In this document: one piece after another, positions 1-30,960 of the stretch
Position numbering within the stretch: the stretch's first letter is position 1
How the letters are laid out: each line of letters starts with the position of its first letter
Assembly (NCBI GenBank): GCA_964620335.1
Contig: CAZUHR010000001.1
Span: 1 to 30,960, forward strand
Direction of reading: 5' to 3'
Source of the DNA: an uncultured Desulfobacteraceae bacterium
GTDB taxonomy: Bacteria > Desulfobacterota > DSM-4660 > Desulfatiglandales > Desulfatiglandaceae
Length of the DNA: 30,960 bases
The notes under the pieces: model-generated
Told to the model about the DNA's origin: nothing
The model's database searches: none
The model's input: only the letters and a program-made list of their open reading frames with translations
Position numbers and translations under genes: made by a program

Positions 1-350
1 ATGTGGTTATTCTGGATATTATGGGGGTAAATGGTTTTGACCTTTTGAAAACCTCCGTCTCCAGGGGATTTCCAACAGTCATGTTCACGGCCCATGCCCT
101 CTCACCCGAATCATTGAAAAATTCTATAAAATTAGGCGCTGTTTCTTTCCTGCCCAAGGAAAAGATTTCGGAACTCAGGTCACACCTTGAAGATGTGGTT
201 TTGGGCGGTGGCGAATCTGTCTGGCAAAAACTCTTTGACAGGATGGGCAGCTATTTTAATAAGAAATTCGGTCCGGATTGGAAGGAAAAAGACCAGTTTT
301 TTAAGCAATTTGAAGAAGAATTAAGAGCGAGCCAGGAAAATCCGGCATAA
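1..350 (+). CDS. Response regulator receiver-domain protein (5'-truncated by window edge)
   Basis: Frame open from the window start; VVILDIMGVNGFDLL (phospho-acceptor Asp strand), FTAHA, GAVSFLPK receiver motifs; short helical C-terminal tail. Confidence 0.8.
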   Translation, partial: VVILDIMGVNGFDLLKTSVSRGFPTVMFTAHALSPESLKNSIKLGAVSFLPKEKISELRSHLEDVVLGGGESVWQKLFDRMGSYFNKKFGPDWKEKDQFFKQFEEELRASQENPA

Positions 351-366
351 TAATCCAAGACTGTAA

Positions 367-471
367 GATCCGAAAATCGCTTTCGCCTACCTCTTTTTAG
401 CCTCGGACGAAGCCAGCTTTATCTCGGGAGCGGTTCTGCGCGTTGACGGGGGAATTGTGGTCGGGACATAG
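367..471 (+). pseudogene. 3'-terminal remnant of a short-chain dehydrogenase/reductase (FabG-like)
   Basis: Manual translation of 367-471 gives DPKIAFAYLFLASDEASFISGAVLRVDGGIVVGT*, the classic SDR C-terminus (LASDEASFISG..LRVDGG). In-frame stop at 364-366 and no start codon. Confidence 0.8.
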
Positions 472-493
472 TACCATGCGGAAGTTTCAGTAA

Positions 494-1186
494 CTACGTG
501 TGCCGGTTTTTTGCATGATCAGGGTTGATTGAGTTCTTCCTATGCCGGGAAATCTTTCCTTCAATCATATAGATTACATCTTCTGCGATGTTGGTGGCGT
601 GGTCCGCTATTCGTTCGAGGTGCCTGGAGATTAAAAAGAGATTGATCAAGTATCCAGTATTGTCAGGTTCGCGATTAATAGCCTCTTTTATTTTATCATA
701 AATGCTGTGATGTATTTCATCCACTTCGTCATCCAGCAAACATATTTTGTATGCAAGATCAACATCAAGGTTCACAATTGCATCAAGGCTGCCCTTGAGC
801 ATGGCTTCGGTTTTTTCAGCCATAATAGTGAAATCAAACGGGACTTTTACAGGAGGACGCTTTGAAATATTCTCAACACGTTCTGCAATGTTTACGGCCT
901 CATCACCAATACGCTCAAGATCATTGTTGATCTTGATAATAGCACTGATGAATCGCAAGTCCACGGCAACAGGCTGGTACAAGGCCAGGATCTTCAGGCA
1001 TTCCTCTTCCATCTCTACCTCAAGCGCATCAACTTCACGGTCAGCAGCTATAATTTTTTTTGCCAGATCTCCATCCCTTTTCTCATGAGCTTCAATAGCC
1101 ATTCTCACCCGTTCCTCTACCATAGCGCCCAGTGAAAGTATCTTTTTTTTCAGTTTATCTATCTCTCTCTGCAAATGCCATTTCAT
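494..1186 (-). CDS. phoU: Phosphate signalling complex protein PhoU
   Basis: Two PhoU repeats (DREVDALE...DLERIGDEAVNIAE; DDEVD...LERIADHATNIAEDVIY); directly downstream of pstB. Confidence 0.97.
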   Translation of the reverse strand: MKWHLQREIDKLKKKILSLGAMVEERVRMAIEAHEKRDGDLAKKIIAADREVDALEVEMEEECLKILALYQPVAVDLRFISAIIKINNDLERIGDEAVNIAERVENISKRPPVKVPFDFTIMAEKTEAMLKGSLDAIVNLDVDLAYKICLLDDEVDEIHHSIYDKIKEAINREPDNTGYLINLFLISRHLERIADHATNIAEDVIYMIEGKISRHRKNSINPDHAKNRHT

Positions 1187-1214
1187 AATTCATCCCTCAC
1201 TGTGGGTATTGATT

Positions 1215-1985
1215 TTAACCGAAACGTCCGGTGATATAATCGGATGTCTGGGTAAATTTGGGGCGAGTAAAAATCGTCTCGGCCTTATCTGTCTCAATGA
1301 GCTTGCCCAGGTAAAAAAAGCCTGTGATGTCTGAAACTCGCGCCGCTTGCTGCATGTTATGCGTTACAATAATAATAGTATAGGTCTTTTTCAATTGATG
1401 GATTAGTTCTTCGATCTTTTGAGTGGCTATAGGATCGAGAGCCGAGCAAGGCTCATCCATCAGTAGGATTTCAGGTTCCACAGCCATCGCCCGGGCGATA
1501 CAGAGGCGCTGCTGCTGCCCTCCTGACAGGCCAAGGGCTGAATCGTGAAGCCTGTCCTTCACTTCTTCCCAAAGGGCGGCCTGCCGTAGGGTCTTTTCAA
1601 CCCGTTCCGAAATAAAGGCCTTATCATTGATGCCGTTGACGCGCAATCCGTATGCCACATTTTCAAAGACAGTCTTGGGAAAGGGGTTTGGTTTTTGAAA
1701 TACCATGCCTACACGACGTCGAAGAGCAACCACATCAACATTGGGGTCATATATGTCATGACCATCCAAAATAATATTACCCTCCACGCGAATATTTGGG
1801 ATCAGATCATTCATACGGTTCAGGCACCGCAGCAATGTGCTTTTTCCACATCCCGATGGACCGATAAGGGCCGTCACCTGATTTTCATAAAAATCAAGGG
1901 AGATATCAATCAAGGCATGAAAATCACCATAATAGAAATCCAAATCCTTTGCTGTCATCTTTATTAAATCATCCATCCTATACAA
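1215..1985 (-). CDS. pstB: Phosphate ABC transporter ATP-binding protein
   Basis: Walker [32 protein letters not shown] signature, [25 protein letters not shown]. Confidence 0.98.
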
Positions 1986-1989
1986 CCTT

Positions 1990-2949
1990 TTAATGCATTT
2001 TCCTTCTTAGATGAGCCCTGTAGATTATAGCAATAAGGTTCAGTCCTAAAACAAGAACAATCAGCACAAGGGCTGTTCCATATTGGAGGTGCCGTGTTGC
2101 TTCTATCTCCGTTCCTGCTGTTGCAAGGACGTAAATGTGATACGGAAGCGCCATAATCTCATCGAAAATGGAAGACGGCATTGCGGGCGTAAAGAAGACT
2201 GCGGCAGTAAACATTATGGGAGCGGTTTCTCCTGCTGCCCGACTAATGCCCAGAATAGCACCGGTAAGAATACCTGGCAGGGCAGTCGGCAAGACCACCT
2301 TGTAAATCGTTTGCCACCTGGTCGCTCCAAGGCCGAGGGATGCTTCGCGGTATGTGTCTGGAACACCTCTGAGAGCCTCTTCGGAGGCTCCGATAATCAC
2401 AGGTAAGGTCATTGCGCCAAGGGTCAGCGCCCCGGATAAAATGCTAACCCCAAACTGTAGCCAGACAACGAAAAAGGCAAGACCAAACAGGCCGAAGACT
2501 ATGGAGGGAACCCCTGCGAGGTTATTGATCCCAAGACGAATGATCCGCAAAATCCGTCCTGGCTTTGCATATTCATTAAGATATATGGCAGATGCAACTC
2601 CTATAGGAAGGGCAACCAGAATGGCACCCAGGCTGAGGCATAGGGTCCCAACAATGCAGGGAAAGATACCGCCTTTTGTCATGGAGTCCATGGGCGGCTG
2701 TGTCAGAAATGTCCAGTTAATGGCCCGCCATCCCCTTACAACGAGAAAATAGATAATAATAAGCAGTGCAATGCCATTAATTGCTGCGGAGAGTCTGAAA
2801 AGAAAAAACATAAACCGCTGAAAAATTTTACGCCGACTCAGGAGACCTGGCTTTGCCTGTGAGACAGCTGTTTTTTCCCCCTGAACCTTCTCCGATTTAG
2901 GGAAAAGCCCGGAATTAAGACCCATATAAGATGTATTTGATTCGTTCAT
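1990..2949 (-). CDS. pstA: Phosphate ABC transporter permease PstA
   Basis: [30 protein letters not shown] loop, [10 protein letters not shown]; operon context. Confidence 0.96.
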
Positions 2950-2975
2950 AACGCAGTCCGCATTCCTATTGATCC

Positions 2976-3887
2976 TCAGAGGGTTGCTGCTCCTACCTGC
3001 CTGTATTTGTGCGCAATGTGATCTGCTATCATGTTAAATAACAGGGTAAAGGCAAATAGGACGATACCCGTTGCAAAGAGCGCATAATAATGGTCTCCCC
3101 GAAAAGGGGCCTCTGCCATTTCTGCAGCTATACTGGCAGGCATTGGCCTTACCGGATCAAATAGCGAAGAAGGTAACATTGTCGCGCCACCGGCCACCAT
3201 AAGTACGACCATGGTCTCCCCGATAGCCCTTGACATTCCCAAAATAGTAGCCGTTGAGATGCCGGAAATGGATGCGGGAATAATGACTCGCCATATGGTT
3301 TCCCAGTGGGTTGCACCCAGAGCGAGAGAGGCCTCTTTGAGCTCTGTGGGCACATTAAAGATGGCATCCTCAGAGATGCTGCAAATAGTTGGTATGGACA
3401 TGAAAGCCAACATCAACGAAGCATTAAAAAGATTCAGTCCTGTAGGTATGTCAAGAATCTCTTGAAGGAATGGCGCCACAATCACCATGCCGAAGAATCC
3501 GATAACCACGGAAGGAAGTGCCGCCAGAAGCTCTACAACCGGTTTAACCAATTCCCTAAGCCTATAAGATGCAACCTCTGCGAGATAGAGGGCGGTCAAT
3601 ACTCCCAGAGGAATAGAAATAACAGAAGCCACGGCGGTCACTGATAGGGATGCTATGATCAGCGGGAAAATGCCGAAATCAGGAGGATCATCTGTGGGGT
3701 ACCAGAATTGGCCAAAGATAAAATCCTTAAAAGAAACTTTGCCGAAGATTGGAAGACCTTCTACAAAAAGAAAGAGAACAATCAGCGTGAGGGTTGTTAT
3801 GGAAGCCAGTGCGACACAGAAAAAAAAGATGCGGATAGCCTTTTCTTTTCTCTGACGCCCCTTTCCTCCTTGATGGCTCTTTATCAT
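2976..3887 (-). CDS. pstC: Phosphate ABC transporter permease PstC
   Basis: ELLAALPSVVIGFFG, KEASLALGATHWETI, SRAIGETMVVLMVAG; operon context. Confidence 0.96.
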   Translation of the reverse strand: MIKSHQGGKGRQRKEKAIRIFFFCVALASITTLTLIVLFLFVEGLPIFGKVSFKDFIFGQFWYPTDDPPDFGIFPLIIASLSVTAVASVISIPLGVLTALYLAEVASYRLRELVKPVVELLAALPSVVIGFFGMVIVAPFLQEILDIPTGLNLFNASLMLAFMSIPTICSISEDAIFNVPTELKEASLALGATHWETIWRVIIPASISGISTATILGMSRAIGETMVVLMVAGGATMLPSSLFDPVRPMPASIAAEMAEAPFRGDHYYALFATGIVLFAFTLLFNMIADHIAHKYRQVGAATL

Positions 3888-3925
3888 TCAGTTTTTCAAA
3901 AAAAATTTGAATTCATAAAACTATA

Positions 3926-4020
3926 GACAAACACAGACTTTTTTTCGGGCATCCCGGACGGAAAGAAGGATCTGCATTTAACAAGACAAGCTGACCGAAC
4001 AAAAAGCCCGTGTGTTTGTC
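3926..4020. repeat. Imperfect inverted repeat (stem-loop) between pstS and pstC
   Basis: gacaaacaca-gactttttttcgg (3926-3948) pairs with ccgaacaaaaagcccg-tgtgtttgtc (3995-4020); outer 10 bp perfect. Confidence 0.55.
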
Positions 4021-4047
4021 CGTGGCTAATTAGTCTGAAAATATACC

Positions 4048-4866
4048 TTAGTATAGGGGCACATACCCTGCATCTGCCACATATTTTTGACCCTTTTTGG
4101 GATGCAAAACAAAAGTGATAAACTTAACTGTATCTCCCTTTGGCCAGCCGGCTGTAAACATATACAGAGGTCTGCTTATCGGGTATGTCCCGTTCAGGGT
4201 TGTCTCTTCTGATCCCACGATCTTGTCTACCGACAAGGCCTTCACGCATGAATCGAGATATCCAATGCCTATGTAACCAATAGCATTCTTATTTTTCGAA
4301 ACAACCTGCACAACGGCCCCGTTTGAAGCCTGAAGGAGTGCGCCGGGATAGACCCTTTCTTTTTTCATCACCTTCTCGTGCCAGACTTCATAGGTTCCGG
4401 ACGAGGTATCCCTTGAGACAACAACGATTTCCCTGTCAGGTCCTCCTACATCTTTCCAGTTTTTGATTTCTCCCTTATACATAGCCTTAAGCTGGTCCAT
4501 GTTGAGGTTTAATGCAAAATTGCTGGGATGCACTACCGGCACTATACTGTCGTATGCCACGGCAAACGGCACCGGATATCTTCCATTTTCCACGGCCAGC
4601 TTTACTTCCTTTTGCTTGATAAATCGGGAGCTGTCTGCGATATCAGTCGAACCATCAATTAGTGCCTTAATACCATTACCCGAGCCGCCACCCGAAATGG
4701 ATATCTTCACATCAGGATGTTCTTTCATGTATACTTCCGCCACTTTCTGTGCAATTGGAAGAACCGTAGTGGAACCCTTGATAACAATATTTCCTGCCAA
4801 AACTAAATTTGTCGAAAAACCAACCATTACCGCCATAATCATTATCACAAAAATCTTTTTCTTCAT
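4048..4866 (-). CDS. pstS: Phosphate ABC transporter substrate-binding protein PstS
   Basis: Signal peptide; KGSTTVLP, GGGSGNGIKAL, SRDTSSGTYE, YPISRPLYM phosphate-binding-protein motifs. Confidence 0.97.
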   Translation of the reverse strand: MKKKIFVIMIMAVMVGFSTNLVLAGNIVIKGSTTVLPIAQKVAEVYMKEHPDVKISISGGGSGNGIKALIDGSTDIADSSRFIKQKEVKLAVENGRYPVPFAVAYDSIVPVVHPSNFALNLNMDQLKAMYKGEIKNWKDVGGPDREIVVVSRDTSSGTYEVWHEKVMKKERVYPGALLQASNGAVVQVVSKNKNAIGYIGIGYLDSCVKALSVDKIVGSEETTLNGTYPISRPLYMFTAGWPKGDTVKFITFVLHPKKGQKYVADAGYVPLY

Positions 4867-4980
4867 TACTGAATACTCCTCCTGTTTCTCAAAAATAATT
4901 ATTGATTCAAATGGTTACTGTTTTGCCACAATCAATCTCCTAGCGAACAATTAAAACCAGGCAAAAATTAATCCTGAATT

Positions 4981-5020
4981 GTTAGCGATTTATTAGAGAT
5001 AGATTAGAATTGAATGAGAA
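4981..5020 (-). promoter_or_regulatory. Pho-box-like array of four direct repeats with 11-bp period upstream of pstS
   Basis: Minus strand reads TTCTCAT-tcaa-TTCTAAT-ctat-CTCTAAT-aaat-CGCTAAC: 7-mer plus 4-bp spacer, like the E. coli CTGTCAT Pho box. Confidence 0.65.
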
Positions 5021-5048
5021 ATGAAATCTTTTGCTCTTCCGATAAAAA

Positions 5049-5187
5049 GGCAGGTAAATTGTAAAGACACTTCCTTGACCTGGCGTGCTCTCAACCGATA
5101 CCCGGCCTCTGTGTGCCTGGACAATATACTTGACAATGGCAGGGCCCGGACCTGTGCCGCCTAATTTGCGGCTTCTCGCCTTGTCCA
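5049..5187 (-). pseudogene. Degenerate second copy of the phoR 3' end (HATPase G2 box to C-terminus)
   Basis: 139 bp aligning without gaps to 7701-7839 (15 mismatches by hand count). Encodes [46 protein letters not shown], with GLGL changed to GPGP. No upstream kinase domains. Confidence 0.9.
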
Positions 5188-5420
5188 TTCGGCAGTAAAA
5201 TCACCTAGGCAATCACCATATACTTCGTGAAAATCCTGGTACTTCATTACCTGATCAGCCAAGCTCTTCACATTTGCAATTAAATTTGCAATATGTCAAA
5301 ATACTGATGTTAAATATAATTTCACTCCTCAAAAAAGCGAGGAAACCAGAGGTGTTAGACACAACTAAATTCATTTAAAGTCGTGAAATTTGATTTCTAA
5401 TATAGCTCGGAGGGGAATTT

Positions 5421-6185
5421 ATGGGGTTACGAATAAAAATTTTATCTGGATTTCTGATCTTAACTGCGATGTTATTTATCGCAGGGGTATGGTCAATATA
5501 TGAATTGAGCTCTATAGGAATATCTGTTCAAAGGCTCCTGGATGATAATTATAAAAGCATTAATGCTGCAAAAACCATGATCGAAGCCCTTGAAAGAGAA
5601 GATAGTGCTGTATTGCTGCTCCTTTCCGGTAAATGGGAACAGGGCAGGTCGATAATGGAGTCTGCAGATAGTTTTTTTCAAAAAGGATTCGAAGTCGCAA
5701 AAAATAATATAACGATACCTGGAGAACAAGAGTATGTTAACGATATAGAATCAAATTATAAAACCTACAAGGCTTTGTGGATAAAACCAGTTGTTGGCAC
5801 TAAGAGTGAAGGAAATTTAAGCTGGTATTTTCAAAAAGTACATCGGGCATTTCTTGATGCAAAAATTTCTGTTGAAAAACTTATGACCCTTAATGACGAA
5901 ACCATGTATCGGACGGCATCAGATTTGAAAAATAGGGCGCATAGAGCAATAATGCCAGGAATTGTGGCCATTTTATCCGCACTCATTTTCACCGTAATTT
6001 TCAACTATCTTATCAATTATTATATGGTAAGCCCTATAATCAAAATAACAGAAGGGATTCAGAAGTTTATAAAAGGCAGGGAACCATTTGATGTTAAAGT
6101 TGAAACTCAAGATGAATTGTATCACCTAGTCTCTGCAATTCAAGAATTGTGTGCACGGTCACGATCTTCTGAGGCAGCAGAATGA
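5421..6185 (+). CDS. Membrane sensor-like protein: TM, periplasmic four-helix bundle, TM, HAMP; no output domain
   Basis: N-terminal TM (ILSGFLILTAMLFIAGVWSI), helical periplasmic region, second TM, HAMP-like SPIIKITEGIQKFIKG...DELYHLVSAIQEL; RBS ggagg upstream; ATGA overlap with trkH. Confidence 0.75.
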   Translation: MGLRIKILSGFLILTAMLFIAGVWSIYELSSIGISVQRLLDDNYKSINAAKTMIEALEREDSAVLLLLSGKWEQGRSIMESADSFFQKGFEVAKNNITIPGEQEYVNDIESNYKTYKALWIKPVVGTKSEGNLSWYFQKVHRAFLDAKISVEKLMTLNDETMYRTASDLKNRAHRAIMPGIVAILSALIFTVIFNYLINYYMVSPIIKITEGIQKFIKGREPFDVKVETQDELYHLVSAIQELCARSRSSEAAE

Positions 6186-7621
6186 GACTTCATATTATTC
6201 TCAGATATGCCGCATTTGTTCTACTGTTCAATGCAATTTTTTTTCTTATCTCTGCCGCTATTTCTACGCTCAATGCAGATTCTGCGTTTTTCCCTCTTCT
6301 TTATAGTGCCATAATCTCTGCTCTTTTTGGGATCTTCCCCCTAATTTTTGTTCCCTCGACCACGAAAATCACTAATAAAGAAGGGTTTATTATAGTAGTA
6401 TTCGGCTGGCTTTTATCATGTCTGGTTGGCGCCATTCCATATGTTCTCTATGGTGGAGAATTTACATTTACAAATGCCTGGTTTGAAAGTGTATCAGGCT
6501 TCACCACTACCGGCTCATCCATCCTTAGAAATATAGAGAATCTCCCCCTAGGATTGTTATTCTGGCGATCGGTAACTCACTGGATCGGTGGTGTGGGTAT
6601 TATCATATTTGTACTCTCGGTCTTGCCATCTATGGGATCGGCTGGAATGATTTTATATCGAACCGAAATGTCTCATCTTGCTATGGACAATTTCCATTAC
6701 CGAACGCGGAAGACCTTGCAAATATTAATAGTCATATATGTCGGTCTAACATTAGCTGAAACAATTTCACTGCTACTTTGTGGAATGAATTTGTTTGATT
6801 CTGTTACACACTCTTTTGCAACCATAGCTACCGGAGGTTTTTCACCTAAGAACTTGAGTATTGCTTATTATAAAAGCGCTTATGTCGAGCTCGTAATCAT
6901 GATTTTCATGGTCCTCTCAGGGATACACTTCGGCATTCTGTTTGCTTGCATTGCCGGAAATTTTGATGGTATCTGGAAATCATCAATTGTAAGGTATTAT
7001 ATTTTAGCGCTTATAACAGGGATTATAATAACAACGCTCAATCTTCATGGAAATCAATTTCAGAGCTGGACAGAAGCTTTACGCTACGCCGCATTTCAGA
7101 TCATTTCCGTGGGAACTTCAACTGGGTTTGCCACTACAAACACATCCCTATGGCCATCATTTTCACAATTAGTAATTATATTTTTCACTTTGCAATGCGC
7201 ATGTGCAGGTTCTACCTCTGGAGGTATCAAAGTTGATAGAATAGTAATTTTCTGGAAATCTATTACGAAAAGGATTAGGCAAATACAACATCCCAATGCG
7301 GTAATTATAATGAAAGTCAATAAAATGCCGGTCGATAATGACGTGGTTGAAATGGGCATTGTATATATTTGTCTTTATCTCGGTATTGTCTTTATTTCCA
7401 CCCTCTTACTAACCGCTCTGGGTGTAGACGGCCTTTCCGCCTTTTCGGGATCTGCTACCACCATGGGGAATGTAGGTCCGGGCTTTGGAATGGTTGGTTC
7501 CATGAGCAATTTCAGTCAAATTCCGTGTATTGGAAAATGGATTCTAACTGCCGATATGCTCCTTGGACGACTTGAAATATTCGGCTTGATTATATTTTTT
7601 CTGTCAAAATCATGGAAATAA
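6182..7621 (+). CDS. trkH: Trk-type potassium uptake membrane protein TrkH
   Basis: Four pore-loop motifs: FESVSGFTTTGSS, ATIATGGFS, SVGTSTGF, TMGNVGPGFG; also GSTSGGIKVDR and MLLGRLEI. Confidence 0.95.
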   Translation: MRLHIILRYAAFVLLFNAIFFLISAAISTLNADSAFFPLLYSAIISALFGIFPLIFVPSTTKITNKEGFIIVVFGWLLSCLVGAIPYVLYGGEFTFTNAWFESVSGFTTTGSSILRNIENLPLGLLFWRSVTHWIGGVGIIIFVLSVLPSMGSAGMILYRTEMSHLAMDNFHYRTRKTLQILIVIYVGLTLAETISLLLCGMNLFDSVTHSFATIATGGFSPKNLSIAYYKSAYVELVIMIFMVLSGIHFGILFACIAGNFDGIWKSSIVRYYILALITGIIITTLNLHGNQFQSWTEALRYAAFQIISVGTSTGFATTNTSLWPSFSQLVIIFFTLQCACAGSTSGGIKVDRIVIFWKSITKRIRQIQHPNAVIIMKVNKMPVDNDVVEMGIVYICLYLGIVFISTLLLTALGVDGLSAFSGSATTMGNVGPGFGMVGSMSNFSQIPCIGKWILTADMLLGRLEIFGLIIFFLSKSWK

Positions 7622-7690
7622 CTGCCAAGCGTTATTTACAATCCGGCTTAAAGATAAAGGCCGCTCAGAGCAAATTCTGATTATCACAAC

Positions 7691-9466
7691 CTAATCTTTT
7701 GGCAGGTAAATTGTAAAGACGCTTCCCTCCCCCGGCGTGCTATCAACCGAGACCCGGCCCCTGTGCGCTTGGACAATATGTTTGACAATGGCAAGGCCCA
7801 GACCTGTTCCGCCTAATTTGCGGCTTCTCGCCTTGTCCACACGGTAAAAGCGCTCAAAAAGGCGAGAAAGGTGCTCTTTGTCTATACCGCAGCCCTGGTC
7901 GCGGACAGAGATAATGGTTTCATCATCTGTCTGTTCAGCCTTTATCTGGATAGCACTGCCGTCGTTACTGTATTTGATGGCATTATCCAGGAGATTTACC
8001 ACGGCCTGTTCAAGGAGTGGGTGATTAATTTCTGCCACAATGTCTTCATTGCCCGACAATTCAAGATTGATCCGTTTGGAAGCAGCTTTCACCTCACAGA
8101 GCTGGATCGCAGTCTGGAGTACATCCTTAACACGACCCACAGCAAGTCCGACTTCTTCTTTTTCAGCCTTTTCCTCAATTCTGGAAAGACTCAGAAGATC
8201 TTCAATAATAGTATTAAGCCGATTCACATGCTTCATTATAATTGCCAGGAACCGCTCTGTATCCTTGGGATCCTTTATCGAGCCTGCACGAAGGGTTTCC
8301 ACAAATCCACTAATTGCCGTAATAGGTGTCTTTATTTCATGGGAGACGTTGGCGACGAATTCGCGACGGATATTTTCAAGTTTGCGGAGGCGTGTCACAT
8401 CATTTAATACAATGAGTGCGCCGATATGATTACCCTCAGCGTCATGGAGGACCGTACCATGCCCATTCAAAATCCTTTGTCCATCAGAGCGTAGTGCAAT
8501 ATCTCCTTCGAAGGCATTCTGGCTTGATAATGCGTTTGCTACAAATCGCAGTAAAGCGGTATTTCTTGCCACCTCCTGAATACTCCGGCCCTGTGCCTCA
8601 GAAGGACTGGTTTTTAACATTTGTGCAGCGGCATTATTCATGTTGATTATACGCTCATCCATATCTACGGCAATAACCCCTTCAACCATACTTGAAAGAA
8701 CGGCTTTAAACTCGTTACGCTGCTTCACGACCGCCTTTATCCGGTCATCAAGCTGGGCCGCCATCTGGTTCATCGCTTCTGCGAGACCCTTCATCTCTTC
8801 GGAATCGGGAACCGAAAGCCTGTATTCCAGGTCACCACGTGCAAAATGCTCTGAACCCTGTCTCATCTCCTCTAATGGACGACTGATCCGGCGAGAGATC
8901 AGCAGGCAGAGAATCGCGGCAAATAGCGATATGATCAGGCCTCCAACAGCGATCTTGATCTGAATGTCCTTTAAAGCATTATCAATTGCAGTGACTGGTA
9001 TGGATGTGCGGATAATAGCAATCGTTTGTGCGCCTTTTCTGGCTGGTATCGCCGTATACATCATGTTCTTTTCAAGGGTCCGGCTGTACCTTGTTGACAT
9101 TCCTAAGCGTCCGGTTAAGGCCTGTAAAATCTCAGGGCGGTCCGCATGACTATCCATACCAGCAGGAACGCCTTCGGAATCACCGATGACTTTGCCTGAA
9201 GGCAGTATCACTGTAATGCGAGTGGAGGAGCGTATGCCTATGTTTTTGCACAATTGATCAATATGGTCTATATCAGGAGGATCAAGGTGTTCCAGTATTT
9301 GTTGTTCAAAAAGAAGGGCCCTTGCTTCGAGACCTGCCGCGGTTTGTTCAAGAAAGAAATGTCTCAAGGATTTCGATGCATACCATGTGACGGCTACAAG
9401 AGATACGATTATGATCAGCAGATAGGAAGGATAGAGTTGCCAGAGCAACCGTTTTTTTCTTGCCAT
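7691..9466 (-). CDS. phoR: Phosphate regulon sensor histidine kinase (TM, periplasmic domain, HAMP, PAS, HisKA, HATPase)
   Basis: H-box [17 protein letters not shown]-box [11 protein letters not shown]1 [20 protein letters not shown]2 [12 protein letters not shown]; 3 bp downstream of phoB. Confidence 0.93.
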
Positions 9467-9469
9467 GCG

Positions 9470-10156
9470 CTACTCCCTGAAACGATATCCTATACCTCTT
9501 ACCGTTTCAATATACCTGCTGGCAGGTCCCAGTTTTTTCCTGAGACCAACGATCTGAACATCCACCGCCCGATCAGTGACAAAGTAATCATCACCTCGCA
9601 CCGCATCCACAATTTGCGAGCGCGTAAACACCCATCCCGGTCTCCTTGCCAAATAACCCAGGATACCAAACTCCGTAAAGGTCAACTCAACGGGTTTACC
9701 CTCAACGAGCACCTCATGACGGCCGGGATGTATTACAAGATCATGAATTTTAAGAACCGATGACTCCTCTGCTGTTTCTTTTACCTTTCTGCGCAAAACC
9801 GCTCTTACCCTCGCAACCAAAATCCTTGGACTGAAAGGCTTGGTGATATAATCATCGGCTCCAAGTTCCAGGCCTGTGACGATATCCGCTTCTTCCCCCT
9901 TGGCTGTCAACATTATGATGGGAATGTCTCTGGTCCTGGAATCATTTCTAATTATCTTTGTGACTTCCAAGCCGTCTATTCCCGGAAGCATAAGATCCAG
10001 AACTATGAGGTCCGGAAGTTCGGATGAGGCCAACCTCCAAGCCTCTTCACCACTTGCGGCACCCATAACACTATACCCCTCTCTTGATAAGTTGAACCTC
10101 ACCAATTCAAGGATATCTTCTTCATCTTCTACAACAAGTATACGTTCCTTTGTCAT
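9470..10156 (-). CDS. phoB: OmpR/PhoB-family response regulator of the phosphate regulon
   Basis: Receiver (VVEDE, VLDLMLPG, MLTAK, DDYITKPF) plus winged helix (LTFTEF, RAVDVQIVGLRKKL, IETVRGIGYRF); paired with phoR near pst. Confidence 0.92.
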   Translation of the reverse strand: MTKERILVVEDEEDILELVRFNLSREGYSVMGAASGEEAWRLASSELPDLIVLDLMLPGIDGLEVTKIIRNDSRTRDIPIIMLTAKGEEADIVTGLELGADDYITKPFSPRILVARVRAVLRRKVKETAEESSVLKIHDLVIHPGRHEVLVEGKPVELTFTEFGILGYLARRPGWVFTRSQIVDAVRGDDYFVTDRAVDVQIVGLRKKLGPASRYIETVRGIGYRFRE

Positions 10157-10215
10157 GATGATATTCGTCTTTGGGACATATAGTGTTTCAAAATAAAAAA
10201 TTTTTAAACTTTAAT

Positions 10216-10244
10216 GTTAGTATTAGATTAGAATTGTGTAAATC
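10216..10244 (-). promoter_or_regulatory. Pho-box-like repeats upstream of phoB
   Basis: Minus strand GATTTAC-acaa-TTCTAAT-ctaa-TACTAAC (11-bp period). Shares the exact 13-mer tagattagaattg with the pstS promoter (10224-10236 vs 5000-5012). Confidence 0.55.
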
Positions 10245-10272
10245 TTTTATTAAGCAGGAAAAAAGCAGTGCT

Positions 10273-10749
10273 TTATCTTCTTACGACCCATCCTGACTTC
10301 ATAATCAGGAAAACAACTGCCATCAGAAGATACAACATCATAAAGCCCAGGTGAGAAATATCTATGAAAAGCGTAAAGCCGGGCGAAAAAACCACATCAG
10401 GCAGATTCTTCAAGACCCTGAAAATTCCGGTTATAATGATACCCCCCAGCATGGCAATTCGCACATAGGCCGAATATGTCAGACTGAATTCCTTTCTGCC
10501 CGAAAGTATGAAATCCATTATGACATAGGACAAAAGGCCCAAGAGAAAAATGGCACCGATGTAATGAATATAGTGAGTCAGATAAAAATCGGCTGACCAT
10601 CCCATCCCAGGAATATCGGATACGTAATAGCGTTTAAATATAGGCATCTGGCCAAATCCGGTAAATGCCATTAAAATGAAGGTCGCTATGTATATCCGGA
10701 ATAGGACTTTCCTGCCTCCTGACAAATTCCGGGTATCAATGGATTTCAT
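10273..10749 (-). CDS. Cytochrome b-like membrane protein (FdnI/b561-like), partner of the adjacent 4Fe-4S protein
   Basis: About four hydrophobic segments with His residues (THYIHY, DISHLG). Likely start MKSIDT at 10749 after a GA-rich RBS; the 10956 start in the ORF track overlaps the upstream gene and an intergenic repeat. Confidence 0.7.
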   Translation of the reverse strand: MKSIDTRNLSGGRKVLFRIYIATFILMAFTGFGQMPIFKRYYVSDIPGMGWSADFYLTHYIHYIGAIFLLGLLSYVIMDFILSGRKEFSLTYSAYVRIAMLGGIIITGIFRVLKNLPDVVFSPGFTLFIDISHLGFMMLYLLMAVVFLIMKSGWVVRR

Positions 10750-10819
10750 TTCCCCTTCCCCTCTGATCCCCCCTTGAATATTAAAGTTATTGCTGACATA
10801 TAAGTCTCGCCTTTCGGTT

Positions 10820-10870
10820 ATTTGAATTTGAACAATTTGAAAATTATTTCGAATTTCGATATTAGGATTC
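10820..10870. repeat. Degenerate ATTTCGA-type heptamer repeat patch
   Basis: atttcga-atttcga at 10846-10859 flanked by atttgaa-like units, in the gap between the FeS and cytochrome b genes. Confidence 0.35.
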
Positions 10871-10879
10871 TGTGCATCT

Positions 10880-11866
10880 CTAATCCCCTTTGTCACTAGA
10901 ACCCCATGGTATTTCACCTTTAGCGGATTTATAAGCTTTGCCCACTGCTGCTGCAATTCCAGCTATCGGCGCAATCATCATCGCCTTTGCCAGATTATCA
11001 GCATGGGCCATGGAATCTTCTACAGGTTTTAGATGCGGCTTCCCGGGACCTTTTTCAATAGCCTTATTCAGTTCCTCGAAAGGCACCGGAGAAACATAGA
11101 TCGTATTCGTTCCGCCGTTCTCCTTTTCACCATAGATATAACCGTTTATTTCTTTCACAATGGCATGGGCCTCTTTGAGAATTTCATCTCTGGGACCAAT
11201 CTTCTGTACATGCTCCGGACATACTTCAATGCAGGCAGGCAACTCTCCCTTTTCGATCCGATTATAGCAGCGGTCGCATTTATACATCACCCCATTTCCG
11301 GCAAATGAAGGCAGAATATCCAAGTACATTCCAACACCGGTCTGTCGCTCGGGAATATGCCAGGGACACACCACCTTACACTTTGAACCCCCGAGGCAGA
11401 CATCCGCATCAATCCGGGTGATCCCATTTTTCAATTTGCGCGCAGCACCCCATGGACATAGATCCGCACATGGAGGATTCTGGCAATGCATGCAGCGACG
11501 GGGAAAGGTAAAGGTCTCTTCCTTACCGTCTATGGTTACAGTAGCTTCCTGGATAAAGAGCCAGTTATAAGGCGTCAATCGATCTGTGACATCCCTCTTA
11601 TCAGACCAATCAGAAACCTTGACTCTGCCCGGATACATTTTAGGAAAGGGTTTTTTGGGTTCAGGAAATTTGTACCCGTTGACTTCACGGCATGCCTCGA
11701 CACACGCCCCACACCCAATGCATTTCCTGACATCAATAAGTGTTGCCAGCTCTTTCTGGTTGCTACCTCTTACAGCAGCAGGAAGCGGAACTGAGGAAGC
11801 GGCTATGACGCCTGCTGCAGCCAGGCCACCTTTGATGAATGATCTTCGCGAGATTTTTCCGGCCAT
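10880..11866 (-). CDS. Tat-exported four-cluster 4Fe-4S protein (DmsB/HybA/NrfC-like) with C-terminal membrane anchor
   Basis: SRRSFIK twin-arginine signal; CIGCGACVEAC, CMHCQNPPCADLCP, CLGGSKCKVVCP, CDRC...PACIEVCP; hydrophobic tail MMIAPIAGIAAAVG. Confidence 0.9.
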   Translation of the reverse strand: MAGKISRRSFIKGGLAAAGVIAASSVPLPAAVRGSNQKELATLIDVRKCIGCGACVEACREVNGYKFPEPKKPFPKMYPGRVKVSDWSDKRDVTDRLTPYNWLFIQEATVTIDGKEETFTFPRRCMHCQNPPCADLCPWGAARKLKNGITRIDADVCLGGSKCKVVCPWHIPERQTGVGMYLDILPSFAGNGVMYKCDRCYNRIEKGELPACIEVCPEHVQKIGPRDEILKEAHAIVKEINGYIYGEKENGGTNTIYVSPVPFEELNKAIEKGPGKPHLKPVEDSMAHADNLAKAMMIAPIAGIAAAVGKAYKSAKGEIPWGSSDKGD

Positions 11867-11892
11867 TGCAATATCTCTTTATACACCGGTGT

Positions 11893-12255
11893 CTAAAAAG
11901 TAAACACCTTGCACTCTGGATCCGTCATCATATCTACAAGGACACCACCACCAGATACCACAGAACCTTGAATGCATTCATCCGGAGATATCAGGCGTTT
12001 GTCGGCACAGGCCTCACATACATGTATCGGTGTTTTTTTCGCAATTAGCTTGTCTAAAAGATCTTTCATATCTTCTCCCGTCGAAGATCGGATTCCCTCC
12101 GCCATTCCTAATTGAGCCCAATGGACAGCATCGTCTATCAGAAAGACCACTACATGATGACCCTTTTCCGCAGCAATGCTTGCAAACTGAAATGCCCTCG
12201 TTGCAGCCCCTGATTTTTCAAACCCCTTGGAAATCACAAACACGAACTTTTTCAT
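11893..12255 (-). CDS. DsrE/DsrF-like (sulfurtransferase-fold) protein
   Basis: FVFVISKG...AFQFASIAAEKGHHVVVFLIDDAVHW...IHVCEACADKR pattern typical of the DsrE family. Confidence 0.85.
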   Translation of the reverse strand: MKKFVFVISKGFEKSGAATRAFQFASIAAEKGHHVVVFLIDDAVHWAQLGMAEGIRSSTGEDMKDLLDKLIAKKTPIHVCEACADKRLISPDECIQGSVVSGGGVLVDMMTDPECKVFTF

Positions 12256-12432
12256 CTCCCTATTCTCCTCAAATTAATGATTTTGCCCTCACTACAAAGG
12301 CTAGGACCCGACACCTAATCTTTACTATAATGATAGCAAAAAGGCTATAAGGTTACAAAGTTGAGTGAAATAATCATGGGCATTGGGGACCAAATATCAG
12401 TCTTTTGGGGAAAAGCCGATACAGGAGGATGT

Positions 12433-12678
12433 CTATTTCGTTCTCCGGTTGAGTAATTGCCTAAGATTTGATCTCAGGCGCTCGCGAATATAAGATGGCA
12501 CCGTCTCCTTTCCCGCCTCTTTGCACAGTTGGATAGTCTTTTTTAGGGAATCAAGGCATTCCCGGCATTCCCGGCATTCTTTAAGGTGGGTTTCGATTTC
12601 ATAGCAGATCTCATCATCCAATTCACCATTCAAGTATTCTGATATTCTTTCAAAATATTTCTTACAGTCCTCCTTCAT
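12433..12678 (-). CDS. Zinc-binding anti-sigma factor (zf-HC2/ZAS), soluble
   Basis: C...ISEYLNGEL...HLKECRECREC motif; 4-nt overlap with the ECF sigma gene; no TM segment. Confidence 0.88.
   Translation of the reverse strand: MKEDCKKYFERISEYLNGELDDEICYEIETHLKECRECRECLDSLKKTIQLCKEAGKETVPSYIRERLRSNLRQLLNRRTK
12555..12579. repeat. 9-bp in-frame tandem repeat in the anti-sigma gene (encodes ECRECREC)
   Basis: ggcattccc ggcattccc ggcattc. Confidence 0.8.
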
Positions 12679-13283
12679 TGGATCTTCCCCTCTACATAAT
12701 GATTCGATATCTTTTTCCTCAAGAATAAGCGTGCGCGGTGCAATCTTGTCTTGACCGATTGTACGGATATTCCAAGAATTTCGGCCGTCTCTTCCGTGTT
12801 GAAACCCTCAATATCTCTAAGGTTAAAGACCAAGCGATATTTAGTCGGAAGAGATAGTATGGCGGCATCGATCACCTGTTTCAACTCGGAACGCAGAACA
12901 TTATCAGAGGGGTCATCAGACCAGTCCGGTATCTCGTATCTGGCATGGTTGCCGTTCTCATGGACAAAAGAATCTAATGATAATTCTTTTTCCGGTTCAC
13001 ACTTTTTCTTCCTCCGCTTCCTGATACAGGCCCTTGCTGCAATCTTAAAAAGCCAGTTTCTTAGCTTGGCCTCTTCCCTGAATCTATCCAGATATCTAAA
13101 TGCATTCAAAAATGTCTCCTGTGCAATATCTTCAGCATCCTGTACATGACCGCACATCTTCAACCCGAAGGTAAACACCTGGTTCTCATATCGCTCCACA
13201 ATCTTCTCCATGGCCTCTATGGAACCTGCCTTAAATTCGGCGATTAAATTATGATCGCTGGTTTCATCAGCCGTTCGGTTCAT
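12675..13283 (-). CDS. ECF (sigma-70 group 4) RNA polymerase sigma factor
   Basis: Region 2 DAEDIAQETFLNAF...WLFKIA; region 4 LPTKYRLVFNLRDIEGFNTEETAEILGISVQSVKTRLHRAR. Confidence 0.95.
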   Translation of the reverse strand: MNRTADETSDHNLIAEFKAGSIEAMEKIVERYENQVFTFGLKMCGHVQDAEDIAQETFLNAFRYLDRFREEAKLRNWLFKIAARACIRKRRKKKCEPEKELSLDSFVHENGNHARYEIPDWSDDPSDNVLRSELKQVIDAAILSLPTKYRLVFNLRDIEGFNTEETAEILGISVQSVKTRLHRARLFLRKKISNHYVEGKIQ

Positions 13284-13471
13284 GCCAAACCTGGTGTCTT
13301 ATGTCGTAAATTCGCATACTTACATCATTTAGTCTATAGGCCTTATTATAGCCCGCATTTATACCGAGGCACAAGGCGCAAGGGCTGTGAAATGCACATG
13401 CTATCCTTCTATTCCTTGGGCCTTTTGTCTGTGATCAGGCATGGTTGGTACCGCAATATGTAGGATGCAGA

Positions 13472-14173
13472 CTACTCATTTTTGCTTTCATCCATCCTGC
13501 CAAGTTCTGCAAGTTCTTCCAGTCCGTCGCGATTGAGCAACTTTATCTTGCGACCGTCCACTTCAATTAAGCCTAGCTCCGTCATCCTCGCAAAAATTCG
13601 CGACAGTGTCTCCGGGATTGTACCAAGAAGGCTTGCAAGCTGTCCCTTTGAAATATTTAGAATTACACTGTCTTCAGTTTCCTCTTCATCTACAAGGTAA
13701 ATCAGATATCCGGCCAAACGGCCCGGGACCTCTTTTAGTGAGAGATTTTCTACCTGAACAGTGAATGCGCGAAGCCTCATCGAAAGAACCGCCAACATGT
13801 TCATTGCCAAAGACGGAATCCTGGTTATAAGGTCAACAAATGCCGCCCTTGGGAAAAACAAGACATGGCTTTTGGCAATTGCCTGTGCGCTCGCAGGATA
13901 CGACCGGCCCGCATAAACAGCAACCTGGCCGAACGGCTCTCCTGGTCCGTAAATATGGAGAATCTGTTCCTTTCCTTCTGCTGAGACCTTAAATATTTTT
14001 ACAAGCCCTTCCACAACCACATAAAAACCCTTCCCTTCGTCCCTATCCGAAAAAATGATCTTACCCTTGTTGAACCACCTGCCAACAGCAATATTTTTTA
14101 TTTCATTTAGCTGGTTTTCAGGAAGGCCGCTGAAGCTGGGAACGCGTGATATTATATCCAGAAATGTTTCCAT
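13472..14173 (-). CDS. Crp/Fnr-family transcriptional regulator (HcpR/Dnr-like)
   Basis: cNMP-binding fold (GLVKIFKVSAEGKEQILHIYGPGEPFG); HTH SKGQLASLLGTIPETLSRIF; lacks the FNR N-terminal Cys cluster. Confidence 0.92.
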   Translation of the reverse strand: METFLDIISRVPSFSGLPENQLNEIKNIAVGRWFNKGKIIFSDRDEGKGFYVVVEGLVKIFKVSAEGKEQILHIYGPGEPFGQVAVYAGRSYPASAQAIAKSHVLFFPRAAFVDLITRIPSLAMNMLAVLSMRLRAFTVQVENLSLKEVPGRLAGYLIYLVDEEETEDSVILNISKGQLASLLGTIPETLSRIFARMTELGLIEVDGRKIKLLNRDGLEELAELGRMDESKNE

Positions 14174-14477
14174 AATAACAAGTCTAATTCTTCGGTCTCA
14201 AGCCCTGCACTACTCGTTTCGCAACGCTTCAATGTGGGGTCGAGACGGGCCGGATTTTTTAATTTGAGGCATAGCCAATTATCCGGTTAATCAATTGATA
14301 AAGTGAGTTAAATTGACTTTTAATAAATATATAACCAAGTGATCTTATGGTCAATTTAAAAACAGATGAAGCAAACAGGGACCTCAGGTACCGGTCGTCA
14401 AAGAAATTTACAAGGGGTTGCATTTGATTTCCTGGTTCGATATCCTTAAAATTAGGTTCATCTTCAAACCCAGAACC

Positions 14478-14520
14478 CCTGCTTGTGGCAGACAGGCCTG
14501 CCCGCCTTACGGCAGGCGGG
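14478..14520. repeat. Two tandem REP-like GC-rich palindromes (CCTGCC...GGCAGG type)
   Basis: cctgcttgtggcagacagg followed directly by cctgcccgccttacggcaggcggg. Confidence 0.5.
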
Positions 14521-14535
14521 CTTTCTCCCAACTAA

Positions 14536-14564
14536 TTGGGAGAAGAACCAAAAAATATTATAAT
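14536..14564 (+). promoter_or_regulatory. Possible sigma-70 promoter for the molybdoenzyme gene
   Basis: TTGGGA-N17-TATAAT about 95 bp upstream of the ATG; the -35 match is weak. Confidence 0.3.
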
Positions 14565-14658
14565 CATGATGTATAAGGTCGGATAACGATTTAAAAAAAT
14601 TTTAGGATATAAAAAGGCTTATTGCCTAATATGAATGAAGAAAGGATAGGATTTCCAA

Positions 14659-16737
14659 ATGGCCCAAAATATTCGTTGGATAAAGACTCATTGCGCAAGG
14701 ATGGACCATGGCGGATGTGCATTGCTTGTAGGAGTGAAGGATAACAGGATTATCAAGGTCAAAGGTGACCCGGATGGCTATTTAAACAAGGGTTACATAT
14801 GCCCAAAAGGTCTCGCTTCGCCTGACCGCCTCACCCATCCCGACCGCCTCAAACATCCCCTTAAAAGAACGGGAAAAAGGGGTGAGGGAAAATGGACGAG
14901 GATTTCCTGGCAAGAGGCTCTTGAGGAAATAGCAGAAAACCTGCACAGGATAAAAGAAAAATACGGCGCGAGATCGGTTGCATTTGGCCTTGGCATGCCT
15001 AAAGGTCTGGAGCACTTTGTCTTGATCCGTCTGGCCAATCTTTTTGGCTCCCCCAATGTTATCACCTCTCAAGATGTATGTCATGCACCTCGTGAGATAA
15101 CTGGCCTCCACACCTGCGGCTTCTATCCTGTGGCTGACTTGCATCACAGAAGCAAGCTCATTCTTTTATGGGCGAGCAACATAACCTCCACCAACGAAGA
15201 GGGTGAGATAAACAGCATGCTCTTAAGACAATTAAAAAACAGAGCAGAACTGATAGTTATTGACCCGAGAAAGATTGATTTGGTCACAAGGTCCAAAAAA
15301 TGGCTTCAAGTAAGGCCCGGAACGGACCATGCACTGGCACTGGGACTTTTAAATGTCATTATCGAAGAGTCTTTATACGATAAGAACTTCGTTGAAAAGT
15401 GGACCTACGGGTTTGAAGATCTTAAAAATCATGTAAGAAAATACACCCCTGAAAAAGTATCTGAGATAACCTGGGTCCCACCCGACCTCATAAGGGAGAC
15501 GGCGAAACTTTATGCAATATCAAAACCGGCTGTGATCCAATGGGGAAATCCAATTGAACACAACATCCATACATTTCATATAGCAAGGGCATTGATCTGT
15601 CTGATGGCCATATGTGGTAATCTCGACATTCCAGGCGGCAACGTTCAGGCGAAAGACCCGAAGATCATGGGCCTGGGCCCTTTTGTACGGGCCGATCTCT
15701 TCCCAAACAAATGGAAAGAGATGATCAGCACCTATTATCATACCATACCCAGATTAATGACCACTCCCCCTGCCTTTTTCAGAAAGGCGATACTTGAAGG
15801 GATCCCTTATCCGGTTAAAGGATTCTACGCCATGTGTGCAAATCCAATGTTGTCTTATGCGGACAGCAGGCAAACCTATGAGGCGTTCTTGAACCTTGAT
15901 TTTATTGCTATTGCCGATTTATTTATGACTCCAACCACAGCAATGGCGGATATTGTATTACCGGTTGCAACCCAGTTCGAATTTAACGATATCGGCCACT
16001 TCGGCCTCGGTCACGGTTTTATTCTGGCCCGGCCTAAGGTGGTTGAGCCTCCGGAAGAATGCTGGCCCGACATGAAGATACTAAACGAATTGGGAAAGCT
16101 TATCACTCCTGCCGAATACTGGCATGATGATTATAGCGGGTTTTTAGAAGATGTTCTCAAGCCAAGCGGCCTGACATTCGACCAGTTCGTTGAAAAGGGC
16201 TATCTGAAAGGCCCTGAAACATACAAGGGTTATGAAGAAACGGCCTTTAGAACGCCCACCGGCAAGGTAGAGCTTAAATTGAGTACGGCCGAGAAATTCA
16301 AGCTTCCCCCATTGCCTGAATTTGATGGCCTTCCGGAAGAAGATAGTGCGGAATATCCTCTCGTACTAACAAGCTCCAAAAGCCAATATTTCCTCCATTC
16401 ATCCTACAGGTGGGTAAAAAGACTACGAGAAAAAAGACCGGATCCAAAGGCTGAAATCCACCCGGAGACTGCTTCAAAACACAGAATCAAAGAAGGCGAT
16501 CCTGTTGTTATTGAAACCAGGTACGGCAAGATAACCCATATTGCGCATCTTACAGATATTGTGGATCCAAGGGTAATAAGCGCCTCACATGGATGGTGGT
16601 TCCCTGAAGCCAATGCGGAGTCGCTCTTTGATTGGGAAAGATCCAACTTCAACATGCTCACCTCCACGGAGAAACTGAGCAAACAGTTTGGCACTCCCAA
16701 CCTCAAAGGAATCGGCTGCAGGATAAGGAGGAATTAA
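14659..16737 (+). CDS. Molybdopterin (bis-MGD) oxidoreductase, DMSO-reductase superfamily, acetylene-hydratase-like branch; no export signal
   Basis: N-terminal FeS region THCARMDHGGC...GYICPKG, DRLKHPLKRTGKRGEG.W.RISW.EAL, VIDPR, VRPGTD.ALALG, ADIVLPVA, FRTPTGKVEL, C-terminal YPLVLTS...HSSYR...EIHPETA...HGWW. Confidence 0.9.
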   Translation: MAQNIRWIKTHCARMDHGGCALLVGVKDNRIIKVKGDPDGYLNKGYICPKGLASPDRLTHPDRLKHPLKRTGKRGEGKWTRISWQEALEEIAENLHRIKEKYGARSVAFGLGMPKGLEHFVLIRLANLFGSPNVITSQDVCHAPREITGLHTCGFYPVADLHHRSKLILLWASNITSTNEEGEINSMLLRQLKNRAELIVIDPRKIDLVTRSKKWLQVRPGTDHALALGLLNVIIEESLYDKNFVEKWTYGFEDLKNHVRKYTPEKVSEITWVPPDLIRETAKLYAISKPAVIQWGNPIEHNIHTFHIARALICLMAICGNLDIPGGNVQAKDPKIMGLGPFVRADLFPNKWKEMISTYYHTIPRLMTTPPAFFRKAILEGIPYPVKGFYAMCANPMLSYADSRQTYEAFLNLDFIAIADLFMTPTTAMADIVLPVATQFEFNDIGHFGLGHGFILARPKVVEPPEECWPDMKILNELGKLITPAEYWHDDYSGFLEDVLKPSGLTFDQFVEKGYLKGPETYKGYEETAFRTPTGKVELKLSTAEKFKLPPLPEFDGLPEEDSAEYPLVLTSSKSQYFLHSSYRWVKRLREKRPDPKAEIHPETASKHRIKEGDPVVIETRYGKITHIAHLTDIVDPRVISASHGWWFPEANAESLFDWERSNFNMLTSTEKLSKQFGTPNLKGIGCRIRRN

Positions 16738-16931
16738 TATCCTGAATAAGTTTTATAGACACAAACCAACCTTTCGCGATATATCCTGTTTTATGGTTAC
16801 GAAAGTTTAGTTTTAGTATACATTGCAAACAGGATGCGTCATGCTTATATTTTTTAAATGGTATGTCTTCGGCCCCAAGCAGTTTTATTGACCAATTTAT
16901 CTTGCCAGATCGTAACATAACGGGTCTGTTT

Positions 16932-17717
16932 ATGAATCGATATTATACCTTTAAACATGCATTCATTTTTTCTTGCTTGGCCCTTCTGCTAATATTAGTT
17001 GCAACTCCGGCACAGGCAGATCAACCCATTCCAAAGCCAAGGGGGCTTGTCAATGATTTTGCCAATGTCATTCCATCGGCTTATGAGCAAAAGATTGCTG
17101 TGATCACACAGGAACTTCTTCAAAAAACCGGCGTTCCCGTGGTTGTTGTGACCATGCCTGATATTGGAGATGCGGAGTACAACGATTATGCCAACCGCCT
17201 GTATAGCGCATGGGGAATTGGCAAAAAAGGGGAGGATAAAGGGGTTCTGATCTTTGTTACAATCAAAGAAAGAAAGATGCGTATCGAGACCGGCTACGGC
17301 GTTGAAGGCATCCTGCCTGATGGTCTGGTGGGTGAGATACGGGATAATTATATAACCCCCTATCTGAAACAAAACAAGTTCGGGGAAGGGTTACTCAACG
17401 GGACCATTGCTGTGGCACAGGTCATTGCAAAAGGTTCCGGCGTCGAGCTGACCGGTCAGCCGCCTGTCAGGGTCTCCAAAAAACGAAAGTCCGGATACTC
17501 GTTATTCCCCCTTATATTCATCATTCTGATCTTTATTTTCGCCTCACGACGCCGCGGCGGGTCCTGGCTGTTGTTTCCGCTATTGCTCATGGGTATGGGC
17601 GGAGGAGGCAGGTACGGCAGCGGTGGTTTTGGAGGGAGTTTCGGCGGATTTGGAGGTGGGTTCGGTGGATTTGGAGGTGGCATGAGCGGCGGCGGCGGAG
17701 CCGGAGGAGGATTTTAG
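16932..17717 (+). CDS. TPM (TLP18.3/Psb32/MOLO-1) domain membrane protein with Gly-rich C-terminal tail
   Basis: Signal peptide, VNDFANVI, WGIGKKGEDKGVL, RIETGYGVEGILPD, TM segment, GGFGGFGGGMSGGGGAGGGF end. Start set at MNRYY (16932). Confidence 0.92.
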   Translation: MNRYYTFKHAFIFSCLALLLILVATPAQADQPIPKPRGLVNDFANVIPSAYEQKIAVITQELLQKTGVPVVVVTMPDIGDAEYNDYANRLYSAWGIGKKGEDKGVLIFVTIKERKMRIETGYGVEGILPDGLVGEIRDNYITPYLKQNKFGEGLLNGTIAVAQVIAKGSGVELTGQPPVRVSKKRKSGYSLFPLIFIILIFIFASRRRGGSWLLFPLLLMGMGGGGRYGSGGFGGSFGGFGGGFGGFGGGMSGGGGAGGGF

Positions 17718-17718
17718 T

Positions 17719-18459
17719 ATGGCCAAGAGTCCAAAAGAACCAAAAGATATATTCACGGATATTATCACCGATTACAAAAAAGCATTTGGGGATGACCTCA
17801 TCAGCATAATTATGTATGGAAGCGCCACAGGCAAGGATTACAGGCCCGGAAAGTCTGACATTAATTTCATGATTGTCCTCTCGGAAGAAGGAATCGAACG
17901 TATTGACATGGCATTTGATATTATAAAAAAATGGCAAAAAAGAAATGTGGCGATCCCGCTCTTTCTTACAGAAGCTTATGTTGACACGTCCTTAGATGTT
18001 TTCCCTATCGAATACCTGAATTTTCAGAGAAACTATGCTCTCGTCTTTGGAAAAGATATCCTGAAAGATCTTGCCTTTGACCGGGAATTCATTCGACTCC
18101 AGTGTGAGCGTGAGATCAAGGGCAAACTGCTCATACTCAGACAGGCATTTCTTGAGACATCAGGAAAGGGAAAATCATTAAAAGAGGTAATCGGGAATTC
18201 AATCTCAGCCTTTGTCGCCATTTTCGATGCATTGCTTCATCTGAAAGGCCAAGACTTGCCCAGGACAAAAAGGGAGGTTGTCAAAGCAACGGCCGCGGAA
18301 TTTGATATGGACGCCGCTTTGTTTGAAAAGGTTCTCGACATTAAGGACGAAAAAGTCAAGCCGGGGGATATGGAAATCATGGGCTTGTTCAAGGATTATT
18401 TGAGAGAAGTACGAAAATTGGCAAAACTGGTAGACACCTTAGGAGGACAACATGAGTAA
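17719..18459 (+). CDS. Pol-beta-superfamily nucleotidyltransferase-domain protein with helical C-terminal domain
   Basis: IIMYGSATG...KSDINFMIVL motif; starts 1 bp after the TPM stop; overlaps lemA. Confidence 0.75.
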   Translation: MAKSPKEPKDIFTDIITDYKKAFGDDLISIIMYGSATGKDYRPGKSDINFMIVLSEEGIERIDMAFDIIKKWQKRNVAIPLFLTEAYVDTSLDVFPIEYLNFQRNYALVFGKDILKDLAFDREFIRLQCEREIKGKLLILRQAFLETSGKGKSLKEVIGNSISAFVAIFDALLHLKGQDLPRTKREVVKATAAEFDMDAALFEKVLDIKDEKVKPGDMEIMGLFKDYLREVRKLAKLVDTLGGQHE

Positions 18460-19027
18460 TACACTGAAAACCGTCCTGATTATTGTCGGCATACTCATTT
18501 TGATCATTGTAGTCCCATTCTCATATCTGAAAGGGACATACAACACCCTCGTAACCATGGATGAGGGTGTCAAGGCGGCGTGGGCCCAAGTTGAAAACCA
18601 GCTCCAGCGCCGTTACGACCTGATACCCAACTATGTGGAAACGGTTAAGGGTTATGCAGCCCACGAAAAGGAGGTCTTTTTGAAAGTCACTGAGGCGCGT
18701 TCAAAAGTGGCGGGCGCCAAAAGTATAAATGATAAGATCCAGGCCAATAATCAACTTTCTTCTGCACTTTCCCGCCTTCTTGTAGTTGTAGAACGCTATC
18801 CTGATTTAAAGGCAAACACCAACTTTATCCGCTTGCAGGACGAACTGGCCGGCACTGAAAACCGTATTGCGGTCGAGCGCCGACGTTTTAATGAAACAGT
18901 GAGGATATTCAATACGAAAATACGCAGGTTCCCTACCAATATGATTGCAGGGATGTTTGGATTTGAAAAGGCGGCATTTTTTGAAGTACCCAAGGAACGT
19001 CAGGAGGCCCCCAAGGTAAAATTTTAG
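18452..19027 (+). CDS. lemA: LemA family protein
   Basis: N-terminal TM, YNTLVTMDEGVKAAWAQVENQLQRRYDLIPN, VVERYPDLKANTNF..LQDELAGTENRIAVERRRFN, FPTNMIAGMFGF. Confidence 0.96.
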   Translation: MSNTLKTVLIIVGILILIIVVPFSYLKGTYNTLVTMDEGVKAAWAQVENQLQRRYDLIPNYVETVKGYAAHEKEVFLKVTEARSKVAGAKSINDKIQANNQLSSALSRLLVVVERYPDLKANTNFIRLQDELAGTENRIAVERRRFNETVRIFNTKIRRFPTNMIAGMFGFEKAAFFEVPKERQEAPKVKF

Positions 19028-19053
19028 GGAGAGTAAAAGGAGAAAGATAAACC

Positions 19054-19392
19054 ATGATCCGTGCCAAACTCTGGTTCCGGTGTGCAGCCATGCACGACCC
19101 CACCACACCTATAATTGTGAAACCAGCCGTGATCGGCTGGGAAGCCAAGGAAAGAAATGTAGACCTGACAATCGAAAGGGCATTTAAGGGTGATGAACTT
19201 GTCCTGAGGATGAAAGGATGGGTCACTGTTGATGTGAAAAAGGTGGTTGAAATAGTAAAAAAACATGGTTACCTGAAGGTTCTTGATGAACGCGAACTTG
19301 TTTTAGAAATGGAAACTGAACGCAATTACGAAGAACTGGAAAAAGAACTTCAGGAAAACTTTAAAGATCAGCTAAACCTGGAAAGGATATGA
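19054..19392 (+). CDS. Hypothetical protein (112 aa)
   Basis: RBS ggagaaag upstream, protein-like composition, stop abuts the Smr ATG; no family recognised. Confidence 0.75.
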   Translation: MIRAKLWFRCAAMHDPTTPIIVKPAVIGWEAKERNVDLTIERAFKGDELVLRMKGWVTVDVKKVVEIVKKHGYLKVLDERELVLEMETERNYEELEKELQENFKDQLNLERI

Positions 19393-19674
19393 ATGGAAGA
19401 AAAAGACATAGGCCCGATCCAGATCCCTATCAATGGAATCCTGGATCTGCACATGTTCTCACCTAAAGACGCCTCATCAGTGGTGAAAGAATATATCCGT
19501 TCATGTCTTGAGAAGAAAATTTATGAAATCAGAATCATTCATGGAAAAGGAAAAGGGATCCTCAGGGAGACAGTGCACTCCCTTCTTGAAAGGCATCCCG
19601 ATGTTATTAGCTATAAACTCGACAGCGGTCCCTCAAGTTGGGGGGCAACTCTGGTCTTTCTAAGAAATAAGTGA
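19393..19674 (+). CDS. Stand-alone Smr/MutS2 domain protein
   Basis: LDLHMF, IIHGKGKGILRETVH, SWGATLVFL motifs. Confidence 0.92.
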   Translation: MEEKDIGPIQIPINGILDLHMFSPKDASSVVKEYIRSCLEKKIYEIRIIHGKGKGILRETVHSLLERHPDVISYKLDSGPSSWGATLVFLRNK

Positions 19675-19994
19675 CCGGCTGGATCTCCTAATGATCTTCC
19701 GACAAAGGCGAATCACCGTCGGTATGGCGGGGCATGGCACTCTCTTTTCAAAATGCGCATTCATACTCCTGCCGAAAGAGTCGAACACCCCCATTCCCGC
19801 AAACAACCGGCCTTTGCACATATTAACGACTGTCGCCACGACAAAGAGTCCCTTCAGGGGCTGTCCAATATAGAAATCCGAGGCCTCATTAACATTCCAT
19901 AAAACGTCATCCTATGCGGCTTTCGAAAAGAGACCACCATGCCCCTTTAATAGGGCGACGGAAGGGACTCTTCGAAGGGACGCATATTTCCACA

Positions 19995-20025
19995 CCTTGC
20001 GCCCTGTGCCTTAAGCCTTACGCCT
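19995..20025 (-). repeat. AGGCGCA-type heptamer tandem repeat (second short copy at 13367-13383)
   Basis: Minus strand aggcgta-aggctta-aggcaca-gggcgca-agg; plus strand aggcaca-aggcgca-agg at 13367-13383. Confidence 0.55.
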
Positions 20026-20104
20026 CAATACAGATGCGGACTTAAGAAGAGTGCTATGGCGAGCCTTGACCGGCAATGCTACGGGTGGAACCACGTGGGA
20101 TTGC

Positions 20105-21325
20105 TTACTCGTGTGATTTTATCAGTTCTTTTGCTTTAACAAACATTCTCTCCCTGTCAACCGGCTTTACATTCTTTACGATCCATTCCCGAACCTTTAC
20201 TCCAGCAGCAAGTGACTGTTTGTAGCTCATGAAATCAAGTTTTATACCAAGCTCATCTGCTACTTTTGTTGCCAGAACCGGCCATACCTCACCAATATCA
20301 CCTATTACTGGAAGGCTGCCCGGGATCCTGGCAAACCCGGACATCTCCATACGAAAGGGAATCCCCATAAGCTTCGTCTTTGGCAGACCCTTTTCGACTG
20401 CATCAGAAACCATTTTGGATTCTCTCTCCTTAACCCAGGCCTTTTCCAAATTCGGATCAAGATCGATCCGAATGATTTTTTTGTTTGCGAGTGAATAGGT
20501 CCAGCTTCCTTCCCAATCCGCCCATATACCGTGGCCTGTAAAAAGCTCAAACGGCCCGTCGTGGATTTCCTGAGAAAGCGCAAGGGCAGACTCGATAATC
20601 ACATCTGCACTGTCAATAAGCCTTGCGATCCGCTGGCAGCGTTCGGAAATGGACAGCGAATCTCCAACAGCAAGACCTACCTCCCCTCCACCCACCAGCT
20701 GAGGCACGGTAACCAGGACAGGGATGTTCTGCTCTGATCCCGCACCTATCATGGTATAAGGGTCAGCACCGTACCCGGCGATCTGTTCGAAAGGGGCTCC
20801 GCAACGCTTTGCAAGGGCGAGGACCTCGCGGGCTAGCCTTTCCGTGCGAAGCCCAGTGGGATAGGCCATGTTTCCGGCCACTTTGATGATCGTATTTCCT
20901 TTTGCCCTTCTCATCCTGCGGTAAAGAGCGCTGTCAATATGGATTTCGTTTTGATACCTTTCCAAAATTGATCCCGAAATGATACTGACCTCAAATTGCC
21001 CGTCAGAAGGAAGTTTTACCGCCTCAAATCCGAAGGTCTGACCATCAAACCGTTTCACCTTTTCAAGCGTACCCCCCATCTCATGATTGATCACCGCAGA
21101 ACTGGTAGAAACTCCGTCAATGATTCCCTTGCGCATCAATTCCGCAATGAGGGTTGTAACACCTTCATGGATATTCGGACCGCTGCCCACAACAGCAACT
21201 ACTTTACCGCCTCTTTTTTTGGACTCAACTATGTCCTTGACAGCATGGTTCAGTCTGGCCCTGGTCTTAGGGGCCAGGCCTTTGTACATTCTTTCTATTG
21301 CTTTTCTATCAATTGCCACGATCAT
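20105..21325 (-). CDS. Uncharacterised protein with probable deoxyhypusine-synthase-like (DHS-like NAD-binding) fold
   Basis: VAVVGSGPNIHEGVTTLIAELMRKGIIDGVSTSSAVINHE, TMIGAGSEQNIPVLV and C-terminal VIGDIGEVWPVL follow the order of DHS blocks; compared by eye only. Confidence 0.55.
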   Translation of the reverse strand: MIVAIDRKAIERMYKGLAPKTRARLNHAVKDIVESKKRGGKVVAVVGSGPNIHEGVTTLIAELMRKGIIDGVSTSSAVINHEMGGTLEKVKRFDGQTFGFEAVKLPSDGQFEVSIISGSILERYQNEIHIDSALYRRMRRAKGNTIIKVAGNMAYPTGLRTERLAREVLALAKRCGAPFEQIAGYGADPYTMIGAGSEQNIPVLVTVPQLVGGGEVGLAVGDSLSISERCQRIARLIDSADVIIESALALSQEIHDGPFELFTGHGIWADWEGSWTYSLANKKIIRIDLDPNLEKAWVKERESKMVSDAVEKGLPKTKLMGIPFRMEMSGFARIPGSLPVIGDIGEVWPVLATKVADELGIKLDFMSYKQSLAAGVKVREWIVKNVKPVDRERMFVKAKELIKSHE

Positions 21326-21528
21326 TCACTCCCTTCACTTGATGGTTTAAAACTAAATCTTGCATAAACAATCTTGAACAGATCAATAAAAAACGCAATT
21401 TCATATACTTAGGATAGATGTCAGGCAGACCATTAAAATAAACTATTGGGTATCGGTAGGATGAAAGCCAAATATTAAAGATTGTTTACCCTTCGGGAGC
21501 GCCGATTTTACCACATCTACTGCGTTAC

Positions 21529-21565
21529 CAAGTGCTTGCGGTAAAGTACTACAGCTGCGCACTTG
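21529..21565. repeat. Intergenic hairpin, possibly part of a small dispersed repeat element
   Basis: caagtgc (21529-21535) pairs with gcacttg (21559-21565), with inner gc.gta/tac.gc pairing around an aagtac loop. Confidence 0.35.
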
Positions 21566-21649
21566 AAGCCTTGTATCTTGGGCAAACCCGACGCTTGCAA
21601 AATCCAGTTTACAGCTTACTGTTTATAGCCTTGAGAGTCAAAAAGTTTG

Positions 21650-22954
21650 TCAAATATCAGATAGGAGTTTCTTTATCACCCGCGCATGTTTTTCCGCAGC
21701 TCCTTGGTTTTTCAGGGCCGCCTCCCTAGCCCGTTCACCATACTCACGCACTGCCTCCGGGTGTCCCAAAAACCAGATTGCCTTTTCAGCCAGCATTTCA
21801 GGACCGGATACCGGCATAGCCGCCCGCGCTCCTTCCAGCAATGCCTTTGCATCTAAAAAGTCCTCCATTGAAGGTCCGTAAAACACGACCTTCCCCCAGA
21901 TTGCCGGCTCCAATGGATTCTGTCCACCGAGAGGGACCAGGCTTGCGCCGCAAAACACCAGCGTACCGACGCTGTAAATCTTAAAGAGTTCGCCAAACGT
22001 ATTGATGATAACGACCTTTTCTGTGCGCCTTTCCTTGGCCTCGCCGAGGTCGGTCCGGAGTTGACATTTAAAGCCTCGCCTTTCAATCATGGCTGCAATC
22101 ACCCGCGTTCTTTCTATATGCCTTGGTACAATTATCAAAATCGTCTCCGGAAACTCCTGAAGCATTTTTTCGTACACATCTAAGACTATTTCCTCCTCAC
22201 CCTCACGGGTGCTGCCTGCCACAAAAACCGGCTTTGAAGGCTCAAGATTCAAGATCTGCCTCATTTCCGCTTCCATTAACGGTTCCGCGCTGCTCCCCAA
22301 CAGGTCATATTTGGCATTGCCGTTTATCTCAATCTTCTGAGGGTCAGCGCCCATTGACCTGATTCGAGCGGCATCTTCCTCCAGGATCATGCTGAAGACA
22401 TCAAAGTTTTGCAGGACCTCTCTGAAAAAAGGGCGTAGCTTGAGGTACCCTCCAATAGACCGAACTGATATTCGCCCATTAATCAGTGCGGTTTTTATAC
22501 CCATGCGGTGTGTCTCAAAAAGCCAAGCGGGCCAGATCTCAGTTTCCAGAAAAACCATGGCATCTGGGCGAACCGTAGATAGTGCCTTGCGAATCGAACC
22601 CACAAAATCAATGGGTGCAAAAATCACAGGAACATCTTCCTTAAAGGTCTCCTTAGCCATATCCCTCCCATGTTCTGTAAACATTGAGACTATCACCGAA
22701 CAGCCCGGGATGATCCTTTTTAAAACAGCAATAATGGCGTCGGCCACCTTGACTTCCCCAAGAGAAACAGCATGAATCCAGATCCGGGGAGATCCTGAAA
22801 GTCCCTGAACCGCCTCCTCGGGAATGAACCCCAATCGCTCTTTAAGGTGACGGCCATGCCGTCCTGTTATCCGCGTATAGCCCCAAAACACGGGAAGCAA
22901 AAAAATGAACAGGCCGCTTGTTAAAACCTGATATGGCCGGTACAAAAAACTCAT
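21650..22954 (-). CDS. waaA: 3-deoxy-D-manno-octulosonic acid (Kdo) transferase
   Basis: WIHAVSLGEV, VFLETEIWP, LINGRIS, GNAKYD, VAGSTREGEE, IVPRHIER, NTFGELFKIY, GGQNPLEPA. Confidence 0.96.
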   Translation of the reverse strand: MSFLYRPYQVLTSGLFIFLLPVFWGYTRITGRHGRHLKERLGFIPEEAVQGLSGSPRIWIHAVSLGEVKVADAIIAVLKRIIPGCSVIVSMFTEHGRDMAKETFKEDVPVIFAPIDFVGSIRKALSTVRPDAMVFLETEIWPAWLFETHRMGIKTALINGRISVRSIGGYLKLRPFFREVLQNFDVFSMILEEDAARIRSMGADPQKIEINGNAKYDLLGSSAEPLMEAEMRQILNLEPSKPVFVAGSTREGEEEIVLDVYEKMLQEFPETILIIVPRHIERTRVIAAMIERRGFKCQLRTDLGEAKERRTEKVVIINTFGELFKIYSVGTLVFCGASLVPLGGQNPLEPAIWGKVVFYGPSMEDFLDAKALLEGARAAMPVSGPEMLAEKAIWFLGHPEAVREYGERAREAALKNQGAAEKHARVIKKLLSDI

Positions 22955-24264
22955 GAACTTGTCTTTTCCTCTTTCTCGAGAAAAGGAAGGATCACACCCC
23001 CCGAGGGGATAATATGTACTTCCGGATTGATTGGACAGATTGTCGCACTTATGTCAATTGCGTGTTCCAGGTCTTCTGCATATAGAAAGCCCATTTTTTC
23101 ACCGGTTTCTCTTGGAATGTCCTTTGACACCAGGATGATCTTGAATTTATGCTGAATGGCCAAGGTCATTCCCAAGGCCATATTGAAATCAATTGCGCCC
23201 TCTTCCATGATCAAACGGTTGTTCTCAAAATGCTCGAGCACGCCACCCAAAAGATTATTGCCATATCTTGAGTGAAATTTCTCAAAACTATTTACAAACG
23301 CTTCAGGAAGATTCCCTTCACAGTCTGCGGCTAGAATAATACAACCTCCTTCTTTAGTAACCATAGAGGCCGGTGAAAGGGGTTTTACGATTTGGGGGCC
23401 TTCCGAGTAGGGAAAAGACGTAATAATGGTCAGGTCCGACTTTTTCGGAAATTCCTGGCAGATGATGGCCTTGCTTTTCTCAATACCGGCGAGATGAGCA
23501 CGGATGGGATCCCCTGAAACCACGTCATACACCTGATCCCCCGGGTCCAGGATGCCGTTGATTACATAACCCAGTCTTGCGGAACGTGAAATGTCACAGA
23601 CCTGCTCATAAAAGACATTCCCTTCTATCTTTCCGAGATCTGTTCCTTCCTGAAAAGTGTATTTAAGATGGTGCTCACGGATGGAGTCAAAGTCAGCAAC
23701 ACCCGGAAAAAGTATCTTGCCACCACCTCCAAACCCGTTCATGGGATGTGGGAATATTGAGCCAATACCTATCCTGAATGTGGCGTCATGAACTGTACGG
23801 TTGATCTTGACTCCCCGGCCTGTCTTTAGCCTGCCAACGGGCACAAGATCGGTCGCGTGGCAGTCATGATTGATAAATGTGTATCTTTGAAGCAATGCCT
23901 TGCCGAATGTGGACTCCAGCTCCTCTGCTGTCAGGTCCCGATGGGTTCCAAGGGCAATAATCACGGAAATATTCTCGGAGGGGACAGGGACCACATCCAG
24001 TTCCTCCATTAAGGTTTCAAGGATAAGCCTTTTTGGAGCTGCGCGGGTTAGGTCCTCAACAATGATGGCGACTTTATCTGAAGGGGTAAGGGCATGTTTC
24101 AGGGTTTTTGCATGAACCGGTTTTTTTAGGGCATTTTTCGTGAGTTCTTTTACATCTTTTTTTGTGAAATGGTCGTCAAATTGGGCAAATGTGAGGACAT
24201 GCCATTTCGAGGGGATTTCAAAGGTGACCTTTTGGTGCCCATAAAATATATGCGCCTTTTTCAT
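22951..24264 (-). CDS. LarA-family nickel-pincer-dependent racemase/epimerase
   Basis: EDLTRAAP, ALGTHR, INHDC, GSIFPHPMNGFGGGGKILFPGVA, IREHH match the conserved Arg/His/His/Lys/His of LarA homologues. Confidence 0.88.
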   Translation of the reverse strand: MKKAHIFYGHQKVTFEIPSKWHVLTFAQFDDHFTKKDVKELTKNALKKPVHAKTLKHALTPSDKVAIIVEDLTRAAPKRLILETLMEELDVVPVPSENISVIIALGTHRDLTAEELESTFGKALLQRYTFINHDCHATDLVPVGRLKTGRGVKINRTVHDATFRIGIGSIFPHPMNGFGGGGKILFPGVADFDSIREHHLKYTFQEGTDLGKIEGNVFYEQVCDISRSARLGYVINGILDPGDQVYDVVSGDPIRAHLAGIEKSKAIICQEFPKKSDLTIITSFPYSEGPQIVKPLSPASMVTKEGGCIILAADCEGNLPEAFVNSFEKFHSRYGNNLLGGVLEHFENNRLIMEEGAIDFNMALGMTLAIQHKFKIILVSKDIPRETGEKMGFLYAEDLEHAIDISATICPINPEVHIIPSGGVILPFLEKEEKTSS

Positions 24265-24378
24265 GATAATGCCAGTTTACCGAAATTTCCAGACCGTTTT
24301 CTGCCCTGCCCCTTATTCATTTTTCCCGCTCCCCTTTTTCAACTACCAATAGACAATGGTCAACGGCCTTCAATATAA

Positions 24379-25077
24379 TCAAACTAATAAGTACTTCTTC
24401 CTCACCTCCTCGTTTTCTCTCAAGTCCTCTATACTCCCATGATACCTGATGACACCCTTATCAACGATGTATCCCTGATCGCTGAGACCCAGCGCAACCT
24501 TCTGGTTCTGTTCCGCCAACAGAACCGTCAAACCTTTGTCTCTCAGCTTACCGATCCGCTCTTCCAGAACTTCAATGATCAAGGGTGCGAGACCTTCTGT
24601 AGGTTCGTCCAGTAACATAAATTCAGGATTCGTCATGAGTGCCCGGGCGACTGTCAGCATTTGCTGTTCACCACCACTTAACAAACCCGCCTTACGGGAA
24701 TCAATGTGACCTAATGCAGGAAAAAAATCGTAGATACTCTCCTTAGTCCATTTTGCACCGTTCCCCGGCTTCCTTGCCGATATCTCGAGGTTGTCTCCAA
24801 CCGTTAGGTCGGCGAAAACCCTTCTGTCATCAGGCACATATCCGATTCCCTTACGGGCAAGCTGGTAGGGCTTTTTGCCTGTAATCACCTCCCCTTTAAA
24901 TTTAATCGTCCCTCTGCGAGGAGGCGTCATGCCCATGATGCTTCTCATCGTTGTGCTTTTCCCGGCCCCGTTCCTGCCTAAGAGACAGACAATCTGGCCC
25001 GCAGGGACGCTTAGCGATACCTCGAACAGAATGTGGCTCAGGCCATAATAGGTGTGAATTTTTTCCACTTCTAACAT
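24379..25077 (-). CDS. livF: LIV-type ABC transporter ATP-binding protein (LivF-like)
   Basis: GRNGAGKSTT, LSGGEQQML, LLDEPTEGLAP, LLAEQN. Start set at MLEVEKI (25077). Confidence 0.93.
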   Translation of the reverse strand: MLEVEKIHTYYGLSHILFEVSLSVPAGQIVCLLGRNGAGKSTTMRSIMGMTPPRRGTIKFKGEVITGKKPYQLARKGIGYVPDDRRVFADLTVGDNLEISARKPGNGAKWTKESIYDFFPALGHIDSRKAGLLSGGEQQMLTVARALMTNPEFMLLDEPTEGLAPLIIEVLEERIGKLRDKGLTVLLAEQNQKVALGLSDQGYIVDKGVIRYHGSIEDLRENEEVRKKYLLV

Positions 25078-25814
25078 GGCTCGGCACCTCCTAAGTAGCA
25101 TTCCTGAACCTCCCTGCAATTTCTGACTTCATTGGGCTTATCCTGAATAACTGTCAGCCCCTGATGCATGACCATGATGCTTTGAGCGGCATTGAACACC
25201 ACTTCCATGTCATGCTCGCAGAATAAAATAGTCAATCCTCGTGAACTTGCCAGTTGTTTGATCATATCCATGGTAGCTGTTGTCTCCTCAGGCGACATGC
25301 CGGCAGTGGGCTCATCAAGGATGAGCAATTCCGGTTCATTGCCCAAAGCGATGGCTATTTCCAGTGCTCTCTGGTCGCCATGAGCAAGGGAGCCTGCCGT
25401 ATAACCGGCCTTATCCGAAAGGCCCACGCTTCTTAAGATGCTGTTGGTTTCATCCACCGCTAATTTCTCGGCCGGGTAAAAAAGGCTTCTGCTCTTTCTC
25501 TGCTGTGACAGCACAGACACCTGAACATTTCTGAACACCGTAAGGCGCGGAAAAATGTTCGCAATTTGAAATGACCGGGCTATTCCTCTCCTGCAGATCT
25601 GGTACGGTGGCAGATCACTGATAACCTCTTCATTAAAGATGACTTTTCCCTTATCCGGCTTTAGCTGCCCTGTAATCAGGTTGAAAAGCGTTGTCTTGCC
25701 CGCTCCATTAGGCCCGATTACCGCCACAAGCTCCCCCTTTTCCACAGTCAGGTTGGCACCGTTCACGGCCTTGAAATCATCAAACGATTTGTGTATTTCC
25801 TCAACCCGTAACAT
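25071..25814 (-). CDS. livG: LIV-type ABC transporter ATP-binding protein (LivG-like)
   Basis: GPNGAGKTTLFN, IARSFQIANIF, LAHGDQRALEIA, LDEPTAG, EHDMEVVF. Confidence 0.93.
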   Translation of the reverse strand: MLRVEEIHKSFDDFKAVNGANLTVEKGELVAVIGPNGAGKTTLFNLITGQLKPDKGKVIFNEEVISDLPPYQICRRGIARSFQIANIFPRLTVFRNVQVSVLSQQRKSRSLFYPAEKLAVDETNSILRSVGLSDKAGYTAGSLAHGDQRALEIAIALGNEPELLILDEPTAGMSPEETTATMDMIKQLASSRGLTILFCEHDMEVVFNAAQSIMVMHQGLTVIQDKPNEVRNCREVQECYLGGAEPC

Positions 25815-26783
25815 CTACTCGTTCTCCCCCTCAACGGCCTCTTCTGCCTGACCACCGAATTTTTCCAGAATATAGCCCCATACTCCCTCGGGCAGAAAGA
25901 AAATAAGCAGAATCAGTATGATGCCAAGAATCAAAGTCCAGTACTCGGTATAGATACCGACAAAGGTCCTTAATGAGACCATTATTGCAGCCCCTAAAAT
26001 GGGCCCGGCGAAAGTAAACCATCCGCCCAAAAGACACATTATGAATATCTCAAGTGAAAACACCCAGAATAGGAGGTCTGGAAAAACCGAGCCTTCCACG
26101 ACAACAAAGAGAACTCCTGCAATCCCGGCAAAGAATGTGGCTATGACTATAGCCATGAGTTGGTGGCGCCTGACATTAATGCCGATGGCTTCACACCTTT
26201 CCGGATTGTCACGGATTGCCTGAAGGGTCTCGCCAAAAGGGGATTTAAAAATCATGTACATCAAAATCAAGCAGATCGTGGCGACGATGAGAATGAAATA
26301 ATAGGCACTGTTCTGGGAAGAGATAAATGAAGGCATGGTAATGCCGTGGATGCCGTCGTCGCCGTTGGTAAGGTCATACCAGCGGAAAGCGATCGCCCAT
26401 AGAAGCGACCCTAAGGAAATTTGAAGCATTCCAAAATATAGCCTGGTCAATCTGACACAAAAAGCACCTATGAGCAGCCCCGACAGTGCCGCCACTATGG
26501 GTCCGGCGACAAAGCCAACCCAGGTCGGTAATGATGTCTTTGTCAGCATTAGAGCGACGGTATAGGCCCCAACACCATAAAAAGCCCCATGATGAAACTG
26601 AAACAGTCCCCCGTGACCGACAACCATATTAAGGCTCATGGCAACCAGGGCCGTCACAAAGATTACGGCAAGCATGTAGGTGTAAAACCTTGGAATAATC
26701 GGCGGCAGAACAAGTAGAATAATAAAGATAACAAGCAAAGGCCCAACAGGCTTCAGATTGAAAGGTGCTCTTAACAACGTCAA
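25815..26783 (-). CDS. livM: LIV-type ABC transporter permease (LivM-like)
   Basis: SLNMVVGHGG...HGAFYGVGAY, LTNGDDG, SPFGETLQAIRDN, MCLLGG...GPILGA. Confidence 0.9.
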   Translation of the reverse strand: MTLLRAPFNLKPVGPLLVIFIILLVLPPIIPRFYTYMLAVIFVTALVAMSLNMVVGHGGLFQFHHGAFYGVGAYTVALMLTKTSLPTWVGFVAGPIVAALSGLLIGAFCVRLTRLYFGMLQISLGSLLWAIAFRWYDLTNGDDGIHGITMPSFISSQNSAYYFILIVATICLILMYMIFKSPFGETLQAIRDNPERCEAIGINVRRHQLMAIVIATFFAGIAGVLFVVVEGSVFPDLLFWVFSLEIFIMCLLGGWFTFAGPILGAAIMVSLRTFVGIYTEYWTLILGIILILLIFFLPEGVWGYILEKFGGQAEEAVEGENE

Positions 26784-26811
26784 CCCCTCATAAAATTGCT
26801 TCGCAATTTTA

Positions 26812-27708
26812 TTACCAGACAGATTTAAGCATTCCCTTTGGCTTCCAGGTCAACACAATTACCACCGCAACGTACGGAAAAACTATTGCGAACTGTGGCC
26901 AGAACAAGACACCAAATGCCTGTGTCAGACCAAAAATAAGTGACCCAACCAAAGCACCCCACATGTTGCCCAAACCTCCAATGGTAACAATAAGAAAGGC
27001 CTCCATGATGATATCATGGTCCATTCCGATGGTCACGCTCACGGTGGGTGACACCAAAGCGCCTCCTAACCCGGCAAGGAGACACCCCAAGACAAACGCA
27101 AAAGCAAACACCCAGCTGACATTTATGCCTATGGCACCCACCATCTCTCTGTCAACTGCCGCTGCCCGCGCTATCTTGCCAATCTTGGTTCTGTTCGAAA
27201 AGAGCCAGAGCCCAATCGCCACCAGGGGACCGACGATAAGGAGAAACAGGTTGTAGCGCGGAAATGCCGATTCAAATATGTTCACTGAGCCCTGTAGCAA
27301 TTCAGGGGCCATGATCGACCTGTAATCAGCCCCCCAAATCATCTTTACAAGATCACCCAGTATAAGCATTAGTGCGAAGGTAAATAGCAGCAGCATCAGG
27401 TGTTCCCGTTCGTAAAGGAAACAGAATAAGGACCTCTCCGCTATAAGACTGACCAAGGCAACTACTAGGGGAGCCAGAATTAATGCCAACCAGAATCCGG
27501 CAGAGCCGCCGCCCAACAGATTTGAAATACTAAAGGCCGAGAATGCGCCAAGCATATACAGTGAGCCATGGGCAATATTCGGAACCCTGAGCACACCGAG
27601 CACAAAGCTCATCCCTGCAGAGACGATAAACAAAATCATCGCCCGGCTAAGGCCGACAAGAAATTGACTCCCCAAGGCAGCAAAAGTGAAAGTTTGCCCC
27701 AACTCCAT
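26812..27708 (-). CDS. livH: LIV-type ABC transporter permease (LivH-like)
   Basis: GVLRVPNIAHGSLYMLGA, TKIGKIARAAAVDREM, VTIGGLGNMWGA, KPKGML. Confidence 0.9.
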   Translation of the reverse strand: MELGQTFTFAALGSQFLVGLSRAMILFIVSAGMSFVLGVLRVPNIAHGSLYMLGAFSAFSISNLLGGGSAGFWLALILAPLVVALVSLIAERSLFCFLYEREHLMLLLFTFALMLILGDLVKMIWGADYRSIMAPELLQGSVNIFESAFPRYNLFLLIVGPLVAIGLWLFSNRTKIGKIARAAAVDREMVGAIGINVSWVFAFAFVLGCLLAGLGGALVSPTVSVTIGMDHDIIMEAFLIVTIGGLGNMWGALVGSLIFGLTQAFGVLFWPQFAIVFPYVAVVIVLTWKPKGMLKSVW

Positions 27709-27776
27709 CTCGCCCCCTTGATCCCTTCAAAAAATGAAGATTGAAAATTGGATATTTAGAATAAGCTCGTTAAGAC

Positions 27777-27809
27777 CTCGTAAAAAGTCGCAAAGCGACT
27801 TTTTACGAG
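27777..27809. repeat. Perfect 15-bp inverted repeat with 3-nt loop between the substrate-binding and permease genes
   Basis: ctcgtaaaaagtcgc-aaa-gcgactttttacgag. Confidence 0.85.
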
Positions 27810-27843
27810 TTTATCCAGTCAATCACCAAGAGCCGTTTATCTC

Positions 27844-29070
27844 TTATTTCCCTCGTGCCTTGGCGATCTCCTCGCATGTAGGCATTACCTCATCACCGGT
27901 CAGGGTCACTATATCAGAGGAAATCACAAACCCGTATTTCGGAGACATCTTTGTCACCCCTAAATACATTGGGTAGACAACCTGATGGTCACATTTCCGC
28001 ATCTCTATTATGCCCGCAGGACTTTCTATCTTTAGGCCAGCCAGCGCATCAATGAATTTCTCCTTATCAATTGATCCCGCCTTTTTAAAGGCTTCTGCAA
28101 TGAAATTTGCGGTGTTATAACCATGAAAAGCTGGGAAGCCCGGAGGACTTCCATAGGCGGCCTGAAATTTATCAACAAATGCCCTGTTGGCAGCAGTATC
28201 AGGATAATAGAAATGGTAATCCATGGTGCCCATCACACCCTCAGGGGCTTCAGCACCAAGGGGCTTTAGAACGGCATGATCTGTTGCGGTGTGAATCCAG
28301 ACAGGAACTTTCTCAGCCATGCCGGTTGCCTTGACAGCCTTCATGATATTGGTCATGCTGCGGCCGCCCGTGCAGAAGATAACAGCATCCGGTTTTGCCC
28401 CTAAAATTGCTGTTATGTATGGCACGAGGTCAGGTTCACCCGGCTTCCACCATGATTTCCCGATCATCTCCACATCTGGTTTCATTTTCTTGAGATTTGT
28501 CCAGGCTGCATCAGCTATTGCATGACCGTATTCATAATCGTCCCCTCCGATCCAGTATTTGACATAGGGCTTGCTGGAAAGGGCAACTCCACCTGCTTTT
28601 CCTGCCATAGCAGTATTTTCACCAGATGAGAAGACGTATCGATGACCATTCTTTCCGGTAATATTTTCGCTCTTGGATATCCATACTATAAACGGCACCT
28701 TTTCCTTTTTGGCGACGGCATCGGATACTGCCATTGCAGCCCCGCTGTTAATGGTGCCTACGAGAACGTCAACGTTCTCACGCATGACCAATTCTTTTGC
28801 CATATTAAGAGCCAAATCAACCTTAAACTTGGTATCACGTGTGGTAAACTCGATTTTCCCCCCACAAACCCCTTGCTTGTTAATCTCTTCCAGGGCCAGT
28901 TTAAAACCATTAAGGGCATCCTTTCCATAAACAGCCGCCGGCCCGCTATAGCAGTCTATTATTCCCACCTTAATATTCCTGGCCTCAGCATAAACAGGCA
29001 ACAGAACAAATGATATGGCCAAAATGGCGCCTAAAATAACAAAACTTGTTTTCAGAAATCTTCGTTCCAT
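27844..29070 (-). CDS. LIV-type ABC transporter substrate-binding protein (periplasmic binding protein type 1)
   Basis: Signal peptide, IKVGIIDCYSGPAAVYG, DDYEYG, YNTANFIAEAFKKAGS. Start set at MERRFLK (29070) behind RBS ggaggtt. Confidence 0.92.
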   Translation of the reverse strand: MERRFLKTSFVILGAILAISFVLLPVYAEARNIKVGIIDCYSGPAAVYGKDALNGFKLALEEINKQGVCGGKIEFTTRDTKFKVDLALNMAKELVMRENVDVLVGTINSGAAMAVSDAVAKKEKVPFIVWISKSENITGKNGHRYVFSSGENTAMAGKAGGVALSSKPYVKYWIGGDDYEYGHAIADAAWTNLKKMKPDVEMIGKSWWKPGEPDLVPYITAILGAKPDAVIFCTGGRSMTNIMKAVKATGMAEKVPVWIHTATDHAVLKPLGAEAPEGVMGTMDYHFYYPDTAANRAFVDKFQAAYGSPPGFPAFHGYNTANFIAEAFKKAGSIDKEKFIDALAGLKIESPAGIIEMRKCDHQVVYPMYLGVTKMSPKYGFVISSDIVTLTGDEVMPTCEEIAKARGK

Positions 29071-29134
29071 TTTGCTTAACCTCCGTAGTCTTTTTGGTGA
29101 GTCAAATTCACGCACATTCCTTCGGAACAGTGCC

Positions 29135-29197
29135 TTATGAAACGTTTCCAAGTATCTTGGCCAAGAAAATGACTAAGAGCCCCCAAAACACCTCCAA
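29135..29197 (-). CDS. Candidate 20-aa small ORF (TTG start) upstream of the substrate-binding gene
   Basis: AAGGAGGT, 7-nt spacer, TTG, then (M)EVFWGLLVIFLAKILGNVS*. Confidence 0.3.
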   Translation of the reverse strand: MEVFWGLLVIFLAKILGNVS

Positions 29198-29687
29198 AAA
29201 AATTACCTCCTTTCTTTAATAACCTCCCTATTCTTGTATGATTAAAATTGCCTTCTTGACCAGTTAAGGTGGCCAAAGCTCATAAAAAATCAATATATAC
29301 ATACAGAAGCATGAAAGCAATGAAAAACCTGAGATCTAACAACACCCTCTTTACGCTTTATCTGTGTGTTTAACATTGCCCTCTACTGTTTTGAGTGCCC
29401 TGGGTTCTTTTTTACGGATTGATTCATAAAGAAACACCGCTGCCAGTACAAAAAAAAGGCTATTAACCAAAAGTAAGGTGACAAGAAGCATTTTTAAATG
29501 GTATTAGAATGAAGTGTTTTTAGAACCGTCTTTATTTTGCCTTAAAATGAGAGATAGCGAGCCAACTGGCAAGTTGTTATACTTTCTAATTATTTTCAAT
29601 TTAGCTGTTTTAGTCCAAAATAGGTCTTGTTATAGGGTTATGAGTTTAATATTAAACAAAAACCATAAAAGCTAGAAAGGATTTCAC

Positions 29688-30020
29688 ATGAGTTACTATG
29701 TGGTCAAAGAAATGCCCCCCAAAATACTTGCCAAGGGTGTTGAGATGCGAGTCATATCAGGAGACAAAATGACCATGGTGTTTTTCCGCTTAGAGCCGGG
29801 CGCCCAAATTCCTGAACACTCCCACCCTCACGAACAGATGGGTACTGTGCTCAAAGGGTCCATTGAACTGATTATCGATAAAGACAAGAGGGTCGTGAAC
29901 GAAGGAAATGCATATCACGTTCGCTCCAATGTGATTCACAGCGGAACGTGTTTAGGGTCGATCTCCGAGGTGCTTGAAGTCTTTTCCCCTCCAAGAGAAG
30001 ACTATATACAGAAAGCGTGA
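29688..30020 (+). CDS. Cupin-domain protein
   Basis: IPEHSHPHEQMGTVLKG and SNVIHSG cupin metal-binding motifs; RBS aaagga. Confidence 0.9.
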   Translation: MSYYVVKEMPPKILAKGVEMRVISGDKMTMVFFRLEPGAQIPEHSHPHEQMGTVLKGSIELIIDKDKRVVNEGNAYHVRSNVIHSGTCLGSISEVLEVFSPPREDYIQKA

Positions 30021-30108
30021 CCATTGCGATAGACCTTCATTGTCACATCCTCTTCTGATAACCGGGCACCTGTATTGTCCCATGCGGTTGAGAATGCAAA
30101 GGTTTTAT

Positions 30109-30138
30109 TTGACTTTCAAAAACAACACTTGTTATAAT
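30109..30138 (+). promoter_or_regulatory. Probable sigma-70 promoter for ugd
   Basis: TTGACT-N18-TATAAT about 155 bp upstream of the ATG. Confidence 0.5.
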
Positions 30139-30294
30139 TATTTCAGTATGTTATTAAACATACAGGCTTCAAGCATCATAGCATCATTTGCGCCCAGGGT
30201 ATAATTACCATTCCTTAGCCTTTTGCAATGTTATTTGCGCCATGCATGCGCCATATATTTTTCACTTTTCACTTGATTGAGAAAAACCATAGAA

Positions 30295-30960
30295 ATGCCG
30301 TTTAAAAAAAATATTCTCTGCATCGGGGCAGGTTACGTTGGCGGACCTACCATGGCCATGATTGCCTATAAATGCCCACAATACAAAGTCACGCTCGTTG
30401 ATATAAACCCCTCCCGCATTGCCCAGTGGAACTCAGATGTCCTCCCCATATATGAACCGGGCCTTGACGAAATCGTTAAAAAGACACGAGACAGGAACCT
30501 TTTTTTCAGCACGGAAATTGAAAAGGGAATAAAGGAAGCCGATATCATCTTCGTCAGCGTCAATACTCCAACCAAAACATTCGGGGCAGGCGCAGGCATG
30601 GCCGCCGATCTGCAGTACTGGGAAAAAACCGCCAGACAAATACAAAGGCATGCGGAATCAAACTGCATAATCGTTGAAAAAAGCACCCTGCCAGTCAAGA
30701 CCGCCTTGGCCATGGAAAGGATTCTTACCTCGAATGCCAATGACATCTGCTTTGATGTTCTCTCCAACCCGGAGTTCCTGGCCGAAGGTACAGCTATCAA
30801 AAATCTGGAAAATCCTGATCGAGTTCTTATAGGGTCAAGAGAAACACCAAGTGGACTAAGGGCCAGGAACGAGCTGGTCGAGATTTATGCCAACTGGGTT
30901 CCAAAAAAACGCATCATAACATCTAATATCTGGAGCAGCGAGCTTTCAAAACTTGTGGCC
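30295..30960 (+). CDS. ugd: UDP-glucose 6-dehydrogenase (3'-truncated by window edge; missing from the ORF track)
   Basis: Manual translation: MPFKKNILCIGAGYVGGPTMAMIAYKCP...LPIYEPGL...FVSVNTPTK...VEKSTLPVKTA...LSNPEFLAEG...WSSELSKLVA. Confidence 0.96.
   Translation, partial: MPFKKNILCIGAGYVGGPTMAMIAYKCPQYKVTLVDINPSRIAQWNSDVLPIYEPGLDEIVKKTRDRNLFFSTEIEKGIKEADIIFVSVNTPTKTFGAGAGMAADLQYWEKTARQIQRHAESNCIIVEKSTLPVKTALAMERILTSNANDICFDVLSNPEFLAEGTAIKNLENPDRVLIGSRETPSGLRARNELVEIYANWVPKKRIITSNIWSSELSKLVA

Follow-up and report, generated by a model that had tools for sequence, protein, structure and literature searches.

Why does the phosphate (pho) locus of an uncultured salt-marsh Desulfobacteraceae bacterium hold two different 3' ends of its sensor gene phoR, one on either side of a cargo of two genes? 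The split locus lies in a 31-kb stretch of DNA (30,960 nucleotides, hereafter the window), and a sequence-only reading had offered an answer: that two phoR alleles diverged as working genes and were then joined by recombination between two pho loci, with neither an integrase nor an insertion sequence (IS) involved.

The window holds all the members expected of a Pho regulon cluster, phoBR together with pstSCAB-phoU, as identified with Pfam and NCBIfam models (Table 1). The phoR product scores 404.5 bits against the NCBIfam PnpS model, for which the cut-off is 400. The phosphate ABC transporter operon (494-3887, minus strand) is resident and syntenic with that of four relatives, in which phoB-phoR-pstSCAB-phoU is contiguous (L030, L014/15, L017/18 and L019). 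L030 is a Desulfobacteraceae metagenome-assembled genome about 92-93% identical to the flanks of the window. In these uninterrupted loci phoR encodes 590 residues, ending in YLPL or YLPH before the stop codon. In all four the end of phoR, the spacer and the start of pstS run colinear with the phoR fragment beyond the cargo in the window (the stub) and its adjoining spacer, and the stub is therefore the resident's original 3' end, still fused to the pstS promoter as the earlier reading held. The spacer is also conserved among them and includes a conserved direct-repeat motif at 5002-5028 (TTCATTTCTCA and TTCAATTCTAA, minus strand), which we regard as a putative Pho box.

Table 1. Features of the split pho locus, in window coordinates
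Feature	Position	Strand	Assignment or remark
phoU	494-1186	minus	Pfam PhoU
pstB	1215-1985	minus	Pfam ABC_tran
pstA	1990-2949	minus	Pfam BPD_transp_1
pstC	2976-3887	minus	Pfam BPD_transp_1
pstS, phosphate-binding protein	4048-4866	minus	Pfam PBP_like_2; NCBIfam PstS family, 276 bits
Resident phoR-pstS spacer with pstS promoter region	4867-5048	minus	
Stub R, displaced original phoR 3' end, pseudogene fragment	5049-5192	minus	G2 box GPGP
Junction zone between stub and conserved cargo	5193-5264		
Cargo 5' non-coding region	5265-5420	plus	
Cargo gene 1, 254-residue membrane protein with two transmembrane segments	5421-6185	plus	4HB_MCP-like
Cargo gene 2, TrkH-family cation (K+) transporter, 479 residues	6182-7621	plus	
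Block recently exchanged between lineages A and B	5265-8350		dS compared with flanks
Spacer and new phoR tail	7622-7700		69 nt between convergent trkH and phoR stops
phoR, PhoR/PnpS-type histidine kinase, 591 residues	7691-9466	minus	HAMP-PAS-HisKA-HATPase_c
R', working copy of the phoR 3' end	7701-7844	minus	G2 box GLGL, intact
phoB, OmpR-type response regulator	9470-10156	minus	Pfam Response_reg and Trans_reg_C

The two ends align without gaps over 139 nt (5049-5187 and 7701-7839), with 15 mismatches (89.2% identity), the number obtained previously by hand. A repeat search lengthens the pair to 144 nt at 88% identity, with the copies 2652 nt apart, and no other repeat in the window comes near it in size; the BLAST E-value of 2e-45 rules out a chance match. 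The two are in frame with phoR, they share an identical run of 31 nt (5157-5187 and 7809-7839), and their similarity ends precisely where phoR alleles naturally cease to align. Codon by codon we recover exactly the ten synonymous differences and five replacements counted before: two leucine-to-proline changes that turn GLGL into GPGP in the G2 box, His to Tyr, Asp/Glu and Glu/Gln. By the Nei-Gojobori method this amounts to 10 synonymous differences over 34.5 sites and five nonsynonymous over 100.5, giving a dS of 0.366 and a dN of 0.05.

The stub sits in an open reading frame of 68 codons (4982-5188) and matches just the last 46 positions of the HATPase_c profile. The stop codon of its original YLPL terminus is mutated in the window (TAG to TAT) and intact in a second lineage, designated B (L006, L007 and L051-L060), the window representing lineage A. 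Nine changes are private to the stub, six of them replacements, and all nine fall in the 65 nt nearest the cargo (5123-5187; P = 0.001). The distal 74 nt carry no private change in haplotypes A1, A2 or B and still resemble a functional allele. The stub is a mosaic, and in L056 and L058 a distal patch with six synonymous changes and one Val-to-Ile replacement lies beside an unchanged, decayed proximal half.

R' carries the derived or unique states GCG, GGGGAG and AGC, of which GGGGAG (Gly-Glu) recurs in L014, L019 and L020 and the other two are confined to R'; all stubs have GGTCAA and AGT, as do L030 and L017. The R' tail, LPKD before the stop, is of the same type as the LPKE tail of P0006 and P0008. 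Over the 139 nt, R' differs from the stub at 15 positions and from L017 at 11, while the stub differs from L017 at 12 and from the L008 stub at eight. The two copies are therefore not each other's closest relatives, although the placing of R' outside the group formed by the stub, L030 and L017 rests on three to five characters and the tail, since these are alleles of only 139 nt with star-like distances (9-16 differences). Their dS of 0.37 equals that of orthologous pstS, pstC and the 5' part of phoR between lineages A and B (0.35-0.38) and exceeds that between the window and L030 (0.20-0.26). That the copies diverged as working alleles before being joined is supported by these comparisons; the argument first made for it, the bias toward synonymous change, is weak on its own, as the window gives a probability of 0.02-0.10 for at least ten synonymous differences among 15 when one copy is neutral and the other functional.

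The cargo between the copies occupies 2.5 kb and comprises two genes and no recombinase. It is compositionally foreign: the inter-copy block has a GC content of 0.38, and GC3 is 0.31 in the first gene and 0.36 in trkH, against 0.485 +/- 0.038 for 20 other genes of the window. From hydropathy and profiles, the first gene encodes a periplasmic four-helix-bundle (4HB_MCP-like) domain and a C-terminal HAMP-like segment, with no output domain; its Pfam 4HB_MCP_1 match (E = 8e-6) is just under the cut-off, and NCBIfam matches to the HAMP regions of methyl-accepting chemotaxis proteins and histidine kinases are weak. The start of the second gene overlaps the stop of the first (ATGA). Its product has the character of a Trk/Ktr membrane subunit (TrkH/KtrB), matching the TrkH models of Pfam (E = 2e-53) and NCBIfam (E = 6e-91), with the NCBIfam equivalog and subfamily models matched at scores under their cut-offs. 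A Pfam scan of the window gave no RCK subunit (TrkA/KtrA); the conserved partner of this trkH is instead the 4HB/HAMP membrane protein, and the pair is conserved in L021-L029 and L061-L063. The nearest homologues outside the locus show merely 77-79% amino-acid identity and lie in unrelated contexts, where the pair is an ordinary chromosomal module.

Upstream of the first gene a promoter-like site (ATGTCA-16-TATAAT, 5293-5320) is predicted, in a non-coding region with zero or one difference in 156 nt between haplotypes. The adjacent junction zone differs by 5-6.5% between insertion-bearing haplotypes and has a homologue in none of the loci compared. At the non-homologous junction any microhomology is weak, the sequence at 5188-5200 resembling that natively upstream of the stub only at the level of CCG and TTTTAC. 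On the far side the spacer contains no predicted terminator-like site, has no homologue found elsewhere and supplies the last codons of phoR, encoding Lys, Asp and the stop (7691-7699).

Comparison of lineages A and B shows that the block is common to diverged lineages. It consists of the cargo, R' and about 650 bp of phoR (7691-8350), so that the shared segment runs 500 bp past R'. Between the lineages dS is 0.019 in the sensor gene, 0.039 in trkH and 0.076 in the 3' part of phoR, compared with 0.35-0.38 in the flanks, and a near-identical block amid such flanks must have moved by homologous recombination. The proposal of recombination between two pho loci is upheld in this respect, the loci being alleles from different lineages of one species complex and not paralogues. 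Coalescence is deeper in the junction zone and proximal stub (8-10%) and shallower in the cargo (dS 0.02-0.04), the change being abrupt near 5265, and an additional, later sweep of the cargo is needed to account for this. The population recombines often; patches of 300-400 bp are 100% identical between the window and L030.

We consider it probable that a foreign cassette was gained by recombination between allelic phoR ends, of the single-crossover or homology-facilitated illegitimate recombination (HFIR) type, and was then spread by homologous recombination. The starting locus would have been phoB-phoR-pstSCAB-phoU, with a phoR-pstS spacer of about 175 bp. Between phoR and pstS a low-GC cassette of 2.5 kb would have entered, with its own promoter, the 4HB/HAMP gene and the TrkH-family gene; its entry and later moves would have relied on host recombination and no dedicated recombinase. 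The incoming DNA would have brought R', with its LPKD tail, from another lineage of the same species complex, and R' would have come in at the very step that gave rise to the duplication. A single crossover within phoR homology would fuse the resident phoR body to the incoming end, and the other incoming end would be joined, without homology, where the resident's final 139 bp begin. The product would have the form of a Campbell-type single crossover of a circularized fragment or of HFIR, one or other of which we infer as the most likely origin of the duplication. PhoR would be left intact and the pstS promoter would keep its upstream context, with the resident 3' end reduced to a non-functional stub. 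The filled allele would then have spread over backgrounds about 10% diverged by ordinary homologous recombination, with phoR as one arm and the stub, spacer and pstS as the other, crossovers falling inside the stub. A donor lineage, with the cargo beside an LPKD-type phoR and no stub, was not found among the matches listed.

It is rather unlikely that the duplication arose in situ, by a break-repair insertion in one lineage that duplicated 139 bp of the target and left initially identical copies; examples would be the filling-in of nicks staggered far apart, or a tandem duplication into which the cassette was then inserted. The present differences would then reflect decay of the stub and later homologous overwriting of R', the distal stub or both. 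The proximal 65 nt of R' are indeed identical to the inferred ancestral stub save for stub-private decay, as an in-situ duplication predicts. Recombination patches are common and the R'-bearing block was itself exchanged between lineages; with recombination so frequent, R' could have been overwritten after such an event and need not be the original copy, and the weakness of the synonymous-bias test also leaves room for this. An in-situ origin nevertheless demands two coincidences. Firstly, the edge of the duplication would have to fall exactly at the last conserved codons (Leu-Pro), two to three codons before the stop. Secondly, read-through into the cargo would have to give Lys-Asp-stop, like the natural LPKE tail of related phoR genes. 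Matching copies occur in no sampled lineage and, counting further against it, we know of no bacterial mechanism that yields a 139-bp target duplication without homology.

We also doubt strongly that the cassette and R' constitute an integrase-free, homology-armed mobile unit, docking at phoR through host RecA by means of a spare, slightly recoded 3' end of a conserved gene, its position perhaps selected. If they did, the unit would achieve through recombination what phages achieve when they bring along a substitute gene end. Selection might, for example, favour a location between the Pho-regulated operons if this tied sensor-gated K+ transport to the physiology of phosphate or polyphosphate, and the sweep centred on the sensor gene and its promoter would reflect that selection.

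It appears very unlikely that the insert is the remnant, or a satellite, of an element that integrates site-specifically at the phoR 3' end and brings a replacement end, its integrase being lost or acting in trans. The arrangement does recall that of icd-e14-icdC, in which the insert provides the working end, the displaced C-terminal part persists as a pseudogene and most differences are synonymous (PMC13626634), and the two copies share the identical 31-nt run. However, a Pfam scan of the large open reading frames disclosed no integrase or transposase, and neither an excisionase nor any phage gene, in the 2.5-kb insert or across the 31 kb, so that the supposition of a locus free of integrase and IS stands, and no match was obtained to plasmids, phages or IMG/VR. 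The continuation of A-B identity into phoR fits homologous and not site-specific exchange, neither limited to an att core nor fixed at its boundaries, R' falls inside the range of alleles known from the host species complex, and the cargo pair is at home in other chromosomes. Two further classes were rejected. A transposon or IS insertion does not accord with the lack of a transposase and of terminal inverted repeats, none of which were found, or with a duplication of 139 bp rather than a short one. A diversity-generating retroelement is excluded by the absence of a reverse transcriptase, by differences at all four bases, where such elements confine mismatches to template adenines, and by haplotypes that are stable across 11 contigs.

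That the insertion is ancestral to the whole clade, and was deleted from the empty relatives when R' recombined with the stub, is highly improbable. Deletion can occur between direct repeats of 139 bp, and enough of the distal stub is preserved for a functional phoR to be restored from it, but all four sampled empty-site lineages have the L-stop or H-stop tail and native spacer, the cargo composition is unameliorated, cargo diversity is very shallow (dS 0.02-0.04 against 0.2-0.38 in the flanks) and a stub as old as the clade would show far more decay than nine private changes.

The structure itself is real. One-piece contigs pass through pstS, the stub, the cargo and phoR in L006 and six more (L051-L055 and L058); L056, L057, L059 and L060 stop inside phoR. 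These lineage B contigs (L006, L051-L060) come from different JGI samples, and each lineage A junction occurs in independent contigs, the left one in L004 and L008 and the right one in L001 and L002. A two-strain assembly chimera joined at a shared phoR k-mer, the artefact that might have undone the earlier reading, has practically no chance of being correct: the repeat does interrupt short-read unitigs (Logan contig L003 has its ends at 5158 and 7830) and two haplotypes co-occur in some samples, but the same junctions recur in Logan unitigs and in more than 15 contigs that are independent and stem from different samples.

The locus is best compared with known routes of acquisition. When circular DNA integrated in E. 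coli by a single crossover, 56/60 recombinants carried 109-950 bp of the homology in duplicate (PMC3240628), and HFIR has been described by de Vries & Wackernagel (2002), Prudhomme et al. (2002) and Meier & Wackernagel (2003), as cited in PMC5361080. As in those events, one short homologous anchor would have carried in foreign, non-homologous DNA with no dedicated recombinase, and the anchor is duplicated as direct repeats flanking the insert, here of 139-144 nt. The target is empty in close relatives (L030, L014, L017 and L019), and the anchors are different, non-sister alleles (dS 0.37; KD-stop against L-stop). The laboratory events used defined substrates, whereas ours is inferred from natural genomes, has anchor alleles with a dS of 0.37 and has a product that has since spread between lineages.

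The e14/phage 21-icd system of E. coli likewise has an insert inside the 3' end of a conserved gene, with the working end beside the insert, a displaced C-terminal fragment (icdC) at the far side and differences that are mainly synonymous with a few conservative replacements (PMC13626634). Yet e14, a prophage of 15 kb, encodes an integrase, recombines site-specifically at att and excises on SOS induction, whereas the present insert is 2.5 kb with two housekeeping-type genes, no recombinase and exchange tracts that run into flanking homology. At Rhs, CDI and T6SS effector loci the conserved upstream portion of a gene serves as anchor for an incoming module, which takes the place of the 3' part and moves the old 3' end downstream as an orphan; for these orphan ends and immunity genes, displaced sequentially, HFIR is the proposed mechanism (PMC5361080). 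The 3' ends exchanged there are highly divergent toxin domains under diversifying selection, whereas here a conserved catalytic domain with nearly all differences synonymous is involved and the cargo is unrelated to the function of the gene.

Flexible genomic islets are accessory cassettes that always occupy one place in the chromosome but are carried by only some of a set of close lineages; they move by homologous recombination in the conserved core genes beside them and usually lack a duplicated gene end. Our cassette shares the fixed site, the presence or absence among close lineages and the movement through conserved flanks, and differs in that one homology arm is partly a pseudogene stub, in which crossovers are recorded. 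It is a gene gain of the ordinary, integrase-free kind that is unusually well documented.

The phoR gene of the window ends in a sequence, R', which recurs as a displaced stub beside the pst genes. The two copies form a direct repeat that aligns without gaps and is mismatched at 15 of 139 nucleotides; ten of the differences are synonymous and five replace residues, including those that convert GLGL to GPGP. A repeat search stretches the pair to 144 nt at 88% and identifies it as the sole large repeat in the window. The 2.5 kb block between the copies, which carries a sensor gene and trkH (the cargo), has a GC content of 0.38, and the GC3 values of the two genes are 0.31 and 0.36; 20 further genes of the window give 0.485 ± 0.038. 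Every detail of the locus set out in an earlier sequence-only reading was borne out.

Features of the pho locus and of neighbouring parts of the window
Feature	Position	Strand	Description
Stub ORF	4982-5188	-	68 codons; matches the HATPase_c tail only; just upstream of pstS-pstC-pstA-pstB-phoU
Candidate Pho box	5002-5028	-	tandem motif TTCATTTCTCA / TTCAATTCTAA
Stub copy of the repeat	5049-5187	-	displaced phoR 3' end
Junction zone	5188-5264		77 nt
Sensor gene (cargo gene 1)	5421-6185	+	254 aa; two TM segments, 4HB_MCP-like periplasmic domain, HAMP-like tail
trkH (cargo gene 2)	6182-7621	+	TrkH-family transporter, 479 aa; start codon overlaps stop of the sensor gene
trkH-phoR interval	7622-7690		69 nt separating the stop codons
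phoR	7691-9466	-	PhoR/PnpS-type histidine kinase, 591 aa, intact; R' forms its end
R' copy of the repeat	7701-7839	-	working phoR 3' end
phoB	9470-10156	-	adjoins phoR
ORF upstream of phoB	10273-10956		227 aa; no Pfam match; overlaps the start region of the Fer4 gene
Inverted repeat	19729-19760 / 19914-19945		32 nt, 81% complementary, arms 153 nt apart; intergenic, downstream of an Smr-domain gene

The genes trkH and phoR are convergent, and the interval separating them has no predicted terminator-like hairpin; transcriptional read-through of one into the other is possible. The true start of the ORF upstream of phoB is probably further downstream, since relatives call a gene of 158 aa there.

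A chimera of two strains, raised as a concern by the sequence-only reading, is ruled out by the occurrence of the junctions in more than 15 independent contigs and in Logan unitigs. The same junctions were found, using exact-protein look-ups and BLAST, in many independent assemblies from salt-marsh and related sediment metagenomes. Single contigs span pstS, stub, sensor gene, trkH and phoR (L006, L051-L055 and L058); others run from pstS through the stub to the sensor gene (L004 and L008) or hold the trkH end with phoR and phoB (L001 and L002), and four terminate within phoR (L056, L057, L059 and L060). Logan unitigs from four runs follow an identical path that breaks solely at repeated k-mers. 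In run X1 the cargo depth is about 8, against about 14 for the two flank haplotypes summed, which hints that empty sites co-occur with filled ones.

PhoR homologues place the window in the uncultured Desulfobacteraceae/Desulfobacterales. Relatives with 86-93% PhoR identity (L030, L014/15, L017/18 and L019) carry phoB-phoR-pstSCAB-phoU uninterrupted, the contiguous arrangement for which the sequence-only reading had suggested looking, and they keep the upstream synteny of the window (DsrE, Fer4). L030 is a GTDB-species MAG, about 92-93% identical to the window in DNA. In these empty-site relatives phoR encodes 590 aa ending in YLPL* or YLPH*, and its last 139 bp, the stop codon and the 175 bp spacer to the pstS start align base for base with window positions 5187 to 4867. 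The YLPL* TAG is still present in the stubs of lineage B (L006, L007 and L051-L060), which also has a filled site; the window represents lineage A. This alignment and the surviving stop codon show that the stub is the resident's original phoR 3' end, still joined to its own pstS promoter. The C-terminus of R', LPKD*, is of the tail type seen in the related PhoR proteins P0006 and P0008 (LPKE*).

Within 4982-5048 of lineage A the stop codon of the stub has changed from TAG to TAT, together with a TCT to TTT change, and the frame stays open for 21 further codons, reaching the pstS promoter region. The resulting 68-aa stub ORF may be listed as a gene by gene callers; annotators should treat it as a pseudogene fragment and not as a small histidine-kinase-like gene. 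The tandem motif, situated some 20 nt past the native stop codon of phoR, is conserved in all relatives and may be a PhoB-binding (Pho) box for pstS. The spacer between phoR and pstS varies in at least three ways, since in phoR lineages with the LPKE* tail (L020, 6564-7623, and the P0006 contig) it is about 1 kb long and contains an ORF of 75-85 aa. L020 was considered as a second stub-bearing locus and rejected; there is no repeat there.

Pairwise distances place R', the stubs and the native alleles (L030, L014, L017) in a star-like pattern, with 9-16 differences. The window stub is no nearer to R' (15 differences) than to L017 (12) or L030 (14), and the two copies are not sisters; a sister relationship would have told against the sequence-only reading. 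GGTCAA and AGT are common to all stubs, L030 and L017; R' has GGGGAG (encoding Gly-Glu, as L014, L019 and L020 do) and, unique to it, GCG and AGC. The Nei-Gojobori dS between R' and the stub is 0.366 (dN 0.05), equal to that between the window and lineage B (pstS 0.38, pstC 0.37, 5' part of phoR 0.35) and higher than that between the window and L030 (0.20-0.26). Filled sites occur as three haplotypes: A1 (the window), A2 (L008 with Logan X2/X4 unitigs) and B. States present in any stub and absent from all seven functional alleles number nine, six replacement and three synonymous, when three states in a patch of L056/L058 are left out. All nine fall within the 65 nt nearest the cargo (P = 0.001); the remaining, distal 74 nt holds no private state in A1, A2 or B and resembles a functional allele. 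The stub's own decay is small. Because of this, and because the R'-stub dS is at the inter-lineage level, most of the synonymous divergence arose while both copies were parts of working genes, as the sequence-only reading had proposed. Its argument from synonymous bias is borderline for the window alone, where the probability of at least 10 synonymous changes in 15 is 0.02-0.10 according to the transition bias assumed. We dropped the argument that no shared stub changes against six R' changes proves R' foreign, because R' has a recent common ancestor across the two lineages, so that its branch covers the whole time. Sliding identity against L014, L017, L019, L020 and L030 gave no clear breakpoint of a foreign 3' segment in the window phoR.

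Comparison of the lineages shows recombination between different pho loci directly. The flanks of the window and lineage B are 83-91% identical (dS 0.35-0.38), whereas 5265-8350 is 96-100% identical (dS: sensor gene 0.019, trkH 0.039, 3' part of phoR 0.076). Since the shared tract continues 500 bp past R' into phoR, the movement of this block fits homologous rather than site-specific exchange. Patches of 300-400 bp in pstC and pstA (3324-3624 and 2424-2724) are 100% identical between the window and L030 against a background divergence of about 8%, and look like recent recombination. Recombination is generally frequent in the population. The phoR sensor-domain region (8400-10156) is mosaic within lineage B, at 91-95% identity to the window in L053-L055 and 85-88% in L006, L051, L052 and L058; phoB is also mosaic amongst these contigs, and that of L052 is 100% identical to the window phoB. 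The L056/L058 patch, six synonymous changes and V>I in the distal stub attached to an unchanged decayed proximal half, shows crossovers inside the stub itself.

The junction zone and proximal stub differ by 8-10% amongst A1, A2 and B, and the adjoining cargo non-coding region by 0-1 in 156 nt. Between L008 and the window, 13 differences crowd into 5054-5240, a clustering that raised the idea of a diversity-generating retroelement or ongoing stub hypermutation; both are ruled out, as there is no reverse transcriptase and the changes are not adenine-specific. The stub variants sort into three distinct haplotypes that stay constant from sample to sample; in 11 contigs of lineage B nothing varies apart from the recombinant patch. 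In Logan run X2 two stub/zone haplotypes (5054-5264) occur together between identical flanks. On the simplest reading the insertion would have spread earlier, the distal stub would be refreshed from empty-site alleles, and a later sweep, with the sensor gene and promoter at its centre, would have homogenised the cargo.

We favour, with moderate confidence, a model in which R' and the cassette would have been imported from the pho locus of another lineage. The structure would have arisen through a single homologous crossover within phoR plus one non-homologous join, and the filled allele would then have spread via ordinary recombination. The original donor was not found amongst the loci examined. 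The main rival, a 139 bp target duplication made in situ and later overwritten by recombination, accounts for the identical proximal halves, but its boundary would have to coincide exactly with the last conserved codons, and the read-through would have to mimic a natural K-[DE]-stop tail; we regard it as unlikely. A transposon or IS is ruled out by the lack of a transposase and of inverted repeats (none terminal to the cargo was found) and by the 139 bp length of the duplication, and phage or plasmid carriage by the lack of cargo similarity to plasmid, phage and IMG/VR collections. The large ORFs across 31 kb include no integrase, transposase, reverse transcriptase or phage gene. The sequence-only interpretation, with recombination between two different pho loci, a stub fused to the pstS promoter and no integrase or IS, is supported overall.

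In other genomes the two cargo genes form an ordinary chromosomal module (46-79% amino-acid identity) with varied neighbours (MgtE, PAP2, FtsH, TauE, NfeD, Usp), and no kinase gene or second pho locus lies beside trkH in L021-L029 or L061-L063. DNA similarity to these relatives is limited to 5400-7629, and homology searches with the junction sequences 5188-5420 and 7610-7705 found no homologues. In many Desulfobacterota contigs the gene for the 254-aa protein, which has no output domain, is invariably paired with that for the 479-aa TrkH, the stop codon of the one overlapping the start codon of the other, and no TrkA/KtrA RCK gene occurs near the pair. The protein may serve the transporter as a sensor-type partner, as yet undescribed; a full-text search found no literature on the pairing.

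The locus is a clean natural record of gene gain inside a tightly organized regulon, without mobile-element machinery and with neither neighbour damaged. The stub is a fossil that separates the resident from the incoming allele and logs later crossovers. For an uncultured population of salt-marsh Desulfobacteraceae, a single locus thus reveals how insertion, spread and sweep were timed relative to one another. Such a record is of use in population genomics, for studies of gene-specific sweeps and of gene flow driven by recombination. The mechanism is not new: this is a natural instance of genes being gained through recombination, without an integrase, and of a gene end being displaced in the process, and its value is mainly as a well resolved population-genomic example.

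Single-crossover integration via a short homologous anchor yields the anchor as a direct repeat on either side of the insert, the same structure as here, and in E. coli 56 of 60 single-crossover recombinants had duplications of 109-950 bp (PMC3240628). A related product would result from homology-facilitated illegitimate recombination, the mechanism put forward for the orphaned 3' gene ends at T6SS and Rhs loci (PMC5361080). In architecture the nearest parallel is e14 in icd, where the working gene end likewise stands beside the insert with the displaced icdC beyond it, and the differences between icd and icdC are mostly synonymous (PMC13626634). Unlike the phoR cassette, e14 has an integrase.

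Follow-up and report, generated by a model that had tools for sequence, protein, structure and literature searches.

A candidate membrane electron-transfer module without a catalytic subunit, apparently under stress sigma factor control, in a salt-marsh sulfate reducer

Closest described systems and how the locus compares

In E. coli FdnH/FdnI (1KQF), a periplasmic multi-cluster iron-sulfur subunit with a C-terminal membrane helix is combined with a four-helix cytochrome b whose N- and C-termini are cytoplasmic. In the 1KQF numbering, the haem ligands of FdnI are H57 and H155 for haem bP, and H18 and H169 for haem bC. A second set of systems comprises DsrO-DsrP (of DsrMKJOP), HmcB-HmcC and QrcC-QrcD of sulfate reducers together with E. 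coli HybA-HybB. These combine a Tat-exported, periplasm-facing ferredoxin of the four-cluster type with an integral membrane partner that interacts with quinones, and they have no Mo/W enzyme of their own. Their membrane subunits are haem-free proteins of the NrfD type, and the modules work with cytochromes c or hydrogenase. Among regulators, the SigR-RsrA switch of Streptomyces, which responds to thiol-oxidative stress, offers the closest parallel, with a small soluble anti-sigma factor that carries a Cys-x(25)-His-x3-Cys-x2-Cys zinc ligand set and is encoded immediately downstream of its ECF sigma factor.

The locus described here lies in a 30,960-nucleotide stretch of DNA (the window) from a salt-marsh sulfate reducer. 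The six co-oriented reading frames listed in a preliminary description are all present (Table 1), the gap of 26 nt between dsrE and the iron-sulfur (FeS) gene was measured as given there, and the anti-sigma gene overlaps the sigma gene by 4 nt. The membrane reading frame had been listed as 10273-10956 with a TTG start. We rejected this version as too long because the starts of its homologues align to the ATG at 10749. As a whole, the earlier interpretation of the locus is partly supported. In particular, conserved-neighbourhood analysis does not bear out a self-contained module of six genes; it gives two units only, FeS with cytochrome b and sigma with anti-sigma.

Table 1. Positions of the features within the window.
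Feature	Position	Strand	Basis
Crp/Fnr-family regulator, 233 aa	13472..14173	-	cNMP_binding 5.5e-23 and HTH_Crp_2 1.5e-17 (Pfam)
ECF (group 4) sigma factor, 202 aa	12675..13283	-	Sigma70_r2 and r4_2
Soluble Cys-rich ZAS anti-sigma factor, 81 aa	12433..12678	-	zf-HC2 2.4e-9
Predicted ECF-type promoter of the dsrE-FeS-cytb operon	12329..12358	-	PWM and cross-locus motif conservation
DsrE-fold protein, YchN-like CxxC type, 120 aa	11893..12255	-	PF02635 3.3e-23
Tat-exported FdnH/HybA-like iron-sulfur subunit, 328 aa	10880..11866	-	Fer4_7, Fer4_11, TAT_signal
AT-rich FeS-cytb spacer, 130 nt	10750..10879	-	only in the window's clade
Four-helix membrane subunit, predicted truncated FdnI-type cytochrome b, 158 aa	10273..10749	-	remote homology

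We consider it fairly probable that the locus encodes a two-subunit membrane electron-transfer module without a catalytic subunit, under the control of a stress sigma factor. Such a module would share its topology with FdnH/FdnI, but it has no FdnG-type catalytic subunit and its FeS protein has a Tat signal of its own. The NrfD-type modules are similar in general plan, if the membrane partner here also interacts with quinones, but differ in that the locus has a predicted FdnI-type cytochrome b with one haem, no cytochrome c gene nearby and apparent control by an ECF sigma factor.

The iron-sulfur and membrane subunits

The FeS and membrane genes are adjacent in 76 of the 76 testable loci among 80 related loci, and in 74 of 78 loci they overlap or are separated by no more than 23 nt. 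The two are even naturally fused in two proteins (P0184 and P0214). Wider gaps of 67-223 nt are seen in the window and in three other loci (L001, L002 and L006), and the spacer is single-copy within the window. The search for a catalytic gene in the neighbourhoods of the pair found none in any of them. The absence of a catalytic subunit, noted originally for this operon only, thus extends to all 76 testable loci and to a di-haem relative, which is flanked only by a 45%-identical FeS gene, tatC and tatA. The FeS protein and the cytochrome b are an invariant two-protein electron-transfer unit without an attached enzyme.

The FeS protein carries a Tat motif, SRRSFIK, in a signal formed by residues 1-34, and a C-terminal transmembrane anchor at about residues 293-313. 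Its best NCBIfam matches are HybA (1.5e-42), HmcB (2e-40) and FDH-beta (4e-28), all below the cut-offs, with DsrO and QrcC also among the matches, and its best PDB match is FdnH (1kqf_B, 2e-20). It had been described as a four-cluster ferredoxin. Four clusters are indeed predicted, but one of them has only three Cys ligands, as opposed to FdnH. Across 68 sequences there are 15 invariant Cys and not 16, because Gly160 replaces the second Cys of group III (C-x5-C-x3-CP), at a position where FdnH, ArrB and PsrB carry Cys and EbdB carries His. The cofactors are therefore predicted to be three [4Fe-4S] clusters and one [3Fe-4S]-type cluster. Across Desulfobacterales and Desulfatiglandales the sequence identity of the protein is 70-93%, and its surface is very highly conserved.

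For the membrane subunit, searches of Pfam, NCBIfam and the PDB gave no direct match, so the label of cytochrome b stands on remote homology to the FdnI type. The profile of its family reaches the PF01292 members P0247, P0251 and P0237, of which P0247 matches FdnI (2.4e-8), and hhalign aligns the family with the PF01292/FdnI group at 99.6% (E = 1e-23). In an alignment of 77 sequences, H62 and H133 correspond to the haem bP ligands H57 and H155 of FdnI, and Phe stands opposite H18 and H169. H62 is found in 80 of 80 orthologues and H133 in 79. Both cytoplasm-side haem ligands are lost in all 80 relatives, which have K/R and F/L/C at these positions, and the orthologues have no conserved Cys. The quinone-site histidine of FdnI, the sole residue of that site which could be mapped, is absent as well. 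An AF2 model has four helices at low confidence (pLDDT 61), and a Foldseek search found nothing. We predict from these patterns that the subunit is a truncated, mono-haem cytochrome b of the FdnI type with the periplasm-side haem only. Since the haem bC ligands are missing along with the loop and C-terminal extensions of FdnI, a transmembrane redox loop of the Fdh-N type with a menaquinone site at the cytoplasmic side is impossible.

It might be argued that the pair does no more than anchor an ordinary periplasmic enzyme in the membrane, as its beta and gamma subunits, with the catalytic subunit encoded at another place in the genome. Such an enzyme could be a formate dehydrogenase, a [NiFe] hydrogenase or a Mo/W reductase, the last of which might even hitch-hike on the Tat signal of the FeS protein. 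The closest characterised relatives, FdnH/FdnI, HybA and HmcB, fit this explanation, and the strong conservation of the FeS surface suggests a protein partner. There is also a molybdopterin enzyme only 500 nt away (14659-16737), encoded divergently on the plus strand and lacking a Tat signal. This enzyme is, however, acetylene hydratase-like and is co-located with the pair in only one other locus. The absence of a catalytic gene beside the pair in 76 loci and beside the di-haem relative also speaks against an anchor function, the missing cytoplasmic haem counts against a redox loop of the classical Fdh-N type, and control by a stress-type sigma/anti-sigma pair would be unusual for a core respiratory enzyme. 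We regard this explanation as unlikely.

Promoter and sigma/anti-sigma pair

The minus-strand promoter candidate proposed upstream of dsrE proved to be real, with a motif that is conserved across relatives and has no other strong match in the window. The -35 element reads TGTAACC (12357-12351) and is followed by a 16-nt spacer and a -10 element, ATCA (12334-12331). The site scores 17.9 bits against the PWM, the next best site in the window 10.5 bits. Upstream of FeS or dsrE, the motif TGnAACC-N16-nTCn, in its longer form TGnAACCTTTT-N10-GnCTCTT, is found in 41 of 73 loci. The reverse strand has it in none, and shuffled sequences gave a mean of 1.2. A PWM scan of 1.1 Mb of loci gave matches almost exclusively at the promoter position of the FeS operon. 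The motif also lies 32-39 nt 5' of ECF sigma genes in 15 loci, including sigma genes that are unlinked to the pair, which indicates autoregulation in part of the family. It is present as well at FeS loci without an adjoining sigma gene, and those assemblies encode an orthologous sigma/anti-sigma pair elsewhere. The gene order FeS-cytb-sigma-anti-sigma occurs in seven loci, and in the four of these whose contig reaches 180 nt or more upstream of FeS (L073, L074, L077 and L079) the motif precedes FeS in every case. Because the conserved promoter also precedes orthologous sigma genes, the ECF sigma factor very probably drives dsrE-FeS-cytb. A search of RNA runs gave none that contains the locus. 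In the window's clade the -10 element reads ATCA, not CTCT, the site also fits a sigma-70-like promoter (TTGTAA-17-TATCAT), and the sigma gene has no motif upstream. About 30 of the 73 loci, which are more distant, lack the motif and adjoin sigma-54 activators instead, so control by the ECF sigma factor is not universal.

Species-representative genomes contain 321 relatives of the sigma factor, and in 77 of the 77 loci examined the anti-sigma gene lies next to the sigma gene. The preliminary description of a soluble ZAS protein is borne out by an RsrA-type ligand set, and no hydrophobic or transmembrane segment was found in the anti-sigma factor. RsrA is its best match in both NCBIfam and the PDB (5frf), and C5, H31, C35 and C38 align to the zinc ligands of RsrA. 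Together with C25, C41 and C52, these residues reach a conservation of 91% or more across 43 orthologues. The score of 43.7 bits against the RsrA equivalog model is nevertheless below the cut-off of 62.5, and redox sensing is predicted by likeness. The sigma factor is closer to SigW, AlgU and sigma-E, its nearest structures, than to SigR. The SigR consensus differs from TGnAACC-N16-nTCn, and what is visible of the regulon here is not thioredoxin or mycothiol genes but an electron-transfer module facing the periplasm. Induction by stress would apparently proceed through this putatively thiol-sensing pair.

The six genes could also be independent units (crp, sigma/anti-sigma, dsrE and FeS-cytb) that came to lie side by side by chance and share no regulation. 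In favour of this, conservation extends to sub-pairs only, most genomes show no linkage between the sigma pair and the FeS pair, and the window by itself has about as many motif matches as expected by chance. Against this, the motif is specific in orientation and position across 41 loci and is common to the sigma genes, and sigma/anti-sigma lie beside FeS-cytb in 24 of 80 loci and in two gene orders, the motif being shared where they are unlinked. A chance arrangement thus seems very improbable to us.

Clade-specific neighbours and possible role

Two genes of the locus are additions of the window's clade. A dsrE orthologue is found between anti-sigma and FeS in only three of the 80 loci (L001, L002 and L006), and dsrE is an insertion peculiar to this clade, placed behind the promoter and ahead of FeS. 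Its assignment to the DsrE fold stands, but the protein is closest to YchN (1jx7, its best PDB match), which has no known function, and it reaches 28.9 bits against the TusD/DsrE equivalog model, with a cut-off of 89. It resembles YchN as a single protein with an aligned CxxC (C80-E-A-C83), and it differs from DsrE/TusD also in having no DsrF/H or TusB/C partners. Elsewhere its orthologues lie beside Grx, FTR-beta and TrxR-like genes, HdrA/CCG-like genes, a multihaem cytochrome c::cytochrome b fusion or an SBF transporter. The Grx, FTR-beta and Hdr-like CCG contexts point to thiol and disulfide chemistry. The Crp/Fnr regulator contains no cysteines and has cNMP-binding regulators and DNR as its best PDB matches. 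An orthologue occurs near FeS-cytb in nine of 80 loci, in three different arrangements, and a search of the three intergenic regions for an FNR/CRP-type box gave no match. The reading of the preliminary description, a response to nitrosative stress of the HcpR/Dnr type, is conjectural. This regulator is a clade-specific neighbour outside the conserved core.

Genes for thiol and sulfur chemistry recur near the pair in other loci, often directly 5' of it and in the same orientation. They encode thioredoxin (9 loci), a CoADR-like flavoprotein (7), TusA (6), OsmC (6) and DsrE-family proteins (8), and YedE-like proteins recur as well. In Desulfarculus baarsii, an HdrD-like CCG protein is encoded downstream of FeS-cytb. 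The thioredoxin, CoADR-like, TusA, OsmC and DsrE neighbours suggest a role in thiol or sulfur stress.

The preliminary description went further and proposed that cytoplasmic handling of persulfide or sulfane sulfur by the DsrE-like protein is coupled to the quinone pool through FeS and cytochrome b. The recurring neighbours just listed agree with this proposal, as do the HdrD-like protein in Desulfarculus, the dsrE orthologues beside another cytochrome b-containing protein and Hdr-like genes, and the predicted co-transcription of dsrE with FeS-cytb from one promoter in the window's clade. A signal peptide is missing from the DsrE-like protein, however, whereas the FeS protein is Tat-exported, and the membrane subunit, without conserved Cys or cytoplasm-side haem ligands, offers no evident electron path to the cytoplasm. 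With the quinone-site His lost too, a direct hand-over is topologically unlikely. The rarity of dsrE in this position and its YchN-like character, failing the DsrE/TusD models, further weaken the proposal, which we find quite unlikely. A looser link between persulfide and quinones is kept alive by the thiol and sulfur-carrier neighbours, and here we can only infer.

For the electron-transfer module that we favour, the Tat-exported FeS protein would sit at the periplasmic side, tethered by its C-terminal helix, on the four-helix, FdnI-derived cytochrome b. The predicted wire would run from haem b to the [3Fe-4S]-type cluster and then the three [4Fe-4S] clusters and end at the periplasmic surface, where it may meet a partner or substrate with no gene in the neighbourhood. 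Given the loss of the cytoplasm-side haem and of the quinone-site histidine, quinol/quinone exchange would occur near the periplasmic face, and the module would therefore be non-electrogenic, a valve and not an energy-conserving loop. The RsrA-type anti-sigma factor would hold the neighbouring sigma factor until its zinc-thiolate site is oxidised or persulfidated; the released sigma factor would then transcribe the FeS operon from the TGnAACC-N16-nTCn promoter. In the window's clade, the cytoplasmic CxxC protein would have been placed behind the same promoter, with the Crp-family regulator upstream. In this way the module may maintain the balance of the quinone pool, or of a redox partner in the periplasm, during oxidative or sulfur stress.

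Conservation of the six genes

The locus comes from an uncultured Desulfobacteraceae bacterium of salt-marsh sediment, and its six genes lie between phoBR-pstSCAB-phoU on one side and a divergent gene for an acetylene-hydratase-like Mo/W enzyme on the other. The preliminary description had treated them as one self-contained module, but a survey of conserved neighbourhoods returned only two units, the iron-sulfur (FeS) protein with the membrane protein and the sigma factor with its anti-sigma factor. The membrane protein has 168 relatives in species-representative genomes, all of them from Desulfobacterales, Desulfatiglandales and related groups, and the family of the pair falls into about 850 clusters when grouped at 90% identity and into 269 when grouped at 50%. 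Our neighbourhood counts refer to the best 80 of the 168 loci, and adjacency of the FeS gene was judged only where the contig extends far enough; for the distant family members the contigs were mostly too short to give a context.

The FeS gene lies immediately upstream of the membrane gene in 76 of 76 testable loci, with FeS proteins that are 70-93% identical, and in 74 of 78 the two genes overlap or leave a gap of at most 23 nt. Natural fusions of the two proteins also exist, P0184 with 490 aa and P0214 with 618 aa, in which the topology is as expected. Such fusions show that the two partners work together in one complex, arranged across the membrane as predicted. The anti-sigma gene is equally faithful to the sigma gene (77/77 loci). 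The sigma/anti-sigma pair is found beside the FeS-cytochrome b pair in 24 of the 80 loci, preceding it in 17 of these and following it in 7, an orthologue of the Crp-type regulator is nearby in nine, and a DsrE orthologue stands between anti-sigma and FeS genes in just three, the close relatives L001, L002 and L006. With such different counts the six genes are not one co-conserved module; they are two tight pairs and two clade-specific additions.

Features of the locus and its surroundings in the window
Feature	Position	Strand	Remarks
Membrane ORF (cytochrome b)	10273-10749	-	158 aa; ATG start at 10749 according to homologues; no family match
Spacer between FeS and cytochrome b genes	10750-10879		130 nt, AT-rich, short palindromic repeats
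Tat-signal FeS protein	10880-11866	-	best matches HybA, HmcB, FDH-beta and DsrO, all below cut-off
DsrE-fold protein	11893-12255	-	Pfam/NCBIfam
Promoter motif match	12329-12358	-	sole match of the position weight matrix (PWM) in the window
zf-HC2 anti-sigma factor	12433-12678	-	81 aa; 4-nt overlap with sigma gene; Pfam/NCBIfam
ECF sigma factor	12675-13283	-	Pfam/NCBIfam
Crp/Fnr-family regulator	13472-14173	-	Pfam/NCBIfam
Two adjacent hairpins	14487-14544		GC-rich, perfect
Mo/W-bisPGD enzyme	14659-16737	+	no signal; closest solved relative acetylene hydratase (1e-86), then PsrA
Direct repeat, two copies	5049-5192 and 7701-7844		144 nt, 88% identical

It had also been noted that the FeS/cytochrome b operon lacks a catalytic subunit, and this observation extends to related loci: neither a Mo/W-bisPGD nor a NiFe catalytic subunit adjoins the pair in the 76 loci or beside a di-haem relative. 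We considered the neighbouring Mo/W enzyme as the missing subunit and rejected it, as it has no Tat signal, its gene runs in the opposite direction, and its closest resemblance is to acetylene hydratase. The gene is divergent from crp, and the only other locus in which it is found together with the pair is L006.

Several smaller features were recorded. The spacer between the genes for the FeS protein and the cytochrome b is confined to the clade formed by the window with L001, L002 and L006; in these relatives it measures 67-223 nt, and the window's spacer is single-copy there. Locus L089 (3119-4349) has no FeS gene; directly after its sigma and anti-sigma genes comes a membrane gene that is truncated at the 5' end and covers residues 58-158, so that the locus is degraded or else was misassembled. 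The hairpins (GCCCGCCT/AGGCGGGC and TTCTCCCAA/TTGGGAGAA) fall within the 485-nt intergenic region between crp and the Mo/W enzyme gene and match no Rfam family; the search for Rfam elements was negative, this region included, no tRNAs were detected, and there are no intrinsic terminators within 10100-14700. One copy of the direct repeat is the 3' end of a phoR-like kinase gene and the other lies upstream of pstS, with 2.5 kb in between that hold two plus-strand genes, 4HB_MCP-like and TrkH, an arrangement that looks like an insertion duplicating the phoR 3' end. A search for RNA sequencing runs containing the locus found none, the matching runs being only salt-marsh and sediment DNA metagenomes.

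The iron-sulfur protein and its membrane partner

Fifteen cysteines of the FeS protein are invariant among 68 sequences and form four groups: CxxCxxCxxxC (I), CxxCx4CxxxC (II), C-x5-C-x3-CP (III) and CxxCx11CxxxCP (IV). Three of the groups are complete, and in group III the second cysteine is replaced by Gly160. The corresponding position holds a cysteine in FdnH, ArrB and PsrB, and a histidine in the beta subunit of ethylbenzene dehydrogenase (EbdB). In NarH/EbdB-type subunits of type II enzymes, a three-cysteine group holds a [3Fe-4S] cluster beside the membrane subunit. Since group III has lost its second cysteine in the same manner, we predict that the protein carries three [4Fe-4S] clusters and one [3Fe-4S]-type cluster. 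As twin-arginine motif the protein has SRRSFIK, whose RR, F and K do not vary among the same 68 sequences, and a hydrophobic segment at about residues 293-313, followed by a basic tail, corresponds to the anchor of FdnH and HybA. The protein would thus resemble FdnH/HybA-type subunits both in its periplasmic location and in its C-terminal anchor.

The membrane subunit is more difficult to place. In databases it is labelled hypothetical, 'FeS-binding protein' or 'heme A synthase', and it belongs to no Pfam family; we found no Pfam match at E <=0.01, no NCBIfam match and, with a family profile, no PDB match. A model predicted with AF2 from 32 close homologues has four helices at low confidence (pLDDT 61), and a Foldseek search of this model against the PDB gave nothing below E = 0.9. 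Distant relatives provide the connection. The family profile retrieved 269 clusters from 1.8 billion representatives, and distant members of these match PF01292 at 1e-17 to 1e-23. PF01292 is the prokaryotic cytochrome b561 family, which includes the Ni-hydrogenase cytochrome b and FdnI. One of the distant members also matches FdnI of E. coli Fdh-N directly (2.4e-8), and when the close family was aligned by hhalign with PF01292 members and FdnI the probability was 99.6% (E = 1e-23).

We used a 77-sequence alignment to map the histidines of FdnI, whose roles as haem ligands we take to be those in PDB 1KQF. The haem bP ligands H57 and H155 correspond to H62 and H133 of the window's protein, which are present in 80 and 79 of 80 orthologues. 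The haem bC ligands H18 and H169, the latter also part of the menaquinone site, correspond to F17 and F147; across the 80 orthologues K or R stands at the first position, and F, L or C, never histidine, at the second. The four-histidine, two-haem ligand set of PF01292 and FdnI is therefore reduced to the equivalents of H57 and H155, which points to a shortened cytochrome b of the FdnI type with a single predicted haem, close to the periplasmic face. Judged by the same alignment, the cytoplasm-side quinone site of Fdh-N cannot be formed in this subunit. A third, family-specific histidine, H59, is found in 79 of 80 orthologues, and two loops are very strongly conserved, GFGQMPIFKRYYxxDIPGMGW and KNLPDVVFSPGFT, both assigned to the periplasmic side by the positive-inside rule. 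The di-haem relative P0247 (L081, 1864-4623) is a full-length PF01292 protein, and it adjoins a 45%-identical FeS protein that has the three-cysteine group too, with tatC and tatA directly after and the catalytic subunit absent.

Probable regulation by the ECF sigma factor

The sigma factor consists of sigma-2 and sigma-4 domains only (Sigma70_r2 5e-16, Sigma70_r4_2 4.5e-18) within about 200 aa, as is characteristic of ECF (group 4) factors, and scores 108.7 bits with the superfamily model TIGR02937 against a cut-off of 42.9. All NCBIfam equivalog models were below cut-off, and the main text of the ECF re-classification paper mentions no group that matches it. The ECF54 group, noted beside a 4Fe-4S protein, belongs to actinobacteria and has no anti-sigma factor.

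A motif, TGnAACCTTTT-N10-GnCTCTT, precedes the FeS gene, or dsrE in the window's clade, where dsrE is inserted between promoter and FeS gene. It occurs in forward orientation in 41 of 73 loci and never in reverse, compared with a mean of 1.2 and a maximum of 7 in shuffled sequences, and its distances to the start codon are fixed. The PWM built from these sites has almost no other matches across 1.1 Mb of fetched loci. The sole match in the window scores 17.9 bits, the next best site 10.5, and it is the same site that had been picked as a promoter candidate from its TGTAACC and TCATTAT elements, now seen to be conserved across loci.

In 15 loci, among them unlinked ones (L104, L105, L110, L113), the motif also precedes the sigma gene, at a distance of 32-39 nt. 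Where the gene order is FeS-cytb-sigma-anti-sigma (7 loci), the four loci whose contig continues for 180 nt or more before FeS (L073, L074, L077, L079) have the motif ahead of the FeS gene. Many motif-bearing loci have no adjacent sigma gene, and about 19 of 24 such assemblies hold an orthologous sigma/anti-sigma pair elsewhere; chromosome OY759599.1, for example, has its sigma gene at 2.29 Mb and its FeS gene at 7.95 Mb. Presence of the motif before both sigma and FeS-cytb genes is the pattern typical of an ECF sigma factor under its own control, whose main visible target would be the FeS-cytb pair. On this comparative evidence we regard the conserved TGnAACC-N16-nTCn, in which both -35 and -10 are retained, as the probable target promoter of the sigma factor, and the shared motif favours the previously suggested control of the FeS-cytb operon by this sigma. 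Near unlinked sigma genes no conserved neighbour other than the anti-sigma gene was seen that might be a further regulon member.

The arrangement is not uniform. The site in the window's clade has ATCA as its -10 region and would also fit a sigma-70-like promoter, and the sigma gene of this clade has no upstream motif. About 30 more distant loci have no motif and are adjoined instead by PAS/Cys-rich sigma-54 activators; a strict -24/-12 search in the loci with such activators found no sigma-54 promoters. Where the gene order is FeS-cytb-sigma-anti-sigma, L072-L079 and L043 share, between the cytochrome b and sigma genes, a conserved ORF of about 30 aa for a hydrophobic peptide (MKE...ILLQAYILPKLGIST), followed by the palindrome TGACTGAAAGATTCTTGTCAGGTGACA.

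The anti-sigma factor matches zf-HC2 (2.4e-9) and is soluble, with a longest hydrophobic run of 2 residues and no membrane segment. It has the H-x3-C-x2-C pattern and upstream cysteine of RsrA-type ZAS proteins; C5, H31, C35 and C38 align to the zinc ligands of RsrA and are 93-100% conserved, while the RsrA equivalog TIGR03988 gives 43.7 bits, below its cut-off of 62.5. Three more cysteines are conserved besides these ligands. The most economical inference from RsrA-type ligands plus three extra cysteines is that the protein would sense thiol oxidation or persulfidation.

The Crp-type regulator has both a cNMP-binding-like sensor domain and a Crp-type HTH. It contains no cysteine and hence no FNR-type N-terminal cysteine cluster; its third-best PDB match is DNR (3dkw, 1.2e-25). 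A TTGAT-N4-ATCAA-like operator (<=2 mismatches) and inverted repeats are absent from 12256-12432 and 13284-13471, and an alignment of crp upstream regions contained no conserved motif.

Thiol- and sulfur-related neighbours and the likely role

The DsrE-like protein has a DsrE fold (PF02635, 3.3e-23), reaches 28.9 bits with the TusD model, whose cut-off is 89, and has no DsrF/H (TusB/C) partner genes in the window. Its nearest structure is YchN, with which it has a CxxC in common; C80 of this motif lies at the position of the YchN CxxC and is a candidate counterpart of Cys78 of DsrE/TusD. Its orthologues (L161-L168) are 70-88% identical and widespread in Desulfobacterota. They are found in one setting with glutaredoxin, ferredoxin-thioredoxin reductase beta and TrxR-like genes, in another with an HdrA/CCG-like set and a second DsrE, and elsewhere with a 744-aa fusion of multihaem cytochrome c and cytochrome b or with an SBF-family transporter.

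The pair itself has recurring neighbours in other lineages: thioredoxin (9 loci), DsrE-family proteins and a B-box-like Cys-rich small protein (8 each), a GAF-adenylate cyclase next to the Crp orthologue (8), a CoADR/Nox-like flavoprotein (7), TusA and OsmC (6 each), and a flavodoxin-like protein. The theme of these neighbours is thiol, disulfide or sulfane-sulfur stress. The position of the cyclase beside the Crp orthologue in several loci points to cNMP signalling as an additional layer in those lineages. Downstream of FeS-cytb in L014, L018, L022, L023, L025, L029 and L031 there is an adenylate/guanylate cyclase whose GAF domain has a Cys-rich insert. In Desulfarculus baarsii (L173, CP002085.1, 4886-7843) an HdrD-like Fer4/CCG protein follows the pair and a divergent Fur/FeoA-domain gene precedes it.

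The preliminary description had proposed a coupling of persulfide handling to the quinone pool. The DsrE-like protein and the other thiol and sulfur neighbours are cytoplasmic, the FeS wire lies in the periplasm, and ligands for a cofactor on the cytoplasmic side are missing from the cytochrome. Co-regulation is thus more likely than a direct transfer of electrons or sulfur. The most likely role would be that of an electron shuttle between the membrane quinone and the periplasm: menaquinol or menaquinone would be used at a periplasm-side site, electrons would pass to or from a periplasmic partner or substrate, and the module would be induced under thiol or oxidative stress.

The pair shares its architecture with FdnH/FdnI and differs in having neither FdnG nor haem bC. 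In function it is like DsrOP, HmcBC and QrcCD of sulfate reducers, periplasmic FeS/membrane modules that are also free of a catalytic subunit, but the membrane subunit of the pair is different. The regulation of the pair has its likeness in SigR-RsrA. We found no described ECF-controlled FeS/cytochrome b system in the literature. It is possible, if rather doubtful in its full extent, that the pair represents a new type of minimal module for respiration or defence in sulfate-reducing Desulfobacterota, a non-electrogenic electron valve between menaquinone and periplasm that a thiol- or sulfane-sulfur-sensing ECF/ZAS switch deploys. Such a valve would be composed of a one-haem, FdnI-derived cytochrome b and an exported FeS wire without a catalytic subunit, and would be deployed when sediments turn oxidising or polysulfide-rich; sigma-54/PAS or cNMP/Crp circuits may take the ECF/ZAS role in other lineages, and the FeS protein or a soluble periplasmic carrier would be the terminal reductant.

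Sulfate reducers of marine and salt-marsh sediments possess many membrane redox complexes, and the FeS-cytb pair is widespread and very strongly conserved. As a derivative of FdnI that has lost the cytoplasmic haem, never occurs with a catalytic subunit and has a defined sigma, anti-sigma and promoter, it offers an experimentally tractable entry point to the rerouting of periplasmic electrons by strict anaerobes during thiol or oxidative stress, and a clean candidate regulon for an uncharacterised pair of ECF sigma and soluble ZAS outside Actinobacteria.

Follow-up and report, generated by a model that had tools for sequence, protein, structure and literature searches.

An NTase-like protein with a degenerate metal motif is encoded together with the envelope proteins TPM and LemA

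In the window (the whole stretch of DNA that was analysed, 30,960 nucleotides), a gene for a protein of the nucleotidyltransferase (NTase) fold lies between the genes for a TPM (YgcG-type) protein and a LemA protein. This arrangement recurs far beyond what chance would produce, and the linkage is essentially obligate. The core pairing is that of the NTase-like gene with TPM, and LemA is the usual third member. We tentatively favour the reading that the NTase-like protein may be an adaptor or regulator, probably without catalytic activity, that binds a nucleotide and docks on the glycine-rich tail of the TPM protein.

Layout of the locus and linkage of its genes

The stop codon of the TPM gene (TAG, 17715-17717) is followed by a single base and then by the ATG of the middle gene at 17719. 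The ATG of lemA, at 18452, lies within the 3' end of the middle gene (ATGAGTAA), which gives an overlap of 8 bp. The open reading frame coordinates thus bear out three plus-strand genes, the first two one base apart and the last two overlapping by 8 bp, as an earlier sequence-only reading of this DNA had described them. The Shine-Dalgarno sites of the middle gene and of lemA are strong. A further Shine-Dalgarno sequence (AAGGAGA, 19037-19043) is found 3' of lemA and before orf112, and orf112 and the gene for an Smr-domain protein probably share a transcript with the trio. Both are present in about 32 of the 80 loci from Desulfobacteria and in no distant locus; as they accompany LemA within Desulfobacteria alone, they were dropped as core members. 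Simple scans for promoter and terminator signals at the locus gave background level, and a search for RNA-seq runs that contain it found none. In Desulfobacteria the neighbourhood of the locus, from a Mo-oxidoreductase to a Kdo transferase, is syntenic and housekeeping-like. The features are collected in Table 1.

Table 1. Features of the TPM, NTase-like and LemA genes and of the two genes that follow, in coordinates of the window.
Feature	Position	Strand	Basis or remark
TPM protein gene	16932-17717	+	ORF; relatives align from residue 1, backing the start
TPM-protein signal peptide, aa 1-29 (MNRYYTFKHAFIFSCLALLLILVATPAQA, cut before DQ)	16932-17018	+	sequence inspection
TPM domain, aa 40-163, predicted periplasmic	17049-17420	+	Pfam; 3' of signal peptide
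TPM-protein TM helix, aa 189-204 (YSLFPLIFIILIFIFA), then SRRRGGS	17496-17543	+	hydropathy
TPM Gly-rich C-terminal tail, aa 223-261, ends ...GGFGGFGGGMSGGGGAGGGF-COOH	17598-17714	+	motif conservation; presumably on the cytoplasmic side
Shine-Dalgarno GGAGGAGGA of NTase-like gene	17703-17711	+	inside final TPM codons
NTase-like middle gene, 246 aa	17719-18459	+	ORF
Pol-beta-type NTase domain, aa 1-115	17719-18063	+	AF2 secondary structure, hhalign
Y33-G34-S35-A, hG[GS] nucleotide-binding motif after beta1	17815-17826	+	G34 129/131, S35 117/131
S46-D47-I-N49, degenerate [DE]x[DE] metal motif on beta2	17854-17865	+	profile alignment
Family-specific block S91-x-D93-x-F-P96-x-E98-[FY]-L ... G111-x-D113	17989-18057	+	conservation
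HEPN-like helical bundle, aa 122-241	18082-18441	+	Foldseek and conservation
Shine-Dalgarno TAGGAGGA of lemA	18440-18447	+	within the 3' end of the NTase-like gene
lemA, 191 aa	18452-19027	+	ORF
LemA signal-anchor TM, aa 7-26	18470-18529	+	hydropathy
orf112	19054-19392	+	no Pfam match
Smr-domain protein gene	19393-19674	+	Smr PF01713, E 2.2e-19

The NTase-like family, with the signature GS...S[D/N]xN, comprises about 2,000 clusters (50% identity, E<=1e-10) from at least 8 bacterial phyla, among them Desulfobacterota, Omnitrophota, KSB1, Cloacimonadota and Nitrospirota. Loci were chosen by the middle protein alone and not by the presence of TPM or LemA. They form two sets, one from Desulfobacteria (GTDB) and one of distant metagenome loci with about 30-50% identity to each other; for the metagenome scan we used an alignment around the DVFPIEFL block (A3), which replaced one that was too diverse (A2). 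TPM adjoins the NTase-like gene in 75 of 75 assessable Desulfobacteria loci and in 73 of 73 assessable distant loci (148/148), and LemA lies within 3 kb of it in 80 of 80 and 45 of 47, respectively (125/127). The two exceptions, L096 and L152, retain the NTase-like gene with TPM and have no LemA within 3 kb. Among the carriers of the full triplet is a cultured bacterium, delta proteobacterium NaphS2 (locus L064). The sequence-only reading had named a rarity of the NTase next to lemA or TPM as the observation that would speak against its module, and these counts decisively show the opposite: the tightly coupled module is real and widely conserved.

If the middle gene were functionally unrelated to TPM and LemA and its adjacency incidental, then the order and surroundings of the genes would have to be explained as well. 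There are at least three gene orders (TPM-NT-LemA, NT-TPM-LemA and LemA-TPM-NT-TPM, NT being the NTase-like gene), and the flanking genes are unrelated between loci. Such linkage across phyla, with shuffled order and changing flanks, refutes an incidental adjacency, to which we give practically no credence. Start and stop codons of the trio overlap in several phyla. In one locus (L111), TPM domain, tail and NTase-like protein form a single 564-aa open reading frame, an apparent fusion that is seen on a single metagenome contig and could reflect a lost stop codon, and another relative (P0179) carries four hydrophobic helices before its NTase-like domain. The NTase-like gene was found in none of 72,556 plasmid records, 87 of which carry LemA; it is vertically inherited in a conserved chromosomal neighbourhood.

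Fold and active site of the NTase-like protein

A search for Pfam domains gave no match for the NTase-like protein, even at E<=10, and PF01909 is matched by 52 of 139 relatives at E<=0.01 (best 2.3e-8). The protein is taken as cytoplasmic: neither a TM segment nor a signal is predicted, and its hydropathy peak (1.69) belongs to a helix that is predicted to be buried. An AF2 model built on a deep alignment of 139 sequences reached a pLDDT of 95.5 and a pTM of 0.89; it replaced a first run on 32 close homologues, which was poor (pLDDT 72, with residues 89-120 below 50). On this model the protein is confidently predicted to have two domains, as in ANT and kanamycin nucleotidyltransferase (KNTase): a pol-beta NTase domain with the core order alpha1-beta1-alpha2-beta2-alpha3-beta3 and [GS] after beta1, and a HEPN-like helical bundle whose conserved residues are R126, E130, K134, Y227 and D239. 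Foldseek matched ANT(9), ANT(4'), AadA and HalB over the full length (E 3e-6 to 1e-4, TM 0.43-0.59; the full-length matches 6sxj, 6nmk, 6fzb and 1kny at TM 0.5-0.59), MNT and HEPN separately, and also CdnE; HEPN toxins matched the helical bundle at probability 1.0 and TM (target) 0.5-0.65. A single-sequence search of the PDB sequences gave no match, and only the family profile found MNT (9xbd_E at 8e-6, its best match), AadA and KNTase. In hhalign, the family aligned with KNTase (pUB110) at a probability of 83.5% and only over its N-terminal 88 residues, to KNTase 5-87. Membership in the pol-beta-type NTase superfamily, proposed earlier from the motif, is therefore upheld by fold and profile alignments. 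The C-terminal helices also gave weak profile matches to the MIT domain of VPS4B (E 0.08-0.26), which we do not regard as significant.

The fold matches bring two kinds of known function into consideration. Since the best full-length matches are ANT(9), ANT(4') and AadA, and the protein also weakly matches the NCBIfam model for ANT(9) (ANT_9, 16.6 bits vs a cut-off of 340), it could be a small-molecule NTase of the aminoglycoside/lincosamide ANT type that acts on an antibiotic, a metabolite or an envelope precursor. The linkage would then reflect a shared pathway and not a complex. However, the protein lacks the catalytic pair, and its gene occurs in none of the plasmid records, some of which do carry LemA; the gene is vertically inherited and has a conserved chromosomal neighbourhood. 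Furthermore, the overlaps with genes for membrane proteins and the fused and membrane-anchored variants point to a protein as the partner, and we consider an enzyme of this type very unlikely. The matches to MNT, HEPN and HalB might instead suggest a toxin-antitoxin or anti-phage module, built either as a fusion of the MNT-HEPN type or, as in Hailong, from an NTase and membrane effectors. A match to the PADLOC candidate PDC-S09 (5.6e-9) points in the same direction; it covers the N-terminal 60 residues, a generic NTase N-terminus, and was rejected as evidence for defence. Against such a module, neither an Rx4-6H motif nor an invariant His is found in aa 122-241 of the 131 family representatives, the neighbourhood is syntenic across Desulfobacteria, no copies were found in the 72,556 plasmid records, and LemA and TPM are widespread envelope proteins outside defence. 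LemA is 74-97% identical across the clade, unlike fast-evolving defence genes. A role in defence thus appears most improbable.

The metal motif on beta2 is degenerate throughout the family. Among the 131 representatives, S46 is kept in 126 and N49 in 119, and the residue at position 47 is D in 95 cases, N in 20 and E in 4; in none of the 131 are both beta2 metal positions acidic. In profile alignments against PDB sequences, D47 and N49 align on the SDID of the MNT and AadA nucleotidyltransferases, and in hhalign on D50 and E52 (SDIE) of KNTase. The sequence-only reading had pointed out an Asn in place of the second metal ligand; this Asn is real and nearly invariant. After beta3 (PLFLTE), the window protein and its clade have E85, which we equate with E87 of AadA by position count and not by alignment; this position is E in 34 of the 131 and elsewhere P, R or K. 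The family-specific block is strongly conserved (S91 in 120, D93 in 127, P96 in 127, E98 in 127, G111 in 131 and D113 in 124 of 131). The beta2 acid pair is lacking, and conservation of E85 is confined to the window's clade. The conserved function of the family is therefore unlikely to be nucleotidyl transfer of the canonical two-metal kind. The nucleotidylation suggested by the sequence-only reading is accordingly doubtful in the form in which it was put, with both beta2 acids in 0/131, Asn at the first position in about 15% and E85 in 34/131; the protein could still plausibly serve in regulation or signalling at the envelope.

An alternative explanation is that the protein is an active, non-canonical NTase that nucleotidylates (for instance AMPylates) the TPM tail, LemA or itself, or that makes a nucleotide or oligonucleotide signal to control its membrane partner, in the way that HalB of Hailong controls HalA. 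MNT antitoxins, which AMPylate a HEPN tyrosine, provide a model for such an enzyme. The NTase-like protein is homologous to the MNT and ANT enzymes, the G-S loop and S46 are kept, 73% of the representatives have D47, and the window protein itself retains D47 and E85, the latter giving its clade an acid at the position resembling AadA E87. The family acids D93, E98, D113 and E130 are conserved; the strong conservation of D93, E98 and D113 could reflect an alternative active site, and the invariant E130 and K134, at the start of the helical domain, might match the catalytic E145 and K149 of KNTase. Asn is able to ligate Mg2+, so that the conserved N49 is no proof of inactivity. HalB, one of the best fold matches, is likewise paired with a membrane protein (PMC13434031). 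However, the absence of the two beta2 carboxylates in all representatives, the Asn at position 47 in part of the family and the lack of a conserved beta3 acid argue against activity, as does a core-genome synteny that is unlike that of Hailong and other defence systems. To our knowledge, no enzyme of the NTase fold is active with DxN.

Topology of TPM and LemA and a proposed role for the third component

The TPM protein (261 aa) matches Pfam TPM_phosphatase (PF04536) at E 1.6e-36, with profile positions 1-124 of 125 covered. Its signal peptide has an n-region with R/K, a hydrophobic core and the cleavage motif AQA (AQA|DQ), and hydropathy reaches its maximum of 2.17 in the 19-aa window from aa 187. 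LemA matches PF04011 at E 1.9e-65, and its domain (aa 43-191) is predicted to be periplasmic. In eight LemA partner proteins of relatives a lipobox directly precedes the LemA domain, which places this domain outside the cytoplasm. An exported TPM domain with a TM helix and a Gly-rich tail and a membrane-anchored LemA had both been read from the sequence, and both descriptions stand. The point missed there is that the LemA and TPM domains are predicted to be periplasmic alike. If both domains face the periplasm, then the C-terminal tail is the sole part of the TPM protein able to touch a cytoplasmic NTase-like protein.

Several observations suggest that the tail lies on the cytoplasmic side. 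In relatives, the tail follows segments rich in Arg and Lys after the TM helix; the TPM homologue of Parabacteroides has a CxxC...CxxC zinc ribbon before its tail; and in the L111 fusion the tail is joined to the NTase-like protein. From these we infer a cytoplasmic tail, and a short second hydrophobic stretch (aa 212-222) in the window's clade leaves some ambiguity. The tail motif GGFGGFGGGx[ST]GGGGAGGx[FW] is kept in 135 of 146 TPM proteins linked to the NTase-like gene, with a conserved Ser/Thr at tail position -10 and Tyr/Ser upstream. The conserved Ser/Thr would offer an acceptor to an active NTase; however, the motif is equally conserved in LemA-TPM operons that have no NTase-like gene and is therefore not there for the sake of the NTase-like protein. 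Taken with the degenerate metal motif, this leaves an active NTase somewhat unlikely. The more specific version, in which an Asn-containing, perhaps single-metal site nucleotidylates a Ser, Thr or Tyr of the tail or makes a tail-bound signal and so switches a periplasmic LemA-TPM envelope-repair machine, we consider distinctly unlikely. If it were true, the state of the cytoplasm would be passed across the membrane through nucleotidylation of a protein, and transmembrane signalling of this type would be new.

The adaptor or regulator that we favour would work as follows. The TPM-LemA pair has gained a dedicated cytoplasmic third component in several mostly uncultivated phyla of sediment and water. 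With its G-S loop kept (G34, S35 and S46 at 89-98%), the NTase-like protein may bind a nucleotide without canonical two-metal transfer. It would dock on the glycine tail, the only cytoplasmic part of the TPM-LemA system, a contact for which we point solely to topology and gene linkage. Docking might let the nucleotide or energy state of the cytoplasm determine how the TPM-LemA complex in the periplasm is assembled or how active it is.

This complex most likely serves to maintain the membrane or envelope. The minimal cell (JCVI-syn3) has a normal morphology only if gene 604, of the LemA family, and its neighbour 605, a lipoprotein gene, are present (10.1101/2020.10.07.326892); seven genes are needed for this, a LemA-family gene among them. 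The LemA-like MamQ is required for formation of the magnetosome membrane (PMC3905215), and in an sppA mutant of Flavobacterium that shows membrane stress, lemA is induced along with a TPM gene (PMC13236525). The literature searched contains no established function for the LemA-TPM pair, and no paper on the trio came up when LemA was searched together with TPM or nucleotidyltransferase. Of the bacterial envelope proteins without an assigned function, LemA and the YgcG-type TPM proteins rank with the most widespread, and the NTase-like protein would provide the first cytoplasmic handle on them. A cytoplasmic partner with obligate gene linkage, even one restricted to some clades, points to the glycine tail as a cytoplasmic interaction site and suggests that TPM-LemA may be controlled from inside the cell, possibly by nucleotides. 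The NTase-like protein is soluble and confidently modelled and can be used for binding, structural and genetic work. Its family, which has no covering Pfam model and for which S[D/N]xN is diagnostic, can help in annotation and in research on pseudoenzymes.

Comparison with known systems

The closest likeness in overall build is to ANT(9)/AAD(9), AadA and ANT(4')-Ia (KNTase), proteins of about 250 aa that begin with a pol-beta NTase domain carrying a G-S loop and end in a HEPN-like bundle. The N-terminal 50-85 residues are alignable by profile, and sequence identity to these enzymes is 9-14%. Unlike these enzymes, the NTase-like family has [D/N]xN in place of the D..D/E pair and does not conserve the acid resembling E87 of AadA; its gene lies off mobile elements and is encoded with two envelope proteins, and no small-molecule substrate is indicated. 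In MNT-HEPN pairs (MntA-HepT of Shewanella; PDB 7bxo, 5yep and 7ae8), the antitoxin resembles the N-terminal half of the NTase-like protein and the toxin its C-terminal half. Here, however, the halves are fused in one chain, the Rx4-6H RNase motif and the DxD are both missing, and the partners are the membrane proteins TPM and LemA instead of the toxin of a two-gene pair.

Hailong offers a cytoplasmic NTase-fold protein of comparable fold (TM 0.43-0.57) that is dedicated to a membrane partner: HalB makes oligo-dA and keeps the membrane channel HalA closed (PMC13434031). HalB has an active D21/D23 and an ion-channel partner with a DNA-binding crown, and Hailong is a two-gene defence system, whereas the motif of the NTase-like protein is a degenerate DxN, its partners are PF04536 and PF04011 proteins, and its locus is core-genomic. 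The LemA-TPM (YgcG) operons of Pseudomonas pG20 and Parabacteroides distasonis share the signal peptide, the TM helix and a GGGG[AS]..[FW] tail with the window's module, and the Gly tail motif is common to the window's TPM protein and the annotated YgcG family protein of pG20. These operons have no NTase-like gene, and the window's module is a three-component version of them. Finally, the eukaryotic MiD51 and MiD49 are NTase-fold adaptors at a membrane that have kept nucleotide binding and lost the catalytic carboxylates. They belong to the cGAS/Mab21-like branch, for which we claim homology at the superfamily level only, and by analogy their mode of action would be the one we propose here for the NTase-like protein.

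Gene layout and linkage of the module

The three-gene layout described in the sequence-only reading is borne out: ORFs for a TPM protein (YgcG-type), a 246-aa middle protein (NT) and a LemA protein lie at exactly the positions described, with a 1-base gap and an 8-bp overlap. A single base separates the TPM stop codon (TAG, 17715-17717) from the middle-gene ATG, and the lemA ATG lies within the final middle-gene codons (ATGAGTAA). This spacing, with Shine-Dalgarno sites inside the preceding genes, is the classic picture of translational coupling. The source is a Desulfobacteraceae-like organism from salt-marsh sediments. Downstream of the module come a small ORF that belongs to no known family and an Smr-domain gene; the genes after these are convergent and include one for a Kdo transferase. 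About 32 of the 80 Desulfobacteria loci have both the small ORF and Smr after lemA, though in some of them not right next to it; no distant locus has them. The unannotated ORF beside the Kdo transferase gene is 74-94% identical among related Desulfobacteria, and its sole match is sub-threshold (ArgZ-like Rossmann, E 0.0036).

Positions of the module, its neighbors and related features (window unless a locus is named)
Feature	Position	Strand	Remarks
Molybdopterin oxidoreductase gene			upstream of module
TPM gene	16932-17717	+	Pfam TPM_phosphatase, E 1.6e-36
TPM glycine tail	17598-17714		also in TPM genes of L001-L171, L172 (4052-5023) and L173 (4118-4930)
Shine-Dalgarno GGAGGAGGA	17703-17711		strong; within TPM coding sequence
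Middle (NT) gene	17719-18459	+	ORF
Match to VPS4B MIT domain	18199-18429		NT aa 161-237
Shine-Dalgarno TAGGAGGA	18440-18447		strong; within middle-gene coding sequence
LemA gene	18452-19027	+	Pfam LemA, E 1.9e-65
112-aa ORF	19054-19392		no Pfam family; good Shine-Dalgarno site
Smr-domain protein	19393-19674		stand-alone
406-aa ORF	20105-21325	-	unannotated
Kdo transferase gene	21650-22954		
NT/TPM pair of L096	4001-6790		no LemA within 3 kb
564-aa ORF of L111	692-2386		TPM, tail and NT in one ORF
P0179 (NT family member in L091)	39-1139		contig too short to show neighboring genes

All loci were fetched with NT as sole bait: 80 GTDB loci from Desulfobacteria (52-88% identity) and, by way of a distant sub-alignment, 80 more from metagenomes (34-100% identity to a protein itself ~33% identical to the window NT). 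Neighboring genes were annotated by tblastn and jackhmmer. Rather than being rare beside lemA and TPM, the outcome that would have spoken against the sequence-only reading, the NT gene adjoins a TPM gene in 75/75 assessable Desulfobacteria loci and 73/73 assessable distant ones, with LemA within 3 kb in 80/80 and 45/47, respectively. The linkage is essentially obligate. The window's clade has the order TPM-NT-LemA, Omnitrophota and most distant loci have NT-TPM-LemA, and a further group has LemA-TPM-NT-TPM; the genes flanking the module are unrelated between lineages. In most Desulfobacteria loci the NT and LemA genes share 8 or 4 bp or have a 1-bp gap between them, and in three loci (L081, L083 and L087) NT and TPM genes overlap by 4 bp. 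LemA-TPM operons without an NT gene are common (annotated in Parabacteroides as LemA-TPM and on Pseudomonas pG20 as LemA-YgcG-TPM). That NT sits beside these genes by chance is unlikely; the module is real, conserved and translationally coupled. Two loci keep the NT-TPM pair without LemA within 3 kb, and thus NT-TPM is the core pairing; in one of these, L096, the next gene is convergent and encodes an MscS-like mechanosensitive channel.

In five loci with the order LemA(lipoprotein)-TPM-NT-TPM (L130, L132, L139, L140 and L141), two tail-bearing TPM paralogues flank the NT gene, and in L140 a third ORF next in line looks TPM-type, judged from sequence alone.

Family, fold and active site of the middle protein

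Even at E<=10 the middle protein has no Pfam match. Searching 5.8 billion proteins yielded 1,370 relatives, all lacking Pfam annotation and named only 'hypothetical' or 'predicted nucleotidyltransferase'. When 1.84 billion cluster representatives were searched with a profile, 3,132 clusters matched at E<=1e-3; 2,076 of these passed E<=1e-10 and 533 passed E<=1e-30. Almost all are 235-255 aa in length. Labelled members come from Desulfobacterota, Omnitrophota, Aureabacteria, KSB1, Cloacimonadota, Nitrospirota and Candidatus Electryonea, and from a Dehalococcoidia-labelled MAG. Neither the family nor its LemA/TPM association is described in Pfam, NCBIfam, PADLOC or the searchable literature.

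An AlphaFold model from a shallow alignment was unconvincing (pLDDT 72); the model from 139 diverse sequences reached pLDDT 95.5 and pTM 0.89. Its full-length Foldseek matches in the PDB (E 3e-6 to 1e-4, TM-score 0.43-0.59) are ANT(9)/AAD(9), ANT(4') (kanamycin nucleotidyltransferase, KNTase), AadA and Hailong HalB; taken by halves, the N-terminal part resembles MNT antitoxins and the C-terminal part HEPN toxins. Against PDB sequences the family profile matches MNT- and ANT-type proteins (9xbd_E at 8e-6, AF0614, 2rff, AadA and KNTase), aligning the family's S-D-i-N to their S-D-I-D; hhalign against pUB110 KNTase pairs D47 with D50 and N49 with E52, and 52 of 139 family members match PF01909 at E<=0.01. 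These matches place NT, as a divergent member, in the pol-beta NTase superfamily; its architecture, an MNT domain plus a HEPN-like bundle, is KNTase-like, and the fold assigned in the sequence-only reading holds. The family profile also gave weak, non-significant matches to the VPS4B MIT domain (E 0.08-0.26), a three-helix bundle that binds ESCRT-III; these are probably helical-bundle noise, though curious beside membrane-remodelling candidates.

Conservation was counted over 131 full-length cluster representatives (window NT numbering). G34 (129/131), S35 (117), S46 (126) and N49 (119) are retained, and position 47 is D in 95, N in 20 and E in 4. In none of the representatives are 47 and 49 both acidic, which makes catalysis doubtful; of the envelope-linked nucleotidylation or signalling system proposed earlier, linkage and fold stand. 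E85, the residue after beta3, is kept in the window's clade and found in just 34 representatives, with P, R or K elsewhere; it may correspond to the AadA catalytic base E87, the two being equated by position count and not by alignment. The metal site is degenerate across the whole family. S91, D93, P96, E98, G111, D113, R126, E130 and D239 are near-invariant, and K134 and Y227 strongly conserved. This pattern fits a protein that may retain nucleotide binding and not use canonical two-metal chemistry, although inactivity is not proven. An ANT-like activity on small molecules, which the structural matches bring to mind, is unlikely. Also unlikely is a toxin-antitoxin or defence role, to which the MNT and HEPN resemblances of the two halves might point: the HEPN Rx4-6H motif is absent from the helical domain, since no His is conserved there among the representatives, and the NT gene occurs in no plasmid or chromid record, whereas LemA occurs in 87.

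Topology and the TPM glycine tail

NT lacks a signal peptide, and no membrane-spanning segment is predicted in it; the single hydropathy peak (1.69) lies within a predicted buried helix. A membrane-anchored variant is P0179, in which about 120 N-terminal residues with four hydrophobic helices precede the NT domain. The TPM protein begins with a cleavable signal peptide, and its domain is therefore periplasmic. The window LemA has an N-terminal signal anchor; in eight partner systems LemA carries a lipoprotein signal instead, with the lipobox Cys directly before the LemA domain, which therefore lies outside the cytoplasm. TPM and LemA thus both face the periplasm, and the LemA of these eight systems is predicted to have zero cytoplasmic residues. 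All systems share just one predicted cytoplasmic element, the TPM segment after the TM helix, an Arg/Lys-rich stretch followed by a glycine tail. Of 146 complete TPM proteins linked to NT, 135 have a tail ending in GGFGGFGGGx[S/T]GGGGAGGx[F/W]-COOH. The tail is not mere low complexity, its last 24 residues being almost invariant across phyla.

A cytoplasmic location of the tail is supported by the positive-inside rule, which holds in single-TM relatives, and a CPRC...CKSC zinc ribbon between TM and tail in Parabacteroides distasonis (L172) argues for the same placement. The joining of TPM, tail and NT in one ORF in L111 lends further support. This 564-aa ORF, which comprises signal peptide, TPM domain, TM segments, glycine tail and NT domain on one metagenome contig, is either a natural fusion or the result of a lost stop codon. 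A related tail motif also occurs in operons without NT; therefore the tail has its own function and NT is an add-on.

Possible role and comparison with known systems

We tentatively propose, as the leading reading though one we hold at somewhat under even chances, that NT is an adaptor or regulator that would bind nucleotide, dock on the cytoplasmic glycine tail of TPM and thereby control the periplasmic TPM-LemA complex. Acidic residues conserved elsewhere than in the classical motif leave room for the main rival, that NT is a genuine, non-canonical nucleotidyl transferase modifying the tail, LemA or itself, or synthesizing a signal much as Hailong HalB does (PMC13434031); we regard it as rather doubtful.

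Hints as to what the TPM-LemA complex does suggest a role in maintaining the membrane or envelope. TPM proteins are involved in photosystem II repair, and an NCBIfam search gave similarity to Psb32. In JCVI-syn3 a LemA-family gene and its lipoprotein neighbor are needed for normal morphology (10.1101/2020.10.07.326892), magnetosome membrane formation needs the LemA-like MamQ (PMC3905215), and an sppA mutant under membrane stress shows induction of lemA and a TPM gene (PMC13236525). In the JCVI-syn3 papers gene 604, of the Pfam LemA family, is identified with the Pseudomonas sensor kinase LemA/GacS and described as a two-component protein (10.1101/2020.10.07.326892; PMC9483919). The two share only a name: members of the Pfam LemA family are single-TM helical-bundle proteins.

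The carriers of the module are mostly uncultivated, and the NT finding turns the LemA/TPM problem into direct, cheap experiments. NT itself accompanies a known, still unexplained gene pair, and within its known fold it is a variant new at the level of the family.
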